Shown piece by piece: positions 1-64,000 of a DNA stretch of 64,000 nt. Source of the stretch: Vulcanimicrobiota bacterium (GTDB lineage: Bacteria; Vulcanimicrobiota; Vulcanimicrobiia; Vulcanimicrobiales; Vulcanimicrobiaceae); NCBI GenBank assembly GCA_963777315.1, contig CAVZQC010000004.1, forward strand, positions 288,001-352,000, in the 5' to 3' direction. Position 1 is the stretch's first letter. Each line of letters begins with the position of its first letter. The notes beneath the pieces were generated by a model that searched no databases, was not told where the DNA came from, and saw only the letters and a list, made by a program, of their open reading frames with translations. A program made the translations under genes and the position numbers.

Positions 1-1144
1 TCGCGGTACGCCGTCGAGCTCGATGAAGCGGTGCATCGCAACGGGGTTCGCGGCTTGAGCTGATTTTGCGTCGGTCCTGCGCGGACGCACTGAAACGCCC
101 GCCGACGCCGATTTGCTCAAATGGGTGGCATGCGGGCGCATCATCGAAGCCGCGAACGCCGCCGATTCGCTGCACGCGGTGCGCTACGCTCAGGCCGCGG
201 TCTCGGCGGCACGCCAGTACGGCGCGCCGTTCATCGAATGTTTGGCCGTCATCGCGCTGGCGACGTTCGATACGATGCGGTTCGAAGACCATATGCGCAT
301 CGCAATCAACTTGGCCGAGCGGTGCGATTCACCGCAGCTCGTGTCGGCAGTCTACGCCGTCGCGGACAAGCGCGCCGAGCGCGGCATGCTGTCGCCCTTC
401 ATGCAGCGGCTCGAACGCCGGCGAGAAGAGCGAGTGCCGGTTCTCGAGGTGCAACTCGCCGGCGGCGAGGTGCGCAGTGCGGGCCAGCCGGTTTCGCTTT
501 CGGAGCGCGAATTTGCGCTGCTGGTCGCGCTGGCGCTCAGACGGGAAGTCGTGCCCCGCTCGCGGCTGGCGGATCTGCTGTGGCCCGAGCTGGACGACTA
601 CGCGGCGCGCAACGCGCTCAGCGTTTGCCTGCACCGTTTGCGCCATCACCTGGGCAACGATGCGGCAATCGTCCGCAGCAGGGAGGGATATGCTCTGCAC
701 GACGACGTCAGCGTCGATCTTTGGGAGATCGATCGCGCCGTTGCCGGACTGCGTTCCCGCCCCGCGCTTTCCGACGGCGAGCGGCGCATTCTGACGGGCA
801 TGCATGAAAAACTGCGGGCGCGAAGGCCCGACCGGATGCTGCAGTGGGAGTGGTTTGAGGCGACGGACCGGCACTTGAACGAACTGCGTTTGGAAGTCGC
901 CGGCCGCCTTGGCAAGGACGCGCTCAGCCACGGCGATCCGCACCGTGCGCTCGAGCTCGCGCGCGAGATGATCGGATACGATGCCTGCGATGAATCGGCT
1001 CGCCAGATCGCGATCACCGCACATCTGGCCGTCGGCGACCGCGGCGCGGCGCTGCGCCAGTACCGCCAGTACCGCGACATTTTGGCTTCGGAACTGCAGG
1101 TCGAACCGTCCAGCGAGATCAAGCATCTGGTGGGTTTGCCGTGA
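1..1144 (+). CDS. BTAD/SARP-type transcriptional activator (winged helix + BTAD), 5'-truncated by the window edge, apparent +1 frameshift at ~58
   Basis: LSEREFALLVALA...RSRLADLLWPELDDYAARNALSVCLHRLR and DACDESARQ...GDRGAALRQY...ELQVEPS. Frame 1 (SRYAVELDEAVHRNGVRGL) joins frame 2 (ADFASVLRG) if one A at ~58 is removed. Confidence 0.85.
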
Positions 1145-1710
1145 TCGGTCTGCTGCTGTCGGCACTGCTGCACTACGACGTGCTGATTTCCGCCGGGCAC
1201 GAGGGCCGCCCGCAAAGTTGCTCGAGTTTTCCCAAGCATCACTGCAACTTGGGCGCGCCGGGCGAACGGGAATGGACGCCCATCGTTGCGGATGCGGCGA
1301 CGAACGTTTTACGCGGACGCGGTTACTCGGTGGCGCGCGAGCCGGCGGATTTCGCCGGCACCTACGACGTCGGAGCGGCGATCTTCATCCACTTCGACGG
1401 CATCGCCGTTCCCTGCACGAGCCGGGCGTCGATAGGCTATCACACGCAGGCTTCCAAGGCTGCCGCCGACCTGTGGCGAGCTGAATACGGCGCGGTGTTT
1501 CCGTTCGGTTTCCAGCCCGACAATTTCACGCGCAATTTGCGCGACTACTACGGACTTCGCCAAGTGCACGCACGGGACGGCGCGCTGGTGCTCGAACTTG
1601 GCGAAATCACGTGCCCCGCGCAAAAGCGATGGCTCGCGTCGCGATTGCAGTGGGAAGGCGAGTTCATCGCCGACTTCGTCACGCAGCTTCTGCAGCACGC
1701 CGTGAAGTAA
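1141..1710 (+). CDS. N-acetylmuramoyl-L-alanine amidase (Amidase_3-like), secreted
   Basis: VLISAGHEG, IFIHFDG and LVLELGEI zinc-amidase motifs; hydrophobic N-terminus; GTGA overlap with upstream gene. Confidence 0.75.
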   Translation: MIGLLLSALLHYDVLISAGHEGRPQSCSSFPKHHCNLGAPGEREWTPIVADAATNVLRGRGYSVAREPADFAGTYDVGAAIFIHFDGIAVPCTSRASIGYHTQASKAAADLWRAEYGAVFPFGFQPDNFTRNLRDYYGLRQVHARDGALVLELGEITCPAQKRWLASRLQWEGEFIADFVTQLLQHAVK

Positions 1711-1740
1711 ATCGGCGTCCGGCGCCTAACAAGGCGCCTT

Positions 1741-4700
1741 ATGCGTGGGATGTTTGCGTTATGTGTCGCGGCGCTGGCGTTGTGTGCGGCCGCGCCGTCT
1801 TCCGATCCCTTTGCGCAACTGCGCTTTCGCAACGTCGGACCGCAAGTGTCGGGTGGACGGCTGGGCGCGGTTGCGGGAACGGATGCCGATTCCTCGCTGT
1901 ATTATGCAGGCGCGGCGGGCGGGGGCGTATGGAAGACGACGGATGCCGGACAGCAATGGGTGCCGGTATTCGACAAGCAGGACGTGCAGTCGATCGGATC
2001 GATCGCCATCGACCCGTCAAACTCGAACGTCGTATGGGTAGGCAGCGGCGAAGGCGCGCCGCGCAACGACGTAATCCAAGGCGACGGCGTCTATCGAACG
2101 GCCGACGGCGGCAAGGCTTGGCACCGTGTGCTGGCACTGCGCAACGCGCTGGTTGCACGCATCTTGATCGATCCGCGAGATTCGAGCACGGTGCTCGTCG
2201 GCGTGCTCGGCGATCCGTTTGCCGATTCGACCGAGCGAGGCGTGTACCGCACGTCGGACGGCGGCCGGACGTGGAGCAAAACGCTGTACCTTACACCGCG
2301 CACCGGCGTTTCCGACATGGATTCGCTGCCTGCGCAGCCCGGTGTAGTATACGCGGGGATGTGGGATTACCGGCGCACCGGCTGGAGCTCGGACAGCGGC
2401 GGACGAAGCGGCGGATTGTTCAAGTCCTTCGATTTCGGCGCGACGTGGCAACGGCTGAGCGGCAACGGCTTGCCGGGCGCACCGACCGGGCGCATCGGCA
2501 TCGCGATCGCGCCCTCCAATCCACAGCGCGTCTACGCGCTGATCGAATCGAAGCAGGGCTTGCTCTGGAGAAGCGACGACGGGGGACGCAGACTGGCGCG
2601 CGATCAGCGACAACACGCTGATCGACGAGCGGCCGTTTTATTACACTCACGTGTTCGTCGATCCCACGGATCAGAATCACCTGTGGGCCCTGTCGGTCAA
2701 CATCGCCGTCAGCTCGGACGGCGGTAAAACCTGGCGCGTCGGAGCGCACGGCGTTCACGGCGACAATCACGGTATGTGGATTTCGCGGGATGCCAAACGG
2801 ATCATCGAGGCGAATGACGGCGGTCCGTCGTTTTCGTTCGACGATGGCGCGAGTTGGGCCATGCCGCATAATCTTCCGATCGCGCAGCTGTACCACATCG
2901 GGTACGATCGGCAGCGTCCCTATCACGTCTGCGCGCCGCTGCAGGACAACGGCGTGTGGTGCGCGCCCAACGATGGGCTGGACGACTCGGGAATCAGCTC
3001 CTCGCAATGGCGCAGCATGGGCGGCGGTGACGGCACCTGGGTAATGCCGGATCCGAGTGACGCCCACATCGTTTGGTTCAGCAGCGGCGGCGGTAACGCG
3101 CAAGGCGAGCTCGCCTATGTCGACCTGCGCTCCGGCGCAGTGGCGTACGTGCAGCCGTATCTGCGCGACCAGAACGTGGTCGATCCGAAAGTCTTGGCGT
3201 ACCGGTTCAACTGGGAAGAGCCGTTTGCGTTCGATCCGTTCGATCCCCACCATGTATGGGTCGGGGGAAACGTCCTGTTTTCCACGATCGATCGCGGCAA
3301 GCACTGGCGCGTGGTGAGCGGCGACCTCACCCGAAACCTCAAAGCGCATCAAGTGATCACGGGCGGCATCACGCTTGACGGCACGGGTGCCGAAACGTCG
3401 GACACGATCTTGTACATCGAGCCCTCGAAGATCCGTCGCGGACAGATATGGGTCGGCACCGACGATGGTGTGCTGCAGCTGACGCGCGACGGCGGCGTAC
3501 ATTGGCACGATGTGACGCCGTACGGCGTGCGGCACGCCGGCGCAACGGCAAGCTACGGGCGTTTCTCGGGCGTGTCGGCATCCCCGCACGATCCCGCAAC
3601 CGCCTATGCCGTCTACGACGCGCACATGGTCGGCGATCCGGCGCCGCACGTGTACGTTACGCACGACTACGGCGCGCGCTGGAGCGACGTGTCGCGCGGG
3701 TTGCCCGGGCAAATGCCCGCGCGCACCGTGCGAATCGACCCCCGCAATCCGCAGCTGGTGTACGTGGGCCTGGACAACGGGCTGTGGGCTTCCTTCGACG
3801 CGGGTGAGCACTGGCGCAATCTGGCGCTCAACCTTCCGGCGGTTGCGGTTCGCGATATCGCCGTGCAGCCCGACACCGGCGATTTGCTCCTGGCCACACA
3901 CGGCCGTGCCGTCTATATTCTGGACGATGCTACGCCGCTGGAGAAATACGCCGACGTCATGCTCAGTCCGGCGAATCTGCGCGATCGCATTTTTCCGATC
4001 CGGCCGGCGTATCAATGGAATCTGCACCAATTTTACGGGACGCCCGTGGACGGAGCGGGGCCGCCGTACGGCGCGCTCGTGACGTTCTATTTGGACGGCG
4101 CGCGCAACGGTCTGAGCGCGCACATCGTCGACGCGCGCGGACGTTCGGTGCGCACCTTCACGGCAAAGGAACTGGGCGGCCATAGCGGTTTCAACAGGCT
4201 CGCGTGGGATACGACCGAGGACAAACCGGTCGACTGGAAATTCACGCCCGCCTGGAATCAAGGCGTGAGCGCGGGCGCGCCGGTAGTGCCGGGCGTCTAT
4301 ACGTTCGTGCTGCAAGCCGGTGCGGAAACGTTGCGCGCGCCGATAACGGTTCGGCAGGATCCGCGCACGCATTTCACGCAGGCGCAGCTGCGCAGCGGTT
4401 ATGAATCGATGCACCAGCTGCTCTCGGACTTCGGACGGGTGAATTCAGCGCTCAACGTGCTTTCAACCGTGCTGAACGAAGCGCCGCTGCGGGCAGCGCA
4501 ACTCGGCGCCCGCAGTCAGGGCGGTCTGGCGTTGCGCGTGGCCAAGGCCGCCGCGCAGGCCAAACTGCTGCTGCTGAGCATTACGCAAAACCCGGTTAAC
4601 GATCAGGACAACGATTTTCTGACCGACGTCTTGCGCGAGCGACTGCAAGCCGAGCTTGGGTACGCAGGCGGCAACTTGGGCCCGCTATCGCAGGGCGCAC

Positions 4701-4870
4701 ATTCGCAGATGGTGCAGCTGCACGCCCTTACCGACCGGCGGATGCGCGCCGTTCAAGCCTTCGAGGCCGGGCCGTTGCGCGATGTCGACGCCGGCTTGGC
4801 GGGACTAAAAATGCCGGCCCTGACGACGCTGACCAAACGGCCCGTCATGTATAATCCGGGCGGTACGTAA
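1741..4870 (+). CDS. Secreted BNR/VPS10 (sortilin-like) beta-propeller protein; +1 frameshift at ~2590
   Basis: Signal peptide and many SxDGGxTW repeats. ORFs 1741..2727 and 2651..4870 join as SDDGG-x-DWRAISDNTLIDERPFYY, colinear with the intact paralogue at 30391-33354. Confidence 0.85.
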
Positions 4871-4874
4871 GCCG

Positions 4875-5174
4875 CTACGCGGCTGCGCCGGTCGGCGCAT
4901 GCGCCAGACCCAGCTTGTCGAGGCGCACGCGAATACCGTTGGGCGTGCGCCCGAACAGTACGGCGAGATCCTCGACGGCATTGCCGCTGTCGAAAAGCCG
5001 CCGCAGCTCTTCGTCGTCGGCGCCGTTCCACGGTTTGCCGGCGTTGGGATGGGTTTCGCGCACTTTGGCGTAGGGACTAGGCCGCTTTTCGGCTACGCGC
5101 TGGAGTTCGGCCAGCAGGTCTTCCAAACGGCTGCACAAGCCGTCGATCTTCACGATCGTTTCGTCGATGTTCAT
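4875..5174 (-). CDS. Small hypothetical protein with coiled-coil N-terminus and HTH-like C-terminus
   Basis: HPNAGKPWNGADDEELRRLFDSG...LAVLFGRTPNGIRVRLDKLG; purine-rich RBS upstream. Confidence 0.65.
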   Translation of the reverse strand: MNIDETIVKIDGLCSRLEDLLAELQRVAEKRPSPYAKVRETHPNAGKPWNGADDEELRRLFDSGNAVEDLAVLFGRTPNGIRVRLDKLGLAHAPTGAAA

Positions 5175-5222
5175 CGTTCACACCCTTTCTTCTGACAAAC
5201 GACGTGGCGGCAGCGTAAGGGT

Positions 5223-7457
5223 TCAGTGTGACAGCTGGGTGGCTCGATAATGAAAACCCAATCTCGGCGGTTGCGCGAAAGCCGGATCGCCGCATTGCCA
5301 GAGCAAGAACGAGTACTCGTCGGTGAGCAGCTGTTCGTTTTGGGTCCGCGAGCCGGCCAGGAAGCCGTGACCGGCGTCGTAATCGACGCGCAGAAGTATC
5401 GGCCGTCCGCTGGTGGTGGCCCGCTGCAGCGCAATCGTCATCTTGGCGAGCTCCCATGACGAAACGCGCGGATCGTTGTAGCCGGTAACCAGCATCACCG
5501 CCGGATACGGCGTTCCGTTCACGACGTGGTGATACGCGTCCATCTCGCGTAATGCGCGGAAGCCCGCCGCGTCTTTCACGGTTCCGAATTCGGGAACGTT
5601 GGGCGGCCCGTTGGGCGTGAACTCCGAGCGCAGTGCATTGCTCACGCCCACCACGTCGAGCGCCGCGGCAAACAGATCGGGCCGTGAAGTAATCGCGCGG
5701 CCGATCGTAATGCCGCCCGCGCTGGTCCCTTCGCCGGCGAGATGCTGCTTTGCGGTGTACCTGTGCTGCACCAGATATTCACCGCACGCGATAAAGTCTT
5801 CCCAAGTGTGATTCTTGGTGGCGATCATGCCGGCCCGGTGCCAGCTTTCGCCGTACCAGCCGCCTCCCCGGGGATGGCAAACGGCAAAGACGCCGCCGCG
5901 TTCGAGCCAGGCAATCCGGGTTGCGCTAAAACCGGGCTCAAGAGTAATGCCGTAGGCCCCGTAACCTTCCAAATACGCCGGATGCGAACCGTCCAAGCGC
6001 AGACCTTTGCGATGCACGATCGACAGCGGAACCATGGTTCCATCCGCGCTTGGTGCCTGCACTTCGTCCGAGGTATACGCGGACGTGTCGACCGAAGAGC
6101 GGCTCTTCAAACCCGTGTCGGTGACGGCGCCGTTCGGATCCGCGAAATAATACTGCAGCGACTGCGTCCAGCCGGTCAACGCGAACACCGCGCCGCCGAC
6201 GCGCGGATCGGTGGCCATCAGCGGGATCGACCCTTGGAAGGGCAGCGTGACGGACGAGGCCGCCCCGGGAGCGCCGTCTTGCGCGAGCGCGATCTTGCGA
6301 ATGCGTCCGAAACCGCCTTCGCGCGAGTGCACGTACAAACCGTCGGCGGCAACGCCGATCCGCTGCACGACTTCTTTGCCTGCGGGCACGACGACGCGCG
6401 CAGCGGCGAGATCGGGCGCAGAAAGCGATGTGGCGATCACTTTGAACGTCGGGGCGTCGCGATGCGTGAGCAGAAAAATCGTGTCGCCTTTGACGTCGAA
6501 GCCCGTGACGTCGTCGGCGTCGCCGGCGATCTTTTTCCATGCCGTCCGCGCTGAAGTGAGCGCATCGGAGTTCACGTCGTAAATGTCGAGTTCATTTTTC
6601 ACGCCGTGGAGGATCAGGCCGAGCGTGTAGTGCGATGCCGGCGAGTACGCGACGATGGGAAAATCCGTCAATGCGAAGTGCATGGCGGGATCGACCCCGT
6701 AGCCGAAGACTGCCGGGTCCTCGTCCGGGTTGCGTCCCAGGACGTGCAGGTAATTTACCGCACGCGTCTCCTTCATCGTCGCCGGTTCACCCGGCGCGAG
6801 CTTGGGGAAGCGAACGTAATAAAACGATTTTCCGTCCGGCAGCCAGGACGTTACGCCGACGAAATACGCGCGTTCGATCGTATCGGGCAGCACTTTGCCC
6901 GTTGCGGTTTCGACGACGCGAATGACGGCGTTTTCCGAACCGCCCTCCGAGATGCCGTACGCAACGTGCGACCCGTCCAGCGAGGGAGAGAAGTAGTTGA
7001 TCGTATAGTGTTTGCCTGCGCTTGCGAGGCTATTGGGATCCACCAGCACCCGCTCGGCTCCGCCGTCCCGGCGCCGCACGTAGAGTTTGGGCGTGTTTTC
7101 GCCCGGTTTGAGCTTTTGATAGAAGTAGTATGGTCCGTCTATCGTTACGCCTGAGACAGTTTCGCCGGCGTTGTCGAGCTGTTTGATGCGCCCAAACAAC
7201 CGTTCCCGGGGCGCTCCGAGCAGAGCAAGGACCTTGCGCGCGTACGCGTTTTGCGTTTTGAAAAAGCGCTGCACAACCGGATCGCTCATGTCTTCGAAGT
7301 ACCGGTACGGATCGGTAACCGCCGTTCCGAAATACGTGTCGGTGACGGGTTTGGGTGCCGGCAGCGGCGGGGGAACCGGGATGGTGCGCGTCGCGGCGCC
7401 GGTTAGTCCGGCCGCGAGCACGACGGTGAAAAGAAGGCAAACCAAACGCAGGCGCAC
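5223..7457 (-). CDS. Prolyl oligopeptidase (S9A), secreted
   Basis: DTYFGTAVTDPYRYFED, GYGAYG, RGGGWYGESWH, GTSAGG nucleophile, NDPRV, AGHG. GTG start at 7457 follows AAGGAG; signal peptide. Confidence 0.92.
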   Translation of the reverse strand: MRLRLVCLLFTVVLAAGLTGAATRTIPVPPPLPAPKPVTDTYFGTAVTDPYRYFEDMSDPVVQRFFKTQNAYARKVLALLGAPRERLFGRIKQLDNAGETVSGVTIDGPYYFYQKLKPGENTPKLYVRRRDGGAERVLVDPNSLASAGKHYTINYFSPSLDGSHVAYGISEGGSENAVIRVVETATGKVLPDTIERAYFVGVTSWLPDGKSFYYVRFPKLAPGEPATMKETRAVNYLHVLGRNPDEDPAVFGYGVDPAMHFALTDFPIVAYSPASHYTLGLILHGVKNELDIYDVNSDALTSARTAWKKIAGDADDVTGFDVKGDTIFLLTHRDAPTFKVIATSLSAPDLAAARVVVPAGKEVVQRIGVAADGLYVHSREGGFGRIRKIALAQDGAPGAASSVTLPFQGSIPLMATDPRVGGAVFALTGWTQSLQYYFADPNGAVTDTGLKSRSSVDTSAYTSDEVQAPSADGTMVPLSIVHRKGLRLDGSHPAYLEGYGAYGITLEPGFSATRIAWLERGGVFAVCHPRGGGWYGESWHRAGMIATKNHTWEDFIACGEYLVQHRYTAKQHLAGEGTSAGGITIGRAITSRPDLFAAALDVVGVSNALRSEFTPNGPPNVPEFGTVKDAAGFRALREMDAYHHVVNGTPYPAVMLVTGYNDPRVSSWELAKMTIALQRATTSGRPILLRVDYDAGHGFLAGSRTQNEQLLTDEYSFLLWQCGDPAFAQPPRLGFHYRATQLSH

Positions 7458-7558
7458 GGCGTATCTCCTTGAGGCGGGCTTCCATATTACAGTCCCTTTA
7501 CGTCCGCCTCCTTGCGCCAAGAGGAGGCTCCTGCGCGTAAGCCTAAAGGCCCATAGCA

Positions 7559-10201
7559 ATGATCCGGCCCGTTGCCGCGGATGGGCGAATCGAAACCGGA
7601 GGCCCATTCACCCCTGTCGTCCGCGCGCGCGTCGTGGACCGCATTTCGTCCGCTGCTTCGCAGCGGATCGCCTTGATCGTTGCCCCCGCGGGTTACGGCA
7701 AATCGGTTGCGCTGCGTCAATACCTGCAAACCGTGGACGGTCCGCACGTGCGTTACGACGTGCGAACCGATCATTCCACGCTGCTGGGTTTCGTGCGCGG
7801 ACTGGCCGACGCGCTGCTGGAGGCCGCACCCGACGCGCGCAAGACCGTTTCGGGCGCTTATGAGAAAAGCCGATCCTCCAAATCGCCGGGCACGGATCTG
7901 GCAATGTGGATGCACGCGCACATCAAGACGTTCACGGGTCTGATCGCCATCGACGATCTGCACGTTGCCGAAAACGATCCCGAGATTTCCAAATTTTTGG
8001 TTTCGCTGATCGAGCGCACTAAAGGGCGCGCGCGCTGGATCATCGCGACTCGGTCGTCCTTGGACTTGCCGGTCGGCTCGTGGCTGGCGTACGGCGACAT
8101 GGATCTGAACATCGACGAGCAAGACCTGCGGTTCACGGTCGACGAGGCGCGCCAAACGGCCAAGGCCTCGCGAGTCGGGGTTCGCGATGAAGAGCTGGCC
8201 GAAATTCTGTCGATGACGGAAGGCTGGCCCACCGCACTCAGCTTCGCGTTGCGGACCTCGACGCGTTCGGTCGATCTGCGAAACATAGCGGCCAGCACGC
8301 GCGAGATGGTGTACCGGTATCTCGCCGAGCAGGTGTACCGCATGCTCGAACAAGACGAGCGCGAGCTGCTGCACTTTATCGCGTATTTGCCCGAAGTCGA
8401 CTTGGAAGTGCTGCGCCGCGCCGGCTACGAAAAAGCCAAGGCCGTCATCGAGGAACTGCGCGACCGCGTCGCCTTTATCTATCCCGACCGGCCCGACGTG
8501 TACCGCTGCCACGATCTGTTTCGGGATTTTCTGCAGCACCAAGTGGAGCTCGAAGGCGACGCCGTCGCCGAACGGATGCAGCGGCGCGTGGCTCAAGCGC
8601 TTGAATCCGCAGGACGCCTTCCCGAGGCGCTGTCCGTCTATACCAAAGCGCGGGCCAACGACGAGATCGTGCGGCTCCTGGAGCTGTACGGCTTCGACCT
8701 GATGGAATACGCGCACGGCGACATCGTGCAAGCGTCGATTGAAGTACTGCCGAAGGAAGTGCGCGCGGTCGATCCGATAGTTTTGGCATTGCGTGCCTCG
8801 AGCGCGCTCAATGCGGGTCGGCTGGATGCTGCCGAATCGCTGTTCGACCGCGCTTTGGAACGGTCCGGCGATTCGATTCTCAGAGCGAAGATAGCGCTTT
8901 CCTTGGCGCTCCTATTGATCAACCAGGGCCGAGACATCATTTCCCTTTTGCAAAGCGTTCGCGATGAGGCACTGCCCAAGGACCTTCTCGGCGAAATCGT
9001 GAGCCTGATGGCGGTAGGATATGCGTACAACGAGCTGCCGGACGACGCCAAACTTGCGATGGCGGAGGCTGAAAGGTTCGTGGCGGAAGTCCAGGCCGAC
9101 GAAGTAAGAGCGAAGATTCTTCAGCGGATCGGCGTGACGGCGTTGAACCTGCAGATGCCGCTGGAAACTATTCTGAACATGCTTACACGAGCCAGCACGC
9201 TCGCGACCGAAAACGCAATGTACGGACTAGCGAGCCGCTCGCTGAACTTCTTGGCAAACGCCATCGAGCTTTACGAAGACAAGGACGACACGGCGAGAAC
9301 CGTATGGTACGCCCAGCAATCCGTGACTGCAGCGATGAAGGCCGGCGATCGCATGAGTTTGCAGAGCGCGCTGCTTCAGCTGGTTCACATCGAAACGAGG
9401 CGCGGTAACCTCGAACGACTGCTCGCGCTCGAGTCGCAGTACATCGCGACCTCGACGACCGATGCTGCCCGTATGGGGTACATCATGCCGGCCAAAGCCG
9501 CAATTGCGGCGTGGGACGGGCGTTTCGACGAAGCGCATCGGATCATTTCGACGGTCGCAGTGAGCAGTCACTATGATTTCGACCGCGCGTTCGACGACGC
9601 GGTGCAGGCACTGTACTTGGTAGCCGATGGCCAACGCCAGCGCGCTCTGGATCTCTCGACGCGGACGCTCGCGCAACTGCAGAATTCGAGCTTTCGATAC
9701 ACCTATGGTAAGCGCATGGGCGACATGGGGCGAATGGTGTGCGCGATCGTTGAAGCTTTGGCCGGCCGGACCACTAATGCCAAACGGATCTTACAGCGCA
9801 AGCCCGAGGACGCATCTCCGTTTGCCGGCGCTCTCCACGAGGTTGCCCTGGCGTGTACGCGAGCGATTGGTACTCCGACGCTGCGGGACGATGCGAAGGA
9901 AGCGTTGGACCAGTTATCGGCGGTCGGCTACGGGGGAATCAGCCGGACCATCGAAAAGGCGCTGGAACGTTGCCTGAAGTCCGAGGGTGCGGTCTCAGGC
10001 GTCTCCTTGACCACAGCGGAGAGCGAAGTGCTCAAGGCGCTCGCCGACGGCAAGAGTCCAAAGGACATTGCCCTTGAAACCGGCCGCAGCGTGTATACGA
10101 TTCAAGCCCACGTGCAGAACCTCATTAAGAAGTTAGGTTGCAGTGGGCGTAATGAGGCTCTGAAGGTGGCTCGTAAGAAGGGCCTAGTGAACTTTAATTA
10201 G
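7559..10201 (+). CDS. MalT-like STAND ATPase / LuxR-family transcriptional regulator
   Basis: Walker A APAGYGKS, IAIDDLH, TEGWP, YRYLAEQV, helical TPR-like middle, C-terminal LuxR HTH (LTTAESEVLKALADGKSPKDIA...TIQAHVQNLIKKLG). Confidence 0.92.
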   Translation: MIRPVAADGRIETGGPFTPVVRARVVDRISSAASQRIALIVAPAGYGKSVALRQYLQTVDGPHVRYDVRTDHSTLLGFVRGLADALLEAAPDARKTVSGAYEKSRSSKSPGTDLAMWMHAHIKTFTGLIAIDDLHVAENDPEISKFLVSLIERTKGRARWIIATRSSLDLPVGSWLAYGDMDLNIDEQDLRFTVDEARQTAKASRVGVRDEELAEILSMTEGWPTALSFALRTSTRSVDLRNIAASTREMVYRYLAEQVYRMLEQDERELLHFIAYLPEVDLEVLRRAGYEKAKAVIEELRDRVAFIYPDRPDVYRCHDLFRDFLQHQVELEGDAVAERMQRRVAQALESAGRLPEALSVYTKARANDEIVRLLELYGFDLMEYAHGDIVQASIEVLPKEVRAVDPIVLALRASSALNAGRLDAAESLFDRALERSGDSILRAKIALSLALLLINQGRDIISLLQSVRDEALPKDLLGEIVSLMAVGYAYNELPDDAKLAMAEAERFVAEVQADEVRAKILQRIGVTALNLQMPLETILNMLTRASTLATENAMYGLASRSLNFLANAIELYEDKDDTARTVWYAQQSVTAAMKAGDRMSLQSALLQLVHIETRRGNLERLLALESQYIATSTTDAARMGYIMPAKAAIAAWDGRFDEAHRIISTVAVSSHYDFDRAFDDAVQALYLVADGQRQRALDLSTRTLAQLQNSSFRYTYGKRMGDMGRMVCAIVEALAGRTTNAKRILQRKPEDASPFAGALHEVALACTRAIGTPTLRDDAKEALDQLSAVGYGGISRTIEKALERCLKSEGAVSGVSLTTAESEVLKALADGKSPKDIALETGRSVYTIQAHVQNLIKKLGCSGRNEALKVARKKGLVNFN

Positions 10202-10268
10202 GTACACCCACGCCGCGAGGCTGTATTCTTAAGGAGAAGCTACTCTTATATAGGAGCGAATTCGCAAC

Positions 10269-10346
10269 ATGATCACCGCCTTCGCCGTGGCCGCCCTGCT
10301 CGGCCTAATCATCTGCTCCGGTATCTCGCCGGGCACAGTCGGCTAG
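10269..10346 (+). CDS. Putative 25-aa secreted or membrane peptide MITAFAVAALLGLIICSGISPGTVG
   Basis: ATG 10269 to TAG 10346; AGGAG at 10252-10256; hydrophobic core plus Gly/Pro tail; fills the LuxR-HD-GYP gap; below the ORF track cutoff. Confidence 0.6.
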   Translation: MITAFAVAALLGLIICSGISPGTVG

Positions 10347-10377
10347 CGCTACTCCCAAAACACGTAGGAACGCGAAC

Positions 10378-11361
10378 ATGGAAGTGTACACCTTGCCGGC
10401 CGCCGCGTCGGTACTTTCAGGCGACCTTCGCCGTCTGACCAAACTCGTCGTCGAGCATTTGCACGACCCGAGTTTGTTTGCCGATCCGGCCCTCGAGTCG
10501 TCGATGGAGCTGATCCTGGACCGGTTCTGTCTCTCGGTCCAACTTTCCAAACCCGTGGGCTTGGCAACGTGGGCCGTTCGCGAGGGACGCCGGCTGGGAA
10601 CCGCGCGTGCGTCGGTGCTGGCAGATGCCGCGGCGCACGTTATCGCCAGCGAGGCATCGCGCTTCCATATCGATCAGGGCCGCCTGCTGGCGCTGCTCGA
10701 AGTGCTCAAGACCGAGATTCGCTCGGCCTTGTCGGCGCTCAGCGATACGCCGGACGAACCACGTTCGGCCTATTCGGAAACCGCTACCGCGCTGCTCGCG
10801 CTGCTGGGCGAGCGCGATAACCAAACGTGCTGCCATTCCAAAGCCACGGGCGAGTGGGCGCGGCGGTTGTGCGCCGCGATGGGACTGGCCAAGGAGCGGG
10901 CCGAGTTCATCGAGTTGTGCGCGATATTGCACGACATCGGTAAGATTTCAACGCCCGACGAAATTTTGTTCAAGCCCGCGGCCTTGAGTGCCGGCGAATG
11001 GGAAATCATGCGCGACCATTCCGCCGCGGGTCAGCGAATTCTCAATCAGATTCCGTCCCTGGCGCGCTGCGCGTCGATCGTGCGCGCGCATCACGAACGC
11101 TGGGACGGACAGGGCTATCCCGACGCGCTGGCGGGCGAAACGATTCCGTTCGAAGCGCGCGTCGTGGCGGTGGCCGATGCCTTTCATGCCATGATCAGCG
11201 ATCGCCCGTATCGCAAGGCGATCGCGCCGCGCCGGGCCTTGGAGATTCTGGAGTCCGGCCGCGGCACGCAATGGGATCCCTTCGTCGTGGATGCCATGCT
11301 CGGGCTGTTCAGCGGCTCGCGCAAACAGCAAGCGCCGCAGGTCCGGGCCTCCAGCGCGTAA
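10378..11361 (+). CDS. HD-GYP cyclic-dinucleotide phosphodiesterase with helical N-terminal domain
   Basis: LHDIGK, HHERWDGQGYP, VADAFHAMISDRPYRKA. Confidence 0.92.
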   Translation: MEVYTLPAAASVLSGDLRRLTKLVVEHLHDPSLFADPALESSMELILDRFCLSVQLSKPVGLATWAVREGRRLGTARASVLADAAAHVIASEASRFHIDQGRLLALLEVLKTEIRSALSALSDTPDEPRSAYSETATALLALLGERDNQTCCHSKATGEWARRLCAAMGLAKERAEFIELCAILHDIGKISTPDEILFKPAALSAGEWEIMRDHSAAGQRILNQIPSLARCASIVRAHHERWDGQGYPDALAGETIPFEARVVAVADAFHAMISDRPYRKAIAPRRALEILESGRGTQWDPFVVDAMLGLFSGSRKQQAPQVRASSA

Positions 11362-11393
11362 GCGATTCCCACATACCGGGTCGTGGGCAGACG

Positions 11394-11428
11394 GCGCGCC
11401 TGACCTCCTCAAGGCGCGCTTTCTTTTT
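11394..11428 (+). terminator. Rho-independent terminator after the HD-GYP gene
   Basis: Stem GCGCGCCT/AGGCGCGC followed by TTTCTTTTT. Confidence 0.75.
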
Positions 11429-11470
11429 GTGCGCCACCCAGATGGCACGGCGATACCGCACACTGCGGTC

Positions 11471-11911
11471 ATGGACTACATCATCGGAGCGGGGGCCATC
11501 CTGGAAAGCGGCGAGCGCGGCAGCATTACGCCGGCCAACCTGCACGCGCACGTCGATAGTGCGCTCGCGCAGGCGGTCCGGGTAGCGGCGGTGGATTTCG
11601 AGGGCGGTTCCCCAGACTCGCTGCGACGGTTGCTGCTGGTGGCAAAGGGCTGGAATGCCGCGGCGTTCCGTGCCGGCGTCAGCGACAAGCTGCGCGAGCA
11701 GCGGGTGTGCACGCTGGGGGACGTGCTGACCACGCTGGCGCGCGCGGCCGGTGCAAGCGAGGTGCACCTGTTCGCACACTGGCTGCCCGACGAAGCCACC
11801 TGCGCGCAACTGAGCGCTGCGGGTGTCGGTATCGTGACGCATCCCTTAGAAAGCATCCAGGCCGCATCGGTCGTAGCGGGGCAGCGCCGGCGGCGCTGGA
11901 TGGCTGCCTAA
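11471..11911 (+). CDS. Hypothetical protein
   Basis: ATG 11471 (MDYIIGAGAILESGERG) lies after the terminator; host-like codon usage. Confidence 0.6.
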   Translation: MDYIIGAGAILESGERGSITPANLHAHVDSALAQAVRVAAVDFEGGSPDSLRRLLLVAKGWNAAAFRAGVSDKLREQRVCTLGDVLTTLARAAGASEVHLFAHWLPDEATCAQLSAAGVGIVTHPLESIQAASVVAGQRRRRWMAA

Positions 11912-11960
11912 ACTCCGGCACAGCGGGGCCACAGGGTTTGCGGCGACGATCCACAGTAGA

Positions 11961-12647
11961 ATGTTGGATATGCAGCCCGCCCGCGTCGCTGTGGTCGATG
12001 ACGACCGGTTCGTCCGTGAGATGCTCGAGTTGGGGCTCACGCGCGAAGGTTACATCGTGCGAACTGCGGCGGACGGTTTGGCGGCGCTCGATTTGGTGCG
12101 CGCCTGGGATCCCGAAGTGATCGTGCTGGACATCATGATGCCCAAGATCGACGGCGTCACGCTGCTGCCGCGGCTTCGCGAAATCACCCAGGCGCCGATT
12201 CTCATGCTCACGGCCAAAGGCGAAACGGCCGACAAAGTGTCCAGTTTAGGAGCCGGCGCGGACGACTATTTGGTCAAGCCGTTCGTCTTCGAAGAACTCA
12301 TCGCGCGCCTGCAGGCCAAGCTGCGCCGTCCGCAGCTGATCGAAGAACAGGTCCTGCGCTGGCACGAAGTTTCGATCAATCCGGTCACGCGCGAAGCGTG
12401 GCGCGGCCAATCGCGCCTCGATCTCACCCAGCGCGAGTTCGATCTGCTCGAAGTCTTCTTGCGCGAACCGCGGCGGGTGTTCAGCAAAGACCATTTACTC
12501 GAGCTCGTGTGGGGCCACGATTTCGAGGGCGGCCCGAACATCGTGGAAACGTACATTTCCTATCTGCGCGCAAAGATCGACCGGCCCGAGCAGGCGTCTT
12601 CGTTCATTCGCACGGTGCGCGGCGTCGGCTACGGCCTCTCGCAGTAG
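11961..12647 (+). CDS. OmpR/PhoB-family response regulator
   Basis: VVDDD, LDIMMP, LTAK, GADDYLVKPF, LTQREFDLL, IRTVRGVGY. Confidence 0.95.
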   Translation: MLDMQPARVAVVDDDRFVREMLELGLTREGYIVRTAADGLAALDLVRAWDPEVIVLDIMMPKIDGVTLLPRLREITQAPILMLTAKGETADKVSSLGAGADDYLVKPFVFEELIARLQAKLRRPQLIEEQVLRWHEVSINPVTREAWRGQSRLDLTQREFDLLEVFLREPRRVFSKDHLLELVWGHDFEGGPNIVETYISYLRAKIDRPEQASSFIRTVRGVGYGLSQ

Positions 12648-12651
12648 GAGT

Positions 12652-14055
12652 GTGATGCGCCGTTCGCTCGCGTCGCGGCTGGCGTCGTTATACACGCTGC
12701 TGCTGGGTATTACCGTACTGCTGGTGATCGTTGCGTCCTCCATCGCGCTGATCTACGAGCTCTCCGGTTTCAGCAGCGACATCATCATCGCCAAGCACGA
12801 AGAGGCGCGGTTTTTGTCGGCGCGCTACGAAGGCGACGGCATGACCTTGCAGCAAGCCGCGCCGCGCATCGTGCGCGCGCTGAGCGGAATCGGGCTGCAC
12901 GTCGCGGTGTACGATGCAGCCGGCAAGTTTTTGGGCGGCGATCCTGCCGTGCGTCCGGATATCCTCGGCCGCGTCTTGCGCGGAAGCGTCAAATTGGCGC
13001 CGCCGCCTCGCATCGGGGAAGCTGAAGAAGGCGTGCCGGGCCGTTTGCCGATGCGTTCTCCGCCGCATGACTGGTGGCGCATCACGGCGGTTCCGGGCGG
13101 CTATGTCACGTTCGAAGCTTCGGAGTGGATCATTTTTGCCAACCTCGTTCCGTACTGGTGGATCATCATCGGCATCGCGGTGCTGGCAATCGTCGCGTCG
13201 TGGTTCATCGGCCGGTTCTTTTCGCGTCAGGCGCTCGCGCCCGTGACCGAAGTGACGTCGTCGCTGCAGGCGCTTTCTTCCGGCGATTACACCCAGCGCC
13301 GTTTCGTCACCGCGAGCGGCGACGAGATCGGCACGCTCACCCAAGCGTATAACGACGCCGCAGCCAGCGTCGCGGCCGCGATGGAAGAACGGCGCAGCAC
13401 CGAAGCCAGGATGCGGCAGTTCGTCGCCGATGCCGGACACGAGCTGCGCACGCCGCTTACGGTGATCGCCGGGTACATCGACGTGCTGCGCCGGGGAGCG
13501 ATCGAAGAACCCAACGTCGCAAAAAGCATCCTCGGCACCATGGCGCTCGAGAAAGAGCATATGCGCGGGCTCATCGATCGTTTGATGCGGCTGGCGCGCA
13601 TGGATTCGGAAACGCCGCCTGACCGTACCGCGATCGACGTGGCGGCGATGCTGCGCGACCAGTGTGAGGCGGCTCGGCGCTTGGACGAGCGCCTGCAAAT
13701 CGACTACAACGTCGACGGCGTGAAAGAAGTGTATGCCGACCGCGCCGAACTGGGCGACGCGCTCTGGAACGTCGTGGAGAACGCGCTCAAGTACGCACCT
13801 CAGGCGCCGGTGCATCTACGCGCGTATCGGGAAAACGGCAGCACCGTGTTCAGCGTTCGCGACGAAGGACCCGGAATGAGCGAATCGGAGCGCCTGCATG
13901 CGTTCGAGCGCTTTTATCGAGGCGACGCGCGCGGCGAGATTCCCGGAACGGGGCTGGGGCTGGCGATCGCAAAACGTGCCGTCGATCGCGCCGGGGGCAG
14001 CATCGGCATCGAGAGCGCGCCCGGGCGCGGCACGACCGTATTCATCACGCTTTAA
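12652..14055 (+). CDS. HAMP-domain sensor histidine kinase
   Basis: Two TM segments, HAMP, FVADAGHELRTPL, NVVENALKY, DEGPG, GTGLGLAI. Confidence 0.95.
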   Translation: MMRRSLASRLASLYTLLLGITVLLVIVASSIALIYELSGFSSDIIIAKHEEARFLSARYEGDGMTLQQAAPRIVRALSGIGLHVAVYDAAGKFLGGDPAVRPDILGRVLRGSVKLAPPPRIGEAEEGVPGRLPMRSPPHDWWRITAVPGGYVTFEASEWIIFANLVPYWWIIIGIAVLAIVASWFIGRFFSRQALAPVTEVTSSLQALSSGDYTQRRFVTASGDEIGTLTQAYNDAAASVAAAMEERRSTEARMRQFVADAGHELRTPLTVIAGYIDVLRRGAIEEPNVAKSILGTMALEKEHMRGLIDRLMRLARMDSETPPDRTAIDVAAMLRDQCEAARRLDERLQIDYNVDGVKEVYADRAELGDALWNVVENALKYAPQAPVHLRAYRENGSTVFSVRDEGPGMSESERLHAFERFYRGDARGEIPGTGLGLAIAKRAVDRAGGSIGIESAPGRGTTVFITL

Positions 14056-14096
14056 CGCGACTCTCAGCAGTTTCCAAAGCCAAGCGTGGTACAAGA

Positions 14097-17000
14097 ATGG
14101 CGATGCGCCGACTTTTCGGGCTTTGCTTGACCCTGGCGTTGCTGGCCGGCGCGGCGCCCGTCCTGGCCCAGACCGACACCGGCGAAATCGACATCGTCGT
14201 GCAGGATGCGGCGTCCAAAGCACCCGTCGTGCTGGCGCGCGTCCTGTTGGACGGCCCGGTAATTACCAGCGAATTCACCGGAGACAACGGGCGCGTGCGG
14301 TTCACCGAGGTGCCCGACGGAGTCTATCGGGCGCGCGTGTTTGCGCGCGGCTTCCAGGCGGTGACTTCGGAAAACTTCGAGGTTACGAACGGGCGCATGG
14401 TCACCGTGACGGTCGCCTTGGCGCAGTCGACGGGCAATCTGAAAACGATTGCATCGGTCGTCGCCAAGTCGACGGCAAACGTTTCGACCACGACGATCGA
14501 TGAGAACAGCACGCAGCGCCGGCTTTCGGATACCCTGGCCGATGCGCTGGGCAAACTGTCGGGCGTAAACGTTTCGACCTCGAGCAACGACACCGACGCC
14601 ACGCAGACCGTTTCGCTCGAAGGGCAGGACGCCAGCCAAACGGCGCTCACGCTGGACGGCATTCCGCTCAACGCGCCGGGCTCGGCGGGAGACCTGCGCG
14701 GCATCGGCACCGATCTCTTTACGCGGTCGAACGTGTCGTTCGGTCCGCAAATCGGCGGTTTGGCAGGCGGCGTGAACTTTTCCACGCTGCAGCCCACGCT
14801 GTCGTGGAACAGCGAATTTTCGCTTTCGGTGGGAAGCAACGGCAAAAATAACTACTCGTTCGGCGAAAGCGGAACGCTGGGCAAAGTGGGCCTGGCGGTC
14901 ATGCGTACGTACCGGCTGACGCCGAGCCTGCTGGACGGCATGAGTTTTCTGGACACGAGCGGTTTGAATTACGTTCACGACGGCGACGGCCAGTCCGCCG
15001 GCACGATGCTCAAACTGCGCTACCAGCCCAGCGAGTCGCAAACGCTCACGGGCACGTTCATGAAAACCGCCAACGGGTCGCAGCTGGTGTGCGCGCAAAT
15101 CACCGGACCGCTACCGTGCGGCTACGGACCCAACAACAGCTACGACACCAACTTCAAGCTGTTCTCGCTCAGCGACGACGCGCTGGTGGGCGATACGCAA
15201 GTGCAAGCCTCGGTCTACGGACTGCGCATGGCGTCGACGCGCGACGAGCTCGATCGCTACGTGAACGGTGTGGCCGAACCGACCGGCACCTCGCAATCCA
15301 TGAGCACGAACGGCCTGACGTTCAGCGCCATACTTCCGGCGCGCGACCGGCACACGATCTCGATCAACGGCTACGAAACGAGCAGCGACAGCGCGTTCAC
15401 GCCGCTGGTTGCGCAGGCCGCTCCGTACGTTGTTCCGGGGCAGCACGTGTCGTATGCTGCCGTTACGGTCAACGACAGCATTCGTTCAAACACCAAGCTG
15501 CGCTTCAACGATTCCATCGGCATCAGCCGGGCCAGCAATGCGCCGGCCTCGCTGCTCGTGGGTTTCGGTACGCAATGGAATCCGACCGCCGACGACGGAT
15601 TCGCGTTCACCTATAACATCGGCGGCACCGCCGCGCACGCGGGCCGCTTCGGCGTGCTCAGCGATCCGGCGCAGCTGCGAATCGACTGCAATGGCGACGT
15701 CGCCTACGGGAACGCGCCCGGAGACGAGCCCGGTGCGAGCTCTTCGAATTCGGCGCGCTTGAGTTACACCCACAAAATGCGCGCCGGCTTGATCAGCACG
15801 CAGGTGTACCGTCAGGTGCAGCACGACGTCGTGCTGCCCACGCAGGTCAACGGCAGCGTGCTCTCGGGGATGGGTGCCTTTCCGCCGGACTATTTCGGCC
15901 AGGTGCAGCAAACGTACCAGAACGCGTGCGGTACGGCGGCGCCCTTTGGACCGGTCAACACGTATTTCCAGACGCCCATCGGCAACGTCCAGCGCGTATA
16001 CGAAGGCGCGCAGATCTCGGCGTTCTATACGCTGGGGCCGGTCGTCATCGAGCCGTACTACAACGTGCAGGTGGCCAAAGCGCTCAGCGGCGACGTTCGC
16101 CTGAACAATCCTTACTCGATTACGATTCCCGCCGCGCAGCCTGCCCAACGTTCCGCTCCACCGCGCCGGAATCACGGTCGATTACAAGGCGCCGCGTTCT
16201 GCGTTCGAATGGCTGGCCGATGCAAACTACACCGGCGCCAACAATTCCCAAAATCTGCCGGCGTACACGACCGTCGACGCGGGCGTCGACGCGCATTTGC
16301 GGCGAGGCGATTTGGTTTTTGCCGCCAGCAACGTGTTCAACACGTACGGCGGCGCGTTCGCCGGCTCGCAGTGGGCAGTCCCGTACACGACCTTGGGCGG
16401 CACGCAGATCGCAACGATCGCGCGTCCGAACCCGCCTCGGCAATACTCGGTGACGTACACCGTGCGCTTCGGGCAAGGCGTGGCGCAAAACGGCAACTCG
16501 GGCGCGCCGCTGCTTTCCCAGCAAGGGCCGGAAGGCCGGGGCGGCTCGCGAGGGCGCGGATTCCGGCAATTCGGCGCTCCGCTTCCACAGAGCCCGCCGG
16601 CCGATCCGTTCGCGCTCAACGCCACGCCCATGTGCACGGCGGAGGCGCAAAAAGCCGCTCAGCCCATTCTGAACGGCCTCAAAAACTACGTAGCGCAAAT
16701 CAACGCGCTCAAGGGCGCGCAAGGCTTTCCCGCCGCGGTTCCGCCGGCCGGCATCCCGGGATTGAACGTGCAGTATCACGGGCTGGGTTCGACGTACGCG
16801 CTCACCGTTACGCTCACGCAGACGGCGCAGATGCGCTCGCTGTTCGGCTGCACGACGCTCCATATTGCCGACCAGCAGACGGCCCAGCAGCGCAGCCTCT
16901 ACGTGCAGCCCAGCTCGAGCGGCATGTTCTTCCGGCCTGCAGTGACGTTCATGCCCTCGGTGGGTCTGTATTTCGTTCGGCGGCCTCCGCAGCCGGGCAC

Positions 17001-17412
17001 GCAGAGTTTCCGTCTGTACAAACTGCCCGCTGCTGCGCCGAGCACGCCGTTTGCGCTGCACGCCGTTTCGACTACGTGTACGGCGGACATGCACGCCGCA
17101 GCGCAAACCGCCCTTGCGCAGCTCCAGGCGCACTTTGCCGACAATGCGCCTGCGCCCGCGTGGACGATCGCTTCGCATGCGGCAAAGGCCGGGACGTGGT
17201 ATTCGCTCGAACCGGTCGACATCGGGACGGTTCCCGCGCTGCTCAACTGCGGACACGTTGCCGCCGCGAATCGTCAGGCGCTGTCGGCGTTGGGATGGGA
17301 TGGCGAACGTCCGCCGACGCTGAACTACGCGCCCGCGCTGGGACTGTACGTTATGATGGGCATGCCGGGCGGCGGTCCGCGCCCGTCCGCATCGCCCAGT
17401 CCCGCGCCGTAG
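14097..17412 (+). CDS. TonB-dependent-receptor-like outer membrane protein with N-terminal carboxypeptidase-regulatory-like domain and long C-terminal extension; +1 frameshift at ~16140
   Basis: Signal peptide, LKTIASV, plug-like DALGKLSGV...LDGIPLN. Removing one C at ~16140 gives QLPNVPLHRAGITVDY...NLPAYTTVDAG...SNVFN...PPRQYSVTYTVRF. Confidence 0.8.
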
Positions 17413-17460
17413 CGGAATCAAGAAGCGATCTTCCACCTCGATAGCGGAGATACGATTTAC

Positions 17461-17632
17461 ATGAGTGACGAGAATCGGCCTGAGCTTGCGCGAAGCAACG
17501 GGCGAACAGCGTGTCCGATTGGTCTTCGGTCAAGGGATGACGCCCGAGCAAATAGCTGAAGCGGCTATTGCCAGCTATGAGAAACACTTCGGCAAACTAC
17601 CCGACGAAGATTTAGAGGACGAGAGCACCTAA
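17461..17632 (+). CDS. Possible small acidic protein (needs +1 correction at ~17491)
   Basis: GGAG upstream of ATG 17461; corrected read MSDENRPELAEATGEQRVRLVFGQGMTPEQIAEAAIASYEKHFGKLPDEDLEDEST. Confidence 0.35.
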
Positions 17633-17719
17633 AGCGGGATGCGCTCGGGGGATATGGCGTTCTATCTCAATACCGATCCACGCGGGCACACACATCGGTG
17701 TACCGCAGCGCCGGTTCGA

Positions 17720-18052
17720 TCAAGAGAGCAGCCAGCCCAGCGCGGCAAGGTTGAAAAGCGCCGTTGCGGCCGGCCCGAACGTTTTGAGCGGATCCGCGAG
17801 CGCAACCCCAATCCCCGCGTCGCAAGCCTGGACAACGATCATACAGCACGCGACGGATTCCAACCACGCCGGCTCGTCGATGGGGAACGCCACGATGCTC
17901 GCAACGACCAGGGCTAGACTGCGGGCCGAGGCATAGAGGGCCACCGTCCGCGTCTGACCTGACGCTGAACGGCAGGCGACAATCGAGAAGCCTAGGCTTA
18001 CGATCGCGCTGATCGCGGTTACTATTGCGCAAACAAGGAACGGCAGCGTCAC
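17720..18052 (-). CDS. Small multi-pass membrane protein
   Basis: GTG 18052; about four hydrophobic segments; ALYASARSLAL, VQACDAGIG, KTFGPA. Confidence 0.7.
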   Translation of the reverse strand: MTLPFLVCAIVTAISAIVSLGFSIVACRSASGQTRTVALYASARSLALVVASIVAFPIDEPAWLESVACCMIVVQACDAGIGVALADPLKTFGPAATALFNLAALGWLLS

Positions 18053-18066
18053 GTTTTCTTCGTCAG

Positions 18067-18495
18067 TTACGCGTTCACCGTATTGCGAGCGGTAAACGAA
18101 ATGTCCGCGTCCTGTACTTCGCGGTAGGGGAGCAGCCACACCAGCGACTCGTCGTGCAGGTCGACCACTTGCACCCGGTTCCCGAACGGATCGATGAAAT
18201 CGCAGCGGAAGTGGGGAAAAAGTTGCAGCCCGTACTTCTTCGTGATCTTTTCGCGCACTTGCGCGATCTGATCCTCATCGCGCACCAGCAGACCGAAGTG
18301 CCGCACGCGGTCCGGCCGCACTTTGTCGACTTCGAACATCGCCAGGAATTGATGTTCGCCGAGCTTGAAGAACGCATCGCCCTCGCCGTCGTCGAGTTTT
18401 TCCAAATTGAACACGTCCTGATAGAACGCCACCGCCTTTTCGATGTCGTCCACTTCGATGGCGATGTGATTGCAGCCGTACGCTTTGACGCTCAT
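18067..18495 (-). CDS. VOC/glyoxalase family protein
   Basis: NHIAIEVDDIEKAVAFYQDVF, RHFGLLV, FIDPFGNRVQV. Confidence 0.88.
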   Translation of the reverse strand: MSVKAYGCNHIAIEVDDIEKAVAFYQDVFNLEKLDDGEGDAFFKLGEHQFLAMFEVDKVRPDRVRHFGLLVRDEDQIAQVREKITKKYGLQLFPHFRCDFIDPFGNRVQVVDLHDESLVWLLPYREVQDADISFTARNTVNA

Positions 18496-18535
18496 GCCGC
18501 TCAAGACACCGCTGCCGCCGAGGGTGGTTGCGCCG

Positions 18536-20555
18536 TTACGGCTTTCTCAGGTAGCGGTCCAGCCACTGCAGCCATAACCGCGTGAGGATGGCGGTTTGCG
18601 CGGCGTCCGCGGGGCCGTGCGTATTTGCCGGAAAGACGACGAATCGCACGGGTACGCCGCGTTCGTGCAGCGCATGGTAAAACTCGTAAGCTTGCGGAAT
18701 CGGTACGACCGGATCCAAGGTCGTAGCCCATATCAGCGTCGGCGTCGTAACCGCGCGCGCATAGGCGATCGGGGATTGCGCAAGATAGACCGCGGCTCCG
18801 CCCTTTGCATATGGGGAAGTGCCCAAGTAATACCGGTTCTGCACGTTGCTCGTCGACAGCGCGTACTCGTCGATTTCGTTGTTGACGGCCGCCCCGGAGA
18901 CTGCCGCGCGCCAAAAGTGATGTTGGGTAATGAGCCAGCTGGTGAGCAGGCCGCCGTACGACCACCCGCACACGCCGATGCGGCTCGTGTCCGCACCGGG
19001 CAGTTTGCCCACCGCAGCTAGACCGCGCAGAATGTCGTCGGCAGGACCGCTGACCGTGTCGCGATAGATGGCCAATGCAAAAGCGTTTCCGTCGTCGTCG
19101 CTTCCACGATAGTTCGGTTCGAAAACAATGTACCCGTGAGATGCAATCAGCTGCGCGCGCGGCCAAGCTTCCCAGGCAAAGCTGCGAAGGCTCGAATCGC
19201 CGGGTCCGCCGTGAATGTTCACGACGATGGGATACTTGCGGCCGGCCTGCATATTCGGCGGAAACGTGACTACGCCGTACTCTTGGAACCCGCCACGTCC
19301 ATGCCAGCGAATCTCCCGCATAGTGCCCAGCTGCAGGCGTGCCAAAGCATCGTTGAAATGCGTGAGCGCGCGAGGCTTAGCGCGCACGGAGGCCAGATAG
19401 TACAATTCACGAGCGTGATGGGGACCGATACCAAGAAACGCTATAGACCCGCTGTGCGATACGCCGGCGGCGATGCCGGCATCGAACGTGCTGCTCGCGT
19501 ACGAGTCGCACACGACGTTCAAATCGCCCAAATCGAGCCTGCTGGTATCTGCCGTCGAGCGAAAGCAGCCACGCTTGCGCCTTGGTGCGATGGTTCGCGC
19601 ACACGAGCAGTGCGCGGCCGTCCGGCATCCACAACGCGCCGCCCGCGTTGAAATCGAAATGCGCCGTAACGTCGGTGTCGGTCTTTCCGTCGCGCAAACG
19701 CAGGGTGTTGAACGCTAAATAGTTGCCGCTGCGCGCGTACCAATACAGCAGCTTCGATCCGTCCGGCGAGAACGACGGACTGAGCTCCAAACGCGTATGT
19801 CCGGTGAGCTTGCGCAGCCGCCCGGCAGCGACGTCGAGTTCCCAAAGCGTCGAATACTCGTCGTCGCCGCTCAAGGTGTTCGCCACTCGGGTAAACACGA
19901 TGCGCTCGCCGTCGCGCGACCAGACGAACTGCGGCGCAAAAATTCCCCCGCTGTCGGTGGGCGCAAGCGTCCACGAGCCGTGGGTGAGCTCGCGCGCGGC
20001 TCCGCCCGCGGCGGATATCAGCCATAAGTGAATCGGCGCGGTCGGGGAGGTCGCGGTATAGTCGTTGTCGGCCGCATCGAAGAATCCCGGATCGGGAATG
20101 GCCACGGCGGCGGCAAACGCGAGCTGTGCCCCGCCGGGTCGCCAGGCCATGTCAATGACGTCCGAACGGCTGTGCGTCAGCTGCCGAACGCCGTGCGAAT
20201 CTTCCGCGAACAACTGCATGTGCCCGCTCGGGCGATCTTGCTGCAGGTACGCCAGCGTGCTGCCGTCCGGCGACCAGCGCGGATCGGCCACTTCGCCGCC
20301 GCGCGCGACCGTCGTTTGAGCGCCGCCGGCGATAGTCACCAGCACCAGGGCGCTGCGTTCACCACGCCGGACGATAACCGCGACGCGCGTACCGTCCGGC
20401 GAGATCGCGGGCTGCTCGAGGTCCACGATGGCACGCATGTCGGCAATCGCCAGCGTGCGCGCCGCTGCCTGTGCGGTCCAGGGCGCTGCTAACAGCGCTA
20501 AGGATGCAAGTGTGCGAGCAAGAAGTCCGAAGTGTGCGAGTCGGCTTCGTACCAT
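18536..20555 (-). CDS. S9 family peptidase (propeller + alpha/beta hydrolase); +1 frameshift at ~19540; start uncertain
   Basis: PAISPDG/WSPDG repeats, IHGGP, NYRGS, GWSYGG. Halves join as LDGRYQ|RLDLGDLNV. Confidence 0.85.
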
Positions 20556-22543
20556 GAATGCCAGCGAAGAAACCCGTGAATGTCGTTCGGTATCACGTAC
20601 TCCTCGTAGGGAACGTGCGCCAAGCGCAGACGCGCAACGAGATCGACCATCTGATGGAAGCGCACGTTGCGGTCGTCGTCGCCTTGAATCAGCAGTACGG
20701 GCGACTTCCACGTCGAGATGTAGGCGTCAGGCGACGATAGCCAAGCCGTTTTCAGGAACTTGCGGCGGTCGATCTGCTGATACCGCTGCTGCGTGGGCCC
20801 TCCGAACCATTCCGGAAACATCGTCCAATCGTGCACGCCGTGCCAGTCGACGCCCGCCTTGAAAATGTTGGAGTTTTTCGCCAGCGCCAGCGCAGTCAAA
20901 TATCCGCCGTAGGATCCGCCCCATATTCCGATTCGCTTGGCGTCGACGGCGGGATCGCGTTGCAGATATCGCGCGCCGGCCAGCACGTCCTGATACTCTG
21001 AGGCGCCCGCCGGCCCCGCATGCGCCGGATGGTGAAAATCGTGGCCGTATCCGATCCCCAAGCGGTAATTCACCGACAGCACGACAAAGCCGCGGTTCGC
21101 AAGGTATTGGTTTTCTGCGTACCCGTACGTGTAGTAATCGAAGTAATGCCAAGTCAAAAGCATTTGCCGGGGAGGCCCGCCGTGAACGAAGATGACCGCG
21201 GGCTTTTTGGCCGGCGAACCGGGTGAATCGAACAGCTGTCCGTGCACCAACGTGCCGTCGCCGGATCGAAAGGAAACTTCTTTGGGCACCACCAGGCTGT
21301 CGGTCGGGAAGTCGTTCGGTATTTGATCCGCATCGAGCGTTCGCCCATTGTAAACGATCGTGGTGGGCGCTTTGGCGCCGGCTTGAACGTACGCTACGCC
21401 GCCGTCGGTCGCTGCGGGCCACCACTCGCTGTTGGTGCCGCGCGTTACCTCGACCGGCGTTCCGCCGCCGGCGGAAACGCGAAAGATGTGACGGCGATCG
21501 TCGTCGCCGGGAGTGCTCCCGCTGTTTGCCGTGTAGTAGATGCTGGCCAGATCGGGCGATACCGCCGTGTCTTCGATCACGTAGTTGCCGGGCGTGAGAA
21601 GGCGCGGCGTTCCGCCTTGCGCGGCGATTTCGTAGATGTGCGGCCAGTTCGACTGTTCGGAAATGAAGATCAGCCGATCGCCCGCGACCCAATTCAGCTG
21701 CGGGCCTTTGATTTGGGGCAGCGAGTCGCGCAGCGAATCGCCGCTGTGCCAGATCTGACGGCCTTGGCCGCCGGCGGCATCGGCCGTCCAAATGGCCCAC
21801 GTTTGCGGATGGCGCGCGAGCGGATCCTGCGGCGGTCCTCCGCTTCCCGGAATACGCACAAACGCAATGCGCGAGCCGTCCGGCGACCATTGCGGCGAAA
21901 AATCACGCGAGGTGGACGGGGCGAGGTATTCAATCGGCGTATCGCCGTTGCGGTAGAGCCCGATGAAACTGTGGTCGCCGCGATCCGAGGTGAACGCGAG
22001 TGCTTTGCCGTTCGGCGCCCATTGCAGTTCGGAGTCCTCGCCGCGGTCGAAAAATAAGCGCGAAGAGGCTTTACTGCCGTCGATAGGTGCCGACCACACC
22101 GACGGATCCGGATCGTGCACGAATGCGACGGTCGTGCTGTCCGGCGAGATCACCGGAGAATCGCCGTTGCCGAGCGCTTTTGGGGCCCCTCCCGACGTGG
22201 CAATGGAGAAGACTTGGAGCTGCGGCTCGATCGGACTGGAGTTCGGATCGGGCCACGGACGGACTATCCAATTCGAATCGTGCGCGCCGCCGCGCGCGTA
22301 TACGACGTATTTGCCGTCTTTGGACACGGCCAGACCGGTGATCTCCTGTCCATCGTCCGATTGCGAGCTCCACAGCATGCGCGCAGCATAGTTCGGTCCG
22401 GGTGCAAACCAGATGCTGCGAACGCCGCTTTCGTTCAGGACGTAAGCGATGCTGTGGCCGTCGGCGCCTTGCACCAGCGCGGCGGGAAACGGCAGACCCA
22501 ACACTTGGGCCAGCGAAAACAGGGCGGCAAGAAGAACGTGCAC
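20498..22543 (-). CDS. S9 family (dipeptidyl/acylaminoacyl) peptidase
   Basis: PD40-like repeats, VHGGPPRQM, VNYRLGIGYG, GGSYGG, GDDDRNV, HGF. Confidence 0.9.
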   Translation of the reverse strand: MHVLLAALFSLAQVLGLPFPAALVQGADGHSIAYVLNESGVRSIWFAPGPNYAARMLWSSQSDDGQEITGLAVSKDGKYVVYARGGAHDSNWIVRPWPDPNSSPIEPQLQVFSIATSGGAPKALGNGDSPVISPDSTTVAFVHDPDPSVWSAPIDGSKASSRLFFDRGEDSELQWAPNGKALAFTSDRGDHSFIGLYRNGDTPIEYLAPSTSRDFSPQWSPDGSRIAFVRIPGSGGPPQDPLARHPQTWAIWTADAAGGQGRQIWHSGDSLRDSLPQIKGPQLNWVAGDRLIFISEQSNWPHIYEIAAQGGTPRLLTPGNYVIEDTAVSPDLASIYYTANSGSTPGDDDRRHIFRVSAGGGTPVEVTRGTNSEWWPAATDGGVAYVQAGAKAPTTIVYNGRTLDADQIPNDFPTDSLVVPKEVSFRSGDGTLVHGQLFDSPGSPAKKPAVIFVHGGPPRQMLLTWHYFDYYTYGYAENQYLANRGFVVLSVNYRLGIGYGHDFHHPAHAGPAGASEYQDVLAGARYLQRDPAVDAKRIGIWGGSYGGYLTALALAKNSNIFKAGVDWHGVHDWTMFPEWFGGPTQQRYQQIDRRKFLKTAWLSSPDAYISTWKSPVLLIQGDDDRNVRFHQMVDLVARLRLAHVPYEEYVIPNDIHGFLRWHSWYEADSHTSDFLLAHLHP

Positions 22544-22547
22544 GCTT

Positions 22548-23081
22548 TCAATACTCCGTCGAAGTGCCCGACATGCGAGCTTTTTCCACCATTTCTTTCA
22601 TCCGCGGATGGTCGCCTGGTATCGTCGTCACCCACCGCTCGAACCGCGGCACGGGTTCGTTGACGAGGAACAGCAGATACCACACGTTCATCTCGCCCAT
22701 GAATTTGAAATTGCGCCGAATGTCCTTACTGAGCGAGGCGTAGTCGGGAAAGGATCGCAGATAGTTGGCAAAACCGCAGTGGCGGCCATCCAGGGCGAGC
22801 AACGTGCGCGCATTGTCGATCGTGGCGCGAATCTTGCGCGCACTATGCAGCACGTGGTCCGCATGCATCAGGCGATCGACGTCCCCCTCGGTGTATCGGG
22901 CCACCATCTGCACGGCGAAACCGTCGAACGCATCGCGGTATGCGGACCAGCGCTGCGCGATTGCGGCCCAACTCAGTCCCGCTTGGAACACGGCGCGAGT
23001 GATGACTTCCAAGTAATCCGAAAGATTCGGGTTCTCTACTCGATCCGGGATTACGCCGACCGGACCTCGGACCGCCGCCAT
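22548..23081 (-). CDS. DNA-3-methyladenine glycosylase I-like protein
   Basis: LEVITRAVFQAGLSW...AFDGF, KIRATIDNA, FKFMG. Confidence 0.8.
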   Translation of the reverse strand: MAAVRGPVGVIPDRVENPNLSDYLEVITRAVFQAGLSWAAIAQRWSAYRDAFDGFAVQMVARYTEGDVDRLMHADHVLHSARKIRATIDNARTLLALDGRHCGFANYLRSFPDYASLSKDIRRNFKFMGEMNVWYLLFLVNEPVPRFERWVTTIPGDHPRMKEMVEKARMSGTSTEY

Positions 23082-24262
23082 TACGGCGCGTTCCGTGGAG
23101 CGTCGAATGCAAGCGCGGCCATCATGGCGATGCCCGCCGGCAACGCGGATTCGTCGATGTCGAACGTGCTCGAATGGTGCGGAGCGGACGTGCCGGAATC
23201 TCCGCGCGCTCCCAATGTATAAAAGCACGCGGGAACGCGCTGGGCAAAAAACGAGAAGTCCTCCGCGCCGGTGAGTTTGTCGGCGGTGACGACCCGCTCT
23301 GCGCCGACGACGCGCTCGGCCAACGCCCGCGCATAACGCGTCTGCTCGACGTCGTTTGACGTGACGGGGTACCGGCGAAGGTACGTGAAGTCGTACGCCG
23401 CGCCCATTGCCTCGCAGCACGAACGCAGGACTCGTTCGATGCGTTCGGGCATCGCGTTGCGCACTTCGTCCGAAAATGCCCGCACCGTTCCGAGCATCCG
23501 CACCGTACGTGGAATGACGTTGTGAATGGTACCGCCGTGAATGGAACCGATCGTTACGACGGCCGGTTCGAGCGGATCGACGTGTCGCGAGACCACTTGC
23601 TGCACGGACGTGATGAAATTGGCGGCGGTGTAAATTGGATCGACTGCGTCGTGCGGGGCCGAGCCGTGTCCGCCCTTGCCCAGCACGTCGATCTCCACCG
23701 AGTCGCTGGACGCGTAGAACGGACCCTCACGAAAGCCGAGCAGCCCTGCAGCGAGCTTGACGTTCAAGTGCAGACCGTACGCGCGCTCTATGCCGAAGCG
23801 CTCGATGACGCCTTGTTCGACCATGACCTGCGCCCCACCGGCCCCTTCCTCCGCCGGCTGGAAAAGCAGGCACACCGAGCCGCTCAGGCGGTCCTTGCCG
23901 GCGGCGATCAGTTCGGCGGCCGCCAACAGGATGGCGACGTGCCCGTCGTGACCGCACGCGTGCATTTTGCCGGCCGTTCGCGAACGGTACTCGTGCTCGT
24001 TTTCCTCTTGGATGGGCAGTGCGTCCATGTCGGCCCGCAGCATGATCGTACGGCCGGGCGCGTTGCCCGACATGATGCCGACCACTCCGGTGTTCGCGAT
24101 GCCGGTGTGCACGTCGTAGCCCAGCGCCTGCAGGCGCTGCGCCACGATCGCCGAGGTTCGATGCTCTTCGAACCCCAGCTCGGGATGCATGTGAAAGTCT
24201 CGCCGCAGCGCTACGGCGGTACGGGCAAGCTCCTCGGGGACCTCTACGGCTGTCGTCAACAT
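23081..24262 (-). CDS. M20D amidohydrolase
   Basis: RRDFHMHPELGFEE, LRADMDALP, MHACGHDGH, FQPAEEG, GAEDFS. Confidence 0.93.
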   Translation of the reverse strand: MLTTAVEVPEELARTAVALRRDFHMHPELGFEEHRTSAIVAQRLQALGYDVHTGIANTGVVGIMSGNAPGRTIMLRADMDALPIQEENEHEYRSRTAGKMHACGHDGHVAILLAAAELIAAGKDRLSGSVCLLFQPAEEGAGGAQVMVEQGVIERFGIERAYGLHLNVKLAAGLLGFREGPFYASSDSVEIDVLGKGGHGSAPHDAVDPIYTAANFITSVQQVVSRHVDPLEPAVVTIGSIHGGTIHNVIPRTVRMLGTVRAFSDEVRNAMPERIERVLRSCCEAMGAAYDFTYLRRYPVTSNDVEQTRYARALAERVVGAERVVTADKLTGAEDFSFFAQRVPACFYTLGARGDSGTSAPHHSSTFDIDESALPAGIAMMAALAFDAPRNAP

Positions 24263-24486
24263 AGTCCAATCGCGGCGCAGAAAAAGCGTTCCGGCTAAAA
24301 GGGACTTTTGTCGCAGACGTTGCATACCCTGGCACACGCTTGGGGACCGCTATTGCAGAACATGACCTTGAATCGGAATCCCGCTTGTCGTGCTGGCGGT
24401 GTTGGTCGATCCGGCGGTTCCGGCCGCCCTCGCAGCCGTAGTGAGCACTTTGCGATCGGCCGTCTTCGGACGGGCTTTCAGCGTAA

Positions 24487-24515
24487 TTGCAAACACCATA
24501 ACCGCGTGGTAGGAT
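24487..24515 (+). promoter_or_regulatory. Sigma70-type promoter for the zinc-ribbon gene
   Basis: TTGCAA-17 nt-TAGGAT with extended TG. Confidence 0.6.
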
Positions 24516-24618
24516 GGCCGGGTAAATCTGGTTTCGAAGTCCGCAAAGTCCGTTTTTATAAGGCACTAGGCGAGTCGAATCAGGCCCAAAACAACCACGT
24601 AACAAGGAGTCTCGTTTA

Positions 24619-24936
24619 GTGTACGTTGATGAAATGTTGAATTGCGTGGACTGCGGACGGCAGTTCGCGTTCACTGCGGGCGAGCAGCAGTTCTACGCCA
24701 GCAAGGGTTTCCAAAACAAACCCAACCGGTGTCCGGATTGCCGTCAGGCGCGCAAGCAAATGCGCTCGACGTCGGGCGGCAGCGCAGGCATGGGCGGCGG
24801 CGGGGGACAGCGCCGGGAAATGTACCAAGCGACGTGCAGCCAGTGCGGCGGCGTTGCGGAAGTGCCGTTCCAGCCGCGCGGCGACAAGCCGGTCTACTGC
24901 CGCGACTGTTTCCAGTCTCGTCCGAGCTACCGTTAG
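24619..24936 (+). CDS. Zinc-ribbon protein (zf-trcl-like plus CxxC-x17-CxxC domain)
   Basis: CVDCGRQFAFTAGEQQFY...PNRCPDCR and CSQCG...VPFQPRGDKPVYCRDCF; AAGGAG RBS. Confidence 0.92.
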   Translation: MYVDEMLNCVDCGRQFAFTAGEQQFYASKGFQNKPNRCPDCRQARKQMRSTSGGSAGMGGGGGQRREMYQATCSQCGGVAEVPFQPRGDKPVYCRDCFQSRPSYR

Positions 24937-24960
24937 GGGCGGTTCGTTCGAATCGTTCGC

Positions 24961-24990
24961 AAGGGTCCGCCGAGTACGCGGGCCCTTTTT
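24961..24990. terminator. Intrinsic terminator between convergent genes
   Basis: AAGGGTCCGC/GCGGGCCCTT stem plus TTT. Confidence 0.75.
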
Positions 24991-24998
24991 CATGTGCG

Positions 24999-26447
24999 CT
25001 ACGCCATTGCCTCGATGGTGCGCAGCCTGCGGGGAAACACCAGGGCTACGCAGGCGCATACCGCCGCGTTGAGCGCGAGCGCTATGAAACCCGAGTTGAT
25101 GCCCCATGGGCCGGACGTGGAATGCAGCGCGTATGCCGCTACGATTTCGCCCGCAACCAGCCCGCTTCCGACCGCCCACGCGCCGACTCGTTTCCACACG
25201 AGCGCAAAAATGACGCCGGGGAACAGCTGCGTTACGCCGTTGTAGTAAAACAGCAGCAGATCGACCAGCGAGGTCTTTGCGAAGATCCAAAGCACGAGCG
25301 CCAAAACGGCCACGGCCAGCACCAGCACGCGCGTCCACAGCAGCCGCGACCGGTCCGTCTTGGCAACCCCGAACGCGTCGGTCAAGACGTTCTTGGAAAA
25401 GATGCTCGCGGCTCCGAGCAGCAATACCGAAGCGGGCAGCAGCGCAGCCAGGCATCCCGTACCGGCGATCAATCCTAGTACCCAAGCCGGATAGTACCGC
25501 TGCAGCAGCAGTATGAAGGACTGATCGGCAGCCGGTCCTTTGAGGCCCGGAACGACGGAAAGCGCGGTGAAACCGGCCAGCAGCACAAAGACGAGCACCA
25601 CCTGGTAGAACGGCATGAAGATCATGTTCCGCCGCACGGTGTCGCCGGAATGCGCGGAATAGATCGACTGCGCGCTGGCAGGACCCATAAAGAACCCGAT
25701 CGACGTGAGCAGCACGGTGGAAACGTACCACACTTCTCCGTAGTTTGCCGTTGACGGCGCGAGCGTCATCCAGTGCGGATGCAACTGCAGAACGCGGTCC
25801 AGCATCGCGCCGGTCGATCCGAAAAAGTGAATGGGCAGAACGATGCCGGCGAACAACACGGCAAGCAGGACCATCGTGTCCTTGAGCACGCTCGCCCAAG
25901 CCGCGCCGCGCAGGCCGGCCGTGAAGACGAACAGCGCGATCAGAATGAATGCTGCGCTTACGGCCGCGAGCGCATCGTAGCGGCCGTAGCCTGCAAGCGT
26001 GAGCAGAATCTGCAGTCCCGTCAGTTGAAGCGTGACGTAGGGAACGGTCAGAAAAAACTGCAGGACGCCGACGAGGACCGCAAGCGCGCGGCTTGCGTAG
26101 CGATCGTGGAAAAAGTCGCCCCACGTCAGGAAGTTGCGTTCTTTGCCGATTCGCCATACCTGCGGCAGGTAAAAGTATCCGATCGTGTACGCGACCGATC
26201 CGTACGCCAAGATGTAAAACGCCGGCGCGCCTTTACCGTAAGCCCAACCCGCGGCCCCCAAAAACGTGAAACTGGTGTAGATTTCGCCCGCCAGCAAAAT
26301 CCACAGCAGCAAGGCGCCGAACGAGCGGCCGCCCACGATGTATTCCTGCGGATTCATCTTAAAGCGCCGAACGCTCAGCAGAGCAAAAGCGATCGTTCCA
26401 GACACGATGACCGCAACGATCGGCAGGGCTACCGCTTCGGGTTTCAG
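24999..26447 (-). CDS. Sodium:solute symporter (MctP/YhjB-like); probable CTG start
   Basis: GGRSFG...LLAGEIYTSFTFLGAAGWAY, PYVTLQLTG; many TM segments. Confidence 0.9.
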   Translation of the reverse strand: MKPEAVALPIVAVIVSGTIAFALLSVRRFKMNPQEYIVGGRSFGALLLWILLAGEIYTSFTFLGAAGWAYGKGAPAFYILAYGSVAYTIGYFYLPQVWRIGKERNFLTWGDFFHDRYASRALAVLVGVLQFFLTVPYVTLQLTGLQILLTLAGYGRYDALAAVSAAFILIALFVFTAGLRGAAWASVLKDTMVLLAVLFAGIVLPIHFFGSTGAMLDRVLQLHPHWMTLAPSTANYGEVWYVSTVLLTSIGFFMGPASAQSIYSAHSGDTVRRNMIFMPFYQVVLVFVLLAGFTALSVVPGLKGPAADQSFILLLQRYYPAWVLGLIAGTGCLAALLPASVLLLGAASIFSKNVLTDAFGVAKTDRSRLLWTRVLVLAVAVLALVLWIFAKTSLVDLLLFYYNGVTQLFPGVIFALVWKRVGAWAVGSGLVAGEIVAAYALHSTSGPWGINSGFIALALNAAVCACVALVFPRRLRTIEAMA

Positions 26448-26638
26448 GCGCTGCGCCTCAGGCGATCGACTCCGTACAGGAACACCGGCGTAACCACCAC
26501 CCACGCGACGATCCACGCCATCAAAAATGGAAAGCCCAAGATCCGGGGCTGCGTGTGATTTGCAAGCGGCACGGCAAACGTCAGCATGACGACCGGAACG
26601 GCGGCAAGGACTGCCCGTAAAACGCCACGCGGCTTCAT
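26444..26638 (-). CDS. DUF3311-type small symporter accessory membrane protein
   Basis: PLANHTQPRILGFPFLMAWIVAW, directly upstream of the SSS gene. Confidence 0.85.
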   Translation of the reverse strand: MKPRGVLRAVLAAVPVVMLTFAVPLANHTQPRILGFPFLMAWIVAWVVVTPVFLYGVDRLRRSA

Positions 26639-26646
26639 GGGCGGCG

Positions 26647-29600
26647 CTAGATATGGATCTTCAAACTGAAGTACACCGAGAACGGGTTGAGCATGGAACT
26701 GGTAAGGTCGTTATACGTTCCAAAACCGGGTTCGTAGGGATATTTGAGCATCGTTTGGACGTTGTCGCCCGGGTTGTAGACGTTGCCGACGGGCGAGAGG
26801 ATGCCGCCCGCCACCGAACTGTACGAGCAGACGTTGGAGCTCCAGTAGTACGTGAACGGCGTCTGCTGTCCGCCGAAGCACCGGCTCACGAGATTTGCGA
26901 GCGTGATGACGCCGGTAACTTTGGGCGAGAAGTCGTACGACAGACGCAGATGCATCAGGAACTGCGACGGCTGGCGGAATGCGCCCAAACCGTCGAATTG
27001 TCCGGTGTACGAATCCGGAATCGCGTTGAGCGTTCCGGCGCACGTCGTTGCATCGTACGGCGAGCCGCCGGCGGCACCGTACGGATAGCGCGGATCGCCG
27101 CTGGTGCTGCCGCCGGCAGCCGAGCACCCCAACGCCGGGTCGATGCCGGGCATGGTTTCCGGCGCTCCGTACCGATTGCCCGCGACGAATTGGAACGACG
27201 GCGTTATCGCCAATTTCTTGTGTTTGTACTGCAAGATCAGCGATGCAACGTACGGATAGGTGTATGCGTTTACCCCCGTACCGATGCCGCCGGGAATGGT
27301 CGAGTACGGGAGATATTCGGCGTTGGGATCGAAGAGCGATTGAACCGGTGCGTTCCAGTACGGGTTGGCGATGTCGCCGCCGGCGCAGGCTCGGGTCGGG
27401 CGTTCCGCTTGAAGCGTAGCAGGCTGCCGCCGGTGTGCCGTTGGTGGTGCTGCCGCAGCGGCTGTCCGAGTGGTGTGAGGCGCAGTACGACGTGTACGCG
27501 TTGTAGGTCTGAATGTCGGCATTGATGGGACTGAGCACGGTCGTGCCGTTGGGCAAACCGCTGAACTTGAGTTTGGCGTAGGTATAGGCAAAACCCAGCT
27601 GGGCCGCAAAACCGTCGCGGGCGAAATCGCCTTTGGTGAAGGCAAACTCGACGCCCGACGACGTTTGGTTGCCCGCGTTCAGCCCCGAAATGAACCCCTG
27701 TTTGATGTCGAGGTAGAAGTTTTCGATCTGATCGTGCGTTTGGCGCAAAAACGGAGTGACTTTGATTGCCATGTCGGTTCCGTTGAACTGATGTTCGTAC
27801 GAAAAATCGTAGTTGTAGGAAACCGCCGGGCGAACTGCATGCCCGGGCGTATTGAATCCTAGGGAGTAGAACGGAACCAGCGCGTCGGGCAGATTCTGCT
27901 GCAGCGCATCGTACTGCTCGTAAGCTGCGGACGGCTGCTCGTTGTACTTGCCGAAGCTGGCGCGCAGGACCGTCGCAGGACTGAGCGTCCAGGTCGCGCC
28001 GATGCGCGGCTGCAGGATGTTGTAGGTGAAGGTTTGGTTCGGTACGTTTTGCAGGTTGGCCGCAACGTACTGCGAGCCTGCGGTCGAGCACGCTGCGCCG
28101 ATGGGAATAGAGGAGCCGTCCGCAAGCAGGGTCTTGTCGTACAGCGTGAGATTTTGCGTGTCGTAGCACGTGTCGTTGTTGAACGCGTTGAACCAGAAGG
28201 CGCGCGCCGGCGTTGCGGTCGTGTTGTCGCCCACGTACTGATAGCGGTCCAGCCGCAGGCCCAAGTTGAACAGCAGATGGTCGTTCGGGCGCCATTCGTC
28301 GGTTAGCGAATAGCCGAAGAAATTGGGCGTGACCGTATTGTATTTGCCGTACGCGCCGTTTTCCACCGCGTACAGCGCGCAAGGACCGCCGCCGCACGTT
28401 TGGGTCGAGAGCACCGCAGAGTTAATCGCATTGCCGTTCGTATCGGTCAGCACGGAAGGGCTGCTGTAGAACGTATTCGCAAGCGAAGCGAAGGACGCCG
28501 GCGTTCCCACCGGGATGACGCTTCCGCTGCCGCAGCTCGTCGGTGTGGCGGGTCCGGCCGTGCCGGTGAGCGCGTAGCACACTCCGTGGGTAATGTCGTT
28601 CGGGTTGACGACGACGGCAAAAGCATCGGCGGGGTCGTACATCTGCGCGTTGTTGACGCGCTCGGAAGTCGCCGTCGTGTACGATGCCTCCGCCTGGAGC
28701 AGATGATTGCCGCCGAGCTGCTTGGCGAAAGTCGCGCTTACGCCGCGCGTATGTGAAGCGACCTCATAATCGTTCGAGTCGAACCCGGTGTATGGCTGCC
28801 ACGATGAGACCGCGCCGGTCGAGACGTAATCCGAGTAATACGTATAACCGTACACGCGCAAAAAGGCGCTGGTGGAAAAATTTTTCTGATACTGCAGCTT
28901 GACGATGTCTTGGTCGTTGAACTGCTGGTCGCGAGTAGTCAGGGGCAGCGGCGCAAAGAGCGCGCGATTGGCCGGCGACGAGGGAAAGAGGTAGGGCACC
29001 ACGCTGCCGGCCGAGGCATCCGTCAGGAACTGCCCGGGCTTGCCTGCGAACTGGTAGCTGTCCGTGTAGTAGGGAAGAGTCGTTCCAAACGGCAGCGTTA
29101 TGCCGGGCAGAAGATTGCCTGAGGCATCGTTGTTGTACGTGGTTCCTTGAAAGTTGAGCAAGCCTTCATCCAATGGCGAAACGAACAGCGGCGTAGTGAT
29201 CGAATCGACGTCGTAGAGCAGCTGAACGTCGTCGTGAAGGCCGCTACTCTTGTGCGGTATGCCGAAGTGCAGGTTGACCACCGTGGTGCGGCCGATCACG
29301 CTCGCGGGCGGCAACGATCCGAACGGCATGGGGCCAAGAATGTAACCCGGCGCGCCGGCCGCGCTCACGTTGGGCATGCCGTTGGTCAGACACGACGGCG
29401 GCGGCTGCGGTCCCAAGTTGGCCGGCAGCTGGCATTGATCCAACACCGGCCCGAACTCGTCGGCGAGCGAAGCGCCGTTGAACTGATCGATGTAGCGATA
29501 GTCCTGATTGTAGCCGCCGATTCCGACGTAGTAATTGAACGAGCGATCCGGCGACGATCCGCCGGCCTCGACGTCGGCTTGGTGGTAGAACGTCGGCGCT

Positions 29601-30394
29601 CCGGCCGACAAGCTTACGTTCGCGTAACCGGGATACGTTCCGGATTTGATTACCTGATTGACGAAACCGGCCAGGCCTTGCGCCTCGGCGTTCGCGGGCG
29701 TCGCGCCCGTGTACACCTGCAGCTCGAGCTGGCCCAACGAAGAAGCGCCCCCGCCGGGGTAATTGTCAAAGCCCCGGTTGATCGGGATGCCGTCGAACTC
29801 ATAACCGACTTCGCTCGAATCCCCGCCGCGCACGTGCACGGCTTGATTGTAACCTTGCTGATTCGAGGGGACGTATGCGCCGGGCGCTGCTGCGATTGCG
29901 GAATAGGCGCTGTTCAAATTGCCGCCGCCTCCCAGCGCGCTGGTGCGCTCCTGTTGGGCCGCATTGACGGAATACACGTCGGCCGTAGTTCCCGGGCGCA
30001 CCAGACTCGCCGCGCTGCGGGACGTTACGTTGGCGATCGTCTTGAGCGTTCTGTGCATGGAAATCGTCACGACTTGCGATGCGTCGGCGAACACGGCGAT
30101 GTTGGACACCGAAGCGGTGTCGTAACCGGTCTGCTGCGCACTCACGGTGTACTCGTCCGGAATCAACGAAACGAACGTGTAGCGGCCGCTCGCGTCGGTG
30201 GTCGCGCCCGCGCTCTGCGAAGGGCTGATAGCAGTGACCTTTGCACCGGCGATAGGCGTTCCGCTCGCCGCGTCAAGGACGGTCCCGTTGATGCGCCCGG
30301 TCGTGCCGGCAATAACGGGCCGGCAGGGTGCAAGAACGAGGCAAACGATTGCGGCAAGCGATGCGATCGCGCGGAATACGTTTCGCAGATTCAT
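26647..30394 (-). CDS. TonB-dependent receptor with N-terminal carboxypeptidase-regulatory-like domain; +1 frameshift at ~27391
   Basis: Signal peptide, GTTGRINGTV, VRGGDSSEVGYEFDGIPIN, NLGLRLDRY, QPRIGATW. Halves join as SGTPDP|ACAGGDIANPYWN; ends FSVYFSLKIHI. Confidence 0.88.
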
Positions 30395-33354
30395 CGGTGT
30401 GTCTCCCTGGCGTGAGCGGTGACGGTCATCAGCCGGTCGTAGGCGTTCATGGCATTGCGATATTCGATGCGCACGGCGGCGGCTTCGCGCAGGTGCGGCG
30501 CGAGCGGCGGCCCCTGCGAGAGGGCGACGTCGCCTTGCAGGATCGTGAGCCGTTCGCGAACGCGGTCCGGCATCCACTGGTCGTCCTCGGAGTTGAGCGC
30601 GCCCGAGGTGAATCCGGCATACACGCGGTCGATTTCACGCTGTTGCTGCGGGCCTGAGCGTTCGCGCAGCTCGTCCAGATGATTGAGCGCGGCATCGATG
30701 GACGACAGCTCGGCGTCGAGCTGCGAAAGAAAAGCATACCGGGCGGCATAATCGGCCGCCGACCAGTGCGCGCGCGGGTCGGGGAGCACTTGCAGCGGAC
30801 GCGTTTGCGCCTCGGCTCCGGCGCGCAGCCGGATTACGTATGTTCCGGGGACGACGGTCGGGCCGGACGACGGACCGCGATTCCATTGCCGCGCGCGTTT
30901 CCACGGCACGGGCGGCTCGCCCCCCAAGTCCCACGCAACGCGGTTGATTCCGGGCGCTTGCGTTGCCGCCAGCCGCCGTACGATGTTTCCTCGCGCGTCG
31001 AGCACGTCCAAACCGACGGGATCGGAATGCCGCTGCGGCAACTCGTACGACACGATAGCGCCGTACGGCGGGTTTTTACCGCTGTATGCGCCGGCGGGCA
31101 CGCAGCATTCGTCGTCGTGCGTACCGTACGTACTGGTCCACCACATGTAATACGTGTAGGACGGCCGAGGTGCGAAAAGCGTGACGCTTTGCGCGTCGTT
31201 TCGCGGCCGTTCGATGGGCGTGAGGTCGTCCAACACCCACAGCCCTCGCCCGTGCGTTCCCGCGATCAGATCGCGGTCGCGCGGCTGAACGCGCAGATCG
31301 TGAATCGCAACCGGCGGCATGCCCAGACGCAGGCTTGCCCAGTGCAGTCCGCGATCGCGGCTGTACCAAACCCCCTGCTCCAGCCCTGCGTACAGCACGC
31401 CGGGGTCGACCGGATCCTCGCGAACGACATGGGCGTACTGATCGCGCGGTAATCCTGAATCGATTCGCCGCCAGTGTGCGCCGGCATCGTCCGTCGCAAA
31501 AATGTACGGCGTGCGATCTCCCAGCAAATGCCGGTCGACGACTGCGTAAGCGCGAGCGGCCGAAACGGCGGAAGGCTCGACGCACTCCACGCGTGCCCAT
31601 TCACCGCTGCCCGCAGGCGTCACGTTCACCCAATGCCGGCCGCCATCGGGCGTGCGCTGAATCAGTCCGTCGTCGGTTCCGGCCCAGATTACGTTCCCGT
31701 CAACGGGCGAGGGCGCGATGTCGAGCAGCGTGTCGTAGAACTCCGCACCCGAAACGTCGGTATTGATCGGGCCGCCCGCGACCTGCTGCTTGGACGGATC
31801 GTTGCGCGTGAGGTCCGGACTGATCGCCTTCCAAGTGCGTCCCCGGTCGGCGGTTTGGAAGACGACGTTTGCGCCGAAGTATGCAACGCCGGCAAGCGTG
31901 CGCGAAAACGCCAGCGGCGCCTCCCAGTTGAAGCGGTACGTGAGGCCGGCCAGCGCGCGCCCGTTGGTATCCGTCACGCTGGGCGTGATGTCGTAGTTCT
32001 GACGCGAAGCGAGATCGTAAATGCCGAGCTGCCCGTTGAGTTCGTTGATTCCGACGTTCCAAACCGCACCGGGATCATCGGGCTGCGGCCACACCCAAAC
32101 GCCGTCGGAATCGTTGGCTACGTCGCGCCAGTCGCTCTGCGTTATCCCCAGTGGGCTGAGCGAGTTCGAAGGGCCGCAGAACGAATCGTTGTCTTGAAAT
32201 GCGCCGCACACGTCGTACGGCGTGCGGTTATCGTATCCGATGTGGTACGTCTGCGCCAAAACGACGTTGAAGCGCCAGTCCCACGTCGTTCCGCCGTCGA
32301 CCGAAATCGGAGCGCCCCCATCGTCGGCTTCGATGACGCGCCGGCCGTTGGACGACATCCAAAAGTCGTGATGGTCCTGATGCACCGCCTGTGAGAGATC
32401 GGCAAACGTCTTTCCGCCGTCGCGCGTTTGTAGCAGGTTCTCCGAAGCGAAGAGCACACGGTCCGGATCGCGCGGGTCCACGACCAAACGACTCATATAG
32501 AACGGGCGCTGATCGATCAGCGTGTCGCGCGACATCAATCGCCAATGCGTTCCCGAATCGTCCGAACGCCACAATAATCCGGCGCGGCTTTGAATCAGGG
32601 CGTAGACGCGGCCGTGCGAACCCGCTGCGACGCCGATTCGGCCCAGCAGGCCGCCGGGCAATCCCGAGCCGCTCAGCCGGCGCCACGTACGTCCTGCGTC
32701 GCGCGATTGGTACAGGCCATCCTGCCGTCCGCCGCTGCTGAACGTCCACGGCAGCCGGCGGAATTGCCAAACGCCCGCGTACACGATCCGGCCGTCGTCC
32801 GGGTCTCGCGCCATGTCGGAGATGCCGCTCTGCGGACCGGCATACAGCGTGCGCTGCCAGGTGCGCCCGCCGTTCGTCGTACGATACACTCCGCGCTGCG
32901 CGCTGTCCGCAAACGGATTGCCCAGCACGCCGGCGAGCGCGCTGTTGGGATCGCGCGCATCGATGAGAATTCGCGAGACGGCGTACGACTGCGGCAGGCC
33001 CAGCCAATTCCAGTGCACGCCGCCGTCGGTGCTGCGCCAAACGCCGTCACCGTAGGAAGCGTCGTTGCGCGGTGCCGATTCGCCGGTTCCGACCCACACG
33101 ACGTTTCTGTTGCTTGGAGCGACGGCGACCGCACCGATGGCGCCAACCGAATTCGACGGCCACACGTCCGTCCAAGTCAAGCCGCCGTCGATCGTTTTGA
33201 ATACGCCTCCGCCCGCGGCGCCGAAATAGTAGAGCATTGGATCCGCGTTGGTTCCGGCGACGGCCGCAACGCGTCCGCCCGCGGCAGCCGGCCCCAGCTG
33301 CCGCCACCGCATGGCGGGAGCCAGCGAAGCGGCCAATGCGAGCAGATGCAGCAC
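30391..33354 (-). CDS. Secreted BNR/VPS10 beta-propeller protein (paralogue of 1741-4870)
   Basis: WRQLGP...GGRVAAVAG, repeated S/TxDGGxxW, YRFNWEAP, GTHGRG. Confidence 0.9.
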   Translation of the reverse strand: MLHLLALAASLAPAMRWRQLGPAAAGGRVAAVAGTNADPMLYYFGAAGGGVFKTIDGGLTWTDVWPSNSVGAIGAVAVAPSNRNVVWVGTGESAPRNDASYGDGVWRSTDGGVHWNWLGLPQSYAVSRILIDARDPNSALAGVLGNPFADSAQRGVYRTTNGGRTWQRTLYAGPQSGISDMARDPDDGRIVYAGVWQFRRLPWTFSSGGRQDGLYQSRDAGRTWRRLSGSGLPGGLLGRIGVAAGSHGRVYALIQSRAGLLWRSDDSGTHWRLMSRDTLIDQRPFYMSRLVVDPRDPDRVLFASENLLQTRDGGKTFADLSQAVHQDHHDFWMSSNGRRVIEADDGGAPISVDGGTTWDWRFNVVLAQTYHIGYDNRTPYDVCGAFQDNDSFCGPSNSLSPLGITQSDWRDVANDSDGVWVWPQPDDPGAVWNVGINELNGQLGIYDLASRQNYDITPSVTDTNGRALAGLTYRFNWEAPLAFSRTLAGVAYFGANVVFQTADRGRTWKAISPDLTRNDPSKQQVAGGPINTDVSGAEFYDTLLDIAPSPVDGNVIWAGTDDGLIQRTPDGGRHWVNVTPAGSGEWARVECVEPSAVSAARAYAVVDRHLLGDRTPYIFATDDAGAHWRRIDSGLPRDQYAHVVREDPVDPGVLYAGLEQGVWYSRDRGLHWASLRLGMPPVAIHDLRVQPRDRDLIAGTHGRGLWVLDDLTPIERPRNDAQSVTLFAPRPSYTYYMWWTSTYGTHDDECCVPAGAYSGKNPPYGAIVSYELPQRHSDPVGLDVLDARGNIVRRLAATQAPGINRVAWDLGGEPPVPWKRARQWNRGPSSGPTVVPGTYVIRLRAGAEAQTRPLQVLPDPRAHWSAADYAARYAFLSQLDAELSSIDAALNHLDELRERSGPQQQREIDRVYAGFTSGALNSEDDQWMPDRVRERLTILQGDVALSQGPPLAPHLREAAAVRIEYRNAMNAYDRLMTVTAHARETHR

Positions 33355-33360
33355 GCTGCG

Positions 33361-34473
33361 CTACGGCGCCATCACGTGCATGTAGTGCGTGTCGAACGCG
33401 CTCAGCAGCCCTTCGGCGTTGGAATACGGTCCGCTGGCGTACGCGCGCGAACTCATCCCGAGCTGGGTCAGCTCGTTGACGCGCCAGTCTTGCCGGTTAG
33501 TGACGTCCCAAAACTCCACGGCGTCAGCGGGATCGAATCCGGGCTGAGCCATCGTGTTTGGCTGGAAGAGCCACGCGCACACGATTTGCGTGCGATCCGC
33601 TGCCACCGGGCGAACGTAATGGACCATGACGTAATCCGGATGCAGACTCAAAAGCATCGAGGGAAAGATCGTGTAGTAGTACACGCGGTGCAAATTATCG
33701 CCGCGTACGCTGCCCACGGGCGGCCGCGTGGTGCTTCCCGTGGTCGTCAAACTGCTGCCGCGTTCGCGCAGTTCCGAATATCCGCCCAAGAACGGTCCTT
33801 CGGAGAGATCGTTGCGGCCGCTGTCGGAAGGCGAGAGCTTGTCGAGCTGGGGGTGCACGAGCGGGCAGTGATAACATTCGGAGTAGTTCAGAAACGCCAG
33901 CTTCCAATTGCAAGCCAAGTCGTAGGCGATCGTGCTTGCAGTGCGAAGCGTCCCGATGTCCCAATCGGCAAAGCGGCCGGCGAGCGGAGCGAACGCCGAT
34001 TCGAACGGTTCGGCGCGCTCGTCCAGATTGAGGAACACGAAGCCTTCGAACGTGGCGACGCGCGCTTGCTTGAGCGGATACTGCGCGCGATCGAAGCCCG
34101 CGACCTCGTGCATGTTTCGCGCGGCGATCAGCGTGCCGTCCAGTCCGTAGGTCCATGCGTGATACGGACATTGGATCGATCCGGTAAAATGACCTGAATC
34201 CTGCGTGCACATGCGAGAGCCGCGGTGGCGGCAGACGTTGTAGAACGCGCGAACGCTTCCGGTTTTATCTTTGGTGACGATCAAACTCTCGCCGGCGACC
34301 TCGGCGAGAAAAAAGTCTCCGCCGTTCGCCAGCTGCTCCAGACGGCCGACGCAGATCCAGTGCGAAGCGAAGATCCGCTGGAATTCCAGCGCAAAGACTT
34401 CGGGCGAAGTGAACCAGCGCGCCGCCGGCGTCATTGCGTTCTCGAGTACTCGCGGCTTAGCGAACGTCTTCAT
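33361..34473 (-). CDS. Rieske non-heme iron oxygenase alpha subunit (GbcA/choline monooxygenase-like)
   Basis: CRHRG...CPYHAWTY Rieske motif; NWK...ECYHCPLVHP mononuclear Fe site. Confidence 0.92.
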   Translation of the reverse strand: MKTFAKPRVLENAMTPAARWFTSPEVFALEFQRIFASHWICVGRLEQLANGGDFFLAEVAGESLIVTKDKTGSVRAFYNVCRHRGSRMCTQDSGHFTGSIQCPYHAWTYGLDGTLIAARNMHEVAGFDRAQYPLKQARVATFEGFVFLNLDERAEPFESAFAPLAGRFADWDIGTLRTASTIAYDLACNWKLAFLNYSECYHCPLVHPQLDKLSPSDSGRNDLSEGPFLGGYSELRERGSSLTTTGSTTRPPVGSVRGDNLHRVYYYTIFPSMLLSLHPDYVMVHYVRPVAADRTQIVCAWLFQPNTMAQPGFDPADAVEFWDVTNRQDWRVNELTQLGMSSRAYASGPYSNAEGLLSAFDTHYMHVMAP

Positions 34474-34626
34474 GCCTGTCCCCTACTTTTGTCGCAACGC
34501 CCGAGGATTCGCTCGCAGGCCGCGCGAACCTTCACGGCTACCCTTCCTTTATTCGGGCATTGACTCATACGATCGGTGGTTCGTCGGTGATGCAGCCAAT
34601 TCGGCCGAAAGATACGGGGTTTGCCG

Positions 34627-35712
34627 ATGGAATTGCAGCGTTCTCTGCCGAAAGATGCCTACCTGACGGCTGCATTCTATGAGCGTGAGTGCCGTTCGAT
34701 ATTCCGCGACCAATGGGTCTGCGCCGGTCGAGCGCAACAGTGGCGCGATCCCGGAGCGTACCGCGTCCTCGATATAGCCGGCGAAAGCGTGGTGATCGTG
34801 CGCGGGCGCGAAGGCGGTTTGCACGCGCACCTAAACCTCTGCCGTCATCGCGGCAGCCGTCTGCTGTGCGGAGACGGCACGTTGCGCGGCGCCATTCGGT
34901 GTCCGTATCACGGTTGGACGTATGCGGCCGACGGCGAACTGATCGCTGCGCCGTTCGTGCCGTTCGACGCCATTCCCGAAGATGCAAAGCGATTGCACGC
35001 CGTGGCGGTCGACCAATGGGGCGGCTTCGTGTTCGTGCATCTGACGCCGGCGCACGCGCAAACCGCCCCGCTTTTGGCCCAGCTGGGCGCGGTGCCCGAA
35101 CGCTTGGAGCGCTATCCGCTCGCCCATTTGGCGATCGGCAAAACGATCGAGTACGACGTCCGCGCGAATTGGAAAGTTCTGCTGGAGAACTACAACGAGT
35201 GCTACCATTGCGCGGGCGTGCATCCCGAACTCTGCCGGATCGTGCCCGCGTTCAAGCAGCGCGGAGGTGCCGATCTCGATTGGGAGCACGGCATTCCTCA
35301 CCGTGCCGGCGCGTACACGTTTTCCTTCTCCGGAACGACTGCGCGATGTGCGTTCGCCGCCCTCGATGAAAACGAGCGCGTTCGCCACAACGGCGAACTG
35401 ATCTATCCGAACTTGCTGTTGAGCTTGAGCGCCGACCACGTCGCCGCGTTCCGTCTTTTTCCGGACGGTCCGCACCGCACCGTGGTGCTGTGCGACTTTC
35501 TTTTCCATCCCCAAGAGATGGCCAAGGCCGGCTTCGATCCGTCCGACGCCGTCGAATTCTGGGACGTGGTGAATCGCCAAGACTGGCACGTCTGCGAAGG
35601 GGTTCAAGACGGAATGACCAGCAGCGCTTTCCAGTTCGGTTACTATGCGCCCATGGAAGACGCGAGTTTGGACATTCGGCGTTACATTGCCGCTCGGGTC
35701 GGTGAGGTATGA
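34627..35712 (+). CDS. Rieske non-heme iron oxygenase alpha subunit (second paralogue)
   Basis: CRHRG...CPYHGWTY; NWKVLLENYNECYHCAGVHP. Confidence 0.92.
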   Translation: MELQRSLPKDAYLTAAFYERECRSIFRDQWVCAGRAQQWRDPGAYRVLDIAGESVVIVRGREGGLHAHLNLCRHRGSRLLCGDGTLRGAIRCPYHGWTYAADGELIAAPFVPFDAIPEDAKRLHAVAVDQWGGFVFVHLTPAHAQTAPLLAQLGAVPERLERYPLAHLAIGKTIEYDVRANWKVLLENYNECYHCAGVHPELCRIVPAFKQRGGADLDWEHGIPHRAGAYTFSFSGTTARCAFAALDENERVRHNGELIYPNLLLSLSADHVAAFRLFPDGPHRTVVLCDFLFHPQEMAKAGFDPSDAVEFWDVVNRQDWHVCEGVQDGMTSSAFQFGYYAPMEDASLDIRRYIAARVGEV

Positions 35713-36872
35713 TCCGCTCGTTCGACGTCGTCGTGCTTGGACTGGGCGCGTTGGGCAGCGGCGCTGCGTACTGGCTGGCACGCGCAGGCGCGGACGTCTT
35801 GGGATTGGAGCAATTCGATCTGGGACACGCACGCGGAGAATCGCACGATCACTCGCGGATCATCCGGCTCTCGTATCATGCGCCCCATTACGTGCGTCTG
35901 GCCAAGGAGGCCTATCAAGCCTGGGCGGCGGTAGAAGAGCACGCGCAAGCGCAGCTGGTTTTCACCACGGGCGGATTGGATTTGGGTCCGCGAACGGGTG
36001 CGATTCCGCTGCAAGGCTACGCGAACGCCATGCAGGCGTGCGGGGTGCCGTTCGACTACCTGGATGCGCCCGACATTCGCCGGCAGTTTCCGCAGTTCCA
36101 AGTCGGTGACGACGTCCATGGCCTGTTTCAAGCCGATGCCGGAATCCTTGCCGCCGAACGCGCGTCGCACGAACATCGGCGACTTGCGCGCGAACTGGGC
36201 GCTACGCTGCGCTCGAACGCGCGAGTGCACTCGCTGCGAAACCGCGGATCGCAGATCGATATCGAGACGCAGGACGAACGGTTTACCGCAGGCGCTGCCG
36301 TGATCGCAGCCGGTCCCTGGACCAACGCAGCGCTCGCGCATTTCGAGCTCGCGCTGCCGCTGGAAATCACGAAGGAACAGCCGATGTATTTCCGAGCCGC
36401 GGATCTGCGGCCGTTTGCACCCGAACGGTTTCCCGTGTGGATTTGGATGGACGATCCATCCTTCTACGGGTTGCCCGTCTTCGGCGAACCCGCCGTAAAA
36501 GTGACCCAAGACGCCGGCGGGAAGCCGGTCGATCCCGACACGCGGGATTTCGAGCCCGATCCCGGCATTTCAGCGCGGGTTCGCTCGTTTCTGCGCTCGC
36601 ATCTGCCGTCGGCGCTGGGGCCCGAACATGTAGTCAAAACCTGCTTGTATACGCTCACGCCGGACCGCGACTTCATCGTCGGCACGCTTGTCGAGCAGCC
36701 CAACGTGCACGTCGCCGTAGGCGCGGGCCATGCGTTCAAGTTTGCCTCGGTCATCGGGCGCATTTTGAGCGATCTCGCGCTTACCGGCGCGACCCGGAGC
36801 GACATCGGCGCGTTCGCGATCGACCGGCCGATTTTACGCCTGCAATCGCCGCCAAAAACCTACATGGTATAG
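35709..36872 (+). CDS. solA: Monomeric sarcosine oxidase / N-methyl-L-tryptophan oxidase family
   Basis: GLGALG, GESHDHSRIIR, TCLYTLTPDRDF, GHAFKFA. Confidence 0.85.
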   Translation: MIRSFDVVVLGLGALGSGAAYWLARAGADVLGLEQFDLGHARGESHDHSRIIRLSYHAPHYVRLAKEAYQAWAAVEEHAQAQLVFTTGGLDLGPRTGAIPLQGYANAMQACGVPFDYLDAPDIRRQFPQFQVGDDVHGLFQADAGILAAERASHEHRRLARELGATLRSNARVHSLRNRGSQIDIETQDERFTAGAAVIAAGPWTNAALAHFELALPLEITKEQPMYFRAADLRPFAPERFPVWIWMDDPSFYGLPVFGEPAVKVTQDAGGKPVDPDTRDFEPDPGISARVRSFLRSHLPSALGPEHVVKTCLYTLTPDRDFIVGTLVEQPNVHVAVGAGHAFKFASVIGRILSDLALTGATRSDIGAFAIDRPILRLQSPPKTYMV

Positions 36873-36873
36873 C

Positions 36874-38226
36874 GTGGTCGGACTTCGGCGAAGTCTAGGA
36901 CTGCTCGACGTCGTCCTTTTCTTTCTCATTGCGTGCACCAACTTGCAATGGGTTGCAACCGCGGCGGCGGCAGGACCGGGTGCGCTGCCGGTGTGGCTTA
37001 TCGGCTGCGTTGCGATGTTCGTTCCGATTTCCGTGGTTGTCATGCATCTATCCGCGCGCTATCCGGACGAAGGCGGGCTCTACGTTTGGAGCAAACGCGC
37101 ATTCGGACCGTTCGGCGGTTTCATCACCGGGTGGACGTACTGGTGCAGCAATTTACCGTACTTTCCGGCGCTGCTGTATTTCACCGCCGGCAATGCGCTG
37201 TTCATCGGCGGTGCGGGTGCGGCGCATTTAGCCGGTTCGCCGTGGTACTTCATCGGCGTTTCGCTCGCAGGCTTTGCGCTGGCCACGTTGGTCAACGTCG
37301 TCGGTTTGGACGTGGGCAAATGGCTCAACAACGCGGGCGCCGTCAGCCGATGGATCGTAACGATCATGCTGATCGCGCTGGGCGCGACGGCGTGGTGGAA
37401 GTTCGGTTCGGCAACCCCGCTGACGGCTGCGTCGATGCGTCCCAGCTTGCAACTCAAGGATCTGATCTTTTGGTCGGTGATCGCATTTGCTTGGACGGGA
37501 CCCGAAGCCGTGCCGTTCATGTCGGGCGAGATCAAGAACCCGCGCCGGACGATTCCGCGCGGCTTAGCCATTGCCGCGCCGGCGATTGCGGCAGTCTACA
37601 TCTTGGGAACGGCCGGCGTTCTTGCGGCGCTCGCACCGGGTCGCGTGAGCGGTTTGTACGGCGTGATGCAGGCCATCGGCAGCGTATCGGCGCGCATGAG
37701 CTGGAGCGCGCTGACGCCGGCGGCGGCAGTGCTCGTGACGATCAGCTGCCTGGGTAGCGTCGGGTTATGGCTGGCGGCGGTGGCTCGCATTCCGTTCGTC
37801 GCCGGCATCGATCGCTATTTGCCGCCTGCGTTCGGACGAGTCCATCCGCGTTGGGGTTCGCCCATCGTTGCGATCCTCACGCAAGCCGGCATTTCGGCGG
37901 TGTTCATCGTTGCGGGTCAGGGAGGCACCTCGGTAAAGGGCGCTTACGACATACTGGTCAGTTCGACGGTGCTGATCACGATGATTCCATTCGTGTTCCT
38001 TTTTGCGTCGGCGATCAAGCTGCGAGGCACGGCGATAGTGATCTTCGTTGCGTCGATCGGCATCCTCACGACGCTGGGCGCGATCGTGCTCGCGATCGTC
38101 CCCAGCCCGGATGAACCGAACAAGCCGCTGGCGGTGGCGAAGGTTTTGGGATTGACTGCAGTAATGCTCGGCTGCGGAGCCGTCGTCTATTTTCGAAAAC
38201 GGGAGAAACATGCAATCCACGTATGA
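36874..38226 (+). CDS. APC family amino acid permease
   Basis: YPDEGGLYVW...FGPFGGF, GEIKNPRRTIP; about 12 TM segments. Confidence 0.9.
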   Translation: MVGLRRSLGLLDVVLFFLIACTNLQWVATAAAAGPGALPVWLIGCVAMFVPISVVVMHLSARYPDEGGLYVWSKRAFGPFGGFITGWTYWCSNLPYFPALLYFTAGNALFIGGAGAAHLAGSPWYFIGVSLAGFALATLVNVVGLDVGKWLNNAGAVSRWIVTIMLIALGATAWWKFGSATPLTAASMRPSLQLKDLIFWSVIAFAWTGPEAVPFMSGEIKNPRRTIPRGLAIAAPAIAAVYILGTAGVLAALAPGRVSGLYGVMQAIGSVSARMSWSALTPAAAVLVTISCLGSVGLWLAAVARIPFVAGIDRYLPPAFGRVHPRWGSPIVAILTQAGISAVFIVAGQGGTSVKGAYDILVSSTVLITMIPFVFLFASAIKLRGTAIVIFVASIGILTTLGAIVLAIVPSPDEPNKPLAVAKVLGLTAVMLGCGAVVYFRKREKHAIHV

Positions 38227-39808
38227 CGCCATCATCATCGGTGCGGGCCACAACGGTTTGGTCGCCGCGTGCTATTTGGCGCGCGCTAAGTGGAAGGTGC
38301 TCGTCCTCGAGCGCCGGTACATCGTGGGAGGAGCATGCGTCACCGAAGAGCGCACGTTTCCCGGTTTCAAAGTTTCGACGGCTGCTTACGTGAACAGTTT
38401 GTTTCGGCCGGAGATCGTGCGCGATCTGCACCTGGCGGACTATGGATTCGAACTGATCGAACGCAATCCGGCGTCATTTTCTCCGTTTCCCGACGGGCGC
38501 TACCTCATGCTGGGCAGCTCGAGCTCGCAAGACGTCGCGGAGATTTCAAAGTTCAGCGGGAAAGACGCGGCAAACTATCCCCGGTACGAGCAAATGCTCC
38601 AGCGGGTGGCTTCGGTGATCGAGCCGACGCTCACGAAACGCCCGCCGAATCTGCTGCGCCCCTCGCTCACCGATCTGTTGCAGATGGGCATGCTCGGTTT
38701 GGACCTGAAAAAGCTCGGACCCGCTATGAGCGAGGCCGTCGAGGTGCTCACCGGGGCAGCGCGACCCATTTTGGACCGCTGGTTCGAATCCGAACAGTTA
38801 AAGGCCACGCTCGGCACGGACGCCATCATCGGCGCCTTCGCATCGCCCTCGATGCCCGGCACCGCGTACGTTCTCTTTCATCACGTCATGGGTGAAACCA
38901 ACGGCAAGCGCGGCGTGTGGGCGTACGTCAAGGGCGGCATGGGCGGTCTGACGCAGGCGTTGGCCCGCGCGGCCGCAGATCTGGGCGTGGACGTCCGCAC
39001 CGACGCGCACGTGTCCAAAATTCTGACCAAGGACGGCGCGGTGAGCGGCGTCTGCCTTTCGAACGGCGACGAATTTTCCGCTGCGGCGGTTGCGAGCAAC
39101 GCCGATTGCAACGTTACGTTCAATCAACTCCTCGACGGCGAGCGCTCCGTTTTGCCCGCCGGTTTCATGGACGCGATCGATCGCATCAGTTACGACAGCG
39201 CTTCGGCGAAGATCAACGTCGCGCTGGAGCGCCTACCGAGTTTTACGGCACTGCCCGGCCACGAACCGGGCCCGCAGCATCGCGGCACCGTTCACCTATG
39301 CCCGGATCAGGATTTCATCGAGCGCGCGTACGACCAAGCCAAGTACGGATACGCGTCCGATGAGCCGATCGTGGAGTGCACGATGCCCTCGGCGCTGGAC
39401 GCTTCCGTCGCACCGCCCGGCAAGCACCTCATGTCGATGTTCGTGCAATACGCCCCGTACAAACTCAAAGATCGCCCGTGGGACGATGCCGCCAAAGGAG
39501 CGTTCGCGGACCGCTGTTTCGACATCGTCGAGCGATACGCACCGGGATTCAGCAGCTCGGTCATCGATCGCCAAATTCTCACGCCGGCGGACTTGGAGGC
39601 GACGTTCAATCTTACCGGCGGCAACATCTTTCAAGGCGCGATGAATTTGGACAAGCTCTTCATGTTCCGGCCGGCGCCGGGTTACGCCGGCTACAAAATG
39701 CCGCTCGAGGGCCTCTATCTGTGCGGTTCGGCGGCGCATCCGGGTGGCGGCGTCATGGGCGCTCCCGGGTGGAATGCAGCGCGAGAGATGATCCGCAACG
39801 CCCGCTAG
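38210..39808 (+). CDS. FAD-dependent oxidoreductase, phytoene-desaturase-like (PYROXD2-type)
   Basis: GAGHNGLVAA, GGACVTEE, GGNIFQGAM, LYLCGSAAHPGGGVMG. Confidence 0.88.
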   Translation: MQSTYDAIIIGAGHNGLVAACYLARAKWKVLVLERRYIVGGACVTEERTFPGFKVSTAAYVNSLFRPEIVRDLHLADYGFELIERNPASFSPFPDGRYLMLGSSSSQDVAEISKFSGKDAANYPRYEQMLQRVASVIEPTLTKRPPNLLRPSLTDLLQMGMLGLDLKKLGPAMSEAVEVLTGAARPILDRWFESEQLKATLGTDAIIGAFASPSMPGTAYVLFHHVMGETNGKRGVWAYVKGGMGGLTQALARAAADLGVDVRTDAHVSKILTKDGAVSGVCLSNGDEFSAAAVASNADCNVTFNQLLDGERSVLPAGFMDAIDRISYDSASAKINVALERLPSFTALPGHEPGPQHRGTVHLCPDQDFIERAYDQAKYGYASDEPIVECTMPSALDASVAPPGKHLMSMFVQYAPYKLKDRPWDDAAKGAFADRCFDIVERYAPGFSSSVIDRQILTPADLEATFNLTGGNIFQGAMNLDKLFMFRPAPGYAGYKMPLEGLYLCGSAAHPGGGVMGAPGWNAAREMIRNAR

Positions 39809-40179
39809 AGGGATTTATGCTGATGAAGACCGACCTTGTTGCCTTCGGGGTCGTCGAACGAGGCGACACGGCATCCGGGATGATCGGCCGCTTTTTCGTC
39901 CGCGCTGCTCGCGCGTTCGCGGACTCGATCGAGCGCTGCATCGATATCGTCGACTTCGAACACGACGCCGCTGCCCGAGCCCGCGGGTCTTCCCAAAAAT
40001 TCTTCGGGCAGGATCGTGAACCAATGATCGTTGCCCAGGTCGAATTCGACGAATTGCGCCCGGTCTTCGCTGGGATGCGCCCGGTCGACGCGCAGACCTA
40101 ATACGTCTCGGTAAAAGGCGAGCAGATTCGCGACGTTTTTGCCGGGATACGCGGTCCATGCGATGGACTTTACCTGCAT
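39805..40179 (-). CDS. VOC/glyoxalase family protein
   Basis: AFYRDVLGL, VVFEVDDID, FDDPEGNKVGLHQ; GGAG RBS. Confidence 0.88.
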   Translation of the reverse strand: MQVKSIAWTAYPGKNVANLLAFYRDVLGLRVDRAHPSEDRAQFVEFDLGNDHWFTILPEEFLGRPAGSGSGVVFEVDDIDAALDRVRERASSADEKAADHPGCRVASFDDPEGNKVGLHQHKSL

Positions 40180-40294
40180 AGAGTCTCCGTTTGTTGGCTG
40201 ATGCTGTGGCGGAAAACGCTTGGCCGCAGGCGCTGCGATGGCCTTCAGGAGGCGCCGTGACGGAGATCGGCACTGCCTGCCGTACACCCGGCCC

Positions 40295-40957
40295 ATGGCT
40301 TCCAGATCGCGCTTCCTGCCCGAAGAGATTCAGCAGTACATGATCGCCACGACGCTGCGCGACAGCGGCGTGCTTTCCGATCTGCGGGAAGAGACCGCAA
40401 AGATGCCTCACGCCGGAATGCAGACCGGCGCTGACCAAGTGCAATTTCTGCAGCTGCTCGTGCGCCTCATCGACGCGCGCCGGTGCATCGAGGTCGGCGT
40501 GTTTACCGGATACAGCGCCCTCGGTGTGGCCTTGGCGCTCCCGCAGGACGGCCGCATCGTCGCTTGCGACGTGAGCGAGGAGTACACGTCGGTAGGGCGG
40601 CGGTATTGGCAGCGCGCCGGCGTGGCGGAGAAAATCGATCTACGGCTCGCGCCTGCAGCGCAAACGCTGGAAGGGCTGGTTGCGCAGGGCGAGAGCGGAC
40701 GATACGATTTTGCGTACATCGATGCCGACAAGTCCGGCTACGACGTCTACTACGAGCATTGCCTTGCGTTGGTTCGCAGCAACGGGCTGATTGCGATCGA
40801 CAACGTGCTGTGGGGAGGCGATGTGGCGGATCCGGCAATCGACGACGAGGATACGTCGGCGCTGCGCCGGCTCAACGCTAAGATCGGCCGCGACGAACGC
40901 GTCGACGCGACGCTGCTGCCGCTGGGCGACGGACTCATGGTGGTTCGCAAACGCTGA
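40295..40957 (+). CDS. Class I SAM-dependent O-methyltransferase (CCoAOMT family)
   Basis: IEVGVFTGYS, YDFAYIDADK, IDNVLWGG. Confidence 0.92.
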   Translation: MASRSRFLPEEIQQYMIATTLRDSGVLSDLREETAKMPHAGMQTGADQVQFLQLLVRLIDARRCIEVGVFTGYSALGVALALPQDGRIVACDVSEEYTSVGRRYWQRAGVAEKIDLRLAPAAQTLEGLVAQGESGRYDFAYIDADKSGYDVYYEHCLALVRSNGLIAIDNVLWGGDVADPAIDDEDTSALRRLNAKIGRDERVDATLLPLGDGLMVVRKR

Positions 40958-40963
40958 TTGCAC

Positions 40964-41731
40964 GTGAAAGTCGTCACGCTGAATTGTAACGGTATCCGCT
41001 CTGCAGCCCGCAAGGGGTTTTACGAGTGGATGCAGGCGCAGGACGCAGACTTCGTGTGCCTGCAGGAAACCAAAGCGCAGGAACATCAGCTTCCGCTCGA
41101 AGCGGCCGCGGTAGCGCACTACACCGGCATATTTCTGGACGCCGAGAAAAAGGGATACAGCGGCGTGGCGATTTACGCCAAGCGCGCGCCGGACTCGGTC
41201 GTTCGCGGTTTCGGCTGGCCCGAATACGATCGCGAAGCGCGTTGGCTGCAATTCGACTACGGCAGCCTGAGCATTGTATCGCTTTACGTCCCCTCGGGTG
41301 CGATGGGGCCGCCGCGGCAGGTCGTCAAAGAGGCGTTTTTGGAGCGTTTCCGTACGCGCCTCGCGCAGTTGCGGCAAGACGGCCGTTCGTACCTCATCGC
41401 CGGCGACTTCAACATCGCCCACCAGGAGATCGACGTCTACAACCCTGTCCGCTGCGCGCACATCTCGGGATTCTTCCCGCACGAGCGAGCGTGGTTGGAC
41501 GGCGTGATCTCGCAGCTCGGTTGGGTCGATGCGTACCGCGCGGTCAACACGCAGCCAAAACAGTTCAGCTGGTGGTCGAACTTTCAGAACGCGTTCGAGC
41601 GCAACAACGGCTGGCGCATTGATTACAATCTCATCACCCCCGACTTGCGCCAGAAGGTGCGTTCGGCCAGCATCTATCGGGAGCGGCGCTTCTCGGACCA
41701 CGCTCCGGTGACGATCGAATACGATATGTAG
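40964..41731 (+). CDS. xth: Exodeoxyribonuclease III
   Basis: NCNGIRS, CLQETK, GYSGVA, GDFNIAH, GWRIDY, SDHAP. Confidence 0.95.
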   Translation: MKVVTLNCNGIRSAARKGFYEWMQAQDADFVCLQETKAQEHQLPLEAAAVAHYTGIFLDAEKKGYSGVAIYAKRAPDSVVRGFGWPEYDREARWLQFDYGSLSIVSLYVPSGAMGPPRQVVKEAFLERFRTRLAQLRQDGRSYLIAGDFNIAHQEIDVYNPVRCAHISGFFPHERAWLDGVISQLGWVDAYRAVNTQPKQFSWWSNFQNAFERNNGWRIDYNLITPDLRQKVRSASIYRERRFSDHAPVTIEYDM

Positions 41732-41763
41732 GCGCAGTCGCCGGCCGGGGCCAATAGGTCGGT

Positions 41764-44031
41764 GTGGACATCGTTTGCATCGGCGGCGGACCGGCCGGGC
41801 TGTATTTCGGTCTTTTGATGAAAAAGGCGGACCCGCGCCACCGCGTTCGGGTGATCGAACGCAATCGACCTTACGACACGTTTGGATGGGGCGTCGTGTT
41901 TTCGGACGCGACCTTGGAGAATCTTCGCCAAGCCGACGACGTCACCCACGATAAAATCGTCTCCAGCTTCGCGCACTGGGACGACATCGAAATCCATTTC
42001 AAAGGCAGCGTCATGCGTTCGGGAGGGCACGGCTTTTCCGGTATCGCGCGCAAGCGCCTGTTGAACGTGCTGCAGCAGCGCGCTCAAGACCTCGGCGTCG
42101 AGCTGGTGTTCGAGTGTGAAGCGACGGGCCTTTCCGCGTATCGCGATGCCGACCTGATCGTCGCTTCGGACGGAATCAACAGCCGGATCCGCTCGGCGCT
42201 TTCCGATCGATTCCAACCTAATCTCGATACGCGTAAATGCCGCTTCGTGTGGCTGGGCACGACGCTGCCGCTGGATGCATTCACGTTCATTTTCGAGCAG
42301 ACCGAGCACGGCTGGTTTACCGTCCACGCGTATCGGTTCGACGATCGCACCAGCACGTGGATCGTCGAATGCCGTGAGGAGACGTGGCTCGCGCACGGAC
42401 TCGACGGCGCCGATACGCAAGCGACGCTGGCTTTCTGCCAAAAGATGTTCGGGCCGTATCTGCACGGGCACGACCTCATGGCCAATACGGGGCATCTGCG
42501 CGGACGCGACTGGGTCAATTTCACGCGCGTGAGCAACGCGAACTGGACCTGCGGCAACGTGGTCTTGCTGGGCGACGCGGCCCATTCGGCTCATTTCTCG
42601 GTGGGGTCGGGGACCAAGCTGGCGATGGAGGACGCCGTGGCCTTGCAAAGGGCGCTGTGCGACGAACCCTCGCTCGCGGGAGCTCTGGCCCGCTACGAGA
42701 GCGAGCGGCGCATCGAGGTGCTGCGCCTTCAGAACGCGGCCCGCAACAGCACGGAGTGGTTCGAAAACGTCGCGCGGTACGCGGCTTTGCCGCCCGAACA
42801 GTTCGCGTACAGCCTGCTGACCCGCAGCCAGCGCATCAGTCACGAGAACCTGCGCTTGCGCGATAGAGGCTATGTCGAGCGAATCGAACGTTGGCTCGCG
42901 CGGGGGTCCAAACCGGTCCCGCCGATGTTTACGCCGTTTCGTTTGCGCAGCCTCGAATTGCGCAACCGCGTTGTCGTTTCGCCCATGGATATGTACAGCG
43001 CGGTCGACGGTATGCCTAACGAGTTTCATCTGGTTCACCTGGGCAGCCGCGCGCTTGGCGGGGCGGCTCTGGTCTATACCGAGATGGCGTGCGTGAGCGC
43101 GCAAGGGCGCATTACGCCGGGCTGCACCGGCATGTACGAGCCCGGGCACGTTGAGGGCTGGAAACGCGTCGTCGATTTCGTGCACCGCTGGACGCAAGCC
43201 AAGATTTGCCTGCAGCTTGGGCACAGCGGTCCCAAAGGCTCGACCAAACTGATGTGGGAGGGGATGGACGAACCGCTGGCCGCCGGCAACTGGCAGGTCA
43301 TCGGACCGTCCTCCTTGCCGTACGGTCCCGATAATCAGCTGCCCGCCGAAATGGCGCACGCCGACATGGAGCGCGTGCGCGAGGAGTTCGCCCGCGCGAC
43401 CCGCATGGCCGTGGAGTCGGGATTCGATATGCTCGAACTGCACTGCGCGCACGGCTATCTGCTCTCGAGCTTCATCACGCCACTGCAAAACAAGCGTACC
43501 GATGAATACGGCGGCCCGCTTGCGAACCGGCTGCGCTATCCGCTGGAGATTTTCGAGACCATGCGCGCGATCTGGCCCGCGCAGCGGCCGATGTCCGTTC
43601 GCATATCGGCAACGGATTGGGTGCCGGGGGGCATCACTGCAGAAGACGCCGTGGAAATCGCGCGCGCTTTTCAACAAGCAGGTGTCGATCTGATCGACGT
43701 TTCCAGCGGGCAGACTTCACGCGACGCCCAGCCGGTGTACGGCCGGATGTACCAAACGCCGTACGCCGATCGCATTCGCAACGAGATCGGCATCGCGACC
43801 ATGGCCGTCGGAAACATCTACGAGCCGGATCACGTCAACAGCATCGTTGCGGCCGGCCGCGCCGATCTGTGCGCACTGGCGCGTCCCCATCTTTCGGACC
43901 CGCAGTGGACGCTGCACGCGGCAGCGCAGCTGGGTTATGCGGACATGGAGTGGCCGGTGCAGTATCTTCCGGGTAAAGCGCAGCTCGAACGCAATTTGGC
44001 GCGCGCGGTACAAGTGAGCGAGCACGTATGA
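41764..44031 (+). CDS. abmA: Bifunctional 2-aminobenzoyl-CoA/salicylyl-CoA monooxygenase-reductase
   Basis: [54 protein letters not shown], fused to an OYE-like domain ([17 protein letters not shown]). Confidence 0.9.
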
Positions 44032-44050
44032 TCGATGCGAAAACGATGAG

Positions 44051-44347
44051 GTGGTCGTGAAACCGTTCCTATTGAAATTGTTTGCGCCCCGGCCCACGTT
44101 CCATCTCGACATGACAGAAGAAGAACGCGCCGTACTGCAGCGCCACTCTGGATATTGGCGCGATTTGCTGGAAAAAGGTACGGCGGTCGCGTTCGGTCCG
44201 GTGCTTCAAAGCAGCGGCTCCTGGGGCGTTGCGCTGCTCTATGCGCAAGATCAACAGGCTGCCGACGCGATTGCGGCGCAGGATCCCGCATCGATTGCCG
44301 GCATGCACATCGAAGTGTATCCGATGGGTGCGCTGGTGCATAAGTGA
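44051..44347 (+). CDS. YciI family protein
   Basis: PRPTF...HSGYW...FGPV...DP. Confidence 0.8.
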   Translation: MVVKPFLLKLFAPRPTFHLDMTEEERAVLQRHSGYWRDLLEKGTAVAFGPVLQSSGSWGVALLYAQDQQAADAIAAQDPASIAGMHIEVYPMGALVHK

Positions 44348-45096
44348 TCTCCGGTAAGCACGCTGTCGTTACGGGCGGCGGGCGCGGGATCGGCCTTGCG
44401 ATTGCGCGTGCGCTCAAGGCAGCCGGTGCGAAGGTGAGCATCGTGAGCCGCTTGCCGCCCGATACGGGCGATGATTTTTTTCGTACGGCGGCTGACGTTT
44501 CGGATGAGGCTTCGCTCAATGAAGCGTTCGCGGAATGCCGGAAAGCGAACGGGGCCGTTGCGATACTCGTGAACAATGCCGGAATAGCGGAGTCGGCACC
44601 GTTCAAGCGTACCGACACAGCCTTGTGGAATCGGATTATCGGCACGAATTTGTCGGGCACATTTCTGTGCACGCGTCTGGTTATCGACGAAATGATCGAC
44701 GCGAAATGGGGCCGTATCGTCAACATCGCCAGTATCGCGGGTTTAGCGGGCGCCCCGTACATCAGCGCCTATGCCGCGGCCAAGCACGGCGTCATGGGGC
44801 TGACACGCAGCTTAGCGGCGGAGCTGCGCGAGACCGGCGTGACGGTCAGCGCCGTCTGCCCGGGCTACACGCAAAGCGATATGCTCACGCAGGCTGTAGC
44901 GAATATCGTGAAACGCACCGGCATGTCCGAAAGCGACGCGTTAGCTCAGCTCGCGAACAGCAACCCCGGCGGACGCATCGTTACGCCGCAAGAGGTCGTG
45001 CACGCCGTCGTGGCGCTTTGCGAGGGCTCGCAGAACGGCGCTGAGATCGTCCTGCCGGAACAGGGCCGCCGTGGTGCGGGTTGTCAATCGTTTTAA
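44344..45096 (+). CDS. SDR oxidoreductase (3-hydroxyacyl-CoA dehydrogenase-like)
   Basis: TGGGRGIG, VNNAG, YAAAKHG, VCPGY. Confidence 0.9.
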   Translation: MISGKHAVVTGGGRGIGLAIARALKAAGAKVSIVSRLPPDTGDDFFRTAADVSDEASLNEAFAECRKANGAVAILVNNAGIAESAPFKRTDTALWNRIIGTNLSGTFLCTRLVIDEMIDAKWGRIVNIASIAGLAGAPYISAYAAAKHGVMGLTRSLAAELRETGVTVSAVCPGYTQSDMLTQAVANIVKRTGMSESDALAQLANSNPGGRIVTPQEVVHAVVALCEGSQNGAEIVLPEQGRRGAGCQSF

Positions 45097-45343
45097 TATC
45101 CGTAGGCGTTTTCATGGCAAGTCACTGGTAAGGCAAGAGAGATGCAGCACGGTCTATCATTCGAGGAACAAGTAATTCACAACGGTGCGACGCCGGTTGC
45201 TTACGAGGCGTTTGAATCAATGCGTAAGAAAGCGCTCGACGCAAAATCATCACGGTTGTCGACGATCCCGCTCAGCGCAGAAATTAATGAACGGATTCCA
45301 TACGCGTACCACGTTGTGTTAGGGGATGGCAATGACATTGCCC

Positions 45344-46588
45344 TGAAGTTGCCCGGCTCTCGTGGAGAGTTTTAGATTGGAAATCACGCCGCGGTTTCCC
45401 GCTCATATGCGGCGGGAGAGCGGTAGCCCAGAGCTGAGTGGCGACGATGCCGATTGTACCAGCCCTCGATGAAGTCGAAGATAGCAAGTTCGGCTTCCTT
45501 ATGCGTGCGGAACCGGTTCCGATCGAGTAGTTCGCATTCGAGCGTCGCATTGAAGCTCTCGCACATCGCGTTGTCGTAGCAATCACCAACTGAACCCATC
45601 GACGGACGAACTCCAGCTTCCGGCACCGAGATCCGAAAGCAATCGAGGTGTATTGCGTTCCTTGATCGGAATGATGAATGACGCTTTCGGGCCTACGACG
45701 TTCAATCGCCATGTTGAGCGCATCGAGTACAAGTTGCGTGCGCATGTTCGAGCTCATTGCATAGCCGACGATTCGGCGGCATAAACGCGTCGAGAACGAC
45801 TGCAAGAAACAAGAACCCGGCGTAGGTTGGGATGTACGTGATATCAGCAACCCACAGTTTGTCTGGTGCGTTAGCGATGAATTTTCGATCGACAAGATCC
45901 GGTGCGGGTCGAGCATCTCGATCACGCACGGTCGTCCGAACGCCCTTACGGCGGCTTGCGCCTACGAGATTTCGCTCGTTCATGAGTCGCGCAAGTCGGT
46001 CGTTGCTCAGGGTAATGCCCTCGTCTTTCAACTCGGCCTTGATGCGTGGTCGACCGTACGTGTTGCGAGAGCGTCGATGAATTGCCTCGAGGCGATCACC
46101 AAGTTCAATGTCGCGCCGCGCATGTGCTGACGGTAGGACGATTGAGCCACGCATAGTACCCGCTGGCGGAGACCTCCAGAGCCTGGCACATCGTGGAAAT
46201 GTGGAATTTGGCCTGGTAGCTCTTCACGAGTCGGAAGATTTCTTGGGGATCACGTCGGTCTCCCGAGCAAACCAGGCCGCGGCTTTTGACAAGATTTCAT
46301 TCTCGATCGTGAGTCGCTTGTTTTCACGTCGAAGTTTCGAGAGTTCTGCTCGTTCTTCGCTGGTCAATCCGTCGGTGCGCTTGCCAGTATCGAAATCGAC
46401 CTGCTTTTCCAAATTGCGAATCGTTTGTGGCGCAAACCTCGAATTAGGCGGCAACTCATCTATGCGGCGACCGGTCCGAGCAGTTTAAGCGCAGGCGGAA
46501 GCGTCGTAGGATGCGTACCGCTTGGTTTGCGCAGCGGTGGACCCTTCTCCGCCAAAGCGGAAGTGTCCACGAGAGCCGGGCAACTTCA
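45344..46588 (-). mobile_element. IS3-family insertion sequence, 1245 bp, with CCC target duplication
   Basis: Terminal IR TGAAGTTGCCCGGCTCTCGTGGA (23-bp perfect) at both ends; CCC at 45341-45343 and 46589-46591. Confidence 0.95.
45384..46520 (-). pseudogene. IS3 transposase orfA/orfB, multiply frameshifted
   Basis: ELSKLRRENKRL...ILSKAAAWFA; YGRPRI; WVADITYI; HHSDQGTQY; DNAMCESF; YNRHRRHSALGY, in several frames. Confidence 0.9.
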
Positions 46589-47427
46589 CCCTGATTCGCC
46601 GCTCGTACTGGAACGGGATGATTCGCTTTGATGATCTAATTGGGCGTACCGCGCTAATCCTGCGGCCGAAAAGGAACGACGTCGTTTACCTTTATCTGAC
46701 GACAAAGACCTATCATGTAGAACCTCTTCGGCCTCGTAAACATATTTTAGCGGTTTCCTACGCGGCTAGCCATCGCATCACTAAGATCCAATATCAACAA
46801 ACGACGTGGAGCGAGGGCCCGGGGACTCTCGAAGGGTATGCTGTCGAAAACTTCAGAGTGCAGTCCGAGACGCGATATACTACAGACGGTTCGGAGATGT
46901 ACGATTCCATGCGAACCGAGAGTAAGGTGGTCGTGCTATCCGGCGCTTCGAACATTGAAAATCACTTTCCTATGGACGTTGTGATGCCTCAGCTGGCAGA
47001 ATTTCTTTAGGCCTATCTCGCCAGCCAACGCGACGGCTTCGTATGAAGAACATGGCCCGTCTCTCGCAGATGCGTTGCGACTCTACCAGATTAGCGCCGT
47101 AACATTGTCGGAGAGCTCCGTAGAGAACCGATTCCTTATTTCCATATTGAGAAATCGCGTAGAGAGGCTTGGCCCAAACGCCGAAGAGTCTGTTCGATAT
47201 TCCTGAGAATTTGTCTCAGAATTAAGAGCTAAATTTCAATCCGCTGGAGAAATTCCTGACCCTCCCTTTGGCCGCTAAGGTGGGTATTGCGCGCTATCTC
47301 CCCAGTATCAGCTGGCATAGTCTGCGCGCTTCAAGATACCGCGACGTTCGCGCCGGGGGGAGCAAAGACAAGCGCTAAAGCGGCGTAGTCGTGAATAAGG
47401 CTCGCGAGTAAAAACGAGGATGCAAAC

Positions 47428-47673
47428 TTGCCATCGGACGCTACAAAGGATACGACGCCAACCCACGAGGACCAATGCGGCTTGAGCGCCCAGCGGCTGG
47501 TGCACGATCAAGAGTCTGGAAAGTGGTACTACACTAATGGCGTACCCACTCGCCATATGGTCGAGTATGGTGAACACAATACAGCATCTGACGGTACGTT
47601 ACGCCCTGGAAACCCGAAGGGCGCTCGTCCAGCTACGCCACAGGAGGTCCAAGTTGCCAAGAACAAGCCGTAA
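47428..47673 (+). pseudogene. Possible polymorphic toxin C-terminal fragment
   Basis: Weak TTG start; hydrophilic, ends ...EHNTASDGTLRPGNPKGARPATPQEVQVAKNKP; 33 nt before an acidic ORF. Confidence 0.35.
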
Positions 47674-47706
47674 CGACGTTCCGGACGCCACCAGACGGGC
47701 TGAAAT

Positions 47707-48165
47707 ATGACGGACATTACGGAAGCATTTCGACGGTTTCGCGAAGCAGCCCGTATTGTCTGGAATCTGTGCATGCGCGATTATCCCGATGGCGAGTTGG
47801 AGTTGTTGGGCGTTAAAAATAGTCTTTTTGACGCGTTGGTATGTTCGCAACTGCACGTCGCGGAACATAGGACCGAGGAAGCATACTTTTGGCAAATCAA
47901 AGTAAAGCCGACATCGAAAGAAATCCTGTTAGCCTCTATTACGCCGGGGGAAATCGTGCTATGGAATCGCTCAGAAATCAGTGATGATGCCGATCTTAGG
48001 TACAGCGGCATCTTTGATTTCGACGAATTGGATTACACCTACAGAGATTTTCGCTACGTTCGAGCACGGCTTTTGACGACATCCGATATCCCAAATTACA
48101 CCGATGTACTAGTGGACGCCGACAAGGTGCAATTGTTCGATGTAAGCGACACCGAAAGCAAATAG
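47707..48165 (+). CDS. Hypothetical acidic protein, possible immunity protein
   Basis: Intact 152-aa ORF, AT-rich codons, acidic and aromatic composition. Confidence 0.6.
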   Translation: MTDITEAFRRFREAARIVWNLCMRDYPDGELELLGVKNSLFDALVCSQLHVAEHRTEEAYFWQIKVKPTSKEILLASITPGEIVLWNRSEISDDADLRYSGIFDFDELDYTYRDFRYVRARLLTTSDIPNYTDVLVDADKVQLFDVSDTESK

Positions 48166-48218
48166 ATCTCGAAGCTGATCGGGTTTGGTGGACGGTTCCA
48201 GTTTAGGGATGCCCTGAT

Positions 48219-48681
48219 TTATTCAAGTGCGATTTTTATCTTAGACCGCAAGAAGCACAAAGGCGCTCTCCGTCGAGAACAGGACGGGGGCGGTTTTAAT
48301 TGCGTCGAGCGCCCCCTCTGATAGAACTGAAAGCACACGCCCGCCGGTTCGATGAGATGGAACTCGCGCCGTCCCCGCGGCTTCATCTCGAGTGGGCCGA
48401 CTTTCGCCGGTACGTCGCGATACTCAGCATAGAGTGCTTCAAGATCCGTGACGCCGATGCTGAAGCTTAGCGTTGTCGGCCCATTGGCGATTTGTGTTCG
48501 GCACGAGATTAAAGGCAACGTCGTCGCGCGCGATGCCGGCGCCGGTATCGCTTTGCCACGTAACCGAAAAATGCATCGCGTCCCGATAGAAGGCAATCGC
48601 CGCCGCGAGGTCGGCGCCGGCCGGAATCATCGGTGTGACGGAACGGAACGACACCGTCACAGCTTTGCGGGTATTCTCCAT
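48219..48681 (-). CDS. VOC/bleomycin-resistance-like passenger protein; +1 frameshift at ~48468
   Basis: SVTPMIPAGADLAAAIAFYRDAMHF...WADNA|SFSIGVTDLEALYAEY...GRREFHLIEPAGVCFQFYQ. Confidence 0.75.
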
Positions 48682-48739
48682 ATGCCCGTTCCTTTTCGAG
48701 CCGCAGCCGGGCGATTCCGGTTCATGATAAAATTCATAC

Positions 48740-49700
48740 ATGGCGAACAAACAGATTACGTTCGCAACGGGTAACGGTTTTGAACGCTATGCGAAGAAGA
48801 CGCGACGCGCACAGTTCTTGGATGAAATGAACCAGGTTATCCCATGGAGGCGCATCGGCAAGATCGTCGAGCGATATATCCCGCCGAGGGTGGCGTTGGG
48901 CGACCGCCGGTGGGAGTGGAGCGGATGCTCCGCATGTATTTTTTGCAGCACTGGTTCAATTTGAGCGATCCTGCCGTTGAGGAGGCGCTCTACGAGAGCA
49001 ACTCGATGCGTGCGTTCGTCGGCATCGACCTTGGCCGCGAGCGAGTCCCTGACGAGACGACGGTATGCAAGTTCCGTCACCTTTTGGAGAAGCACCGTCT
49101 TGGCAAGCGCATTTTCAAAGCGATCAACACTCATCTGGCGCAACCGGGAATGACGGTCGGGCGCGGGACCATCGTTGATGCGACGATTATTCATGCGCCG
49201 AGCTCTACGAAGAACAAGGACGAGAAGCGCGACCCGGAGATGCACTCGACCCAGAAGGGGAATCAGTGGTTCTTTGGGATGAAGGCACACATCGGCGTCG
49301 ATAGTAAGACGGGCCTGGTCCATTCGCTCGTCACGACAGCGCCAATATTCACGATAGCCAACCGCTCGCGGACCTGCTGCACGGTTCCGAGACACGTGTT
49401 TGGGGTGATTCGGCATACATGGGTCAGAAGGACGCGATCGAGAAGCGCGCTCCCAGGGCGAAGGACTTTACGAATAAGCGGGCTCGTCGTAACCATCCAC
49501 TCAGCGATGCTGAGAAGGCTGCGAATCGCATGAAATCTTGCGTGCGCGCGAAGGGTGAGCATCCATTTTGCGTTGTCAAGCGTCTTTGGGGATTTAGCAA
49601 AGTGAGGTATCGCGGCATAGCCAAGAATGCGAACGGCTTTTGTTGCATTCGGTCTATCGAATCTTTTCATGACGCGCAACAAACTTTTGCGCTTGCAAGG
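48740..49700 (+). pseudogene. IS5 transposase, frameshifted
   Basis: [64 protein letters not shown], over three frames. Confidence 0.9.
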
Positions 49701-50161
49701 GGCGTAGTGTCTCTCGGAGTCGGCCTTGGGGCACTCGCAGGCGCAAAATGGGCACCAATAACTGGCTAATTCGCCAAACTGGATCATAAAATCAACACGG
49801 ATGCGCGGAAAAGTGGTCTATCGCACCATTGTCAGGGCATCCTTAGACATCAGGCGGCTTGACTGAGCCGGCGCTCGTACGCCATCGATGGGGGCTCTTC
49901 TCTTGACGACTTCCCTAATGGATCAGTGCGAGCGCGACAGCGAGGCTTTTTTACGGCGCCTTCTCGTGCGTGAGGCATACGCAGTACTAAGAGCCTGAAG
50001 GCATCCAGCCTGACCTTCGAGCCGCCCACCGGTGTGCGCAGGCCAAAGGTCGCTTGTACTCCAGATTCTAATTTTCAAGCTCATGGCGAGCTGAAGACCG
50101 AGACCACGAAAGGTGCAATATTGACACAAAACCACCGTTGAATGCGTTGCACGCTATGTCG

Positions 50162-50290
50162 TGGGATAGATCCCGTCATGCGCGCAGTGATTTCTGTGGG
50201 GTCGGGTAGTTGATAGACTGCGAGGAATTCCTCAGGCGTCATGGCGTCGAGAGCGCTATGCGGCAGATCAGCGTTATAGGCCCGTCGACC
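50162..50290 (-). pseudogene. Third IS3-family orfB C-terminal relic
   Basis: AYNADLPHSALDAMTPEEF resembles YNxxRPHSALGxxTPxEF. Confidence 0.6.
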
Positions 50291-50356
50291 TGACGCAGCT
50301 CGCGCAAGATCGCCCAAAGATGGGTGTAAGCGGCTCCATGTTGCGATTTCACAAAG

Positions 50357-50873
50357 CTAAAGTAACGTCCGCAGATCGTCGAACGCGTACACAACGTCGT
50401 CAAAGTGTCCAGCCTCGATAGAGCAACCCTCCGGAACCAGACGCGCGCCCAACCGCTCGTAAAAACCGCGCGCGGCAGCATTATTCGGCAGCACGGCAGC
50501 GCCATGTTTGATGCTACCGTGGGGTAAGACGCTAGGCCAGTGCAGCGAGCAGTGCGCGCCCACCGCCGCGGCCTTTTGCCGCAGCAATGAAATACAACGC
50601 TTGCAGATACGCATCGAAGCCGTCGCGAGCCGGAAGCAACCTCAGCGCGCTTGCGAAACCGACGATCGTTTCATCTTCGTCGCAGGATACGAGCACGATG
50701 CGCTGCGGTTCGGTGAGGGCCTCGTGCCACATCGCCGTGCGGCTTTCCAGCGTGTGGCGGTCGATGCGCTCGTCCTCTAGAATTCCGCGGTAGTTTTCAC
50801 GCCAGCCGGCGAGGTGCACGCGAGCGATGCCGGCGCCGTCATCCAGGCGTGCGGGACGCACATGCAACGTCAC
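50357..50873 (-). pseudogene. GNAT acetyltransferase, frameshifted in its 3' third
   Basis: VRPARLDDGAGIARVH...GWRENYRG; KGRGGGRALL; then NAAARGFYERLG in another frame. Confidence 0.8.
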
Positions 50874-52390
50874 GCTCCGTACCAGCGCAACCGCGGCCAC
50901 AATACTGGCAGCGGCGCGATGGGCTGCGTGCACAAATAGATCGGCGTGGGTCCCTCGACGATCCACGTTCGCGGATCGCTCGACGTGGCGACCAGGCGGA
51001 CGTTGTGGTACAGCGTTCGCACGAGATCGATTTGCGTGGCTCCCACCGCGATGAGCGTCGATCCGTCGTATCCGCGCGTACCCCACAAGTAGTAGGTGTT
51101 TTGCGCGCTGATCGCGGGCGGCAATCCGTAGCGCGGACCGAAAAAGTCCAGTGCGCCAGCATCCGCGTAGGTGTCTGCGAATACCGCCGTGCGGGCCCGC
51201 ATCGGAGCCGGCAGCCCGCGATACACGGCGGCCACGTTGCGCGCGAGTGCGTTCCAGCCGAATTCCTCGGCGTACACTGGTTGAATCACGTGTGCCGGCG
51301 AGCCGTTTTGGCCGGTCAAGCGCAAGATCCGGGAATATGCGACGAACGATCCGATCGGCAGCACCGGTAGCGAAAGCGGTACGAATGGGAGCGTAACGAC
51401 AAGAAATACCGCGACCGCGGCCGTTCGTGCAACGGTCGTACGCAGCGTGCGTTCCCACACGACACAGCCGGCGGCAAGCAGTGGCGCATAGATGCCGATG
51501 ATGTAGTAGCCCTTCCCTTGCAGCCAGATCGCGAGCACCAGCAGCACGGCGTACGCAATGGCGATATAGCGAAAAGACCGGTAGGCGGCGGCAAAGCCCA
51601 GCGCGGCCAAACCGGCAAGCCAAATCGGCACGGCGATCGGGTTGGTGTACAGCAGCTGTTCGGCAACGAACGCCGCGGCGTTTTGCGCGACGCCTTTGTA
51701 CTCGAGCGCAAGCCCGTTCGCAAACGCGTGACGATGCGCGAAATCGCCGCGCACGACCTCCAGGAACGGCCAGCCGTGAAGAGCCTGCCACGCAAGGTTG
51801 GGCGCGAGCGCGATAGCCGCGAGGGCCAAACCTGCAGCAAACCACCACGTGCGCATCGCCTTACGCTGAGACGTGAACAGCAGCCCAAGCAGCAGCGCAG
51901 CTGCGAGCAGCAGCATAGAATATTTTCCGTACATCCCGAACGCGAACGCTGCGGCTGCGCCAATCCAGTAACGTGAATCGGCCGTACGCACGAGTCGAAC
52001 CGTGCAGTACACCAGCAGCGTCCACGAGAGCGGTTCGAACGAGGTGGTGGTGAGCGTGTTGCCGAGCAGCAGATACGCCGGCACGAACAGCGTCGCAAGC
52101 GCCGCGCAGCCTTGCGCAAACGCGCCCCCTCCAAGCTCGCGCGCGATGCGCGCCGCAAGCCACACCGTCAGTGCAGCCGCAATTGCGGGGAGAAGGCGCA
52201 GAGCGATCAGATCATAGTGCGCCGGAGATGCGATCCATGCCGCAAGCGCGACCAAAGGCGGCTGATCGACGTAGCCCCAGGCCAAGTGCTTGGCGCAGGC
52301 GATAAAGTACAGTTCGTCCCGGAAATAGCCGTACCGCCGGCTCGTAGCCAAATGGATGGCCAGTGCCGCTGCTGCAATGGCGAAACGCAC
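50870..52390 (-). CDS. GT-C (family 39/ArnT-like) membrane glycosyltransferase
   Basis: YGYFRDELYF...LAWGYVDQPPL, KYS, PNLAWQ, KGYY. Confidence 0.88.
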   Translation of the reverse strand: MRFAIAAAALAIHLATSRRYGYFRDELYFIACAKHLAWGYVDQPPLVALAAWIASPAHYDLIALRLLPAIAAALTVWLAARIARELGGGAFAQGCAALATLFVPAYLLLGNTLTTTSFEPLSWTLLVYCTVRLVRTADSRYWIGAAAAFAFGMYGKYSMLLLAAALLLGLLFTSQRKAMRTWWFAAGLALAAIALAPNLAWQALHGWPFLEVVRGDFAHRHAFANGLALEYKGVAQNAAAFVAEQLLYTNPIAVPIWLAGLAALGFAAAYRSFRYIAIAYAVLLVLAIWLQGKGYYIIGIYAPLLAAGCVVWERTLRTTVARTAAVAVFLVVTLPFVPLSLPVLPIGSFVAYSRILRLTGQNGSPAHVIQPVYAEEFGWNALARNVAAVYRGLPAPMRARTAVFADTYADAGALDFFGPRYGLPPAISAQNTYYLWGTRGYDGSTLIAVGATQIDLVRTLYHNVRLVATSSDPRTWIVEGPTPIYLCTQPIAPLPVLWPRLRWYGA

Positions 52391-53406
52391 TAGGCGCGTT
52401 GCATGCGGGGCGCGGCCAGAAGCGTGAGGCCGAATCCGATCGCGCCTGCCCATATCACGGCGCCGAGCAAGACGTTCCAATCCCACCAGACGCGCTCAAC
52501 GGCTGCCGTGACGACGAAGTACGTGGCAAAATACGCCACGGGAACCGCGATGCCCAAGATACGGTAGGCGAAAATGCGTTCCGGTGACGGCCGCAAGCGC
52601 GCAACGATGAGGTCTCCCGTTATTCCGGCAACGACGCTCATTGCCAACGTCGTGCCTAGCAGCGGAGTGTCGTTGGTGAACGCCGCCGCAGCCGCGAAAT
52701 TTCCCAGCACGTACGTCAGCGTGAGCGCGCCGGGCGCGAGCGCAAACCGCGTTCCCGCAAAAAGACCGAAGCCCGCCATCAGCACGCTCTGGAAGATCAC
52801 CACCAGCACGCCGGTGCCGATCTTGTAGTAGCCGATCGTTAGTGCAGTCAGATAATCGGGTGAAAAGGCGCCGCTGCCGGGCGGGGCATTCACGCGGCCT
52901 GCCCCGGGATCGAAAGCATAGGCGGTTCCGAAATGCGCGAGCTCCATCCAGGTGGCCAGCGCAAAGATCAACGGGAGCTGATCGATGAGCGCCGGTCGAT
53001 CCCGGCGCGCGCGCAGCGCCGAGAGAATCGGCGCGGTGGCAACGAAAAAGACGCCCAGGCCTAGCGCCTGATGCGTTGGGCTCAGCAGCGCGTCTACGCC
53101 CTCCTCGACGCCTAAAAAGTGGTGCCAGATCATGTCGGCGATCCCTGCGGCGATGAAAATGGGAATACCGACCAGCGGCACACGATAGCTGCGCGGAAAA
53201 CCGCCGTAACGCGCCGCGTAAACGCACAGCGCGATGATGAGCGCAAGCATGCCGCTATAGAAAACGCCGTGATACGGCGTAAAGAAACTCTCCACGGGAA
53301 CGTGTCCGTGCGCCCAGGCGTCGACGAAAAAGCCGCAGGAAACCCACAGCGTGCAAAAGCCGACCGCCAAATCGAGCATTTTGCTCCGGCCGCGCGCAGT
53401 CCGCAT
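52390..53406 (-). CDS. Multi-pass membrane protein with two PmoC/AmoC-like DxxxH...H motifs
   Basis: DAWAHGHVPVESFFTPYH and DMIWHHFLGVEEGVDALLSPTH. Confidence 0.75.
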   Translation of the reverse strand: MRTARGRSKMLDLAVGFCTLWVSCGFFVDAWAHGHVPVESFFTPYHGVFYSGMLALIIALCVYAARYGGFPRSYRVPLVGIPIFIAAGIADMIWHHFLGVEEGVDALLSPTHQALGLGVFFVATAPILSALRARRDRPALIDQLPLIFALATWMELAHFGTAYAFDPGAGRVNAPPGSGAFSPDYLTALTIGYYKIGTGVLVVIFQSVLMAGFGLFAGTRFALAPGALTLTYVLGNFAAAAAFTNDTPLLGTTLAMSVVAGITGDLIVARLRPSPERIFAYRILGIAVPVAYFATYFVVTAAVERVWWDWNVLLGAVIWAGAIGFGLTLLAAPRMQRA

Positions 53407-53487
53407 GACGAGCCATACGAGTTCGGCGGTGCGCCGGCCTCTGAACGCGCAGGAAAACCCGCATCGGCGGCACCAGTTACTTCGTCG

Positions 53488-53898
53488 ATGACGCTACGCG
53501 CAGGTCTGGCCGCGCTGTTGCTGTCGGGCTGCGCCGCGCATGCCGCTTCGGCTCCGGCGAATGTTTCCTTCGGCACGCGCGCGCGGCTGCCCGCGCCGCC
53601 CATTGCCGCCAATGACGCTGCGCCCCGCATCGTTGCGGCGCACTTTTCCAGCAACGACGTGCGCCGGGGGCAGACCTGGTCCGGCGTCATCGTGACCGCG
53701 ACCAATGTGGCGAGCGTCGAAGTGCGCACGAACCTGTTCTCGATCGACGTGCCTCGCCGGCGCTTCGGACTCTTCGCCTTTTACCTGCACGTATTCGACG
53801 TGCCCCCGATCTTCGTGCGGGCCTATACCGTTCGCATCGTCGCGCGCAACACCGCCGGCGCAGCAGCCGAAGAAGATTTTCCGTTTCGCATACGATAG
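53488..53898 (+). CDS. Putative lipoprotein
   Basis: [15 protein letters not shown] lipobox; beta-rich mature domain. Confidence 0.7.
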
Positions 53899-53906
53899 AA
53901 GCACCG

Positions 53907-54695
53907 ATGCCATACATTCGATACGCCAAAGAAGGCAAGGTCGTCACGCTCACGCTCGATCGTCCGGAACGCAAAAACCCGCTCACGTTCGAATCGTACC
54001 GGGAGCTGCTCGAGTATTTCCGCGCGTTGCGGGGAGATTCGTCGGTGCGGGCGGTCGTCCTGACGGGAGAAGGCGGCAATTTCTGTTCGGGCGGCGACGT
54101 GCGCGAGATCATCGGGCCATTGACGCAGCGTTCCGATTGGGAATTGCTCGAGTTCACGCAGATGACGGGCGATCTGGTCAAAGCGATGCGCGCGTGCCCA
54201 CAGCCGATCGTGTCCGCAATCGACGGCGCATGCGTGGGGGCGGGAGCCATTTTGGCGATGGCTTCCGATCTGCGCTATGGTACCGCGCGCAGCAAAGTTG
54301 CATTTCTGTTCGTGCGCGTCGGACTGGCGGGCTGCGACATGGGCGCCTGCGCTATGCTGCCGCGGATCGTCGGTCTGGGGCGAGCTGCCGAAATGCTCTA
54401 TACGGGTCGCGCGATCGGAGGGGACGAAGCTTTAGCGTGGGGATTTTATACGGCGTTGCACGAGCCGCACCGGCTGTTAGCGGAAGCGACGGCAATCGCG
54501 CAGGCGCTGGCAACGGGGCCCGCGGTCGCGCACGCGATGACCAAACGCATGCTGCACGAAGAATGGGACATGCCGCTGGACGCCGCAATCGACGCCGAGG
54601 CGCGCGCGCAAGCGCAATGCATGCAAACCGAAGATTTCCGGCGGGCATACCGGGCGTTTATCGAGGGGCGTGCGCCGGTGTTTGCGGGCGACTGA
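53907..54695 (+). CDS. Enoyl-CoA hydratase family protein (abm cluster)
   Basis: [33 protein letters not shown]. Confidence 0.92.
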
Positions 54696-54697
54696 CG

Positions 54698-55825
54698 GTG
54701 CCGGACCGATCCTTTCTGAACTGGCCGTTTTTTGAGGGATCGCACCGTGATTTCGCGCAAGCGTTTGGTGCGTGGCTGCGTGCGCAGCCCGTCGGCGACG
54801 AACGCGATGCGGATAACGCGTGTAAAGACTGGGTTCGCCGGCTCGCCGCCGGCCAATGGCTGCAAGCGTGCCTGAAGCTGGACGTGCGCACGCTGTGCTT
54901 GGCGCGCGAGATGCTGGCGTACCATGATTCCCTAGGCGACTTTGCGTTCGCGATGCAAGGCTTAGGCAGCGCTCCGATCAGCTTGTTCGGAACGCCCGAA
55001 CAAAAGCGCGAATTTCTGCCCGGCGTAACCTCGGGCGATGCAATCATGGCGTTCGCGCTTTCGGAACGGGAGGCGGGTTCGGACGTTGCGGCAACCGCCA
55101 CGTCCGCGCGCGTCGAAGGCGACTCCTACGTGCTCGACGGTGAAAAAACGTGGATCAGCAATGCCGGCATCGCAAGCGTATACGTGGTTTTCGCTCGAAC
55201 GGGCGAAGCAGGCACGCGCGGGCTGAGCGCATTCATCGTACCGGCGAAAACACCCGGAATCGCCACGGATCGGCGAATAGAGACGATCTCCCCGCATCCA
55301 CTGGGAGTGGTGCGGCTCGAACGATGCCGTATTTCGACTCGGTATCGCTTGGGCGACGAAGGGCAAGGCTTCAAAATTGCCATGGCGACGCTGGACGTTT
55401 TTCGCTCGACCGTCGGAGCGGCGGCCGTTGGATTCGCGCGGCGCGCGCTGGACGAAGCCACGGCGCACTCCAAAGAGCGCCGCGTATTCGGCGGCCCACT
55501 CTCTGCGCTGCAGATGACGATGGGGCGCCTAGCCGGTATGGCCACCCGCATCGATGCCAGCGCCCTGCTGGTGTACCGGGCTGCCTACGCCAAAGACTCC
55601 GGCGCGCAGCGCGTTACGCGCGAAGCCGCAATGGCAAAATGGTACGCAACCGAAAGTGCGTCGCGCGTCGCCGACGATGCCGTGCAGCTGTTCGGCGGAC
55701 GCGGCGTGAGCCGCGGAGAGATCGTCGAACGGATTTACCGCGACGTGCGTGCGCTGCGAATTTACGAAGGAGCCAGTGAAATCCAGCAGCTCGTCATCGC
55801 CCGGTCCGTTTTGGAGGATCGCTGA
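54698..55825 (+). CDS. Acyl-CoA dehydrogenase (abm cluster)
   Basis: [44 protein letters not shown]. Confidence 0.92.
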
Positions 55826-57468
55826 TGCGCGGGAGCGCCCATGTCGATACGTTCGTTTCGGATAACTTGCCGCCGCGCGAGCGATGGCCCGATTTGGTGT
55901 TTGCACTTCCCGAATTGCAATATCCCGAACGCATCAACTGCGCGGCGCGACTGCTGGACCGGCACGTGCTCGAAGGGTTCGGCAAGCGCCGCTGCATTCT
56001 CGCTCCGGCCGCAAGCGGCTCCGAACAGGCCGTTACGTGGACGTACGAGGATCTCTTCAGGCGAGCCAATCGCATCGCGCGCGTGCTGGCCGAAGATCTG
56101 GGAGTGGTTCCCGGCAATCGGGTGCTGCTGCGCGGGTTTAACTCCCCGATGCTCGCGGCGTGCTGGCTGGCCGTGATGAAAGCCGGCGCGGTCGCCGTGA
56201 CGGCGATGCCGCTGTACCGGGAAACGGAACTGCGCGTCATCGCGAACAAGGCTCGAGTACAGTACGCTTTGTGCGACGTACGGCTGGCCGAAGACTGGAA
56301 TGCGGCAGCCGGGCTGCGCGCCGGTATCCGTACGCTGTGTTTCGGGGATGACGAACTCGAAGAGCGCATGCGGCCCAAAGCCCAGACGTTTCGCAACGTC
56401 GACACGCTGGCGGAGGATCCGGCCATGATCGCGTTCACGTCCGGCACCACCGGAAAACCCAAAGCCGCCGTCCATTTTCATCGCGACGTCATGGCGATCT
56501 GCGATACGTACGCAACGCACGTGCTGCGCGCGCGCGCGGACGATCTCTTCATCGGAAGTCCGCCGCTGGGATTTACGTTCGGACTGGGCGGCATACTGCT
56601 GTTTCCGCTGCATGTGGGCGCCGCAACTCTGCTGCTGGAGAAAGCCCCGGCGGAATCGCTGCTGCAGGCCGTTCAAGCACACGGCGTCAACGTCGTGTTT
56701 ACCGCGCCCATCGCGTATCGCGCGATGTCGGAAATGCTGGGCAAATACGACGTGTCCTCGCTGCGCATCTGCGTTTCGGCGGGCGAAACGCTGCCGTTGC
56801 CGGTTTGGCAGACGTGGTACGATCGCACCGGACTGAAAATATTGGACGGCATCGGAAGCACCGAGATGCTGCACATTTTCATCGGCTCGCCCGAGCCGGA
56901 GGCAATCGGCGGTGCGACCGGCCGCGCCGTTCCCGGCTACCACGCCGAGATTCACGATGCGAACGGTAAACCGTTGCCGCCCAATAGCGTTGGGCGCTTG
57001 GCGGTCAAAGGCCCGACCGGATGCCGGTACCTGGACGACGACCGGCAAACGGCCTACGTGCAAAACGGCTGGAACTATCCCGGCGACGCATACCTCATGG
57101 ATGAAGCCGGGTACTTCCGGTACGTCGCGCGCACCGACGACATGATCGTCTCCGCCGGCTACAACATCTCGGGACCGGAAGTGGAACAGGTGCTGCTCGC
57201 GCACAGTGACGTCAAGGAATGTGCGGTCGTGGCGAAACCGGATCCGGCGCACCACACGAACATCGTCAAAGCGTACGTGGTGCTGGCGTCGGGGATCCAA
57301 AACGATACCGGAAAAGCCGCCGAGTTGCAGGAATTCGTGCGCGCGCGGATCGCTCCGTTCAAGGCTCCGCGCGAAGTCGAATTCCTCAGCGAACTGCCGC
57401 GCACCGAAACCGGCAAAGTCCAACGCTTTCGCTTGCGCGAAAAGGCGGTCGCCGAAGCGTCAGGCTGA
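55825..57468 (+). CDS. abmG: 2-aminobenzoate/benzoate-CoA ligase
   Basis: SAHVDTF...NLPP, FTSGTTGKPK, FTFGLGG, DGIGSTEMLHIF, GPTGCRY, TGKVQRF. Confidence 0.85.
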   Translation: MRGSAHVDTFVSDNLPPRERWPDLVFALPELQYPERINCAARLLDRHVLEGFGKRRCILAPAASGSEQAVTWTYEDLFRRANRIARVLAEDLGVVPGNRVLLRGFNSPMLAACWLAVMKAGAVAVTAMPLYRETELRVIANKARVQYALCDVRLAEDWNAAAGLRAGIRTLCFGDDELEERMRPKAQTFRNVDTLAEDPAMIAFTSGTTGKPKAAVHFHRDVMAICDTYATHVLRARADDLFIGSPPLGFTFGLGGILLFPLHVGAATLLLEKAPAESLLQAVQAHGVNVVFTAPIAYRAMSEMLGKYDVSSLRICVSAGETLPLPVWQTWYDRTGLKILDGIGSTEMLHIFIGSPEPEAIGGATGRAVPGYHAEIHDANGKPLPPNSVGRLAVKGPTGCRYLDDDRQTAYVQNGWNYPGDAYLMDEAGYFRYVARTDDMIVSAGYNISGPEVEQVLLAHSDVKECAVVAKPDPAHHTNIVKAYVVLASGIQNDTGKAAELQEFVRARIAPFKAPREVEFLSELPRTETGKVQRFRLREKAVAEASG

Positions 57469-57870
57469 TTCGGGATTGACGGCGGTTGCCTCGATCTCGA
57501 CTTTAGCGCGATCTTCGAGCAGCTCGGCGACCTGCACCAACGTCATGGCCGGATAATGCTCGCCGACGATGCGGCGATACGCCTGCCCTATTCGCTCGGC
57601 GGCCGCCAGGTATTCGCGTTTGTCGGTCACGTACCAGGTCATGCGCACGATGTGCTCGGGTTTTGCGCCTGCGGCCTGCAGCACCGAAGCGACGTTGGCA
57701 AGCGCGAGTGCGGCTTGCTCGGCGAGATCGTCCGAAACGATCTCGCCCCGCTCGTTCCAGCCGATTTGCCCGGCGACAAAGACGATTTCACCGCGAGCGA
57801 CGATGCCGTTGCTGTAGCCGCGTGGACGGGCCCATCCCTGCGGCTGCACGACGCGCGGCGCGTTGCTCAT
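57460..57870 (-). CDS. RidA family protein
   Basis: QPQGWARPRGYSNG, AGQIGW, YPAMTLVQV, KVEIEATAV. Confidence 0.92.
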   Translation of the reverse strand: MSNAPRVVQPQGWARPRGYSNGIVARGEIVFVAGQIGWNERGEIVSDDLAEQAALALANVASVLQAAGAKPEHIVRMTWYVTDKREYLAAAERIGQAYRRIVGEHYPAMTLVQVAELLEDRAKVEIEATAVNPESA

Positions 57871-59372
57871 GCGTAGTCCGCGGCGGTGGTCAAATCCGTC
57901 CCGCGATCCGCCTTAGCGGCGTTCAACACGCAAGTAAGAACGATCGTCACCGCGAGGTTGACGATTAGCGAATAGAACACGATGGCTCCCGCGACCGTCC
58001 CCGTGCCTACGGGCACGACGTAGACCGATGAAAAGCCGGTCGTGACCACCATCCATGTCGCTGCGGCCATCCCGCAGATCCATCCGGCAAGCAGCGCCGC
58101 GGGGTGAAACCAGCGCGTGTAGAGGCCCAAGACCGCAGCGGGAAAGATCTGCAGTATCCACGCACCGCCGAGCAGCTGAAAGTCGATGGCAAAAGCCGGC
58201 TTGACGAACACGGCGATGCAAAAGGCACCCGCAAGCACGCCCAGGGAAACGTAGCGCGCCGTAGCGAGTTCCGAAGACGAGCGCTGTTGCCGCGCGCGAA
58301 ACGATTGCAGGATGTTGCTGGCGAATAGGTTGGCCGCGCCTATCGCCATGATCGCCGCCGGCACCAGCGCGCCGATGACGATTGCCGCAAAGGCGATGCC
58401 GGCGAACCAGTCGGGAAAATAACGCGCGAAGAGCTCGGGTACGGCCGCATTGGCGTTCTTGATCGTAAGGTGAGCCGCCAAAGCGCAATATCCCAGCAGC
58501 GCAATGAACGTGAGCAGCACGCTGTACAGCGGCAGCAGCGCGCAATTGCGGCGAATCACGTCCGCGCTCTTGGCGCTCAGCACGCTGGTTACCGAGTGCG
58601 GATAGATGAAGAGCGCGAGCGCCGAGCCGAATGCCAAGCTCGCGTATGCGAAATAGCTCTTCGGCGCTAGAATGATGCCTCCGGCTTTCGGTTTCGACGC
58701 AAGCGCGTGCTGCGCTGCGTCGAAGATGTGATGCCAGCCGCCCAGTTTGGCCGGAACGATCGCCAGCGCCACGGCAACGGTCAGATAGATCAAGCCGTCC
58801 TTGGCAAAGGCGATCATCGCGGGCGCGCGCAATCCGCTCGTGAACGTATAGCCGGCCAGCAAGACGAACGCGGCGACCAGAAAAAGCAGGGCGGATTGAT
58901 GCGTGAAGGCGATGCCGGTGCGTTCCAGCACCGCCTGCATGCCGATGAGCTGCAGGGCGATATACGGCAGCGTCGCGGCGACGCCCGTGAGCGCTACTGC
59001 CGCTTCCAGCGATCGGCTTCCGTAGCGGTCGTGCACGAAATCGGCGGTCGTTACGTACCCACGCCGCTTGGCAACGGTCCAAAAGCGCGCCATGATGAGG
59101 AATACCAGCGGGTACGTAATGGTCGTGTACGGCACGGCGAAGAACGCAATCGCGCCCGCCCCGAACGCTAGCGCAGGCACGGCGATGAACGTGTACGCGG
59201 TGTACAGATCGCCGCCCAGCAAAAACCAGGAAACGACCGTGCCGAAACGCCGTCCGCCCAGCGCCCATTCGTCCAACGTATTCAATCGCGCGCCGCTCCA
59301 GCGCGCCGCCAGGAACCCCATGACCGTAACGCCGAGCACCAGCGCAACGAACAGCGCAGTGCCGCTACTCAT
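57867..59372 (-). CDS. Sodium:solute symporter, MctP-like monocarboxylate permease
   Basis: WALGGRRFG...WFLLGGDLYTAYTFIAVPA, ATLPYIALQL. Confidence 0.9.
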   Translation of the reverse strand: MSSGTALFVALVLGVTVMGFLAARWSGARLNTLDEWALGGRRFGTVVSWFLLGGDLYTAYTFIAVPALAFGAGAIAFFAVPYTTITYPLVFLIMARFWTVAKRRGYVTTADFVHDRYGSRSLEAAVALTGVAATLPYIALQLIGMQAVLERTGIAFTHQSALLFLVAAFVLLAGYTFTSGLRAPAMIAFAKDGLIYLTVAVALAIVPAKLGGWHHIFDAAQHALASKPKAGGIILAPKSYFAYASLAFGSALALFIYPHSVTSVLSAKSADVIRRNCALLPLYSVLLTFIALLGYCALAAHLTIKNANAAVPELFARYFPDWFAGIAFAAIVIGALVPAAIMAIGAANLFASNILQSFRARQQRSSSELATARYVSLGVLAGAFCIAVFVKPAFAIDFQLLGGAWILQIFPAAVLGLYTRWFHPAALLAGWICGMAAATWMVVTTGFSSVYVVPVGTGTVAGAIVFYSLIVNLAVTIVLTCVLNAAKADRGTDLTTAADYA

Positions 59373-59559
59373 GCCGCGGTTCCCGCGTCATCCCATAGAC
59401 GAACCACACGATCAGCGCAGAAATGCCGATCCACACCAGCTGATACCAGTAAAAGAACGGAAACCCGAACAGGTCGGGCGCGCGACGCGCGTAAAACGGC
59501 GGCACCAGCGTGGCGACGAACGGAACGACGAGCAGACCGTAGTACAGACGCTTGCGCAC
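59365..59559 (-). CDS. DUF3311-type accessory membrane protein
   Basis: VPPFYARRAPDLFGFPFFYWYQLVW. Confidence 0.88.
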   Translation of the reverse strand: MRKRLYYGLLVVPFVATLVPPFYARRAPDLFGFPFFYWYQLVWIGISALIVWFVYGMTREPRHE

Positions 59560-59577
59560 GCGGGCGACGTTCGCCGG

Positions 59578-60513
59578 CTACCGTTCCAGGCCTTGCACGC
59601 GCTGCGCCCACATCGAGGCCAGTGAAACCTTACCCAGGGTCTGCGCGATCGTCATGCCCAGTATGCAGATCGCCGCGCCTGCGATTTGGTGCGGTTCGAT
59701 GCGAGTATGTAGTAGCGCAACGCTCAGCAGTCCGGCAAGCACCGGAACGCCGAACTGAAATAACGACGTTCGGCCCGCTCCCAGCTGCGAGATGCCGTAG
59801 CTCCACACCGGATACGTCAGCACGATCGGAAACACGACGGCATACGCGAATATGCCCCAATCCAGCGGCGTCACGCGCGCCCAATCCTGATGCAGCATCT
59901 CCGGAATCGCACCAGGCAAAATCATCACGGTGCCCAGCGTCAAAGCGATGACGACCAGCGAAACGGGCGTGTAGCGATCCAAGAGGCGCCCGGTAAAAAC
60001 GTTGAAGAGCGCGAAAACCGCCGCGGATGCCAGCGTTAGCGCATCTCCGATGCGAAAAGTCGCGTGCCCGGCGAACGCGCCTTCGAAGACCGCTACGCCC
60101 GTAAGAGCGATCGCCGCGCCAGCCCATCTTCCGCTGCGCACTCGCTCGCGTCCGCCCAATGCAACGAAGGCGAGCGTCAACACCGGGGCAAGCGTGGCGA
60201 GGAGCGCCGAGGCAAACGCCGTCGTATGCGCGAGACCGACTACCCAAAGGTATTGAAACACGCCGTAACCGCACGCTCCGCACGCGAGCAAAAGCGGAAT
60301 ATCGCGCCGCGCCACGACGATCCGTTCGCCCCGCGCCCGAGCCAAAAGAAACGCCAGCGGCGCCATCGCCAAGAACCGCAGTCCGGTAAACGCGAGCGGG
60401 TTCCACGTGGCCAGCGCGTACTTGACGGCAACGGTGTTGAACGCCCAGACCGCAACGACGTAAACCAACCCGAGATAGACGATCCAACGCTGCGATCTCA
60501 CAGGTCCGGTCAT
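59578..60513 (-). CDS. DMT/EamA family transporter
   Basis: About 10 TM segments; LRF, APV, GDALTL and GAGRTS motifs. Confidence 0.88.
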   Translation of the reverse strand: MTGPVRSQRWIVYLGLVYVVAVWAFNTVAVKYALATWNPLAFTGLRFLAMAPLAFLLARARGERIVVARRDIPLLLACGACGYGVFQYLWVVGLAHTTAFASALLATLAPVLTLAFVALGGRERVRSGRWAGAAIALTGVAVFEGAFAGHATFRIGDALTLASAAVFALFNVFTGRLLDRYTPVSLVVIALTLGTVMILPGAIPEMLHQDWARVTPLDWGIFAYAVVFPIVLTYPVWSYGISQLGAGRTSLFQFGVPVLAGLLSVALLHTRIEPHQIAGAAICILGMTIAQTLGKVSLASMWAQRVQGLER

Positions 60514-60543
60514 ACCCGGCGTACGGGAATCTAGTCTACGGTT

Positions 60544-61296
60544 CTACGGCGACCACCCGGATGCGCCGCCGGCGCTCGATGAGTACGACGACGTGCGCCA
60601 GGAGCTGCCGTCGGTGCACGCGTTCGTATTGCGATTGCGATATGCCGCCCGTACGACGGTGTCGTCGGACACGCCGGCTGCAGGCGCGGCGCACGGATCG
60701 ACGCTTAGCGGCGCGATGCCCGCGTCGTCGCCGGGCGCGCGGCCGGGAAGAACTTGCGCGAACGATCCGTCTCGGGCTCCGGCAAGAACCACGTACGGCG
60801 GCGCGCGCAGCGTGCGTAGGATGACGTCGCCGGACCGCGTGGCCAAAACCGATCCGTCGGAGCCGGTGACCGTTACGGTGATGCGTGCGGTGATTCTGCC
60901 CTCTTGAACGTACGGGTTGGTTTGCTCGTTGGAAGCGCAGTTGCTCTGGGCCGGATCGCAGGTTGGCGAAGGCGCCGGCGTGGACGTTTGCGTGAGAGCG
61001 ATGCTTTCGGCGGTTTCATAGGAGCACGCAGGATCGACGCATGCGGGAGGAATCGGAGTGAACGCGGGCAGCGGGCTGGGAAGCGCACCGCTCTGCAGAT
61101 CGGCTGACAGCGTCTGTTCCAGCGAGCCGGCCGCGCGCTGATATCCCGCGGTGACGTACGTCTGCGCCATCCGGTGAATGGTCGTGCGCGTCATCGCGAG
61201 CCCGGCCGAGACAAACGTTAGCGCGATAGCCGCGATCAGCGCGACGTAAAACAATGCGTTGACGAGCATTACGCTGCGGATGCGATCACGGCGCAC
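60544..61296 (-). CDS. Hypothetical PilX-like minor pilin
   Basis: N-terminal TM helix then Cys-containing extracellular domain; follows a prepilin-like gene. Confidence 0.5.
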   Translation of the reverse strand: MRRDRIRSVMLVNALFYVALIAAIALTFVSAGLAMTRTTIHRMAQTYVTAGYQRAAGSLEQTLSADLQSGALPSPLPAFTPIPPACVDPACSYETAESIALTQTSTPAPSPTCDPAQSNCASNEQTNPYVQEGRITARITVTVTGSDGSVLATRSGDVILRTLRAPPYVVLAGARDGSFAQVLPGRAPGDDAGIAPLSVDPCAAPAAGVSDDTVVRAAYRNRNTNACTDGSSWRTSSYSSSAGGASGWSP

Positions 61297-61771
61297 CGCC
61301 TGGCTGGGGGACGAGTGATGGATCGACCACGCTCGCGCCGGGCAGCGGCGCTTTGACGCGCACCTGTCCCTGCAGTGATATGCGTCCGGGATCTGCGGCG
61401 TGACCCGGGTCGGGCGTATACTGCACCGTCACCGTTAGCTGCGCACCTTGCGAGTCCGACTCGGAAATCGACGTCGTGACGCTCACGGGCGCCGAGGTCG
61501 CCGCAGCGCCCGGAACGTCGAGCGGCACGGTGGTTTGCCAATTACCCGACGGCGCCGCGCCGGGCGACCCATACTTCCAAACGTCTTGAGCAACGCGCAA
61601 CGTTTGTTCGGCCAGCAGTAACGATGCGGCGCGAACGGGGCCGGCCTGATGCGTAGAAAAACGTGAGAAAACGCCCATCGCCGAGATTAGCCCGCCGACG
61701 GCGACGCAGACGACCGCTGCGGTGATCAGCGTCTCGAGCAGAGTGAACGCAGCTTGGGCAGATTTGCTCAC
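61286..61771 (-). CDS. Prepilin-type N-terminal cleavage/methylation protein
   Basis: AQAA|FTLLETLITAAVVCVAV (Ala at -1, Glu at +5). Confidence 0.75.
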   Translation of the reverse strand: MSKSAQAAFTLLETLITAAVVCVAVGGLISAMGVFSRFSTHQAGPVRAASLLLAEQTLRVAQDVWKYGSPGAAPSGNWQTTVPLDVPGAAATSAPVSVTTSISESDSQGAQLTVTVQYTPDPGHAADPGRISLQGQVRVKAPLPGASVVDPSLVPQPGGAP

Positions 61772-62928
61772 ATGCCGGTTAGTGCCCGCGATCCGGGCTT
61801 TCGCGACAATAACCGGCGCACACGCTCTGCGGGAACCCGCAGCAAAGGCCGTTCAAACGCGTACGTCACTACCGTAGCCTGAACGATCGTGACGGCAAAC
61901 GCCACGACGGTGTAGGCAACCTGCCAATGCGGATCGGCATGCGGATCGGTTCCGATGTACGGCGGAATTTTCCAAGCCAGTAATCCGCGCGCGAACACTT
62001 GGTGGTACAAGTAGAGATTGTAGGAAATGACCGCAAAGAACAGCAGCACGGGATTGGCAACCAGACGCTGCCATCCGCGCAGCGCGAGCAGCGAGCCCAG
62101 CGCTATGCACGCGAATACGGCGCCGACTGCCGTGCGGTTGTGGATTTGCCAAACCGTCGACCATTCATCGGCGGTTCGCATCGCCCAAAGATTTTGCAGC
62201 AACAGGATCAGGCAGGCAAAACCGGCGATCGCCAGTGCCGTTGCGGCAATTTGCAGCAGCCGGCTCGAGCGATCGCGCCAGGCGACATACAAGTGCGCGG
62301 AGATCATTCCGAACGCAAACGTGTCCAGGTAGCCGGGCAGGTTGTCGATCAGCATCGGCGCGGTCGTGTGCAGGCAGCACGCCTGTGCGTGCGATCGAAA
62401 TACGAATGCCGCAACGATCATGACGCCGGCGGTCAGCCACGCGCTGCGGGAAAAACACCACCACAAAAGCGGGAAGACGGCGTAAAATTCGACCTCGACC
62501 GCCAGCGTCCAAAGTACCCCGTTGATGGCGCCGAACGTGTCGGGCCACCATGTGTGAACGAACAGCACGTGCGTGATGACGTCACGCGCCGCTTCACCGG
62601 GCGAAGCAAAATGCGCATAGCCCATCGCGATGACGACGACGATCGACAGCACGTACGAAGGGACGATCTTTCGCGCGCGCCGGTAGGCGAAGTGGCCCCA
62701 CGTGGGCGGCCGGTCTGCGTAGGCCAGTGCCTTGACGAAAGGATACGCGATGACGAAGCCGCTGATGTAGAAGAACAGATCGACGCCGACGAATCCGGTC
62801 TCCGGCACGAATTGGACCGCAGCAAACGGTGCGGGAAGCCACGAGATCTCCCAAACGTGATACCAAAGGACGAGCAGTATCGCGATTCCGCGTAGACCAT
62901 CTAAAACGCTCAGCCGCGTTTGCGCCAT
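61768..62928 (-). CDS. Acyltransferase_3 (OafA-like)
   Basis: LDGLRGIAILLV..YH, GVDLFFYISGF, WTLAVEVEFY, ISYNLYLYH. Confidence 0.92.
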   Translation of the reverse strand: MAQTRLSVLDGLRGIAILLVLWYHVWEISWLPAPFAAVQFVPETGFVGVDLFFYISGFVIAYPFVKALAYADRPPTWGHFAYRRARKIVPSYVLSIVVVIAMGYAHFASPGEAARDVITHVLFVHTWWPDTFGAINGVLWTLAVEVEFYAVFPLLWWCFSRSAWLTAGVMIVAAFVFRSHAQACCLHTTAPMLIDNLPGYLDTFAFGMISAHLYVAWRDRSSRLLQIAATALAIAGFACLILLLQNLWAMRTADEWSTVWQIHNRTAVGAVFACIALGSLLALRGWQRLVANPVLLFFAVISYNLYLYHQVFARGLLAWKIPPYIGTDPHADPHWQVAYTVVAFAVTIVQATVVTYAFERPLLRVPAERVRRLLSRKPGSRALTGM

Positions 62929-62981
62929 GGCGGCCTATTCGCCCGCGCCGAACGTGCGCCCGCTTACCACCTTACGCTCGT

Positions 62982-63010
62982 TTGACGCTGTTCACGCTCC
63001 TTGCTATACT
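62982..63010 (+). promoter_or_regulatory. Sigma70 promoter of the str operon
   Basis: TTGACG-17 nt-TATACT with extended TG. Confidence 0.8.
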
Positions 63011-63104
63011 CCCAAGGTTCGGTCCCACCAGCCGGTGTGGCCGACTTTGTGTGTGTCCGCAACTTGCATCTCTTTCTCACGTCGCTGCGTTGTAGGAGTT
63101 TGGT

Positions 63105-63545
63105 TTGCCAACGATCAGTCAGCTCGTTCGCACGGGCCGCCGGAAAGCCGAAAAAAAGGTCAAGACTCCGGCTTTTCGCGTGATCCAGACCGGGCCCAAA
63201 CCCGGGCATCCCGACTTGCCCTTGCGCACGTTCGAGGTGGCGGGCAATCCGCAGCGGCGCGGCGTGTGCACCCAAGTCAAGACCGTCACCCCGAAAAAGC
63301 CCAATTCGGCGCTTCGTAAAGTGGCGCGCGTTCGGCTGACCAACGGCGAAGAGGTGACGGCCTACATTCCGGGCATCGGCCACAACCTGCAAGAGCACTC
63401 GGTCGTGCTGGTGCGCGGAGGGCGCGTTAAGGATTTGCCCGGCGTGCGTTATCACATCGTCCGCGGAACGCTGGATACGTCCGGGACGGCGAACCGCAAA
63501 CAAGGCCGGTCGAAATACGGCGCAAAGCGCGCCGCCAAGAAATAG
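63105..63545 (+). CDS. rpsL: 30S ribosomal protein S12
   Basis: [34 protein letters not shown] start after AGGAG. Confidence 0.99.
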
Positions 63546-63568
63546 CTCGAAGGAAAGTTTACAAGAAA

Positions 63569-64000
63569 TTGCCACGTAAAGGTCCAGCGCCCAAGCGCCA
63601 AATTCTGCCCGACCCGCGCTTCAACTCCAAAGTGTTGGCGCGCTTCATTAATAAGGTGATGCTGCAAGGCAAGAAATCGCTCGCCGAACAGATTACCTAT
63701 GGAGCGCTCGACATCGTCACCGAGAAAACCGGGCGCGACGCGATGGACGTCTTTTCGCAGGCGCTCAGCAACGCCATGCCGCTGGTCGAAGTGCGCCCTC
63801 GCCGGGTAGGCGGCGCCACGTACCAGGTCCCGATGGAAGTGCGGCCGGACCGGCGCCAGGCAATGGCCATGCGCTGGCTGATCGGTTTCGCGCGCTCGCG
63901 CGCCGGACGTTCGATGGAAGAGAAACTCGCCGCCGAGCTGATGGACGCGTCTAATAACCAGGGCGCAGCGATCAAAAAGCGCGAGGACACGCACAAGATG
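63569..64000 (+). CDS. rpsG: 30S ribosomal protein S7 (3'-truncated by the window edge)
   Basis: TTG 63569: [20 protein letters not shown]...[11 protein letters not shown]...[11 protein letters not shown]. Confidence 0.98.

Follow-up and report, generated by a model that had tools for sequence, protein, structure and literature searches.

In the window, the 64,000-nt stretch of DNA analysed here, a gene for a MalT-like STAND regulator is followed on the same strand by an unannotated 25-codon ORF and by an HD-GYP phosphodiesterase gene (Table 1). The coordinates of all three, the 67-nt gap between the regulator stop codon and the small ORF and the 31-nt gap between the latter and the HD-GYP gene agree with those of the original prediction, which had also correctly described the small ORF as RBS-led and unannotated: the exact peptide is absent among 15 billion called proteins, where the regulator, the HD-GYP protein and the peptide of a related locus (L003) are present. 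A terminator had been placed after the HD-GYP gene as well. A hairpin with a T-run does fold there (z -1.55), but a terminator scanner gave no call, and we regard it as the probable end of the peptide-HD-GYP transcript.

Table 1. Features of the regulator-peptide-HD-GYP locus (nucleotide positions in the window; residue numbers for protein domains)
Feature	Position	Strand	Description
MalT-like STAND regulator	7559..10201	+	880 aa; Pfam GerE and AAA_22
Regulator NOD	residues 41-49; 128-135		Walker A VAPAGYGKS; Walker B LIAIDDLH
Regulator arm	residues ~334-436
Regulator sensor	residues ~437-811		TPR/SUPR-like
LuxR HTH	residues 816-870		regulator C-terminus
Palindromic operator	10184..10201	.	18 bp, CTAGTGAACTTTAATTAG; overlaps regulator stop codon; putative LuxR HTH site
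-10 element	10224..10229	+	TATTCT; 22 nt past operator box
Shine-Dalgarno	10252..10256	+	AGGAG of the peptide gene; 12 nt before ATG
Pre-peptide ORF	10269..10346	+	25 aa; uncharged hydrophobic segment (~residues 2-16), then Pro/Gly tail
Predicted mature tail	10323..10343	+	ISPGTVG; putative cleavage after C-S-G
HD-GYP phosphodiesterase	10378..11361	+	327 aa; Pfam HD_5; N-terminal globin-like helical domain (~1-125)
Probable intrinsic terminator	11394..11428	+	GC hairpin and T-run
Conserved neighbour	11471..11911	+	146 aa, no family; then response regulator/kinase pair

The regulator has the MalT-like STAND-LuxR architecture, consisting of a NOD with Walker A and B motifs, an arm, a helical-repeat sensor and a C-terminal LuxR HTH domain. 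Both Walker motifs are intact in all 75 full-length homologues aligned (eight loci were excluded because their regulator ORF is not full-length and intact), and homologues were found in 268 of the 296 sampled Baltobacteraceae genomes. The protein matches MalT in an HMM search (E 5.6e-22), and its score against the MalT equivalog NCBIfam PRK04841, 154 bits with a cut-off of 537, places it below the threshold for MalT orthologues. In Pfam, PF17874 gave no match and TPRs were matched weakly, below the cut-off. The predicted structure (pLDDT 90.7) aligns with MalT (8bob, Z 36.0), and its sensor with MalT domain III (1hz4, Z 21.9, rmsd 4.6 over 323 aligned residues) and with the TPRs of the Rap and NprR receptors (Z 17-20.5, including 20.5 for Rap-Phr 8rsu and 18.0 for NprR 5dbk); a shared TPR fold alone, however, shows no function.

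Small ORFs beside the regulator homologues were sought with a single rule: 15-40 aa, a start within ~250 nt of the regulator stop, a 10-residue hydropathy window of at least 2.2, Pro among the last eight residues and no more than one K/R. The original prediction would have failed had such ORFs been lacking; they are present in 66 of 83 distinct regulator-homologue loci of the Baltobacteraceae, an Eremiobacterota family with few cultured members, the source window included, versus 6 of 1235 sites downstream of ORFs of at least 400 aa in the own genome, one being the source locus itself, a comparison that is no blind test, since the rule was fixed after part of the loci had been seen. Duplicate loci had been merged to reach 83, and three of the first 16 were dropped as lacking the regulator C-terminus. 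Differences at codon positions 1/2/3 numbered 132/89/200 in 20 non-overlapping equal-length pairs (428 codons), with a dN/dS of 0.37; by this substitution pattern, the peptide ORF is under coding selection.

The 66 peptides are 20-39 aa long, most with an apolar run of 12-19 residues; 60 are preceded by an SD-like motif, 48 contain Pro-Pro and six of 62 have D/E among the first five residues. Eight further loci carry variants of the peptide, one of them consisting of three tandem cores. Precursors with two or three copies of the tail are found in L005, where an 8-residue core is repeated three times, and in the L045-47/L057/L063 clade; Pro is missing from the tails of L036 and L053, a proper hydrophobic anchor from the peptides of L005 and L002, and the regulator occurs without a peptide in L079/L083/L086, L081, L084, L093 and L095. 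The pre-peptide has no Pfam or NCBIfam match, a direct tblastn search with it gave no paralogous hit in the own genome, no relatives were found in viral contigs, and Rfam gave no matches in L098 and L099. A lipoprotein reading of the source peptide was rejected, as its homologues have Cys at no fixed position.

The palindrome at the end of the regulator gene (family consensus CTACTTAAATTTAAGTAG) was detected in 66 of the 83 loci, with a mean of 6.8 of nine positions paired versus 2.7 after shuffling. With a matrix built without the source window, the source operator is the best site in the 2.8-Mb genome; a blind genome scan yielded one site in each of 12 out of 101 genomes, all 12 at the regulator 3' end, at the cassette. 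Operator divergence tracks HTH divergence (partial rank correlation 0.40, with related loci not independent), and the LuxR HTH is predicted to bind the palindrome. A TA...T hexamer is conserved 22-23 nt past the box, and the start-site spacing is fixed by the leaderless loci L007, L008, L010 and L015, where the ATG closely trails the -10 hexamer (~6-7 nt). The operator centre falls near an inferred position of -43.5, at activator distance from the promoter for the peptide and HD-GYP genes. Neither the palindrome nor the promoter featured in the original prediction.

HD-GYP phosphodiesterases are diagnosed by the metal ligands H, HD, H, HH and D, a GYP loop and an Rxx(R/K) motif. All are present here: H153, H185-D186, H214, H238-H239, D267, GYP and RPYR are each conserved in at least 91% of 58 homologues. 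The model matches 4mcw (Z 23.2), and its N-terminal domain matches 3pmc, 3zta and 2bnl with Z scores (11-12) that are modest for helical folds. The position of H270 (94% of homologues) is usually D in these enzymes, so the substrate specificity may differ. The gene follows in 61 of the 83 loci; L094, which breaks off 399 nt past the regulator stop, is too short to score. In 15 loci, mostly of one clade, the peptide is present and no HD-GYP gene was detected. The predicted linkage to this enzyme is thus real but accessory. One 18-locus clade has no visible output, because HD-GYP is gone and the operator box is undetectable in 13 of the 18. The 146-aa neighbour, with no Pfam, NCBIfam or usable Atlas match, occurs in 68 of the 83 loci, also where peptide and HD-GYP are missing, and is probably context outside the cassette. 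Further downstream, a response regulator was detected in 38 and a kinase in 30 of the 83 loci, counts limited by locus length.

The peptide had been described as carrying an export-like hydrophobic segment. The hydrophobicity holds, but none of the 66 peptides contains K or R, although the rule permitted one, and hence they lack the basic n-region that classical Sec signals have, while a hydrophobic core and a cleavage-like site are present. A cleavage-like site with small residues at -3 and -1 precedes the tail Pro by 1-5 residues in 48 of 62 peptides (four longer than 29 aa excluded), versus 36.7 +/- 3.4 after shuffling, with related peptides not independent. The mature tail is more likely the 7-residue ISPGTVG than the 9-mer SGISPGTVG. 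The own genome (89.9% complete) has 13 SBP_bac_5 genes, one OppC, two M50 proteases and 11 GGDEF matches, and no match to the C39 exporter peptidase PF03412. An outer membrane, described in a cultured Baltobacteraceae member (PMC9758169), would be an extra barrier to peptide re-import. A divergent prolyl oligopeptidase gene (5223-7607), tried as a candidate processing enzyme, was detected in 2 of the 83 loci, whose upstream flanks spanned 1.5-4 kb, and is not counted in the cassette.

Sister STAND subfamilies adjoin signal-peptide or lipoprotein precursors with two to eight tandem short cores that differ between loci. Such multi-core precursors were found in 17 of 21 and 9 of 21 sister-subfamily loci, 26 of 42 together, versus 3 of 300 random control stretches, and the STAND paralogue that a sister-subfamily precursor adjoins lies elsewhere in the genome. 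Covariation of tail and regulator (L052 excluded) was slight over all pairs, with partial correlations of 0.25 for the arm and 0.11 for the sensor versus 0.15 for the NOD; it is not used as support, because in 23 independent pairs the tail-sensor correlation is not significant (rho 0.19, p 0.38).

The cassette looks like an undescribed peptide-signalling circuit in which the peptide would bind the regulator. On balance we lean towards an autoregulated loop, RRNPP-like in its working without being a member of RRNPP, in which the MalT/TPR sensor detects the processed tail and c-di-GMP is the output. The LuxR HTH would bind the palindrome and activate transcription as a class II activator; the hydrophobic segment would target the pre-peptide to the membrane, and cleavage there by signal peptidase or an M50 protease would free a Pro-containing tail of 6-9 residues (ISPGTVG here). 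Re-entering through an Opp/Dpp-type importer, the tail would bind the arm-sensor cavity and, like maltotriose in MalT, trigger nucleotide exchange and oligomerisation; the outcome would be more peptide, as feedback, and more HD-GYP, lowering c-di-GMP. Most of our confidence in this loop goes to activation as the likelier sign of the peptide effect, and the smaller remainder to inhibition, as in Rap-Phr. The peptide-signalling part of the original prediction has thus gained a conserved ORF under selection, an autoregulatory-type operator, tandem cores in relatives and a MalT- and Rap/NprR-like sensor fold, whereas binding, export and re-import keep their conditional standing. For the circuit speak the association of the peptide with the regulator rather than with HD-GYP, the tandem cores in the cassette family and its sisters, and the transport, protease and GGDEF components of the own genome. 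Against it stand the uncharged or occasionally acidic N-termini, unlike Sec signals, the non-significant covariation of tail and sensor in independent pairs, the regulators that persist without a peptide, the clade without a visible output, the tails without Pro, the outer membrane as a barrier and the sugar ligand described for the MalT sensor (PMC4381067).

The peptide could instead be a small membrane protein that acts within its own cell, inserted N-out/C-in or cut by an intramembrane protease, with its tail tethering or tuning the regulator as intracellular feedback or a membrane-state sensor and not as a cell-to-cell signal. The missing basic n-region, the acidic N-termini, the long apolar runs and the control of MalT by sequestering proteins such as MalY (PMC4381067) fit this reading; we nevertheless consider it unlikely, given the unanchored peptides of L005 and L002, the former with three tandem cores, the clearly exported multi-core precursors of the sister subfamilies and the enrichment of cleavage-like sites before the tail. 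It is still less probable that the peptide is a regulon product read by the globin-like N-domain of HD-GYP or by the syntenic histidine kinase, with the regulator sensing a metabolite as MalT does. That N-domain is conserved, the two-component genes recur and tail-sensor covariation was not demonstrated, but loci that have lost HD-GYP retain the peptide, loci that have lost the peptide retain the two-component pair, and in the sister subfamilies the neighbour of the precursor is a STAND paralogue at another place in the genome.

A cis-acting leader peptide, controlling HD-GYP expression by stalling at Pro-Pro/Pro-Gly or by attenuation, would suit an ORF that is first in the transcript, frequently contains Pro-Pro and mostly lies 5-48 nt before HD-GYP. 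This seems very improbable: the ORF is retained in loci without HD-GYP, with a hairpin directly 3' of it, the leader RNA is structurally unremarkable (z 0.67), the ORF takes the three frames relative to HD-GYP at random (20/12/19), and stalling needs neither a hydrophobic segment nor tandem cores. The random frames also led us to reject a read-through fusion of the peptide into HD-GYP. A chance ORF in the intergenic spacer, as its shortness and absence among called proteins might suggest, is refuted by its conservation and codon-position bias.

Similar to LuxR-LuxI circuits, where the lux box lies near -43, the cassette combines a LuxR HTH with a palindrome near -43 driving a candidate signal gene; unlike them, it has no autoinducer-binding domain or synthase, and the candidate signal is ribosomal. 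With E. coli MalT and the MalT/LAL-type STAND-LuxR activators it shares the NOD-arm-SUPR-LuxR order and intact Walker motifs, and it differs from MalT in the single 18-bp palindrome, the neighbouring peptide gene and the score far below the equivalog cut-off. RRNPP receptors carry an N-terminal XRE-type HTH, whereas the cassette receptor starts with a STAND ATPase and ends with a LuxR HTH, its peptide is devoid of basic residues, its host belongs to a diderm Eremiobacterota family and not to Bacillota, and its direct output is an HD-GYP enzyme. RRNPP propeptides leave the cell by Sec or PptAB, and their mature peptides bind the TPR domain. The closest likeness to RRNPP, especially Rgg-SHP and ComR-ComS, is a TPR-type cytoplasmic receptor gene adjoining a small propeptide gene; of the lengths given for RRNPP, 10-100 aa for the propeptide and 250-500 aa for the adjoining TPR receptor (PMC10075063), the peptide is within range and the 880-aa regulator outside. 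RRNPP peptides mature from the C-terminal part, feed back on their own promoter, are processed by Eep and are imported through Opp (PMC13361665), and Phr pheromones have duplicated cores (PMC11343458), a likeness to the tandem cores of cassette relatives that adds to the Rap/NprR-like sensor fold. For the missing n-region, RopB-LCP offers a precedent, as its hydrophobic peptides lack a classical secretion signal and yet leave and re-enter the cell (PMC10518010); LCPs are unprocessed 8-10-aa peptides with Rgg-type receptors, whereas the cassette peptides of 20-29 aa have a separate polar Pro tail.

The literature searched, apart from subscription papers and supplements, held no description of this module and no report of a peptide ligand for the MalT-type family, whose described inducer is maltotriose (PMC4381067). 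Descriptions of cytoplasmic peptide receptors come from Bacillota (RRNPP), and the published detector (PMC10075063), run on Firmicutes and viruses for receptors of 250-500 aa, would miss the cassette by both limits. If the peptide is the ligand, STAND/MalT proteins would be a new receptor class for bacterial peptide signals, Eremiobacterota would gain their first communication system, and the orphan MalT-like regulators widespread in the family would gain candidate ligands. More tentatively, and with slightly less than even confidence, we suggest that Baltobacteraceae evolved, independently of RRNPP, peptide channels with NLR-like STAND ATPase receptors, with several paralogous subfamilies per genome, each reading a short Pro-containing core and feeding c-di-GMP; the core would come from a micropeptide of leader and tail, a secreted precursor with several cores or the repeats of an S53 protease tether. 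A diderm phylum would then have peptide quorum sensing through cytoplasmic receptors, and a STAND protein would sense a self-peptide. The circuit lends itself to direct testing, since its operator, its promoter, a predicted mature peptide and over 60 natural pairs of receptor and peptide, differing in their tails, are at hand.

The arrangement in the original prediction, a MalT-like STAND-LuxR regulator, a 25-aa peptide ORF and an HD-GYP gene with gaps of 67 and 31 nt and a hairpin after them, stood in every position when the sequence was re-checked and folded. The genome (2.8 Mb, 89.9% complete) has its named relatives among Baltobacteraceae/Eremiobacterota MAGs. In Pfam, the regulator matches AAA_22 and GerE, with weak TPR matches. 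Fold comparison of its predicted structure (pLDDT 90.7, with 75 homologues as input) gives Z 36.0 with the NOD-arm of MalT (8bob) and Z 24.8 with PH0952, an archaeal STAND protein; residues ~440-810 resemble MalT domain III (Z 21.9, rmsd 4.6, 323 aligned) and also Rap-Phr complexes (Z <=20.5) and NprR (Z 18.0). Walker A and B are retained in all 75 homologues. The protein is MalT-like and not MalT itself (154 bits against the MalT equivalog cut-off of 537). In a 401-genome phylum sample, 268 of 296 genomes from its own family, four of five from one sister family and none from the remaining families contain a homologue at E<=1e-30; six unpublished genomes enter this count, and their sequence bears on no other result given here. 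Relatives were not found in viral contigs.

Features of the cassette, its surroundings and related loci (window positions unless a contig of the same genome, G000, is named)
Position	Strand	Feature	Remark
66-1144		Large ATPase/TPR/BTAD regulator, 3' part	Seems to be separated by a split or frameshift from the ORF immediately 5' of the window (G000:C4:286288-288063)
5223-7607		Predicted S9/prolyl oligopeptidase	Pfam-confirmed; adjoins the cassette, syntenic in just 2/83 loci
7559-10201	+	Regulator	880 aa
10184-10201		Palindrome, putative operator	Overlaps the regulator stop codon; overlooked in the original prediction
10269-10346		Peptide	25 aa
10378-11361		HD-GYP
11471-14055		146-aa gene without an assigned family, followed by genes for a response regulator and a histidine kinase
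18536-22543		Predicted S9/prolyl oligopeptidases	Clustered around the cassette with 5223-7607; not Pfam-confirmed
24619-24936		Small CxxC zinc-ribbon protein	Two Cys clusters
G000:C2:153178-154374		S53-peptidase-like lipoprotein (L098), directly 3' of a STAND-LuxR paralogue	Three DSPSALP units in the N-terminal tether; label from reading the sequence, not from an HMM
G000:C2:154711		Box-like site (L098)	18.7 bits
G000:C1:15522		Box-like site (L099)	18.7 bits
G000:C1:234829-235250	minus	Signal-peptide ORF (L097), convergent on a STAND paralogue and HD-GYP	Eight DSASALP units

The small gene recurs beside regulator homologues, a check that the original prediction had asked for. We merged 16 loci from the search for named relatives and 80 hand-picked along the ranking among the 150 matches listed (426 in all) into 83 distinct loci with a regulator 3' end, the window counted in. 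A short hydrophobic Pro-tailed ORF follows the regulator in 66 of them and occurs at 6 of 1235 control positions, by a fixed rule drafted after part of the data had been viewed. Among the 17 misses, eight hold clear variants of the peptide, one has a frameshifted ORF (L060), four have too little space for it (L079, L083, L086, L093) and four are unclear or empty (L048, L081, L084, L095). Differences at codon positions 1/2/3 number 132/89/200, with a dN/dS of 0.37 (20 non-overlapping pairs); 80 of 108 changes at residues 4-14 remain aliphatic, Phe or Cys, and an SD-like motif precedes 60 of the 66 peptides. The peptide gene is real; the exact window peptide was not found in the called-protein collection. 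In six genomes (G334, G043, G392, G061, G081, the sources of L027, L028, L029, L031, L035, and G195), a tandem pair of regulator paralogues lies 5' of the peptide.

The peptides consist of an uncharged hydrophobic segment followed by a tail, whose first Pro lies 15-22 residues from the start and 3-7 from the C-terminal end; none of the 66 contains K or R. A small(-3)/small(-1) site, a cleavage-type motif, stands before the tail in 48 of 62 peptides compared with 36.7 after shuffling, the kin not being independent, so ISPGTVG is the predicted mature tail in the window. Tails differ by clade (PPDPF/L, PP[ST][IV]G, PPTGMG, MPAN). Because one locus (L005) carries three tandem VPVGGA units without a leader and the peptides of one clade carry two motif units each, the functional unit would appear to be a short core; both cases resemble the duplicated Phr pheromones in the accessible text of PMC11343458.

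An 18-bp palindrome (consensus CTACTTAAATTTAAGTAG) lies 5' of the peptide in 66 of 83 loci, with a -10 hexamer 22-23 nt 3' of it. In four loci (L007, L008, L010, L015) a distance of ~6-7 nt separates the -10 from the ATG, so that the box is centred near -43.5, as for a class II activator; the peptide's transcript there seems to be leaderless, the operator lying within the regulator's final codons. With a matrix made without the window, the window box is the top genome site (26.5 bits; runners-up 18.7, 18.7 and 13.8). Allowing two mismatches, the pattern matched 12 of 101 genomes, one site apiece (reversed control, two genomes), and every one of the 12 sites sits at the 3' end of a regulator whose locus also contains HD-GYP. 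Training had not used six of these loci; the peptide is intact in four of them and frameshifted in the other two, in assemblies where adjoining genes are frameshifted as well. Box divergence follows the HTH more closely than it follows the other domains (partial 0.40), which is suggestive only. The two box-like sites at L098 and L099, loci of the same genome, have a -10 at cassette spacing and come with 90-120 nt of structured non-coding sequence (z -2.3, -2.8), a candidate small RNA in each case for which no Rfam match was found; in G199, a genome of the same genus, the body of the C1 candidate shows 82% conservation, in a different context and with no box.

Of the 83 loci, 61 have HD-GYP downstream of the regulator. 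The enzyme's metal ligands, GYP and RPYR are retained among 58 homologues, the fold matches HD-GYP enzymes (4mcw, Z 23.2) and the N-terminal domain modestly resembles non-haem globin sensors (Z 11-12). H270 is unusual, so substrate specificity may differ from that of typical HD-GYP enzymes. Fifteen loci, chiefly of one clade, have the peptide without HD-GYP (L094 perhaps owing to a contig end), and therefore regulator and peptide form the core, HD-GYP being the output in most cases. The HD-GYP-less clade of 18 loci (L067-L070, L075-L077, L079-L089) retains a PPDP-type peptide in 13 and has lost it in five; 13 have no detectable box. Further downstream, the 146-aa gene accompanies the regulator in 68 of 83 loci, the response regulator in 38 and the histidine kinase in 30, and this synteny persists where peptide and HD-GYP are gone.

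We consider it moderately probable that the released tail would dock to the arm-sensor (arm ~334-436, TPR/SUPR-like sensor ~437-811), whereupon the regulator would oligomerise, bind the palindrome and transcribe peptide and HD-GYP. Maltotriose binding by the MalT arm-sensor provides a model for tail binding (accessible part of PMC4381067). For import and processing the genome encodes 13 SBP_bac_5, one OppC and two M50 proteins, parts common to many bacteria; C39 was not found in this 89.9% complete assembly. Against tail sensing count the missing basic n-region and the outer membrane of a cultured relative (available text of PMC9758169); a same-cell membrane micropeptide is an unlikely but appreciable alternative. 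Also counted against it are regulators that persist without a peptide and the clade with a peptide, without HD-GYP and mostly without the box. A further point against it is that the tail-sensor covariation test proposed in the original prediction gave a non-significant result (rho 0.19, p 0.38) among independent pairs. It is rather improbable that the peptide's receptor is a protein other than the regulator. A leader peptide is highly improbable, as the leader-RNA fold test and the frame relative to HD-GYP argue against it.

Compared with RRNPP systems as outlined in the accessible part of PMC10075063, the cassette has the small peptide, adjacency and TPR fold, whereas the 880-aa regulator exceeds the 250-500 aa receptor range and the peptide, on the side of secretion, has a hydrophobic segment but no basic n-region. 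Export without a classical signal occurs in RopB-LCP (available text of PMC10518010). The cassette would work like Rgg-SHP and ComR-ComS (accessible part of PMC13361665), yet is not a member. The available portions of PMC9765709 and PMC12700828 do not mention MalT, and full-text literature searches, subscription papers and supplements aside, found neither this module nor a MalT/LAL regulator that senses a peptide described, in agreement with the original prediction, which knew of none. The cassette is genuine and conserved, and the searchable literature does not describe it. Strong but indirect genomic evidence points to its function, which would extend RRNPP-like logic to a new class of receptor and a new phylum.

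The genome has two regulator paralogues and 11 GGDEF matches, two of which adjoin regulator paralogues; at L097, where a LuxR match was not found in the STAND paralogue, a GGDEF match lies just upstream. Among 42 sister-subfamily loci (40 from the paralogue match list and two from the same genome), tandem Pro-containing units behind a hydrophobic segment occur in 17 of 21 of the L098 subfamily and 9 of 21 of the other, compared with 3 of 300 random stretches. The units vary by locus (DNPSALP, GTPQALP, EGANALP, PFPVSI, AIPSS, DIPHAMP, DSGAAVP). The precursors begin with conventional, basic signal peptides, which makes export plausible across the wider family. Precursors like that of L097 are present in three further loci (L134, L138, L139).
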